From NCBI GenBank assembly GCA_002269645.1, contig NIVC01000271.1, forward strand, positions 62,001-126,000: a stretch of DNA of 64,000 nt, given 5' to 3'. This DNA is from Macrostomum lignano (taxonomy: Eukaryota). Below the pieces are notes generated by a model. That model was not told where the DNA came from. It made no database searches and worked only from the letters and a program-made list of their open reading frames with translations. The position numbers and the translations under genes were made by a program. The stretch's first letter is position 1. Each line of letters begins with the position of its first letter. Positions 1 through 64,000 of the stretch are shown here, in pieces.

Positions 1-1
1 G

Positions 2-253
2 CATCAATTCCGCCGGATGTTAGAGCGCAGCGAGTTCGCTGACAAGTACAGCGTGTACGTTTCTGTACACGACGCGGTACTGAGCGCCCTGGCTGATTAT
101 CCCAATCAGCGAGCACGACTGGCCTCAGACGCTAGGAGCGGCTCGTCTATAGTTGACACGGCGGATACCGCGGCTGTGTTTGAAAGTCAGCGATTGCTGC
201 AGCAGACTGGCGAGTCGCGTGATACCAGCAGCCGGGCTGGATTGAACGTTTGA
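2..253 (+). CDS. 3' coding exon (partial) of a probable SLC26 anion transporter, end of STAS domain
   Basis: Frame is open from base 2: HQFRRMLERSEFADKYSVYVSVHDAVLSAL, stop at 251-253. The (F/Y)xSVHDAVL motif is typical of the end of SLC26 STAS domains. The rest of the gene lies upstream of the window. Confidence 0.6.
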   Translation, partial: HQFRRMLERSEFADKYSVYVSVHDAVLSALADYPNQRARLASDARSGSSIVDTADTAAVFESQRLLQQTGESRDTSSRAGLNV

Positions 254-390
254 GGCTTCTGTTTGTGTTTTTTGTGTGCTGTTGCTGCACACGGCATTCT
301 TTAAACAAGGAAAAGTTAGTCAGTTAGGAAGGACAGGATTTTCCTTTGTTTTTTAGATACTTAGCCAGTTCTTTAGTTATTTTTATTTAC

Positions 391-406
391 TTAGTTAGTT
401 AGTCAC

Positions 407-439
<33 letters not shown>

Positions 440-593
440 CAGTTAGTTAGTCAGTTAGTCAGTTAGTCAGTTAGTTACTTAGTCAGTTAGTTAGTCAGTT
501 AGTTAGTCAGTTAGTTAGTCAGTTAGTTAGTCAGTTAGTTAGTTAGTTAGTTAGTCAGTCAGTTAGTTAGTCAGTCAGTTAGTCAGTCAGTTG

Positions 594-635
<42 letters not shown>

Positions 636-840
636 CAGTCAGTTAGTTAGTCAGTCAGTTAGTTAGTCAGTTAGTTAGTTAGTCAGTCAGTTAGTTAGTC
701 AGTCAGTTAGTTAGTCAGTTAGTTAGTTAGTTAGTTAGTCAGTCAGTTAGTTAGTTAGTTAGTCAGTCAGTCAGTTAGTTAGTTAGTTAGTCAGTCAGTT
801 AGTTAGTCAGTCAGTTAGTCAGTCAGTCAGTTAGTCAGTC

Positions 841-875
<35 letters not shown>

Positions 876-908
876 CAGTCAGTTAGTTAGTCAGTCAGTT
901 AGTCAGTC

Positions 909-971
<63 letters not shown>

Positions 972-1068
972 CAGTCAGTTAGTCAGTCAGTCAGTTAGTT
1001 AGTTAGTTAGTTAGTTAGTCAGTCAGTTAGTTAGTCAGTCAGTTAGTTAGTCAGTCAGTTAGTCAGTC

Positions 1069-1103
<35 letters not shown>

Positions 1104-1152
1104 CAGTCAGTTAGTTAGTCAGTCAGTTAGTCAGTCAGTTAGTTAGTCAGTC

Positions 1153-1195
<43 letters not shown>

Positions 1196-1298
1196 CAGTC
1201 AGTTAGTTAGTCAGTCAGTTAGTTAGTCAGTTAGTTAGTTAGTCAGTCAGTTAGTTAGTCAGTCAGTTAGTTAGTCAGTTAGTTAGTTAGTTAGTAGT
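391..1298. repeat. (TTAG)n/(TCAG)n compound microsatellite
   Basis: Directly visible tetranucleotide array. Confidence 0.98.
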
Positions 1299-1440
1299 TA
1301 TTCGACCCTCAGCCAGCAGTCATGCCCAATCCGTGACCCCTGAGCACGCATACACAAGGATTAGTTCTTGTTTTTCCTAGCGTACGGATTCGAACCCAGG
1401 GACAGCGTCTGTAGCGCAAGACTGTCGGTCGTGTTGAAGT
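1299..1440 (-). mobile_element. Degenerate tRNA-derived SINE-like relic (second family)
   Basis: Exact B-box GGTTCGAATCC on the minus strand (1386-1396). Its 3' part gtatgcgtgctcagggg..cggattgggc resembles the 3' motif of the SINE at 29038-29398. No clear A-box and no complete cloverleaf. Confidence 0.45.
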
Positions 1441-2883
1441 TCGTGTGCAGCAAGAATACATTTCTGGCTGACTGATTTGTATCTCATATTTAGCATAGAC
1501 GGATAGAGTTCATTAGTGTAGCCGCTTTTTGGTCACAGGAATCAGCCACTTATTTGTGTTTCATTCGATTCACTATATTTACCTTTAATTCACTTTTCCC
1601 TGTGTATTCAATAATTTCATAGATATAGGAATCAGGAGGCTTGTCGGTAATCTCTTTGATCTATCTATGCATATTTAGATGGCACACTTTCAAGCAGACC
1701 TCGTGGTTTTTTACTTGCTTCTTTAAAATTCCTATTCATTTAGATCGATAATATTTACATGCCTGAACCTGAAACCGAGAACTACTATTAGTAGAAGTTT
1801 TGAAGAAATCATTTCTTTGAAAAAAATTCATGTTATTTGCGTGGTTGACAAAATCTTTATTTTCTATAAACGAAGTTTTCAGTTTTACTTATAGTAGTAA
1901 TAGAATCTGCGAATTAATTTTTTTATATTGAATGCGTTGATATTATTTATACTTGTACATGTGATTTCTGGATTGCTTGTCTGGCGTAGTAAAAAATATA
2001 GCAATAATATAATGTTAACTGGTGATATTCATAGAATATATATTTCCTAACTTATAATTTACATACCGACGCCAAACTAGCAATCCATCGATTTTATATA
2101 CATGTATACAAGCTCTTTTCTACCTTTATATATTACGGACACTATATAAAAACGAATTTATTCATATTTTTCTATTGCTATTTCCTCAATCTTTAATGAG
2201 TAGTTTCTATAGAACTTTTTACAATTACAGTTTTTTTCAGCAGCTGATTTGATCTTTTCTCTAGTATAGTCATACTTGGTAAAGTTGTAATACTTAATGC
2301 GCTTTACATACAGTCCTGCGTATAACACTGTATCCCTCTGCACTTTTTGGATTCGTGTTTTTATATCTTCAATAGTTTTCTATATATATATCAAAATTTC
2401 AGTTTTAATTGCGTTTTCCTACTTTTGATGGTTCTTTTGTTGCCAATAAGTTGTCTACTGCGTTTTATGTTCCGTTACTTATGCTATTTATGGTTATTAA
2501 TGCTCTTATGTAATATTGATTTTTTGCACAGTTGCCTAAATCATTGCACTGCTAATGAATTGTCAATTTGTCTATAGTGTACTTTAATGACCATTTACAG
2601 TGTTAAGAATAGCTAAAGAGTCACTCTAGCGAATCTGGGGCGACTATTGTGATTTTTAACAACTCAAACGACTGTAATGGGGTGGAGAGGCTTTCCTTGA
2701 GTTGCAGAATTGTAAAAGAGTCGCGAAAAAAAGTCATCTAAGAGTGTTGCTAGCTCTGAACTCCCTACTAACTCAAGTAGACTAAATAGAGTTGTTAAAA
2801 AATGGGAAAGGCGATTCTAATTCAGTGACGCAGATGCGCTTTGATGCAAGTCGGTGAGTCTACAGACTACAGCGACTCTTAGC

Positions 2884-3325
2884 CATAGATACTAAAATAT
2901 CTAGATGGGTCACTCAGGCATATATATACTTAGTAAAACAGCTTTCTACTTTCAGTTCAGTAGCAAAGAAGAATACATAAGCTATTTTATAAAATTAAGG
3001 CAGCTGAAATGACTTTGATAAGTTTAGAAGCCCGAGCTTGCAGGCGTAAACAACTTGCTAATTGGTTCGGCAATAGTGTACATTGGCCAGTCCACTGAAA
3101 TGTACATGGCAGCTTTAGACTGGAATTCCGAGAAAGGCAATAAAAATTGGGGCGGGGCGGGGGTTGAGTGGAAAGGCGCGGTTAGAGGGTTTAAGCTGGG
3201 GAGCCAATAAATGAGCCTTGGCTTTAAAAATAAATTAAAATGCTTCTGTTTAACTTACTACTGAACTAAAAGTAGCTTACACGCAAATGTGCTGAGTGGC
3301 CCATCTAGTTAGTCTAGTATCTGTT
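2884..3325 (+). mobile_element. MITE (442 bp) with imperfect TIRs and 8-bp TSD; P-element-like termini
   Basis: Left end CATAGATACT..ctagatgggtcactcag and right end ctgagtggcccatctag..AGTATCTGTT. Perfect TSD ctcttagc at 2876-2883 and 3326-3333. Related copies at 30410-31258 and 34001-34335. Confidence 0.85.
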
Positions 3326-4064
3326 CTCTTAGCACACCCCAGATACGACTCTACGACCCCAGAGTCATTTCAAAGTGGCAGACAATAAAACGGCTCAAAT
3401 TGACTCTTAGGCAACTCTTTGACCACTTTTTGGCGACTTTGTACCTCGAAATCTTGTCGTTTTAGAGCCGTTTAGAGTCGCTTCTTTCCTATTTTACCTG
3501 TGTTACCTGGAACCACTCTGGATGAACGCTTCTTGGCTTAGGTACCGTTTTCATTTCATTTAGCTGGTCACATTGAATTGATAGACAAACAATTCATTTA
3601 TTAAACAAATAGCTTTCCTTACTTAAAATTGTTAATTTCAAAAACAATTTTTTATTGATCATGCACAGGTATTGTGAAAACTGTTGTGTTCATTTTGCAA
3701 GATGTTTTTCATTTTATCGGAATAAATATTTTTCTAATTTATTATATTTACACAAACTGTTTGCCCGCATGCATGCAGTTTGTCCTGATTTTGTCATTTG
3801 GCAACACAATATATTTACTTTTTTTCTGGTGCAATACTAAATAAGTATTCACATACGAGTAATTTACTTCAGCATAGTCTGTCGATTTAGTTGTGCTTTT
3901 GGTCCTGTAGCTAACAATAATATTTTGTCCTGTCATTTCGCCTAGTCTAAACTGCTGCTTCAATTTTTACGAACTCTCTAAACAATCGGCTTATGATTAT
4001 CTTGTATCTTGTGATTGATTACTAATCAATAAAATTGTTACTTCGATTCTCTAAATGTACTTTT

Positions 4065-4345
4065 CTGTTGTTGGGCTATGCTGTTAAGAAATATACTTTC
4101 ATGCCGTTGCAAAGTAGCTCAGAATGTACTTTCTGCGGTGGCTATGCAGCTTAGAAATGTACTTTTATGTTGTTGCTATGCAGCTCAGAAAAAGTTCTTT
4201 TCTACTGTTGCAATGCAGCTAAGAGTGTACTTTTCTACTGTTGCTATGCAGCTAAGAGTGTACTTTTCTACTGTTGCTGTTCAACTAAGAGTGTACTTTT
4301 CTGCTGTTGCTATGCAGCTCAAAATGTACTTTTCTATCGTTGCTA
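4065..4345. repeat. Degenerate ~39-bp minisatellite (gtacttttctactgttgctatgcagctaaga-like)
   Basis: Visible tandem units; the overlapping ORFs simply repeat the unit. Confidence 0.85.
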
Positions 4346-4885
4346 TTTATAAATGATTTTTGTCGGTTACAAAGCTTTGCACACCAATGCTTAAGTCATG
4401 CGGTTGCCAGTAGATAAATCAAAACAATGAATTCTTTTTGTGTCAAACGCGATTTATAAACAATTATACTTTTATTGAATATTTTTATACCCGAAAATTT
4501 TTCTATTGGTGTACTAAAATATTTAAAAAAATCGAATACTCGAAGCAATCTGTATGTGTTTATGTCATTAAATGTTTTACTTTAAAAATTGGATAATTAG
4601 TTTACTAAAGTTTGTGATGATTTTCCGCTAGTTCTCGTAAAACTATTTTATATTAGCAGGAAATATTTAGCAATTTGGTCACGTGCTGGTTTCTTTCTCT
4701 GTTCAATAGATAATAATTCTATATCACAATAAAATGTGCATGTCACAATAATTACGGTGTTGAGATTGTCCTGCTGATTATATTTTACCGTTTCTTGTGA
4801 TTTATTTGGATTTCATTTACTGTGCACTTAAGGCTTTTTTAGTTATCAGACCAGATGGTTGCAGATGTTCCCTAAAGAGTCGCGT

Positions 4886-5243
4886 CCCTACCCTAAAGAA
4901 AAATAGTCCCTACCCTACCCTAAACAACAGTTCCTACCCTACTCTAAAGAAGAATAGTCCCTACCCTACTCTAAAGAAGAATAGTCCCTACCCTACCCTA
5001 AACAACAGTTCCTACCCTACCCTAAAGAAGAATAGTCCCTACCCTACTCTAAAGAAGAATAGTCCCTACCCTACCCTAAACAACAGTTCCTACCCTACCC
5101 TAAAGAAGAATAGTCCCTACCCTACTCTAACAAAAGTCCCTACCCTACCCTAAACGACAGTCCCTCCCCTACCCTAAAAAAGAAGTCGCTACCCTACCCT
5201 AAAGAATAATAGTCCCTAGCCTACCCTAAAGAATAATAGTCCC
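4886..5243. repeat. 24-27-bp minisatellite (ccctaccctactctaaagaagaatagt)
   Basis: Visible tandem units upstream of ETFDH. Confidence 0.9.
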
Positions 5244-5521
5244 TAGCCTACCCTAAAGAATAATAGTCCCTACGCTACCCTATGAACTATCTTTCCCAAA
5301 AGCCCTATCCACACCTTTCTAAGCCCAGCATGGTTGGGCTTACTGGGGCTAAAGGTCAGTTACGATAAAAATGTTGATTAAACGCTGCTTTTATCTACCT
5401 GCTGCTGAGTCGAAATTAAACTGAAATTTCTGTTAAATAGTTACTCCTACCATTTTCATGTTACAAATTCGGAGTTTATTTATTCAACAAAAAATTAATT
5501 TCCGCAGACAGTAAGCAAACA

Positions 5522-6009
5522 ATGCTCTCAAGTAGCAGAGCTGCTTTGGTTGCTGCAGCAGCTAAGCTGCCCAGGCTGGTCACGCGCTACGGCTACTGCA
5601 CAACCGCGGCCGGGGAGCGGCAGCAGCAGAAGCCTCTGTCGCCAAAAATCACCACCCATCCAACTAGGAACGATCGCGCCAAAGATCCGCGCTGGAAAGA
5701 CATCGACATGACTCGCGCAGCTGACGAAGCCGACGTTGTTATTGTTGGCGGCGGGCCCGCCGGTCTCTCGGCCGCCTGTCGGCTGGCCCAGTTGAACGCC
5801 GAGAAGGGCACTGAAATGCGTATTGTGGTGCTGGAGAAGGCCTCGTCAGTGGGGGCGCATATTATGTCTGGGGCGTGCCTGGATCCAAAGGGTCTGGTTG
5901 AGCTGTTTCCGGACTGGCAGGTACTGCTTTTGCTCGTTTTTAGTTTATAAATTTTTCTAAGCTGACTAGTAATACTGTTAATTCGGTTCATTAGTTAGTT
6001 AGTTAGTGT

Positions 6010-6043
<34 letters not shown>

Positions 6044-6103
6044 GTGTTAGTTAGTTAGTTAGTTAGTTAGCTAGTTAGTGTGTTAGTTAGTTAGTTAGTT
6101 AGC

Positions 6104-6139
<36 letters not shown>

Positions 6140-6243
6140 CAGTAGGTTAGTTAGTTAGTTAGTTAGTTCGTTAGTTAGTTAGTGTGTTAGTTAGTTAGTT
6201 AGTGTGTTAGTTAGTTAGTGTGTTAGTTAGTTAGTTAGTTAGC

Positions 6244-6293
<50 letters not shown>

Positions 6294-6315
6294 TTTAGTT
6301 AGTTAGTTAGTTAGC

Positions 6316-6355
<40 letters not shown>

Positions 6356-6453
6356 CAGTTAGTTAGTTAGTCAGTTAGTTAGCTAGTTAGTTAGTTAGTT
6401 CGTTAGTTAGTTAGTGTGTTAGTTAGTTAGTTAGTGTGTTAGTTAGTTAGTGT

Positions 6454-6493
<40 letters not shown>

Positions 6494-6515
6494 TTTAGTT
6501 AGTTAGTTAGTTAGC

Positions 6516-6547
<32 letters not shown>

Positions 6548-8776
6548 CAGTTAGTTAGTTAGTTAGTTAGTTAGTTATTTAGTTAGTTAGTTAGTTAGCT
6601 AGTTAGTTAGTCAGTTAGGTAGTTAGTTAGTCAGTTAGTTAGCTAGTTAGTTAGTTAGTTAGTTTTTTCCTTGAGTGTCATTGAATCCTGAGTGACATTG
6701 AGTCCCTGATTCGCATTGTGTCCTTGAGTGACACTGTTTCTTGGAGTAACGTAAACATAAAATACCCTAGGGGTATTATAATTCCCGAGTAAAACTGTTG
6801 CATAATCGCCTAACAAACAGTATGACAATAATAGATGGTACTATAAAGTCTAAAACAGGTGTAAGCCATGATGTATTTCTAATTACTTATTACCAATATC
6901 CACCAGGAACGCGGCGCCCCGCTGCACACGCCGGTCACTGGTGACAAATTCTACATGCTAACAGAGAAGCGCGCCATACCGCTGCCCCTGCTGCCCGGCA
7001 TGCCCATGCACAACCATGGCAACTATATTGTCAGGCTGGGCAATGTGGTTGCTTGGCTAGGCGAACAGGCCGAAAGCCTTGGCGTTGAAGTCTATCCGGG
7101 CGTTGCCGCGGCCGAAGTTCTGTACACAGAGGACGGTTCCGCTGTCAAAGGCGTAGCAACTAACGATGTTGGCATAGCTAAAGACGGCTCGCCTAAGGAT
7201 AGCTTCGAACGGGGCATGGAGTTCCACTGCAAACAGCTCATCATTGCCGAGGGCACGCACGGCCACTTGGCCAAGCATCTGATTAACCGGTACGATCTAA
7301 GAGCTGGACGCGAACCCCAGACCTACGGTATCGGCTTCAAAGAGCTATGGGAATTGTCCGAAGATCGCTGGCGTCCCGGATATGTTGAACACGGAGTCGG
7401 TTGGCCGCTGGACTCCGGCACATACGGTGGATATTTTATCTACCATCTGAACGAAGGCTCGCCATTGGCAGCCGTGGGTTTTGTTGTCGGCTTAGACTAC
7501 TCTAATCCCTACTTGAGTCCGTTCCACGAGTTCCAACAGTTCAAGCATCATCCGCACGTGGCCGCCGCGCTCACTGGCGGCAAGCGGATTGGCTACGGCG
7601 CCAGGGCGCTTAACGAAGGCGGAGTGCAGAGCCTGCCTAAGCTGACCTTTCCTGGCGGGTGTCTAGTCGGCTGCACCGCCGGCATGATCAATGTGCCGAA
7701 GGTGAGCTGCTGAGTCTTTGCAGAATATCCACTCACCTTGATGCTGAATATCCCCTCATCTTGATGCTAAATATCCCCTCACCTTGATGCTGAATATCCC
7801 CTCACCTTGATGCTGAATATCCCCTCACCTTGATGCTGAATATCCCCTCATCTTGATGCTAAATATCCCCTCACCTTGATGCTGAATATCCCCTCACCTT
7901 GATGCTGAATATCCCCTCACCTTGATGCTAAATATCCCCTCACCTTGATGCTAAATATCCCCTCACCTTGATGCTGAATATCCCTTCATCTTGATGCTGA
8001 TTATCCTCTCATCTTGATGCTGACTATCCCTTAAATATCTAATAATAAAGATCTTATTATAGCTGAATATCGAAGCTAATTGATCTAATTGACTTTTCAC
8101 TGTCCATACCAAAACCGCACTATAGGTAAAAGGCACCCACAACGCTATGAAGTCCGGTTCCCTAGCGGCTGAAGCTGTTCACGAAGCAATCGGTTCCGGC
8201 GAAATCGAACCCGCGACCTACGAGGAAGCGTTGCGCAACTCTTGGGTGTACAAAGAGTTGCACAGCGTCAGAAACATTCGACCAAGTTTTCACCTGCTAA
8301 ATGGTCGCCTCGGCATGTTTGGCGGTATGGCCTACACTGGCGCTGTTTGGTATTTTACTCGGGGACGCGAACCCTGGACCTTCTCGCACGGCGGTACCGA
8401 TCATGAGAAACTATTGCCAGCCAAAGATTGCAAGCCGAAAGATTATCCAAAGCCGGACAATGTCCTATCGTTTGACTTGTTGAGTAGCGTAGCTCTCACG
8501 AGTACAAATCACGATCATGACCAGCCGCCTCATCTCACTTTGTATGACGATTCCGTACCTGGCCAAGTTAACCTGTCAGTCTACGACGGCCCCGAGCAAC
8601 GGTTCTGCCCAGCTGGCGTTTACGAATACGTCGAATTAGACGACGGTTCCAAGCGATTGCAAATCAACGCGCAGAATTGCATCCACTGCAAGACATGCGA
8701 TATTAAAGATCCGACTCAGAATATTAACTGGGTTACGCCGCAGGGTGGAGAAGGACCGGCTTATAACGGAATGTGA
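5522..8776 (+). CDS. ETFDH: Electron transfer flavoprotein-ubiquinone oxidoreductase (ETF-QO), mitochondrial, 614 aa
   Basis: Exons 5522-5920, 6907-7701 and 8126-8776, both introns phase 0 GT-AG. N-terminal basic/Ala-rich transit-like peptide, FAD motif [20 protein letters not shown], 4Fe-4S motifs RFCPAGVY and CIHCKTC, C-terminus GPAYNGM. Confidence 0.97.
5991..6664. repeat. (TTAG)n microsatellite in ETFDH intron 1
   Basis: Directly visible. Confidence 0.98.
7723..8032. repeat. 23-bp minisatellite (gaatatcccctcaccttgatgct) in ETFDH intron 2
   Basis: Unit spacing of 23 bp counted directly (7741, 7764, 7787). Confidence 0.95.
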
Positions 8777-9230
8777 TTGTTGCGAAGTGATTGACAGATT
8801 GATTAACGCTAATCACTGACGATATACGCATAGATGGGTCATTTCACTAATTTACTCGTGTACTAATTTACTCGTGTACTACTCTTAGTACCAGATGTAA
8901 GTGGCACAAAATTGGCGAAATTAGTTAATCAAACTTTGCAAACAATTTTACATACAATTTAATCGTATTTAAATTAAATAGCTAAGAAACGAGCTAATGA
9001 GGACTGAGGGGCTGTTATTATATTTGATTTTAGGCATGGCGCAGCTAGATCTGTACGCTCTGTGGACTGGCCAATGTACATTGTGTCCCCCTCTCTCCCT
9101 GCAGCCAATCAGCTCTGGTCTATCTGACTTGCAATAAAACGCCATTAAAAACTATTTAATGGCCTGGACAAATAAAGTTTTTATTTCTTGGCCTGACCAA
9201 TTAAAAAAAATAAAATGACAGCCTAGACTT

Positions 9231-9453
9231 ACTCAAGGAGGAGTGTACAGCGGCCCTAATTTTAAACTTTATTTATCGTTAGGCGTGTACACTTCACTGT
9301 GTCCCGGGGAGTTGGCCCTCTTAAGGGCGTTAATTGCACGAGCAGAGCCAAGCCGAGATTCCAATTTAGCCCCAACACATTAATGTGACTGCACTTGGAA
9401 TCGAGCCTGGGCCGCTGGCACATGAGAGCGCCGCGCAAGACCACTCTAGTTGC
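9231..9453 (-). mobile_element. Diverged, 3'-incomplete copy of the tRNA-derived SINE
   Basis: Aligns by eye with 29180-29398 (ggagtgtacag..gcagagccaagccgagattcca..gtgactgcacttggaatcgagcctggg). Confidence 0.85.
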
Positions 9454-10141
9454 TTTTCTTCTAACTTTTACACGATGTTAAGAATTTATCTTTGCGAAAA
9501 CAAATTGTACTACTGTCCCAAGAGTAGTCACGCGTATCGACACTGGTGGAGAATAGAGAATGGACCAATCTCGTTAATTTGATTAACTATGGTTGTTAAT
9601 AATCGATTTTTTGTTCATAAATATCGATAATTAACTATTAATTATTAATATCGCTTCAGGTAGAATGCTAGCTTTAGTAAACTGTCCCAGGCTCGCCAGA
9701 CTTCAATTTATTTAAATAGAATAAATTAAATTCTATTAGTATTTTAGTATTAGTATCTATTAGAAGTGGCTATTGGCAGTTTTACTAATAACCCCAGTAA
9801 GTGCAGTCAGTGTGAGAGATTATTTCAATTGAAAGAGCAAGTGCTCAAAGTTGTTTTGCCCGTGTACAAAGTTTTTAGTATATCATTAATTCATTATATT
9901 GTCAGTGAACCGACGTGTCGTAGTGTTATTCTTTAATTTTGATTTGCTTGCAATCGTCAATATTTCTTCTGTAATTAACGTTCAATTGCGTGTACCTATA
10001 TTTTAACCTCGTATGGGTCATTATTTTAATTATTGTGCATTGTAATATGGTGAAGCTTCTGGATTTCATCGATTTTTGTTTTGCTTTTTTATTTTACTAC
10101 AAGTGTAGCTAGTACTCGTAATTGGCTTAAACCCCTCTTGT

Positions 10142-11040
10142 TCACCCCTCTCTTAGCCCCTCTATATCTATCTCACCCCTCTCTTAGCCCCTCTATATCT
10201 ATCTCACCCCTCTCTTAGCCCCTCTATATCTATCTCACCCCTCTCTTAGCCCCTCTATATCTATCTCACCCCTCTCTTAGCCCCTCTATATCTATCTCAC
10301 CCCTCTCTTAGCCCCTCTATATCTATCTCACCCCTCTCTTAGCCCCTCTATATCTATCTCACCCCTCTCTTAGCCCCTATATATCTATCTCACCCCTCTC
10401 TTAGCCCCTATATATCTATCTCACCCCTCCCCTCCCATCTCTCCCCCCATCTCTCTGTCGCACTCCCTCCTATCTCCCTCACTCCCTCCCCATCTCCCTC
10501 ACTCCCCACCTCTCTCACTCCCTCCCTATCTCCATCACTCCCTTCCCATCTCTCTCACCCCTCCCCATCTCTCTTAACCCCTTCTTATCTCTTTCAACCC
10601 CTCCCTATCTCTCTCACCCCCTCCTTATCTCTCTCACCCCCTCCCCTATCTCTTTCAACCCCTCCCTATCTCTCTCACCCCCTCCCTATCTCTCTCACCC
10701 CCTCCCTATCTCTCTCACCCCTCCCCTATCTCTTTCAACCCCTCCCTATCTCTCTCACCCCCTCCCTATCTCTCTCACCCCCTCCCTATCTCTCTCACTC
10801 CCTCCCCATCTCTCTCACCCCTCCCCATCTCTCTCAACCCCTCCTTATCTCTCTCACCCCCTCCCTATCTCTCTCACCCCTCCTTATCTCTCTCACCCCT
10901 CCCCATCTCTCTCAACCCCTCCTTATCTCTCTCACCCCCTCCCTATCTCTCTCACCCCTCCTTATCTCTCTCACCCCTCCTTATCTCTCTCACCCCCTCC
11001 CCTATCTCTTTCAACCCCTCCCTATCTCTCTCACCCTCTC
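10142..11040. repeat. Pyrimidine-rich minisatellites: 31-bp unit (10142-10425) then ~20-21-bp unit
   Basis: tcacccctctcttagcccctctatatctatc repeats, followed by ccctatctctctcacccc-type repeats. Confidence 0.95.
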
Positions 11041-12620
11041 GTCCAGATTATCTCAGTGTTTTACAGTTATTAAGTTTTCTAATAGCTCCATTCATACTTT
11101 CACGGGTATCTGTAATTTAGGATTACAAAACAGTGTATAGTCTATAGAAAGTTCCAGGCTCAAATATCTGTACCTAATAAACGAGTAATTCTTAGCCGTC
11201 AATGCCTCTACAAAAATAAATTTGTGACAGGCCATAAACTACCGAACTAGTTAATGGCTTGAGTGGACGGAGGGAGGGCGGGTGTCGCGTTGACATTCTA
11301 AGCAGTAATAAAATAACACATTCTATTAATAATAGAATTCTTTCCCAGAATGCGCTCGCACATACACTGTGTAAGTTAGCTTGCATACAAAAGCGCAGAC
11401 CTGTGGTTCCGTGGAGTTCTTGATATTACTGCAATCTGTATTAGATCCTTCATCATTTATATTAATTAATTTGCACTCACAAAACTTGCATTATAAAAGT
11501 CTAAACACTTGGTTCTCTTTCTTTAAAATTCAATTCCTTAGAATTCTATTAGGGAAAAAGTAATTTTGTTCTCAATCTAGATTTATTTATTTGTTCTTTT
11601 AGTACTCCACGACTTTCGCCGATGCTTTTCTGCTTATACTATAGGGGTCGGCTTACTCCGACCCTCGGGTCATTTGAAACTTCACGATAGCAATCCAGCC
11701 AGCTCAAGGTTTGTGTCTCTTCTCAGCTCTCATCTTTCTAATCTCCTCTTCTCCTCTCTCCTCTCCTCCTCTCGTCTCGTCTCGTCTCGTCTCTTCTTAC
11801 GCTTCATCTTAGCAGTCATACGCCAGATTCTCTATCTTGCCCTGGAAATAACAAAGTTTTCCAACCCCTTTCTTAGACAGACCCTGAGTGAGGGACAAGT
11901 CTCATTCTAAAATGAGACTTGTCCTTAAAGAAGAGAGAAGCATTAGAGAGGCTGACTGCAGAAAAAATACCAGATAAAGGGGCGTACTGGTTAGGTCTAG
12001 AAATATAATAAAAGTGACTGTACACAACTACCGCCTATTGTATGGTGTGGCCTGTCTTGAGCATGTGCACGTACTCTAGCTATTGCTGGGCGTTGCCAAA
12101 TACAACTCACTGGTCTGGCTATCCGTGTGTGCTGCTCTGTCTCTCCCTATTCAAGGCAGGCTTGGAATGGTTTTAGAACTGTTTGCCCCGGGCTACAACA
12201 GACCGTGAGCTTATAATTCTTCAAAACCCTTGTGGTCGGCTGTTTATGCCTGAGCACAGTATGTGCACAGTCTTGTCCTTCTCTCGCCCCCTTCTCTGTC
12301 TATCTGTCTGTCTCCGTCGATCTCGCTATCTTCACCCTGATCCTTTCCTATCTGAGCGAGACAGTTGAGCAACAAAATTAGAAAAGAGAAGAAGATCGTA
12401 GCTGCTCAACAATATTGTCAGAGTTTTAAAACTTCACTGTTTCATCGAAATATAGTTTATTTGATACAAAAAATTGACATGTTTTGCAAGTTTTCTTAAA
12501 TCCCAAGACACTTTTAAACTTTATTTCAGCTTCTTCTTAGCTATTAACAGGCATCAGCTCAGTTAACTGTCGACTTCAGGCTTAGGTGTTTTTTCAACAA
12601 GAACAACAAACAGTTTGATC

Positions 12621-28938
<16,318 letters not shown>

Positions 28939-29037
28939 GTGAGTGGGATCTTGGGATCTTGATGGGGTCTAAATCGATATTAGGGCAAGAATTCGATATT
29001 TATAGATAAAAATCAATATTTTTAGATAAAAATCGAT

Positions 29038-29398
29038 TTTTTTATTAGAGGCAGGGGGGCTTTGTGCACCCTGGCGCACTTTAAGCGACATAGGCACACA
29101 ACCGGTGAGAGGCATTACTGCCCATTCCGCCGACTCCCCTGAGCAGGCATACAAGCGCGCGGATACGTACGCAGGCCCACACTCACATAGGAGTGTACAG
29201 TGGCCCTAACTTTATATTATCGTTAGGCATGTACACTTCACTGTGCCTTGGGGGGTTGGCTCTCAAGGCCGTTAATTGCACGAGCAGAGCCAAGCCGAGA
29301 TTCCAACTCAGCCCCAAATTAATGTGACTGCACTTGGAATCGAGCCTGGGTCGCTGGCACACCAGAGCAGCTGCGCTACCGCTGGGCTACGGCCCCCC
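29038..29398 (-). mobile_element. Full-length tRNA-derived SINE (~360 bp)
   Basis: A-box TAGCCCAGCGG, B-box-like GGCTCGATTCC, taataaaaaa tail. Flanked by gataaaaatcgat at 29025-29037 and 29400-29412 (probable TSD, although the flank is itself repetitive). Confidence 0.9.
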
Positions 29399-29620
29399 TG
29401 ATAAAAATCGATATTTGTTGATAAAAATCGATATTTACAGATATTTTGGGATAAAATCGATACTTGAGATTTAAATCAATATTTGCTTAACTAAACGAAT
29501 ATTTGGACTTTTAAATCGGTATTTGGGATCTAAATGGAATGTGGAGTTATATTTGAGATTTAAACGGTATCAACATTCATCTTTGAGATCTGTATGATCT
29601 GCAACACCATTAAATTGCAG

Positions 29621-29727
29621 TGACCTCGGCTGACGCTTCAAGACCTTGCGCTGAAAGCCAGGCCATTTTATACTCTAACTGGAAGAGGGCCACTGACAGT
29701 GTCCGACCTGCAGCGCCGAAAATTTGA
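29621..29727 (+). CDS. Candidate alternative terminal exon of the PH-domain gene
   Basis: Acceptor taaattgcag. Only the phase-1 frame is open (TSADASRPCAESQAILYSNWKRATDSVRPAAPKI*), matching the phase-1 donor at 23753. Confidence 0.45.
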
Positions 29728-30409
29728 ACAAACAATTTTTATTTATGTATCAAATGAATATTCACTAATAAGAAAATATTCATAAAATGTTTTTGCAGCT
29801 CTCTTGTAATATTATTCACTATTTTTTGTTTTTTAATTTGTATAATTGTTTTTAGTTGTGTTTGTTTTATTGCGTAATTGTTTTGAAATTTGGATTTTTT
29901 TGTGTTCAATTTGATTACTCGTATAACGGTTTTGAAGTTCTATCGCCCTTAACTTAGCCAATCTTTTAATATTAGCGCTGGCCACTCTTCTAACATTATT
30001 GATCCTATTATTTATTGTCGGTACCCTATAATCATACATGCTTATTATTTGTAAATATAGTGTAATTTCGATCTGTGATCCGTAAAGTGTAAAATTTATT
30101 GCTTTTTATTAGTAGCTTGTATTAAAATGTAATTTTTACGTCAATAATTCAATCACTGTCATTTTCTACGTGTACAGTGCCAAAAATTGAATATTGAAAT
30201 TTTTTCTTAAAAAATAAGAACTTTTTTATTCAACATATATTAACTTCGCTAACATTCCATTTTCATGCTCTGTTTTAGCAGCCTTTTGAAGGATTTTTTC
30301 CTCACACAAAATCATAGTTGCCTTGAGTTGCTTCGTAGTAGAGATTCACATTCCAGTTTGCGATGGCTTGCTGTTTTCAATTGGTTTTTTGTTTTTATGG
30401 GTTTTTGAC

Positions 30410-31258
30410 CACAGATACTATGAGTAGCTCGTATAATAATTAGATTGGCCGCTCAGCACATTTGCGTGTAAGCTACTTTTAGTAGCAAGTTATACAGAAG
30501 CAATTTTATGTGCATGTGACAAAGCCTATTTATTTTCTCTCAACGCCCGCCCCGACAGAACCTCCCCACATAACACCTCTGCCCCGCCCCGCCGCCCAGT
30601 CTTTATTGCCCTCCTAAACCCCTCCGACTGCGCGTCTCCGCACAAAACCTCCTACCCCCGGCCCGCCGCCCAATCTTTATTGCCCTCCTGAACCCCTCCG
30701 ACTGCGCGCGTCTCCGCACAAAACCTCCTACCCCCGGCCCGCCGCCCAATTGTTATTGCCCTCCTGAACCCCTCCGACCGCCTGTCTCCGCACAAAACCT
30801 CCTACCCCCGGCCCGCCGCCCAATTGTTATTGCCCTCCTGAACCCCTCCGACCGCCTGTCTCCGCACAAAACCTCCTACCCCCGGCCCGCCGCCCAATCT
30901 TTATTGCCCTCCTGAACCCCTCCGACCGCCTGTCTCCGCACAAAACCTCCTACCCCCGGCCCGCCGCCCAATCTTTATTGCCCTCCTGAACCCCTCCGAC
31001 CGCCTGTCTCCGCACAAAACCTCCTACTATAAAGCTAATATGTACGCATTTCGGAGGCGTGGGCCAATTTATATTACGGCTGAAACTATAGCAAGTTGTT
31101 TTTCTTTCAAGAAGCTTTCGCTATTTAAACCTATTAAAATGGTTTTAACTACCTTTTTTTATAAAATAGCTTATGCATTCTACTTTGCTACTGAACTGTT
31201 TCACTAAGCAAACGTGCGTAAATGGTCTATCTGTAGTTATTTTAATCTGGTATCTGTG
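30410..31258 (-). mobile_element. Diverged copy of the 2884-3325 MITE family with internal 74-bp tandem amplification
   Basis: Ends CACAGATACT and GGTATCTGTG. 31080-31230 is the reverse complement of the MITE left arm. Flanks tttttgac / tttcagag match at 5 of 8 positions. Confidence 0.75.
30591..31027. repeat. 74-bp GC-rich tandem repeat (6 units) inside the MITE copy
   Basis: Unit starts at 30591, 30665, 30741, 30815, 30889 and 30963. Confidence 0.95.
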
Positions 31259-32011
31259 TTTCAGAGGACAGTAAATTTAGCGCATACGAGCTAGCTCTTG
31301 TTGTTGATGAAAATTTCGTTTACTTACATAGCTATGAATTTCATATGCACTAATATATAATTAGCTCGTATTGTTCATGCACGCATCGAATAGCAGCTGG
31401 ACTGAGACTTGAAGATAAGAACTAACTACAATTATGTTCCTTTTTATTACTACATAATAACCGTATTTTTCATTTCCCCATACTTTTGCATTGGAACTGT
31501 TTTCTGTTGAGTGAAAAACAAAATACACAGGAAGTGAAAAGTTTTTGTGTTGATGGCCAGTTAGCAAGTTTACTGCTAGTACATTATTTTTACGAGCGTA
31601 TGTCTATTTTTTCTATTTATTCTATTTTTAATTAGTTGTATAATTTATGAATACTATCATTATTAGCTAAAATCATGTAAGCTGGTCATTGGAATATTTA
31701 ATGTGTTCTTTCTTGATGTCTTAATTTTTTGTCATATTTGATGTTCAAATGGGTAGACTAAAATAAATACTACTATGAAAAGTCAGTAAGGCAAGCTGTT
31801 TGAATTATTGGAAAAAAAGCTTTAAAAATGCTCCAGACCATCAATCATAGAATAAATTATGTTCAGGCTACCTTCGTCAAATTGTACTTTAATTCTGTCA
31901 TAACTCGTCGGAATGGTACCTTCTAAACTCTAATTAATTTAATTTTGACACTGGCCCTCTTTGCATGTATGAATATTTTATAGTTTAGTCGCGTACAGTG
32001 AGGCTCGCGTC

Positions 32012-32072
32012 TATCTATCTAGAACATCTATCTATCTATCTATCTATCTATCCATCATCTATCTATCTATCC

Positions 32073-32103
<31 letters not shown>

Positions 32104-32116
32104 CATCTATCTATCC

Positions 32117-32159
<43 letters not shown>

Positions 32160-32160
32160 C

Positions 32161-32195
<35 letters not shown>

Positions 32196-32219
32196 CATCT
32201 ATCCATCTATCTATCTATC

Positions 32220-32250
<31 letters not shown>

Positions 32251-32280
32251 CCATCTATCTATCTATCTATCCATCTATCC

Positions 32281-32331
<51 letters not shown>

Positions 32332-32332
32332 C

Positions 32333-32403
<71 letters not shown>

Positions 32404-32404
32404 C

Positions 32405-32447
<43 letters not shown>

Positions 32448-32497
32448 CATCTATCTATCTATCTATCATCTATCTATCTATCTATCAACTATCTATC

Positions 32498-32539
<42 letters not shown>

Positions 32540-32540
32540 G

Positions 32541-32578
<38 letters not shown>

Positions 32579-32612
32579 ATCTTTCTATCTATCTATCTAT
32601 CAACTATCTATC

Positions 32613-32661
<49 letters not shown>

Positions 32662-32711
32662 CATCTATCTATCTATCTATCATCTATCTATCTATCTATC
32701 AACTATCTATC

Positions 32712-32772
<61 letters not shown>

Positions 32773-32800
32773 CTATCTATCTATCTATCACCTATCTACC
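32012..32800. repeat. (TATC)n / (GATA)n microsatellite
   Basis: Directly visible. Confidence 0.98.
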
Positions 32801-32885
32801 TATATTCCCATTTCAGCACCCGTCCACCAATTAGTGCACCACTAGCTAAGCAGCACAGACACGCCCACAGCCAACACAGCCGGGC

Positions 32886-34345
32886 ATGGCTGCCCAGGTG
32901 CAAATTTACGACACGCTGGAGGACGCTATGGGCGCAGCGCGCGTAGACTCGCATAGTGACGTCATCAATCCTTGTCCTTACCGCGTGTACAAGCGTCGCT
33001 GGTACATTCTGGCAGTCTATTGCTTGCTTGCATTCAATCAGGGCGTGATTTGGAACACCTGGGGCCCTTTAAAAGACGCAATGCAGTCGGCTTACTCCTG
33101 GGGCAATTTCGAGTTTGGCATGCTGCCAAATTGGGCTCCCATCGGGTTTGTGATCGCGCTGGCTCCCAGCCTCATCATTGTTAATCGCTGCGGTTTGAAA
33201 GTCGCCTGTCTGTCCGGTGCCTCTCTAATGGCTGTTGGCACAGTGGCTCCGTGCTTCCTTGCCCAGTCAGCTTCCTTCACGGAAGCATTCACAATTGTTT
33301 GCCATATTGATGCCCTATTCTGCGGCCTGTCCTGCCCGGTTGCTATGGCGTTGCCACCCGCCCTATCGGCCGTATGGTTTCCACCCGGTGAACGGATTTT
33401 ATCAACATCGGTGGCTACGCTTAGTAACTATGTTGGTAGCGCGTTCTCATTCCAATTCGGCCATCTGTTTGTTAAGAATTCAACTAATACCACTGTGGAA
33501 GATATTCGACAGAGTGTAGCCCACCTGCTGTACCTGGAATGTGGATTAGCATTCTTCTCGCTGTTATTATTCGTTGCTTACTTCCCCGCTAAGCCTAAAC
33601 TGCCTAGCAGCGCCAGTGCTCAGGTTAATCGACTCAGCTTTCGAGACAGTCTCGCGCAGCTGATTGGCCGAGGCGATAACGGGGGCACTTGTTTCGCACT
33701 GTGGTCAGCCTGTCTGGCCTATTCAATTGTTGCTGGCGTTAATGGCGGATTTCTTGCCGCATTTAATTTGAACGTGGAAACCCTCGGCGCCAGTGTTGCG
33801 CAGGCGGACGCTGCCGGCTTCTGGTCGGTTCTGTCAGCTGGTTTAGTCTGCCTGCCTGTGGCATTGTTGAGCGGCCGGTTGAGGAATCGATTGAGGCCTT
33901 GTCTGTTGATTCTGCTGTTGCTGTCTGGCGTAGCCTATCTTTGCTTCAGGTGAGCGTTCTCAAGCTAGCTTAGGTGCGCGTCTGACTGTCGCGCCACGGT
34001 CGCAGATACTAAAATGACTAGATGGGTCACTCAGGCGTATATGCTTGGTAAAACAGCTTTCTACTTTCAGTTCAGTAGCAAAGAAGAATACATAAGCTAT
34101 TTTATCAAAATAAAGTCAGCTGAAATGATTTTACTCGTATAAGTTTTGAAGCCCAAGCTTTCAGGCGTCGTAAACAACTTGCTAATTGGTTCAGCAATAA
34201 TGTACATCAGCCAGTCCATTGAAATTTACATGGCAGCTTTAGACTGGAATTCCGAGTAAGGCAATAAAAATTGGGGCGGGCGGTGGGGGTAGTGTGGAAA
34301 GGCGCGGTTGAAGGGTTTAAGCTGAGGAAAGGGTCGTCTACCTAC

Positions 34346-34386
<41 letters not shown>

Positions 34387-34442
34387 AATCTATCTGTCTA
34401 TCTATCTATCTATCTATCTATGTATCTATCTATCTATCTATG

Positions 34443-34475
<33 letters not shown>

Positions 34476-34501
34476 GTCTATCTATCTATCTATCTATCTA
34501 A

Positions 34502-34559
<58 letters not shown>

Positions 34560-35127
34560 GGCCCTGTATAACACTAAAGCCGCGCATGTGCAAATGCAGT
34601 TCAGGCATATTCTAAGCTTTCCTATTAAGATCCACCTTACCAAGTTCCGCTGCAATTGCACTTCGCACCTGCCATCCCGCAGTCTCACCTGTCTGGGCAT
34701 CCTGCCCACCTGGCCATCCCTGATCTTCGCCACCTCCTGTGCCGGATGCGTTTTCCTCTACTCGGCGGTGCCATTCTTCTTCGAGCTGGCCGCCGATCTG
34801 GCTTATCCAGCCCCAGAATCCGTGATCTGCGGCTTCCTAACGCTAGGTAATAATCTGGTTGCTATGGCGTTTCTAGGCGTAGTAACAGGCGGAGTCGGGG
34901 TTGACAAGGCCGGTAGAATGCTGTGGATCAATTGGACCATGGCGGCTGTCTGCTTTGCCGCGCTGCTGGCACTGCTGGTGGCTCCGGCTAGACTGCGGAG
35001 GAACCTCGCCGATGTTGCGGCAGAGTCTGGCGATCTTCTGGGCGAAGGCGATGGGAAGTGCGAGGGCGAGGGCGAGGGCGAGGCGATCGTTTCCAATGAC
35101 CGGGACTCGCTGCTGCCGAGTACTTAG
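32886..35127 (+). CDS. SLC49A4: MFS transporter, SLC49A4 (DIRC2)/FLVCR family, 502 aa
   Basis: Exons 32886-33949 and 34683-35127 (phase 2 GT-AG). Family motifs [19 protein letters not shown] and [17 protein letters not shown]; multiple hydrophobic helices. Confidence 0.85.
34001..34335 (+). mobile_element. Right-truncated copy of the 2884-3325 MITE family in the SLC49A4 intron
   Basis: Starts CGCAGATACTaaaatgactagatgggtcactcagg and is colinear with 2884-3200; it ends at the (TATC)n array. Confidence 0.85.
34342..34559. repeat. (TATC)n microsatellite
   Basis: Directly visible. Confidence 0.97.
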
Positions 35128-35186
35128 CACTGACTGCAAATTTGCCGAATTTTATAAACTGAAATGTGACGAATAAATCGGTTTTT

Positions 35187-35683
35187 TGAGGTCAATTCAG
35201 GATGCTATACTGATGGGGTTATTTGAGGTCAATTCAGGATGCTATACTGATGGGGTTATTTGAGGTCAATTCAGGATGCTATACTGATGGGGTTATTTGA
35301 GGTCAATTCACGATGCTATACTGATGGGGTTGTTTAGGGTAAATTGAGGATACCAAATATAACAATGGGCTTATTTAAGGTCAATTGAGGATACCAAACA
35401 TAAAAATGGGCTTATTTAAGGTCAATTGAGGATACCAAATATAACAATGGGCTTATTTAAGGTCAATTAAGGATACCAAATATACCAATGGAGTTATTTA
35501 GGGTCAATTGAGGATACCAAATATAACAATGGGGTTATTTAGGGTCAATTGATGATAACAAATATAACAATGGAGTTATTTAGGGTCAATTGAGGATACG
35601 AAATATAACAATGGGGTTATTTAGGGTCAATTGAGGATAACAAATATAACAATGGGGTTATTTAAGGTCAATTAAGGATACCA
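35187..35683. repeat. 37-bp then ~41-bp related minisatellites (ggtcaatt..ggat..atggggttattt)
   Basis: Directly visible. Confidence 0.9.
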
Positions 35684-36329
35684 ATAGACCTATAATGCTT
35701 TCTATCAGAAAGAAACAGAAATCAAAACCAGTAAAATATCATGTAGCTGTTTAAGAATGTATTTTTTTAATTCTCAAGTAATATGAGCTCCAATATAGAT
35801 GGTTAACTTTTTATCTCCTAATAGAATTGATATTTCATGACCTTGTTGATTTTGTTAAAACTGTAATTATTATTAGCATCATTATAAGCTGAACTTCTTT
35901 ACTACTCATAATAACATAGCCAATGGGTCATACAGCATCAATTTGTACCGCATCAAACATTCACTTCGAGTCACTTCTCAAGTATTTAATAGCCTAAGCT
36001 GATTGCTCAGCAAGGACTTGTTGATTCCGTGTCCCAGCTGAGATGTAAAGCGAAAGCAATAAAGAGTCTCCTGAGATTGTACCTTATCCCTGTGTGTGTA
36101 TTTTTTAAATTATGCTCAATCAAGAAGTATGCTTTCCATATTTGGTATTGTTTTTGTTTAAATATTTCTCTCCTACTATTTTTATTACTAGTATACTCTA
36201 GCTGGAAGTCTGTCTGAATTCTTAAGATTCAAGCTTATAATCTACTTATAGTAGCTTAACGGGATATAGATTATTGCAATATACGTTAGCCTAGCCAGGT
36301 TTTCTAATGCGCCGTTTTTATTTTTTGTG

Positions 36330-36490
36330 TATAACTGTCTGTATGCCTGTCTCTGCATGTATGTATGTCTGTCTGTCTGTCTGTCTGTGTGTCTGTCTGT
36401 TGTCTGTCTGTTGTCTGTCTGTGCCTGTCTGCGTCTGCCTATCTGTCTGTCTGTCTGTCTGTCTATCTGTCTGTCTGTCTGTGTGTCTGT
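36330..36490. repeat. (TGTC)n-type microsatellite
   Basis: Directly visible. Confidence 0.9.
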
Positions 36491-36703
36491 CTTTTGAGAG
36501 ATTTTGAGAGAAATCTTCTGTATTTTGAGAGACTTTGCCGTATGAAGTCTCTCAAATTCCATGCACTGTAGATTAAAAATGCGTAACTACTGTTTATCGT
36601 CCATCAATACAAAATCAAATAAATATTGTGAACAATCAGCTTTTCTACCAAAATTCTTTCAAATTAAAGTTCAACCTTTTTAACACGAAACAACAATTAA
36701 AAT

Positions 36704-42407
<5,704 letters not shown>

Positions 42408-42710
42408 CCATCAGCCTACTCCGCTCCAATGCTCAGAAAAATCTTCAGTAAACAGGATTTTGGCGTCGGGCAACTCGCAGCTTCCTTCTTCCCTCTTCAT
42501 CCATCGCCTCCCACGTAGCGCTCCCAATTTATTTTCCTGCTCGCTACCTGTAATTTTCTCCGCCTTCCTTTTTTCAACCCCGGGTTATCATCGAGTTTTT
42601 TCTGCCTCGCAGCATTCTCGGGAAGCTGGGCGAGGCGTCTCGGCTTCCCCCGTCAGGTGAAATTTATTTTGAATATAGAGGGCTCCTGCTGCCTGCTTTG
42701 CAGAGTGGCT

Positions 42711-43220
42711 GCTGGCGCCTCTGGTGCTGGCGCCTCTGGTGCTGGCGCCTCTGGTGCTGGCGCCTCTGGTGCTGGCGCCTCTGGTGCTGGCGCCTCTGGT
42801 GCTGGCGCCTCTGGTGCTGGCGCCTCTGGTGCTGGCGCCTCTGGTGCTGGCGCCTCTGGTGCTGGCGCCTCTGGTGCTGGCGCCTCTGGTGCTGGCGCCT
42901 CTGGTGCTGGCGCCTCTGGTGCTGGCGCCTCTGGTGCTGGCGCCTCTGGTGCTGGCGCCTCTGGTGCTGGCGCCTCTGGTGCTGGCGCCTCTGGTGCTGG
43001 CGCCTCTGGTGCTGGCGCCTCTGGTGCTGGCGCCTCTGGTGCTGGCGCCTCTGGTGCTGGCGCCTCTGGTGCTGGCGCCTCTGGTGCTGGCGCCTCTGGT
43101 GCTGGCGCCTCTGGTGCTGGCGCCTCTGGTGCTGGCGCCTCTGGTGCTGGCGCCTCTGGTGCTGGCGCCTCTGGTGCTGGCGCCTCTGGTGCTGGCGCCT
43201 CTGGTGCTGGCGCCTCTGGT
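42711..43220. repeat. Perfect 15-bp repeat (gctggcgcctctggt) x34
   Basis: 510 bp / 15 = 34 identical units. Confidence 0.98.
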
Positions 43221-43618
43221 GCTGAAGTTGTCTTCAATGATCGAATTCGTTCATCTGATTACTTTTCAACGCATCTGATAAACTTTCAGCACAGATAAAT
43301 TATATACGTAACAATGCGACAATGGAGTCTATTTTTAGATGTTTGCTATGCTACGAGTATATTAGAAAGGCAATATATGAAGCTGACAACCAGCTAGCTA
43401 TGAAATCTTGATCAAGGATACAGCTGTCGCTACGTTCAACAGGTTTGCCCTGCATCAAGCAGTACTGGGCCCACGCTCAGGTAGCTAAAAAGTTAATTGA
43501 CAGGTGTCGGAGATGGCCATTCAGCGAATGTTGACTGGCAATTTCCTGACTGAAACTGCACTGCAACCTGCGCACTAAACTGCATGGAGTCTGGGGCGGA
43601 TAAGAATGATGTATGGCT

Positions 43619-44047
<429 letters not shown>

Positions 44048-44504
44048 TTATGCTTTCAATCCAGCTATCTGCATCAGACTGATGTAGTTCTTCATCCGTA
44101 CTGTTTTTTATTTAGAGATTGGGAAGAGATTTCATGTCTGGCGCAGTTCTCAGCGACCCCCTCCCTGTTGCAGCAGCTATAAATTCATTAATCATTCGAT
44201 CCCTCCTCCTCTCCACCCCCCAAACCGAACTCGAGTTTTCGGAGAGCTACTCGCTTTGATCGCAGGCGCATCTGTCTGCAGCGGGAAGCCCCAGTGGTTG
44301 CAGTCTTATTTGCTCAGCCTAAAAGCGGCAATACAACAGAGGGCTGAGGCGCTGCTTATGCAATTTATAATTTAACCTAACAACCGATATTTAAAAGACT
44401 TGAACGGCATGTACCAACTATTTGGCTAGCATGAGAAGTACAATAACAGGTTAATTTTAATTGTAGCTCTTCTATGCAATGGTATAAGTGATTAATGATA
44501 AATA

Positions 44505-44830
44505 ATGAGATTTCTAATTATGAGTTAATTACCTGGATGATGGGATTTCTAGTTAACGATTAATGCTTAGATAATGGGATTTCTAATTAGGGATCAATTA
44601 ATAATATAACGGGGTCTTTAATTATGGATTATTCCATAAACAAGGAAATCTTTAATAAGGGATTAATTACCTTGTTAATGGGATCTCTAATTAGAGATTA
44701 ATCACAAGCATAATGGTATCTTTAATTAGGGATTAATCACCTGGTTAATGGGATCTCTAATTAGAGATTAATTTCCAGGATAATGGGATCTCTAATTCAA
44801 GATTAATTAGCTGTTTAATGGGATCTCTAA
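44505..44830. repeat. Degenerate ~41-bp minisatellite (taatgggatctctaattagggattaat)
   Basis: Visible imperfect units. Confidence 0.75.
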
Positions 44831-45335
44831 TATCTGGATAATAGAAGCATCTCATTCTCGTCGTTTTAAAAGCTTCTTTCTCCTCTACAGTGTTCTCAAG
44901 GCTAAATAGTAAACTATTGTATTTTGTCTTCAGCAGTAAAGGTTATTGTTAAAATTTCTCTTTACAGAAAGCTTAATAAGATTTTAAGGAAATCAGCTGC
45001 ATGAGAAAAAGAGTCCAGTTGCTTTCTCTAATTCTTGCTTGACAGGTGCAAATCTGAGTTCTAAGTCTCCAATCACCGAGTGTTTTCCCGGGAGAAATCA
45101 TAGTTGAAGCTGCAACTGACTCCTCCTCTCGCTCGTCATCAGGGATTGGCGGCTTAGGCTATCTCGCCTCTTTGTTGTACCTCCCGGTACTGCCCTGCAG
45201 CAGAGCCGGGTAAGTCAGGACTGCTCCTCTTTCTTGCTCACTTGCTTCATCTCTCCATGATCTGGTTTATCTTTTGTTGTATCCTTCTTGATACATTCCT
45301 TTTTTCTTCTTTATCCGTCCCTATTCTCTCTTGAT

Positions 45336-46160
45336 CTATCCCTCTGTCTCTTGATCTATCCCTTTTCCCTCTTGATCTATCCCTTTTCCCTCTTGATCTA
45401 TCCCTTTTCCCTCTTGATCTATCCCTTTTCCCTCTTGATCTATCCCTTTTCCCTCTTGATCTATCCCTTTTCCCTCTTGATCTATCCCTTTTCCCTCTTG
45501 ATCTATCCCTTTTCCCTCTTGATCTATCCCTTTTCCCTCTTGATCTATCCCTTTTCCCTCTTGATCTATCCCTTTTCCCTCTTGATCTATCCCTTTTCCC
45601 TCTTGATCTATCCCTTTTCCCTCTTGATCTATCCCTTTTCCCTCTTGATCTATCCCTTTTCCCTCTTGATCTATCCCTTTTCCCTCTTGATCTATCCCTT
45701 TTCCCTCTTGATCTATCCCTTTTCCCTCTTGATCTATCCCTTTTCCCTCTTGATCTATCCCTTTTCCCTCTTGATCTATCCCTTTTCCCTCTTGATCTAT
45801 CCCTTTTCCCTCTTGATCTATCCCTTTTCCCTCTTGATCTATCCCTTTTCCCTCTTGATCTATCCCTTTTCCCTCTTGATCTATCCCTTTTCCCTCTTGA
45901 TCTATCCCTTTTCCCTCTTGATCTATCCCTTTTCCCTCTTGATCTATCCCTCTGTCTCTCTTGATCTATACCTCTGTCTCTTGATCTATACCTCTGTCTC
46001 TTGATCTATCCCTCTGTCTCTCTTGATCTATCCCTCTGTCTCTCTTGATCTATCCCTCTGTCTCTCTTGATCTATCCCTCTGTCTCTCTTGATCTATCCC
46101 TCTGTCTCTCTTGATCTATCCCTCTGTCTCTCTTGATCTATCCCTCTGTCTCTCTTGATC
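45336..46160. repeat. 21-bp minisatellite (ctcttgatctatcccttttcc) grading into 20/22-bp variants
   Basis: Directly visible. Confidence 0.97.
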
Positions 46161-46344
46161 TGAAGCTGAAGCTGAAGCTGAATCTGAAGCTGTGTTTGCT
46201 GAAGCTCAGTTTCTGCATCAAAGTCTCTCTCCCTATGGATCTTTGCAGCAGCCAATGGTGAGCAGGGCCTTTCTTGGCGAGCGGCTTTCTGAGACTGGTT
46301 GAGAGAGAGAGAAATGATTTGTCCAGTCAAAGAAGCTGCCGCGA

Positions 46345-46357
46345 TGACGCTTATAAG
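46345..46357 (+). promoter_or_regulatory. Candidate core promoter of the neuropeptide gene: CRE half-site TGACG plus TATAAG
   Basis: TGACG at 46345-46349 and TATAAG at 46352-46357, about 100 bp upstream of the ATG at 46454. Confidence 0.5.
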
Positions 46358-46453
46358 AGGCTGGCCCAGCTGCCGTTGAAGAAGTTCCTCCACTCCTTGT
46401 AGTGCGCGCAGCCACAGTTAAAAATCACCAATTGACTAAACAAACAGGACAAA

Positions 46454-47512
46454 ATGGTAAGTTGCTCAAGTTTCATCTCTTCTCACAGAAAAAAAGTTCC
46501 GCTTTTAAGCTCTGCTGTTCCCTTGCTTGAGTTGGATAAGTTTAATCTCAGAAGAAAGTAACAACAGAATGCCTATTTGAGCGGCTGCATGATGACTCTA
46601 AAAACATATAAGATTTAGAGCTGAAGCACGACGGCAGCCTCCAAGCTTGAAGGAATTTGAAATCAGAGTTTCCTAGAAAGCGAAAGAGGCGACGGCAGCC
46701 TCCAAGCTTGAAGGAATTTAAAATCAGAGTTTCCTAGAAAGTGAAAGAGGCACGCACGGAGATTTGATTCCCAACTCTTAATTTTTTCTTCTTTTAACTA
46801 ATTTCGGCAATAGCTGTTCTGCGCATGCGCGGTTGAGGCTCTGTTAGAAAGTTAATGCTCGAGACGTGATGGAGTACGGCTGGACCATGCCCCAGCGGCG
46901 CCACTTTTGCTAATAGAAATCTAAAGAGGAAAATGAGCAGGAATTGGCTAAGCAAGTTGAATTTCCTTTGCAGAGCAGGATGGCTCTTTTTTACTTTTTG
47001 TTCGCCCTTGGGTTGCCGGAATTTCTACTAATTGTCAATTTTGTGAAAAGGAAGCAGGCTTAGGAGCGAATAGCAACTTGCTGATTTCTAAAGAGATCGA
47101 AATTCTCCTTTTTCTACAGGTTCGAAATCACGAAGCCACCCTGCTGGCGCTGATCCTTGCCGTCGCCTGCGCAACCTGCGCTCTAGCTGCTCCGCACAGC
47201 AGCTCCATCGATATTGACGAAGATGATGTCGTCGAAAAACGCGCTTACGGAGTCGTACCGTGGGGCAAACGCGCTTACGGAGTCGTACCGTGGGGCAAAC
47301 GCGCTTACGGAGTCGTACCGTGGGGCAAACGCGCTTACGGAGTCGTACCGTGGGGCAAACGCGCTTACGGAGTCGTACCGTGGGGCAAACGCGCTTACGG
47401 AGTCGTACCGTGGGGCAAACGCGCTTACGGAGCCGTACCGTGGGGCAAACGCGCTTACGGAGTCGTACCGTGGGGCAAGCGCGCTTACGGAGTCGTTCCG
47501 TGGGGACGGTAA
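46454..47512 (+). CDS. Neuropeptide precursor, 131 aa: 8x AYGVVPW-amide + 1x AYGAVPW-amide
   Basis: ATG-only coding exon 46454-46456 (caaaATG|gtaagt) spliced phase 0 to 47120-47512 (tttctacag|). Hydrophobic signal peptide, acidic spacer, then nine 30-bp units encoding AYGVVPWG-KR (Gly amide donor plus dibasic cleavage site; the last unit ends WG-R-stop). Confidence 0.93.
46629..46750. repeat. 61-bp tandem duplication in the neuropeptide intron
   Basis: cgacggcagcctccaagcttgaagg..gaaagagg present twice. Confidence 0.9.
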
Positions 47513-49275
47513 AGGACGGATGGATGACTTACCAACAAGAATCGTGCGAAGATCAGGTGGCTCTACAGTCATCGTTAAAAATTGCATGCCCAGCAACTTG
47601 AAATAATAATACCTATATGAATGAAAACTTCCTGTAGTCAGCATGCCGACAGAAGCAAGGCAGAGCAACTGATATTAGGCGCTCGATTCTCTGACATAGC
47701 CGAAACTTATTTTCCAATAACTCGATCTGTGTTGCAAACTATAAAGTAATGTCAGGATTCCACATCTGTAAGTCCCTCGTTTGCTTCTGCAGTTGCATCA
47801 AGTCCCGAGCAAAATTATAAATAAAAACGACGATGCTAAGATGGAAATGGAAATGGCGCAAAATTCAATTGACAATTCAGTCTTCTGTTTGATATCAAAA
47901 TTGGAATGTAATGAACACAACACAAGGACGCTTTCATGTCTTGGGGGTTGGTCCTCATGGGTTGTTATCCCATTTGCTGCTCGTGCACCTACGTAGCTTT
48001 GACTTGCCTGTTGTCATCGAGAACTACAAGGAAGAGCTCATGTGAACGTCCAGCAGCATTCAATATTCAATGCTGATTTCGCTCTCTATAGGCATCTGTT
48101 CGGCCCCGGATGTCAGCAGCCCAGCTGCAACTGCGGTTTTCTCTGAACGATCGATGCCTAAGCCCCATGTTTTGCGCATGCAACAGCTTCAAGCAAGGGA
48201 TTTACCAAGCCCCAGTCGCTAAGGACATTGAAGTTCGCATCCTAACCTATAGCAGCATATATGAACGGAAAAGTTCGATTAAAGCTATCCGTAGTCAAAG
48301 TCCATTTCTTAGTCGTTTGATTCTATCGCGCTGTGTCTTTTGCTTCTCCTGATTGGAAATTAGAGAAGAAGCTGCATAGCAGGCACTAATTGACAGGGAC
48401 AGTCTTTCAAAGGTAAAAAAGATAAGCAATGCTTTTTAAAGCAGATTCGCTTGATTTTGGCTCCCATTAGTGAGCCGTGATCGTGACAGATCTAAGGAAT
48501 TGAGGTTATGTTTCTTTCTCATCAAATCATCTGTTTTTGTAAAGATATGTTTCCAATTTTGAAAACTTCAATCACGAAATTTTGCCAGCAATAAAAAACG
48601 CAAAGAAAAATGCAATTTCAAGATACGCGAAGGAGTCATCAAGTGCACCACGGATGCAACACCGCTAGGCTGTGCGAGTTTCTCTTCCCCACAGTGTGCA
48701 CACAAAAACAACTCGATCCTGTCAACTTCTCCCATCAACTTTTTTCTCCACTGCCGCACCCCAATCCTCAGACCCAACTACCATGATATGATTAATTGTG
48801 GAGTGCTTGACTCCGTGCGAGCTCCTCCAGCCTCTCCCATATTATAGGACCTTACCCCCTCGTCAGTCTGTTGTGCCTAAATATGCTTTATTTATTAGAT
48901 TGATCCGGCAGGGCCGGCACTCAAGAAATCGCGCATTGACTCAATTCATAGTCACACACGCACACACACACACACGCTTTTTCCTTCATCTTTTATCTCA
49001 TTTTTGCTGCTGGGACCCTCGCGACCTCATCGGGCGACGCTCTTATTCACTTTCTTGGCAACCGTGCAAGGGGCCACTTCTGACGCTAAGAAGGCTAAAG
49101 GGCCAGTGGAGGCACTTCACAAGTTTATTAAAAGTCTTAGTTGGCTGACTGACCGGCTGGCTGGGTTTTGTCGAACCACCATCAGAGGTGGGACTGTTTT
49201 GTCAACTAAAATTATAAAATTATTTCTACGGCTGATCCATCCTTCTCGAAACTCTGAGCTAGACTTTCCAAATCC

Positions 49276-49430
49276 TGTAGGTTCCCGTAGGTTCCCGTAG
49301 GTTCCCGTAGGTTCCCGTAGGTTCCCGTAGGTTCCCGTAGGTTCCCGTAGGTTCCCGTAGGTTCCCGTAGGTTCCCGTAGGTTCCCGTAGGTTCCCGTAG
49401 GTTCCCGTAGGTTCCCGTAGGTTCCCCTAG
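49276..49430. repeat. 10-bp repeat (gtaggttccc)n
   Basis: Directly visible. Confidence 0.97.
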
Positions 49431-49959
49431 GCCTTAACGCCTAGTGATCTTTGTCATGACTAGCTGCTAAAGTGGAAGTGAAACGGTAGCAAACATTTTG
49501 AGCTCTTTGTAGTTCTTCCCTTGTGCTCTGGCCCATTCTTCCTGTGATCTGTGGCTGTGACTGAGTGACCTGAGTGACTGTCCTAACTGGTTGCTGGCCA
49601 ATGATGCCAATCCCGTGATTTTGCTCCCTACTTTGAGCAAGTAAACAATTATTAATAAATAGTAGAGCAGCCGGGGCGCCAGCTTTCAGACGCTATGCAG
49701 AGAAAGAGAAAATGAGATGAGATCAAACTGGTATCAGAATTCGGAATCTGTCAAGTCGTGCACAGCTGCGAGGCATCATAGTGCCGATTGGGGGTAAATA
49801 TTGACAGTAAGCCGCTTAGCAGCTCTTATTTGAATACGTATAGGTGCTACGGAAAAAAGCTATATAAATATATAGTCAGTTTTTTATTGTAGAATATTAA
49901 TAATAAAAAATTTCTTAAATTATGGATTAGGCAGATCGAGTCCACACCGCAAACACCGA

Positions 49960-50215
49960 GGGCTGAGTGTCGTGGCTGAGTGTCTGAGTGTGACCGAGTG
50001 GACGTGGCTGAGTGTCTGGATGTGGCTGAGTGTCATGGCTGGGTGTCTGAGTATGGCTGAGTGTCGTAGGTGGCTGAGTGCCTGAGAGTGGCTGAGTGTC
50101 TGAGTGTGGCTGAGCGTCGTAGGTGGCTGAGTGCCTGAGAGTGGCTGAGTGTCTGAGTATGGCTGAGTGTCGTAGGTGGCTGAGTGCCTGAGAGTGGCTG
50201 AGTGTCGTGGCGTGT
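49960..50215. repeat. gtggctgagtgtc-type minisatellite
   Basis: Directly visible. Confidence 0.9.
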
Positions 50216-51298
50216 CGTCAAAAACGCCCCAGCTACAGTTCAATGTGCATATGTGCTCACAGAAATCATGCTCCTTTATTTATACTGCTATAGCTGGTCT
50301 AATAAGAAATTTTTTACCTATATTGTACGCTTGATCATCAATGAACATATGCATGAACGTATTCTAATTTGTATTTATTTTTTTGCATTTATTTGTATCT
50401 AAATCACCTGTTTCTACATGATTTCTAGCCCAGTCAAGTCGGTTTTTTAGTTTGGGGGTTATCTTAACTCCAGATAAGAATAACGCGTTTTATAATAATT
50501 CTAAAAAGAAAGTGAAAAAATTAAAAGTAAAAGTTCAAGTCCTTGAAAAGCAATGGACCCTCATTGTATTCCAGAGTCTGTGGAGAGCCAGAATACTTGA
50601 GAAACACTCAAACGGTTCCGCGTAGTTTACAAACCTCTATAAATGGCCAAGTTTACTTGTGAATGCGTTGACCAGCTTTTATTGCGACTTAATTAAAATA
50701 AGTCTGGGCTGCCCAAACAAGAAGCTAAAAGTATGCGAAATCTGCCATGGTATGACTATTATATACAACTAGTATAAAAATGTAATTTAGTCTATCTTGT
50801 GAAGTACTGTTATACGAAGACTTTGTCAATTGTTTCCTGCATGAAGTCTTTGTCCCAGCTAGCTTGGATTGGGAGAGAACAGAGACTTCCCTGTGCTAAG
50901 ATTGAGTGTTTTTGGATAAACGGGGGAGAGTTCACGCGATGACTCATCACAAGCTTTTCCGCGCTCTGAGTGTGTACTTCTGCATAGAGGGAATAAGCAT
51001 GACTCATCACCTGTTTCTATTTTTAGCGCGGAAAAAAGTCATGTGACTTTGCGATTAAACACACCCTATTAGGCATGTGACCTCGACGATCTGGCTCAGT
51101 TGGACACATTGAAAAATTGACGACGTTCTCGATAAAGATCCTCTACATAAGTTCGTAGCACAGAAGAACAGAAGCCGAAAAGTTTGATCAGGTGACCTGT
51201 CCAAGATCATTAGCTTTGACCTAATCTACGAGTAAGCTTTCGACTTTTTGACCTGTTCAATATAGTCTATGGCATCTTGATGAAAACTGCGTTCTTAC

Positions 51299-52081
51299 AA
51301 GGGGATCCCAAAATTGCCTATCCCGGGATTCTCGGGATCGGAATATCCCAGACTTTGCCAATCCCGGGATCCCGACAAATTGGACCAAAAATTTCTAATT
51401 TTTGTTGGTGCAATTTTGGTTTACGAAGCCATCTAACCTGATTTTAAAGGGCTTTCAATAATAATAAAGTAGAACAGAATAAACTATTTTGAATTGGAGT
51501 GTGATGTACGGGCTGGCGTAATAGACGTGATTTTTTACCTGCCAGTATCGGCTCAGGAAAATCACACTTGATTGTGATGTAACCTGGGGAATGATAGCTT
51601 ACAGAGAGCTATGGCTCTGATGAGGAACTGATGCCAGGGTAGAATGGGATCAGACCTCACCCTCCCAGGGGCATCCCCCTAGATGGAGAATTGGTGGTAG
51701 CTTGGGTTGTGGTCCGATAGCAAGGTCCCACTGTTCTAATCCCAACTACGGCCAAGGAGTTTTGAAGGTAGGGACTGCTTAAAGTAGTTCTACATTATTA
51801 CAATGTAACACCTTAAATATTCTTACGACCAACTAACAGCTTCTTGCTTTGTATCCCTGCAGCCCTATAGCCTTCTACTCACTAGCCTGCATGCCTAAAA
51901 GATTAAGAAATAAAAGTAGGACAACTGGGTTATGATTTTTAGCTGGCAAGTAGCTCAGCTGCAGATACTACCACTCATGAATGAATGATTGAATTATTGC
52001 AAAGCGGGATCGGGATTCCGATGGTCGATCCCGGGATTTTCGAATCCCCGGACTACTGTGATCCGGGGATTGCATTCCCTA
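51299..52081. mobile_element. Probable non-autonomous hAT-like DNA transposon (783 bp)
   Basis: Right end gggattgcattcccta and degenerate left end aaggggatccc. Clusters of atcccggga subterminal repeats at both ends. Flanks gttcttac (51291-51298) and gttctaac (52082-52089) match at 7 of 8 positions. Confidence 0.6.
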
Positions 52082-52115
52082 GTTCTAACTGTCAATTTAC
52101 CATGTCGGTTGTTTA

Positions 52116-52507
52116 GATGAGTACCGATTCCGCCTACTCAGTACCGATGAGTACCGATAGATGAGTACCGATAGATGAGTACCGATAGATGAGTACGATA
52201 GATGAGTACCGATAGATGAGTACCGATAGATGAGTACCGATAGATGAGTACGATAGATGAGTACCGATAGATGAGTACCGATAGATGAGTACCGATAGAT
52301 GAGTACCGATAGATGAGTACCGATAGATGAGTACCGATAGATGAGTACTGATAGATGAGTACCGATAGATGAGTACCGATAGATGAGTACCGATAGATGA
52401 GTACCGATAGATGAGTACCGATAGATGAGTACCGATAGATGAGTACTGATAGATGAGTACCGATAGATGAGTACCGATAGATGAGTACCGATAGACGAGT
52501 ACCGATT
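52116..52507. repeat. 14-bp minisatellite (gatagatgagtacc)
   Basis: Directly visible. Confidence 0.96.
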
Positions 52508-52924
52508 CGCAAATCCCTTTTAGATAAATTGCGCTTACGTAGCACCTGCTAGTTCTGCTTCGTAAAGTTCTCTTCAATCTAATCTAGCACTTAACTGAAA
52601 ATCAAAATTCAGATCAATCTATAAATGTTCAACAAATGCAAAAAGCCATAACGCGAACTGCCATATAAACTCTCTTAAGTAAAATGAAAAGCTACGACGT
52701 AATTGATCCTTTCAATTTGAATCAACTAAAAAAGTGCGATAATGGAAGGGAACTGAAATGAAAATTGCGCACTGCGTCTCGCGCTGCATAGCAACGCAGC
52801 TACAACAGAGCAGAAATATCATTGGAAGGTAAAAGCGAAAGCGAGAAGCCGCTCTCGGATTTAATCGCCGCTGAAATTATTGAGACAAAAATCGCTTGCT
52901 GCAGTGCAGTTCCGTGAAGGCGAC

Positions 52925-53692
52925 ATGCTTTGGATAAAATTTTCAAAACTGCTTATTGTGCTGGCTGCAATCGTTCCTTCGCGGCACGGGTTTACCAAGG
53001 ACGAATTCCATCGGATCGAGGGCTTTCTGTGCATCAACAGTGAGTTTATTGAAACTGCTCCAGGTGCCAAGACTGCCACCACTTGCGCTGCTCAGTGCGG
53101 CCGCAGGCTGCGCTGTCAGGCGTTCAGCCTGGCTGACGGTCCGTGCCAGCTGTTCGTGTTCGACAGGTGCAGCAAGTCGGTGAGGGACTGCGGCTGCTCC
53201 AGGAGAGGCCGCGTGTTTGTGAAGCAGCAGCCGGGACTCGAGGCGGGCGCGCTGTGTCCGTCTGGCTACGGAGACGACCTGTGCGGAGTGAAGTACAAGG
53301 TGCACAACGTCCTATGGCCAGACACAATAACGTGGAACCAAGGCAAAGAGAAATGCGAGACGGATGGCGGCCTGGTGATGATGTCGGACGTGACCAGTGA
53401 GGCTGAGAAGCTGCACATGCTGCAGCTGTACAACACGTACATGGCCGGCATAGGAGACATGTTCCTTGGCGGAGTTCAGGCGCCTGGCAGTGTGGAACCG
53501 GCCGGAGGCTGGAGCTGGCAGCCCTGCGGCATCGCCATCAATGCCTCCCAGTGGACTGCCGGAGAGCCTGGAAACAACATGCCCCATATTGAGAATGTGG
53601 CCGGCAAGTGGGGCACCGGAATCGGGGACTTTGATCCTGCCGCAGGCAATGCTCGTGGCATGCTGTGCGAGTGCTTGTCGCCATTCCACTGA
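52925..53692 (+). CDS. Secreted PAN/Apple-domain + C-type lectin-like protein, 255 aa, single coding exon
   Basis: Signal peptide MLWIKFSKLLIVLAAIV. PAN-like C..CAAQC....CQAFS....CQL, Cys-rich linker, and CTL-like TWNQGKEKC..FLGG..WSW..QWTAGEPGN..LCEC. First in-frame ATG is at 52925. Confidence 0.8.
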   Translation: MLWIKFSKLLIVLAAIVPSRHGFTKDEFHRIEGFLCINSEFIETAPGAKTATTCAAQCGRRLRCQAFSLADGPCQLFVFDRCSKSVRDCGCSRRGRVFVKQQPGLEAGALCPSGYGDDLCGVKYKVHNVLWPDTITWNQGKEKCETDGGLVMMSDVTSEAEKLHMLQLYNTYMAGIGDMFLGGVQAPGSVEPAGGWSWQPCGIAINASQWTAGEPGNNMPHIENVAGKWGTGIGDFDPAAGNARGMLCECLSPFH

Positions 53693-53834
53693 GCTGCCAC
53701 TGCAGATGAGTTGAACGCCTCACCTATTTTGAGGCACCAATTAACTTAGTATTTTATAGAGCCAACTGGTTCAGAATTATACAGTGTAAAAGTTTCTGAG
53801 TTTGTGTTAAGTTGCCTAGATCTGATATACTTGC

Positions 53835-54485
53835 ATTATCGATTTTCTTCTCTCTCTGTTTTATTATCGATTTCCCGTCTTGTTGTTTTATTATCGATTT
53901 CCCGTCTTGTTGTTTTATTATCGATTTCCCGTCTTGTTGTTTTATTATCGATTTTCCTCTCTTGCTGTTTTATTATCGATTTCCTCTCTTGCTGTTTTAT
54001 TATCGATTTCCTCTCTTGCTGTTTTATTATCGATTTCCTCTCTTGCTGTTTTATTATCGATTTCCTCTCTTGCTGTTTTATCGATTTTCCTCTCTTGCTG
54101 TTTTATTATCGATTTCCTCTCTTGCTGTTTTATCGATTTTCCTCTCTTGCTGTTTTATTATCGAATTTCCTCTCTTGCTGTTTTATTATCGATTTCCTCT
54201 CTTGCTGTTTTATTATCGATTTCCTCTCTTGCTGTTTTATCGATTTTCCTCTCTTGCTGTTTTATTATCGAATTTCCTCTCTTGCTGTTTTATTATCGAT
54301 TTCCTCTCTTGCTGTTTTATTATCGATTTCCTCTCTTGCTTTTTTATTATCGATTCTCCTCTCTTGCTGTTTTATCGATTTTCCTCTCTTGCTGTTTTAT
54401 TATCGATTTTCCTCTCTCGCTGTTTTATTATCGATTTCCTCTCTTGCTGTTTTATCGATTTTCCTCTCGCTCTTTTACTATCGAC
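53835..54485. repeat. ~25-bp minisatellite (ttttattatcgatttcctctcttgctg)
   Basis: Directly visible. Confidence 0.96.
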
Positions 54486-55566
54486 TGTCCTCTCCCACTA
54501 AACACTAAATTCATTGGTCATTATACTGAAATTCTTTATAATTTTGCGACTACAGTTATAGAAAGGATTCCTCCCATCCTTTTGAGTACTGTTAAAATAT
54601 TTTTCTACGAATGCATTCCTTAAATTTTCAAAGCAGAACAAAACAATCGCAGATCATTTTTTCCGTGCCGAGCAGAGAAGGAAATTGACAAGGCTTTTAG
54701 AGGCTTTTGTTTTTTAACTGTCCAAGAACTCGCATTGCCTCTGAACTTTTAGAAAAGATAGAAAGTTTTGGTTGGATATTTTAGCCATTTCAGTAGTAAA
54801 GAACAGGCTGAAATAATACGAGCATTATGCCTGTCGTTTTCCAGCATTAGCAAGTTCTGAAAATTGTTAATGCCACAAGAGCTAGTTTAGTAGTCGGGCC
54901 TTCGTGTACAGAGACAAAGTTGCAAGAGCATAACAAACACTATCGAAAAGTCAAGGTCACTCCTATCGCTATACTACTATTGATCCTATATATATATTCG
55001 ATGTAGCCGCCTGCCAAATCGAGTTTGAGCACAGTCAGCAACCTTTGTCAAATATAGAGTGCTAAGTAAGCAACGTTACGACATCAGAAGCAGGACTCAA
55101 TCTCTTCATGGCCCTCCACAGTCCCCTATAGCATGTAGCTATATCTACTTTGAAAATGATAAACTGATCTGCCCAGTGATCACAAGCGGGCTTAGAAGGA
55201 TAGATATACTCAATATGGATAAATGCTATGATGAAATTTGCCCCCCAAGTGAGCTCGTATATTTGGCATGCAGCAGCAAGGCGTATGGAGAGATGGGATG
55301 AAGAAAAGTCAGAGAAGCTGGAAGCGAGTCATGGTTGACGGAGCGTGCCAGGTTTTTTTATCAAATAGCTCTGGCCAAAACCAGAGCCTAAATATAAACT
55401 TTCTGGAGTTGGTTCAGCAACCAAACTCGATGCACCGACTGACTACTCTCTCCCCTTCTATCTCTCCCTCCCTCTCTCTCAGACGCGCTCAGCGGGAGCC
55501 TCTCAGCATGGTTGGATGAAGATACTTTTCGCCCCATCGATGTCCTGATCAATTAAGAAGACGAAA

Positions 55567-55617
<51 letters not shown>

Positions 55618-55717
55618 TGCACGGATAGAGATGGCTAAAACAATTTTTTGAGTTTACGATGCATTCAAAGTGCAGTATGAAAGAATATGTCGCTACGACA
55701 ATGACGAGTAACACGTG

Positions 55718-56088
55718 CTCTAGTAGCTAGTGTCCGTGCTGTAGTAGCTAGTGTCCGTGCTCTAGTATATCTAGTGTCCGTGCTGTAGTATATCTAGTGT
55801 CCGTGCTGTAGTAGCTAGTGTCCGTGCTGTAGTAGCTAGTGTCCGTGCTGTAGTAGCTAGTGTCCGTGCTGTAGTAGCTAGTGTCCGTGCTGTAGTAGCT
55901 AGTGTCCGTGCTGTAGTAGCTAGTGTCCGTGCTCTAGTATATCTAGTGTCCGTGCTGTAGTAGCTAGTGTCCGTGCTGTAGTAGCTAATGTCCGTGCTGT
56001 AGTAGCTAGTGTCCGTGCTGTAGTAGCTAGTGTCTGTGCTGTAGTAGCTAGTGTCCGTGCTGTAGTAGCTAGTGTTCGTGCTCTAGCT
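55718..56088. repeat. 21-bp minisatellite (gtagtagctagtgtccgtgct)
   Basis: Directly visible. Confidence 0.96.
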
Positions 56089-56540
56089 ACCTGTCCTACC
56101 GAACATAGCAACCACTTCTACCAACCATAGTAACCATTATTTGCTTATTATATCAAGTGCTCCTGTCGTAACAGAGCAAGCTTTTGTTATTTACAATAGC
56201 TACTACTTCTACAGTTCATAGCAACCATTGAATTTTCTTTAAAAAAATCTCGATCTGATCTCTTGACCGCTCGCACAGTTTCCACATCTGCATCAAGGCT
56301 GGCATCGAAGTCAAATTAATGCTCCAGTTGACTAATCTAGTCAGTCCTCATGACCACAACTGCTCCCAGATCGGCTTGTCTGTCGTTATTAATTCTTTCC
56401 TAGCAATAAATCTGCGATACTACTAATTATAGTAGTCTGATTTGTTGATTAGTAGATTAAGGAAATTTATAATATTGGAACATGGTCTTTTTCCTTGGCA
56501 GGCCACTCGGTATCTGTGCTGTGTTGTAGCCATACTCTAG

Positions 56541-57265
56541 ACATAGCATCTCAGCAACTCCCCACTTGAGCCATGGCATCTCAGCAGCTCCCCACTTGAG
56601 CCATGGCATCTCAGCAACTCCCCACTTGAGCCATGGCATCTCAGCAACTCCCCACTTGAGCCATGGCATCTCAGAAACTCCTCACTTGAGCCATGGCATC
56701 TCAGAAGCTCCCCACTTGAGCCATGGCATCTCAGCAACTCCCCACTTGAGCCATGGCATCTCAGCAACTCCCCACTTGAGCCATGGCATCTCAGCAACTC
56801 CCCACTTGAGCATTAGCATCTCAGCAACTCCCCACTTGAGCCATGGCATCTCAGCAACTCCCCACTGGAGCATTAGCATCTCAGAAACTCCCCACTTGAG
56901 CATTAGCATCTCAGCAACTCCCCACTTGAGCCATGGCATCTCAGCAACTCCCCACTTGAGCCATGGCATCTCAGCAACTCCCCACTTGAGCCATGGCATC
57001 TCAGCAACTCCCCACTTGTCCCATGGCATCTCAGCAACTCCCCACTTGAGCATTAGCATCTCAGCAAATCCCCACTTGAGCCATGGCATCTCAGCAACTC
57101 CCCACTTGAGCCATGGCATCTCAGCAACTCCCCACTTGAGCATTAGCATCTCAGCAAATCCCCACTTGAGCCATGGCATCTCAGCAACTCCCCACTTGAG
57201 CCATGGCATCTCAGCAACTCCCCACTTGAGCCATGGCATCTCAGCAACTCCCCACTTGAGCCTTG
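56541..57265. repeat. 30-bp minisatellite (gcatctcagcaactccccacttgagccatg)
   Basis: Directly visible. Confidence 0.96.
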
Positions 57266-58906
57266 GTATATCCAACACTCACTACAGTCCTCTAAATTGC
57301 CCAGAGCTAGCTGATAAATTTTATTCCATGGTTTTATTCCCAATTTAAATGAGAGGCATTGAAAGCTCCTACATTGAGTGCCGGAATAATTGATTCCGCT
57401 TTGGAAGAGGCAACGCATTAAAATAAAAAAATGAAGCCAAAAATTTTAAATTCTTTCGTGCCGTCTGGGTTTAAAAATATTACGAAATTATAATAGATGC
57501 TAGGGCATCATGTGAGGCGACTGGGACGCTACAGGGACTCCGGCAGGGACTAAATGAAATATGGACTGGAGGCCTTAATAGCCTGCGCTGAATCATAAAA
57601 TTATAACAAACGTCAAAGCTTGATCAGGACGCGTCAATCGCTAAAACAAATGGGGGTCGTGGAGTCGTAGGGTTGGGGGTGGGAAGGCAGCAAGAGAAAA
57701 TGCGTGGGTAGGTGGGTTAACACAGGCCTCGTATTGCCATAGCAACCGCCAGCTTCACGCTGCATCGTACGTCAATGCAGGTCGGATAGATGTACAGCTA
57801 CTCAATTTTTTCTTAATACTGGCTGTACAACACACGTCTGTTATGGCAACAAAGGAGGTGGCTTGCCAATGGAAAAATTATTATAAAAGCAGGTGCGCAA
57901 AGCAGCTACGAGTAAAACAATCCGTTTGCAAAAAAATTCAAAACTATCTTGCTCTGATCAAACACAAGCACAATGACCAAAGTCGAAGTGCAGGCTAAGC
58001 TATCGATTATCGTTCTGGCTCTGCGGATTCCAGGTAGGGTCCTTAAGAACCATAAATACTGGTATTATTAAAAAACTCGATCTAGCCTACGAGTATCAGG
58101 GGCAGAGCAGCTCAGCGTCTGACTCTTGCGCTGCGACTTGGGGTTGCCGTGCGATTCACAGCCATGAATGCCGAACTCCAAGGCACAGGGAGTGTACATG
58201 TCTGACGATTAGACGGTCAGGGCCCGCTGTACATCCTGTGAGAGTGTGTGCATGAGTGTGTGCCGTACGTTACAATATTGGCGCACATGTACATGCTCAG
58301 CGGTCAGCGGAATGTGCAGAATTGGCATCGGCGACCGAATTTCAAAATTTACTACCATCGATTTTCAGGCGCAACGCTGGAAACCTACAGCCTGATCACC
58401 GGCTACTTGTGCATCACGGCCGACTTCACGGAGACGGTTCCTAACTTGGTGACTCGAAATCCCACTACCGGATGCGCCTTGGCTTGTGATGACAACGCTC
58501 GCTGTCAGGCCTTCAGCCTGGCTGACGGTCCGTGCCAGCTGTTCGTGTTCGACAGGTGCAGCAATTCGGTGAGGGACTGCGGCTGCTCCAGGAGAGGCCG
58601 GGTGTTTGTGAAGCAGCAGCCGGGACTCGAGGCGGGCGCGCTGTGTCCATCTGGCTACGGAGACGACCTGTGCGGAGTGAAGTACAAGGTGCACAACGTT
58701 GTCTCCCCAGCCTACATGACTTGGAACCAAGGAAAAGAGAAATGCGAGACGGATGGCGGCCTGGCGATGATGTCGGACGTGACCAGTGAGGCTGAGAAGC
58801 TGCACATGCTGCAGCTGTACAACACGTACATGGCCGGCATAGGAGACATGCTCCTTGGCGGAGTTCAGGCGCCTGGCAGTGTGGAACCGGCCGGAGGCTG
58901 GAGCTG

Positions 58907-61900
58907 CCCAGTGAAAAAAATGATATGGATTCCATGTGGATTTTTCATATGAAATCCATATGTGCATTTGTCTCCGTCCATCCATGTGGAATCAAGATAT
59001 GGATTCCACATGGAAGATCCATATGGAAGTAATTATGTATTTCACATAGAATCCACATTGTCATTGAGTAAGCAGCCATTATACTGGTTGCCATAATAAA
59101 TTGTTGCATCCTAAATCTCAAAATAATACCAGATCTCAAAATTTCATACGAACCCCAGATCTCAATACCATATAAAAGAAACTGAAACACAGATAAAACA
59201 CTAGCTATAGCCAAAAATATTTCTGCACAAAAATTCAAAATTCAATATTCAAAAACGATGTAAGGTGTATTTATGTACAGTAGTGAGTCACTGGCACACA
59301 AAGAATAAACACACTGATGTAAATATTGATATCTTTAGAGTTGCACTGCGCATATGATATAATATATAATTTGAAATTGACATTGTCAATAGCATTAATT
59401 AATTAACAATAATATAATGCATTAGAATTAGAACAGTCAGAAACATGCTGCTGCCAATTGCCAGAATGCTGCTTCTTCAGGTCAGGTGAGCAACCTTAGA
59501 AAAGAAAGGGGTTAAGTTACAGAATTTTATAACAGATTGATGACAGATTTTGTAATAGATTTTGATAGATTTTGATGACAGAAAAAAATCAGTTTATAAC
59601 TAAAACTTACCATTGCTTCACAAAAGGTAGCATTTGAGATATTAAATTCAAATTCCAAGTAGCTTTGCAAGCTTCTTCAAATGCAAGACCAAGGTGACAT
59701 CCAAGTTTGAGGATGGGCCATGTAATGTTAGGCTGAAATGAAATAGAAAAATAATTGTTGCCAATTAAGATTGATAAATAATATTGATATAATTCATAAA
59801 ACTAATTTAATGATGAATACTTATAAAATAAAATAAAGTTTTTTTAAAATTAACTAGGCCTAAGTCCTAGGTTTATTTTTTTAGCGCAAAGTGTGCATAT
59901 GCACCCTAAATTTAAAAATTGCACCTTGAAAATTGAAATTAAAAAGTTGATGATACAGTTTAGGCGTGATCTCATTACCTATTTTTCTGTTGAAGCCTTT
60001 TTTGCACTGCCTTTATATAAGAAAAAAGAGAAACTGCATTCTAAGCCTTAAAATCATAAAACCCTAAAAGTGAGCATAGGGTATGATTTTGCACCTTGTC
60101 TCTAGCAAAAAAGAAAACCCTACCTAAGTCAATCAATAAAATAAAATTAATAAAATTAAAATAATAAGTACAAAAAATTAATATATTTCTATAAATTTAA
60201 TTTTTTATTTTAAAATTGATTTTAGACTATAAAGTGTCCCAGGGCTCTTAATTATTCTTTTACTAGCCATACTAGCTGCCACCACAGTTGTTACAAGGCT
60301 ATTTCTCCTTAATAATTCTACTGGTTATTAATTGTCTTTCTATTGGTAGCGCATATACTTCTATTGTACTTTCGGGCCTGAGCGGTCTATTGGCACTGTC
60401 TATTCTATTCCTATACTTCCCCTAAGAATATTATTCTCTCAGTCCTAGGCGTTCCCTGGATCAGAGGGTCACAGCTTATGCTCTTTCTCTGCCCTGAGGC
60501 GATCTTTCCCTCGCTCTGAGGCGGTTCTCCTGCCCTGAGGCGAATTTACTGTTACTGCCCTGAGGCAATCTCTCGCTTTGTAGCAGATTTCAATACTCCT
60601 CCCGATTTGGCGTTTTTACTCTAAGAAATGAAGAAGTCTTTAAGTCTTGCAAATAGGATTTAGTAGAACTCGCAATTTTGCGGTAAAAGACAGATTGCTC
60701 CCGGGTTGCTCCCAGGTCCATTCTGGACTCCTATTTATACTAGTTATGAAATGTATTTAAAACAAAAATTATTTCGTAAAATATTATTTGAATTCACAAC
60801 AGTAAAACAAAAATAATAATGATTTCTTTTTGCGCAGATTTGAACAAAGGTTTTTCTAAGAAAGGCAAACATAAAACGAGTAAAATTTAAAAGTATTAGA
60901 GCTATTATTAATGCCTGTCTCAAAAGTATTTAGGCAAAGCAATGCATGTTTTTTTTATATTTGCTGGCCTATTATGATTAAAAGGGGGGGCTGTAGCCAA
61001 GCGGTAGCACAGCTGCTCTGGTGTGCCAGCGACCTAGGCTCGATTCCAAGTGCAGTCATATTAATTTGAGGCTAAATTGGAATCTTGGCTTGGCTCTCTG
61101 CTTGTGCAATTAACGGCCTTGAGAGCCAACCCCCAAGACACAGTGAAGTATACATGCCTAACAATAAATAAAGTTAGGGCCACTATACACTCCTGTGTAA
61201 GTGTGCCTGCTCAGGGGAGTTAATGGAATGGGCAGCAATGCCTCTCGCCAGTTGTATGCCTATGTCGCTTAAAGTGTGCCAGGGTGCACACAACCCCCTG
61301 CCTTTAATAAAAAAATAGTATGATTAAACATTAGGCCTAATCTTAAAAGCTATGCCCTATGGCTATTAAATTCTGGACTTGGCCTAAATCAGATCAAATT
61401 TACAATAATCATTATTTATTTATAATAGCAACCTTAGGGATCTGCTAGGCTAGCTATGCCAAAAACAGGTTGCAAGTGTAATTGCAAAGAATTTATTTAT
61501 AATGATTAATAATATTGTTTTTAAAAAATGCAACAAGTCCAAAAGATGCTAACAGGCTTTTTGGAAGAAAATCATAAATGAATAGATTTTTAACAGATTA
61601 ACTAGATTGACTAGTCACAATTCACAAAGTCAAGCTAGTCTTAACCTTAATTAAAATAGAAGGACCTAAATTGATAGTTATAGGCCTAGCTTAAAATAGG
61701 CCTAATAAGCATACATAAATAGATAGGACTAATAGGCCTAGGTAGGACTAAGAGGAAATTATGAACTTCTAAAGGCCTATTTAAGTTTAAAAAATGAGTA
61801 GCCAATCTATGGACATGGCCATGGGATTCCTAGAAATTGGATAAGCCTAAATAAATTTATCATGGATGGATTTTACCAAAAGTATTAGGCCTATCTATGA

Positions 61901-62492
61901 TGAAATACTGATTTATCTAATTTCTAATCCCATGGAGGCCATGGCCTTGCCTTATAAGTTATTGCCTATAGGCTACGTCTACTAAAATTTTTAAGGTGCT
62001 TAAACAACCATAAACAAGGCAATTTATCTTTCAAGGCCTTGAACCAAGACATTGACGAATATAAAATAAAATAAATTTAATTTTAAAAAGCACGAAACGT
62101 TTTTTATTGTTCACTTCTATTTTGTCTATTTTAACAAACAGTATCTTATTTTCTAATTATAATTTAGCTTTAAGATATTAACTTTTACTTAAAAGCATAT
62201 AAAAATAATAATTAATTATAGTAATTTCATAAGAACGTCTGAATGTGGTGTATCACAGTTTTTTTATCGAAGTGGATTCCATGTTGAATCAATATACGCT
62301 TATTTCTCATGAATTCCTTGTAAAATCCACATCAACATTAGGACAGTAAAAATTAAAAAATAATGCATAAAAAATAATTTGCGTACCATTATGTCATCTT
62401 TAAGTCATTAATTTGCAAAAATTAAGGAAACATTTAAATTCCACATGGCCACGTGGAACCCACGTGGAATCCATGAATCATTTTTCACTGGG
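58907..62492. mobile_element. Non-autonomous CMC/EnSpm(CACTA)-like DNA transposon, 3,586 bp including a nested SINE
   Basis: TIRs CCCAGTGAAAAA..ATGGATTCCA at 58907 and TGGAATCCAT..TTTTTCACTGGG at 62492. 2-bp TSD TG. Multiple subterminal gattccaYRtgg repeats at both ends. No transposase ORF. Confidence 0.88.
60984..61315 (+). mobile_element. Full-length tRNA-derived SINE nested in the DNA transposon
   Basis: A-box TAGCCAAGCGG, B-box-like GGCTCGATTCC, taataaaaaaa tail. TSD tatgattaaa at 60973-60982 and 61319-61328. Colinear with 29038-29398. Confidence 0.92.
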
Positions 62493-62666
62493 TGGCAGCC
62501 CTGCGGCATCGCCATCAATGCCTCCCTGTGGACTGCCGGTCAGCCTGGAGACAACATGCCCCATATTGAGAACTTTGCCGGCATGTGGGGCACCGGAATC
62601 GGGGACTTCGCTCCCGATGTCATCTCTCTACTCGTGGCATGCTGTGCGAGTGCCTGTCGCCGTTCG

Positions 62667-62780
62667 ACTGAACTTGTGCCGTACTGAACTTGTGCCGTAC
62701 TGAACTTGTGCCGTACTACTGAACTTGTGCCGTACTGAACTTGTGCCGTACTGAACTTGTGCCGTACTGAACTTGTGCCG
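62667..62780. repeat. 16-19-bp repeat (actgaacttgtgccgt) starting at the lectin-2 stop codon
   Basis: Directly visible. Confidence 0.93.
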
Positions 62781-63258
62781 CTGTAGGCCCAGCTTAGCTT
62801 GAAAATTGTCACTTAAAATTAACGACTTGTTTGCTTATTCCCAACAAAAAAGGTAGATTTTTTTACAAACCAAACCAAAGCCACTTTATAGATTTCAACG
62901 TTCAAAAAATGATTGCGCTGTTTCGTTACGATTGTATTTGTGCAACTAAATCCGTTATATTATTACTTACAAACGCAGCCCGGTACATTTTTTTTCTTGA
63001 AGAAATTAAGACTACTAAAAAAATTATGTTTAAATAAAACAGAAGCCGTTAACAACACATTTTATGAAACAAAATGACTAATTTTCCATTTTAACACATT
63101 CTATGGGTGAAATGAAAGTAGGCGATTTAGCGGTTGTGAAATTTCGCGTTTGTGGAAGCAACCCGTTTGGGCTTATTGCCATGCCAATGCAGTTTGTCTA
63201 CCTTTGGCGGTCTCGTTCCCGACATCAGCAAAGATCTATGAAAACCGTTTTTCATTCT

Positions 63259-64000
63259 CCCAGTAAAAAAGGGTAGTCGGAATTCGATTGGAATCTGATC
63301 GGAATTTAATCGGCAGTCGGAATTTGCCGGAAAAGGTTTAAACCACAATATTTTGTTTTATATAACACGTTACTATGATAATAAGCATAAAAAATACAAG
63401 AAAATGTTTTTCGAGCTATATTTGCGCAATCGGAAAATAGTCGGAAACCATCTCTTCTTCTTCCGATCGGAATTTGTACTCATTTTTCTTCCTACTTTCT
63501 GATACAGCCATATTCATAACGCATGTGCTGTACTAAACGTGTTTTCTTGCTTTTATGTATTGCCAGAATGTGCAGAATATACCTTTATGATACAAAAAAT
63601 TACTACAATAATTCAGTTTTTGTTTTGATGCCACAAAAAAATGCTGGCCATCCAATTTATATCGAAAGTATTTAAAAAGCGATTTATTTTTTACCTTCCT
63701 CTCTATATAACCTTTTCGTTATATTTTTGCTTATAGCGTCTTTCCACTGGCACTAGCACTGGCCCTGGCAAAAATATTACTAAATTAAAATTAAAAACCT
63801 TGTTATTAAAAACCTACTTAATGCCTAACCACTATCTTATTAATTATTGCTAATTGCAATACTCCTAGGCCTACTCCTATTGCAATTCCTACTTTACTAG
63901 GGCCTAGGCCTAGCCTATTTTGCTACACATTTTTCTCAAGATTGTCTTTAAAGCAGTATTTTCATTTAACTACAACTACAACTTATACCTTGTTTTTCTT
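63259..64000. mobile_element. Possible left end of a second CCCAG-terminal element running out of the window
   Basis: CCCAGTAAAAAA at 63259 followed by clustered tcggaa(t) subterminal-like repeats; partner end not in the window. Confidence 0.45.

What the first reader, a model, noticed from the sequence alone, without database searches (positions are those of the whole stretch)
46454..47512. Neuropeptide precursor producing nine copies of a PW-amide heptapeptide (AYGVVPWa)
Seen: ATG-only first coding exon, signal peptide of about 24 aa, acidic spacer, and nine G-K/R-flanked peptides (eight AYGVVPW, one AYGAVPW). The units are nearly identical even at synonymous sites. Established: G-KR marks prohormone convertase cleavage and PAM amidation. 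The single Gly after Trp predicts PW-amide, not the kinin-type WG-amide. Inference: a Wamide-type or flatworm PWamide signalling peptide that I do not recognise as described; its receptor is unknown.
Basis: partly seen in the sequence, partly recalled or inferred. Interest (0 to 1): 0.75.

Follow-up and report, generated by a model that had tools for sequence, protein, structure and literature searches.

The report
Flatworm PW-amide neuropeptide precursor gene
This is a real two-exon gene of the free-living flatworm Macrostomum lignano whose product should be cut into nine copies of a small amidated signalling peptide (AYGVVPW-amide); it is a new, unnamed member of an already known flatworm peptide family, not a new kind of signal.

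Summary
ATG at 46454-46456 is followed by a GTAAGT donor and a 663-nt intron. Exon 2 (47120-47512) encodes a signal peptide, an acidic spacer and nine G-K/R-flanked heptapeptides: eight AYGVVPW and one AYGAVPW.

The window is Macrostomum lignano contig NIVC01000271.1. GenBank already carries a gene model with this splice and this 131-aa product. I did not see its product name; the two related M. lignano genes are labelled hypothetical protein. That annotation is built from RNA-seq.

A diverged paralogue encodes 20 copies of AYGSMPW. Between the two genes, five of the eight conserved codons per unit differ synonymously and none differs non-synonymously. That rules out a chance ORF in a satellite.

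The closest described family is the flatworm npp-5 PWamide family. Schistosoma AAYMDLPWa and AAYIDLPWa, seen by mass spectrometry, share the pattern A-Y-x-x-aliphatic-P-W-amide. The sister peptide AYGSMPWa was already synthesised as a Macrostomum Wamide (JBC 2022) and gave no current at three DEG/ENaC channels.

AYGVVPWa itself appears in no searchable paper. Amidation, neural expression, receptor and function are untested.

The parts
46352..46359 (+). TATA-like box (TATAAGAG), about 100 nt upstream of the ATG; putative core promoter
   Evidence: Read directly from the sequence. Its function is inferred and was not tested.
46454..46456 (+). Coding part of exon 1: the ATG start codon only, followed by the donor GTAAGT
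   Evidence: The GenBank model's coding range begins at this exact base (gene 3001-4059 of L001, which equals window 46454-47512).
46457..47119 (+). Intron, 663 nt, GT...AG with a polypyrimidine tract; contains a 61-bp x2 tandem repeat at 46629-46751
   Evidence: The length follows from a 1059-nt gene span minus 396 coding nt.
47120..47188 (+). Exon 2 start: residues 2-24 of the predicted signal peptide (VRNHEATLLALILAVACATCALA), with predicted cleavage after A-L-A
   Evidence: Hydropathy profile and the -3/-1 rule. The region aligns with the signal peptides of the paralogues.
47189..47236 (+). Acidic spacer APHSSSIDIDEDDVVE (6 acidic residues of 16)
   Evidence: A similar acidic spacer is present in both M. 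lignano paralogues.
47237..47509 (+). KR site followed by nine 30-nt units, each encoding AYG(V/A)VPW + Gly + KR (final unit Gly + Arg): 8x AYGVVPW and 1x AYGAVPW (unit 7, 47423-47452)
   Evidence: TRF and the unit table.
47510..47512 (+). Stop codon TAA immediately after the last unit
47820..47825 (+). First AATAAA downstream of the stop; likely polyadenylation signal, giving a 3'UTR of about 320 nt
   Evidence: Pattern scan. This is an inference only.

Best explanation
The region is a protein-coding gene of Macrostomum lignano for a secreted multi-copy peptide precursor (preprohormone).

Proposed processing:
1. The signal peptide is removed after Ala24.
2. Prohormone convertase (PC2 type) cuts after each Lys-Arg.
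3. A carboxypeptidase trims the basic residues.
4. Peptidylglycine alpha-amidating monooxygenase converts the exposed Gly to a C-terminal amide.

One precursor then yields eight AYGVVPW-NH2 ([M+H]+ 790.42), one AYGAVPW-NH2 (762.39) and an acidic spacer peptide.

The gene belongs to a small M. lignano Wamide gene family. The other known members encode AYGSMPWa and xGVFRWa peptides. It is most likely the Macrostomum counterpart of the flatworm npp-5 PWamide precursors. The peptide probably acts as a neuropeptide on a still unknown receptor, most likely a GPCR.

Shown: the gene structure, the coding constraint, the paralogy, and a transcript-derived gene model.

Inferred: the cleavage and amidation steps, neuronal expression, the receptor class, and orthology with npp-5.
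For: 1. The exact spliced 131-aa product is an annotated gene on NCBI GCA_002269645.1 contig NIVC01000271.1. Locus L001 is identical to window 43454-50512. NIVC01 is the Mlig_3_7 assembly, whose GenBank annotation was made only from RNA-seq and transcriptome assemblies.

2. An exhaustive HMMER search of 1.84 billion representatives found a clear PWamide relative, P0128 from M. lignano (E 5.9e-27), with the same layout of signal peptide, acidic spacer and AYGSMPWGKR units ending in GR-stop. The same list also held a more distant Macrostomum relative, P0184 (point 4). Of the 15 best-150 hits whose sequences I read, the others were unrelated period-10 repeats or other animals' multi-copy peptide precursors.

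3. Comparing the modal units of the two genes, five of the eight conserved codons differ synonymously and none non-synonymously. Both amino-acid changes sit at peptide positions 4-5. This indicates purifying selection on A-Y-G-x-x-P-W-G-K-R.

4. A third M. lignano precursor, P0184 (xSGVFRWGKR units), is 41% identical, including the N-terminal region.

5. Schistosome npp-5 precursors carry KR-AAYMDLPWG-KR...KR-AAYIDLPWG at the C-terminal end. Those peptides were detected amidated by LC-MS/MS. Planarian npp-5 gives PNWKDMPWa and SAWRDMPWa. The shared pattern is Ala at -7, Tyr/Trp at -6, an aliphatic residue at -3, then Pro-Trp-amide. BLASTP gives 25 bits, pairwise E 8e-5. hhalign gives probability 60%, E 8.7e-5.

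6. A PC2 homologue is expressed in the M. lignano nervous system and is essential.

7. Dandamudi et al. 2022 treated AYGSMPWa as a product of a Macrostomum Wamide propeptide.
Against: - There is no direct evidence here for the mature amidated peptide, for neuronal expression or for any receptor.
- Similarity to npp-5 is confined to about 8-10 residues per unit, and part of it is the generic G-K-R processing site. The Asp at -4 found in the schistosome and planarian npp-5 peptides listed is absent. The profile-profile probability is only 60%.
- The sister peptide AYGSMPWa evoked no current at three M. lignano DEG/ENaC channels, so no receptor is known for the family.
- The first word-index protein search found nothing at all, and Pfam has no family above its cut-off.
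Confidence: 0.8

Rival explanations
1. The 30-bp array is just one more of this genome's many non-coding tandem repeats, and it happens to have an open reading frame with Gly-Lys-Arg in each unit.
For: The window contains about 40 tandem arrays, and tandem and simple repeats make up about 15% of the genome. Arrays with a period that is a multiple of 3 are often open in one or more frames. The 21-bp satellite just upstream (45282-46161) reads RDRSRGK x28 on the minus strand, so it also shows a GKR motif by chance.
Against: - The frame continues upstream into a canonical signal peptide and an acidic spacer, and it stops right after the last unit.
- A nucleotide-diverged paralogue keeps the peptide, with five synonymous and no non-synonymous changes in the eight conserved codons.
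- A transcript-derived gene model gives exactly this product.
- The GKR-bearing open frame over the satellite begins and ends inside the array at its upstream end, with no start codon or signal peptide ahead of the repeats.
Confidence: 0.02
2. It is a real secreted multi-copy peptide precursor, but the peptides are not neuronal signals. They would be released by gland or epidermal cells, for example as a pheromone, an antimicrobial or defensive peptide, or a component of a secretion.
For: Nothing in the data shows where the gene is expressed. Multi-copy amidated peptides can also come from exocrine glands in other animals (general knowledge). No receptor responded to the sister peptide.
Against: - The peptide is a short, uncharged, amidated heptapeptide with the same C-terminus as flatworm npp-5.
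- The schistosome npp-5 gene is a marker of a neuron sub-cluster and is expressed in the brain of the miracidium.
- A polyclad ...DPWamide antibody labels larval brain cells.
- The peptide lacks the cationic amphipathic character typical of antimicrobial peptides.
Confidence: 0.1
3. The family is the flatworm version of bilaterian myoinhibitory peptide (MIP, allatostatin-B, Wamide) and not a flatworm-specific npp-5 lineage. Alternatively, npp-5 is itself a derived MIP. Either way the peptide would act through an MIP/sex-peptide-receptor-type GPCR.
For: - The C-terminus is W-amide and the precursor is multi-copy.
- Macrostomum paralogues encode ...FRWamide peptides.
- One Macrostomum propeptide is reported to carry both GRTNNKNVFRWa and AYGSMPWa, and the authors treated it as the Wamide propeptide.
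- Sequence clustering placed platyhelminth sequences in the Wamide cluster.
- A polyclad has a precursor that its authors annotated as MIP.
Against: - The peptide has no N-terminal Trp and no W(X6)W spacing, and it is only seven residues long.
- A large transcriptome survey reported that Wamides (ASTB) are absent from platyhelminths.
- No receptor data exist.
- This reading partly overlaps with the best explanation and does not exclude it.
Confidence: 0.3

Closest known systems
Macrostomum lignano AYGSMPWamide precursor (BOX15_Mlig029361g1/g2, PAA46830.1/PAA69966.1); peptide cited from propeptide Mlig032062.g1 in Dandamudi et al. 2022, PMC9234716
   Same: Same species and same layout: signal peptide, acidic spacer, and 10-residue units A-Y-G-x-x-P-W-G-K-R ending in G-R-stop. 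It is 61% identical over 82 residues, including the N-terminus.
   Different: - Residues 4-5 are Ser-Met where the window gene has Val-Val.
- The genome holds 20 copies against 9.
- It is a single coding exon with an 11-residue longer N-terminus and no intron after the ATG.
- The cited propeptide Mlig032062.g1 is said to contain an ...FRWamide peptide as well.
Flatworm npp-5 (PWamide) precursors: Schistosoma mansoni Sm-npp-5 (Smp_052880/Smp_340860; AAYMDLPWa, AAYIDLPWa) and Schmidtea mediterranea npp-5 (PNWKDMPWa, SAWRDMPWa)
   Same: - Same phylum.
- Same C-terminal Pro-Trp-amide.
- Ala at -7, Tyr/Trp at -6 and an aliphatic residue at -3.
- KR-flanked peptides at the C-terminal end of a small secreted precursor, with the last peptide at the very C-terminus.
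   Different: - The peptides are seven residues, not eight.
- Gly-Val or Gly-Ser replaces x-Asp at positions -5/-4.
- There are nine tandem copies against two.
- No similarity is detectable outside the peptide units, and hhalign probability is only 60%.
Macrostomum lignano FRWamide precursor (BOX15_Mlig026077g1/g2, P0184)
   Same: It has 10-residue units x-x-G-V-x-x-W-G-K-R, a similar signal peptide and an acidic spacer, and it is 41% identical.
   Different: The peptides end in Phe-Arg-Trp-amide, not Val-Pro-Trp-amide. The intron lies after the signal peptide and not after the ATG.
Myoinhibitory peptide / allatostatin-B / Wamide superfamily (annelids, molluscs, arthropods, nematodes)
   Same: The peptides are amidated at a C-terminal Trp and come from multi-copy precursors of short peptides.
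   Different: The defining second Trp (W(X6)W) is missing. No receptor link is known. The literature disagrees on whether flatworms have MIPs at all.
Insect and other kinins (FxxWG-amide) and APGWamide / planarian cpp-1 (xPGWamide)
   Same: All carry a Trp near an amidated C-terminus.
   Different: Kinins need Trp-Gly-Gly before the basic site, and here there is a single Gly. APGWamides have Pro-Gly-Trp, and here the order is Val-Pro-Trp.

Membership tests
Neuropeptide/peptide-hormone preprohormone (general) | N-terminal signal peptide | tested here: met
   There is a hydrophobic core at residues 7-24 (Kyte-Doolittle maximum 3.26) with A-L-A at -3/-1. No dedicated signal-peptide predictor was available.
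Neuropeptide/peptide-hormone preprohormone (general) | Repeated peptides flanked by dibasic convertase sites, with Gly as amide donor | tested here: met
   The array has KR before unit 1, G-K-R after units 1-8 and G-R-stop after unit 9.
Neuropeptide/peptide-hormone preprohormone (general) | The gene is transcribed and spliced as predicted | tested here: met
   This is indirect evidence. The exact spliced product is a gene model on GCA_002269645.1, whose annotation derives solely from RNA-seq and transcriptome data. I did not see the reads themselves.
Neuropeptide/peptide-hormone preprohormone (general) | Purifying selection on the peptide sequence | tested here: met
   Window unit against paralogue unit: five synonymous and no non-synonymous differences in eight conserved codons.
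Neuropeptide/peptide-hormone preprohormone (general) | Mature amidated peptide present in tissue; expression in neurons or endocrine cells | not testable with these tools
   This needs LC-MS/MS and in situ hybridisation.
Flatworm npp-5 (PWamide) family | C-terminal Pro-Trp-Gly followed by a basic site or the precursor end, giving PW-amide | tested here: met
   compared.
Flatworm npp-5 (PWamide) family | Aromatic residue (Tyr/Trp) six residues from the C-terminus, often preceded by Ala, and an aliphatic residue (L/M) before Pro | tested here: met
   AYGVVPW against AAYMDLPW, AAYIDLPW and SAWRDMPW: Ala at -7, Tyr/Trp at -6, Val/Leu/Met at -3.
Flatworm npp-5 (PWamide) family | Asp at -4 (D-[LM]-P-W), found in the schistosome and planarian members listed | tested here: not met
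   The window peptide has Val at -4 and the paralogue has Ser. The polyclad peptide GVWSNDPWa also departs from this pattern, so the feature may not be universal.
Flatworm npp-5 (PWamide) family | Precursor-level homology beyond the peptide motif | tested here: inconclusive
   BLASTP aligns only the peptide units (25 bits). hhalign gives probability 60% over 22 columns. The defining paper (McVeigh 2009) was not available.
MIP / allatostatin-B / Wamide superfamily | C-terminal Trp-amide on a multi-copy precursor | tested here: met
MIP / allatostatin-B / Wamide superfamily | Second conserved Trp near the N-terminus (W(X6)W) | tested here: not met
   The heptapeptide has a single Trp, and Tyr sits at position 2.
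MIP / allatostatin-B / Wamide superfamily | Activates an MIP/SPR-type GPCR or a Wamide-gated DEG/ENaC channel | not tested
   Literature only: the sister peptide AYGSMPWa gave no response at three M. lignano DEG/ENaC channels in oocytes.
Kinin (FxxWG-amide) | Trp-Gly-Gly before the basic site, so that Gly-amide is the C-terminus | tested here: not met
   Every unit has a single Gly after Trp.

The most novel reading that the evidence does not exclude
The Macrostomum PWamide and FRWamide genes form one family, and a single propeptide is reported to carry both peptide types. They may be the missing link showing that the supposedly flatworm-specific npp-5 PWamides are derived orthologues of bilaterian myoinhibitory peptides (Wamides). 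That would settle the contradictory reports on whether Platyhelminthes have MIP signalling. It would also predict an MIP/SPR-type GPCR as the receptor, in parasitic flatworms too.
Probability: 0.3. Interest if true: 0.5.

Novelty: new member of a known kind. Interest (0 to 1): 0.3.

Why it matters
The finding gives a functional label to an unnamed gene model in a transgenic, RNAi-tractable flatworm laboratory model.

It adds an early-branching (macrostomorph) member to the PWamide family. That family is otherwise known from planarians, polyclads and schistosomes.

In schistosomes the related peptide changes larval behaviour and is discussed as a control target, but its receptor is unknown. A free-living model with a high-copy precursor could make finding that receptor easier.

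The finding also bears on whether flatworm PWamides descend from the ancient Wamide/MIP system.

A practical by-product concerns the GenBank annotation. Its models for two sister genes of this family undercount peptide copies because short-read transcript assemblies collapse the repeats.

Tried and rejected
- **Word-index protein search with the whole precursor:** no hit. It was uninformative, probably because repeats are handled poorly, since the exhaustive HMMER search later found relatives.
- **The exhaustive search's 578 hits at E<=0.001:** of the 15 best-150 hits whose sequences I read, most were unrelated period-10 repeats or other animals' multi-copy precursors, such as SEFLGKR-type units and the Trichoplax ...D[VI]PWN precursor. 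Only P0128 and P0184, both M. lignano, were accepted as relatives.
- **Organism from ETF-QO similarity:** the best match was only 72% identical, to assorted animals, so it was uninformative. An exact-product look-up identified the organism.
- **Pfam:** nothing above cut-off. The sub-threshold ATX_III (sea-anemone toxin) matches cover 8-9 residues of the repeat and were rejected as chance.
- **Literature string searches:** AYGVVPW and its sub-strings returned 0 papers. A broad search for VPWG/VPWa returned only noise.
- **Papers not reachable:** McVeigh 2009 (the npp-5 definition) and McVeigh 2012 are not held. Wasik 2015 is not held. The paper cap then stopped a look at Grudniewska 2016. So I could not check whether a Macrostomum npp-5 was already listed from ESTs, nor confirm the spliced-leader sequence.
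- **Supplement of the JBC 2022 paper:** it does not hold the Mlig032062.g1 sequence as text.
- **Cnidarian GLWamide, ctenophore NPWamide and Hydra PWamide:** considered and set aside once the organism was known.
- **My first tandem-array control:** it picks the frame with the largest overlap, which for the target array is not the coding frame. It shows only that open frames are common, and the specific contrast rests.

Full report
**1. The observation**

- ATG at 46454-46456 is followed directly by the donor GTAAGT.
- A pyrimidine-rich acceptor (ttctcctttttctacag|GTTCGA) puts the start of exon 2 at 47120, so the intron is 46457-47119, 663 nt.
- The stop-free stretch upstream of exon 2 (46961-47119) has no in-frame ATG, so the start codon must come from elsewhere.
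- The spliced ORF encodes 131 residues: MVRNHEATLLALILAVACATCALA / APHSSSIDIDEDDVVE / KR / six AYGVVPWGKR / AYGAVPWGKR / AYGVVPWGKR / AYGVVPWGR / stop (TAA, 47510-47512).
- The N-terminus has a hydrophobic core and A-L-A at -3/-1, which fits a 24-residue signal peptide.
- TRF reports the array at 47237-47505 as period 30, 9.0 copies, 98% matches.
- Six units are identical at all 30 bases. The other three differ by single substitutions, plus the changed linker in the last unit.

**2. Is it more than chance?**

A tandem repeat with an open frame is not remarkable in this window. There are about 40 arrays. Those whose period is a multiple of three are often open in one or more frames. The 21-bp satellite immediately upstream even reads RDRSRGK x28 on the minus strand.

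Four things set this array apart.

- The frame runs upstream into a signal peptide and an acidic spacer, and it stops right after the last unit.
- A second gene in the same genome has the same layout but a diverged nucleotide sequence.
- Between the modal units of the two genes (GCT TAC GGA GTC GTA CCG TGG GGC AAA CGC against GCC TAC GGA AGC ATG CCA TGG GGA AAG CGA), five of the eight conserved codons differ synonymously and none non-synonymously. The two amino-acid changes sit at peptide positions 4-5. This is the signature of selection on A-Y-G-x-x-P-W-G-K-R.
- A transcript-derived gene model matches the predicted product exactly (section 3).

The high identity within each array, set against the divergence between arrays, points to recent expansion or homogenisation by unequal exchange. 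That is an inference.

**3. Source and existing annotation**

An exact-sequence look-up found the 131-aa spliced product as a called gene on NCBI assembly GCA_002269645.1, contig NIVC01000271.1. The gene span is 1059 bp.

The fetched locus is identical to window 43454-50512, so the window is NIVC01000271.1:62001-126000. NIVC01000000 is the Mlig_3_7 assembly of the flatworm Macrostomum lignano, line DV1. Its GenBank annotation was produced only from RNA-seq and transcriptome assemblies.

The relatives carry BOX15_Mlig locus tags and the organism name. I did not see the reads. The look-up tool withholds the names of the window's own products, so I did not see this gene's label. The two related genes are both named "hypothetical protein".

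**4. Relatives**

The word-index search with the precursor found nothing. The exhaustive HMMER search gave 578 hits at E<=0.001. I read 15 of the best 150; most were unrelated period-10 repeats or other animals' multi-copy peptide precursors. Two are genuine relatives, and both are from M. lignano.

- **P0128 (BOX15_Mlig029361g1/g2).** It is 61% identical, including the N-terminus, and encodes AYGSMPWGKR units. The genomic ORF at that locus is a single 246-codon exon with 20 units. The GenBank product has only 5.
- **P0184 (BOX15_Mlig026077g1/g2).** It is 41% identical and encodes GTTFRW, QSGVFRW and PSGVFRW units of the same 10-residue period. The genome has 8 units against 6 in the product.

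Macrostomum therefore has a small family of Wamide precursor genes, and the window gene is one of them.

**5. Comparison with what is described**

*Literature on flatworm PWamides.*
- Collins et al. 2010 list the npp-5 peptides: AAYMDLPWa and AAYIDLPWa for Schistosoma mansoni and S. japonicum, and PNWKDMPWa and SAWRDMPWa for Schmidtea.
- Wang et al. 2016 describe the 111-aa S. mansoni "PWamide" precursor.
- The schistosome npp-5 gene marks a neuron sub-cluster and is expressed in the miracidium brain.
- Both schistosome peptides were detected by LC-MS/MS, and AAYMDLPW-NH2 altered cercarial behaviour at high concentration.
- A polyclad has GVWSNDPWa in larval brain cells.

*Sequence comparison.* A search seeded with these published peptides retrieved the schistosome precursors. 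They have a signal peptide, a long spacer, and then KR-AAYMDLPWG-KR-ALA-KR-AAYIDLPWG at the C-terminus.

The Macrostomum peptide shares Ala at -7, Tyr at -6, an aliphatic residue at -3 and Pro-Trp-amide. It lacks the Asp at -4 and is one residue shorter. BLASTP gives 25 bits (pairwise E 8e-5). Profile-profile comparison gives probability 60% over 22 columns.

I read this as probable but unproven membership of the npp-5 family.

**6. The sister peptide is already in the literature**

[quoted passage not shown] They found no response at three M. lignano DEG/ENaC channels expressed in oocytes.

AYGVVPW itself, and its sub-strings, occur in no paper of the searchable library. I could not read McVeigh et al. 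2009, which defined npp-5 and used Macrostomum ESTs. I therefore cannot exclude that a Macrostomum npp-5 was listed there.

**7. How it most likely works**

1. The precursor is translocated co-translationally and its signal peptide is removed.
2. A PC2-type convertase cleaves after each Lys-Arg. A PC2 homologue is expressed in the M. lignano nervous system and is essential.
3. A carboxypeptidase removes the basic residues.
4. Amidation consumes the Gly.

The products would be eight AYGVVPW-NH2, one AYGAVPW-NH2 and the spacer peptide (masses). These steps are inferred from the standard processing pathway and were not shown here.

The receptor is unknown. A GPCR is the default expectation. The negative DEG/ENaC result concerns the sister peptide and only three channels.

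**8. Wamide/MIP question**

The literature disagrees on whether flatworms have MIP/Wamides, and a polyclad precursor has been annotated as MIP.

The Macrostomum family combines PWamide and FRWamide peptides, reportedly even within one propeptide. That makes a link between npp-5 and MIP plausible. The defining W(X6)W motif is absent, however, and no receptor data exist.

**9. A detail on the ATG-only exon**

From memory only, flatworm spliced leaders, including that of M. lignano, end in AUG. If so, trans-splicing onto the acceptor at 47120 would give the same protein as the cis-spliced model.

Three features favour cis-splicing, but I could not examine reads:
- the TATA-like box about 100 nt upstream of the ATG;
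- the consensus donor directly after the ATG;
- the GenBank model itself.

The paralogue has no such intron. Its ATG directly follows an acceptor-like ttttcttag.

**10. Verdict**

The gene is a new, unnamed member of a known kind: the flatworm PWamide/Wamide precursors. It is not a new type of signal.

Interest is modest. It lies in the early-branching position of Macrostomum, in how well this laboratory model suits receptor hunting, and in the possible bridge between npp-5 and MIP.

Noticed in passing
L002:4001-4741 (NIVC01004687.1, M. lignano): The paralogue's genomic ORF is one uninterrupted exon of 246 codons with 20 AYGSMPWG units. The GenBank product (PAA46830.1/PAA69966.1, 96 aa) has only 5. 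The model removes 15 units as a false intron, probably because the repeats collapsed in the short-read transcript assembly.
   Followed up: yes
L003/L004:3001-3560 (NIVC01004577.1, NIVC01001908.1): A third M. lignano Wamide gene (BOX15_Mlig026077g1/g2) encodes GTTFRWa, QSGVFRWa and PSGVFRWa. It has a real intron after the signal peptide. The genome holds 8 units but the GenBank product only 6, so this model is also collapsed. It is 41% identical to the window precursor.
   Followed up: partly
window 45282-46192: A 21-bp satellite (41.6 copies) and a (CTGAAG)n run lie directly upstream of the gene's putative promoter. On the minus strand the satellite reads RDRSRGK x28. This would be a false positive for any scan that looks for repeated Gly-Lys-Arg motifs.
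   Followed up: partly
window 1-64000: The window is unusually rich in tandem repeats. There are about 40 arrays, including a 23-bp unit x172 (16839-20786), a 32-bp unit x61 (40091-42001), a perfect 15-bp unit x34 (42710-43224) and long TTAG/TAAC/TCTA/CAGT microsatellites. Another period-30 array at 56542-57266 is open-framed but has no peptide-precursor features.
   Followed up: partly
window 24708-28412 (-): There is an intact 1234-codon ORF of a non-LTR retrotransposon with apurinic-type endonuclease, reverse transcriptase and RNase H domains (Pfam E 2e-34, 3e-20, 2e-12).
   Followed up: no
window 6955-7713 and 8147-8776 (+): These are two large exons of the mitochondrial electron-transfer flavoprotein-ubiquinone oxidoreductase gene. 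The best match is 72% identical, to other animals. The GT-AG intron between them holds a 23-bp tandem repeat (7719-8030).
   Followed up: partly
window 32886-33953 (+): An ORF matches the major facilitator superfamily (Pfam MFS_1, E 4e-12). It is flanked by TCTA microsatellites.
   Followed up: no
window 46629-46751: A 61-bp unit is repeated twice (96% identity) inside the intron of the PWamide gene. No function is suggested.
   Followed up: no
P0224 (Trichoplax adhaerens B3S6C3 / XP_002115879.1): A placozoan secreted precursor with seven ...D[VI]PWN-KR units surfaced among the HMMER hits. It shares a D-x-P-W core with flatworm npp-5 peptides but has Asn where an amide-donor Gly would be. This is probably convergence.
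   Followed up: no
P0272 residues 77-86 (S. mansoni Sm-npp-5): The profile comparison aligned the segment YFNSMYLP-KR, which lies just before the first schistosome PWamide, with a Macrostomum peptide unit. It may be a decayed third copy. The evidence is weak (hhalign probability 60%).
   Followed up: no
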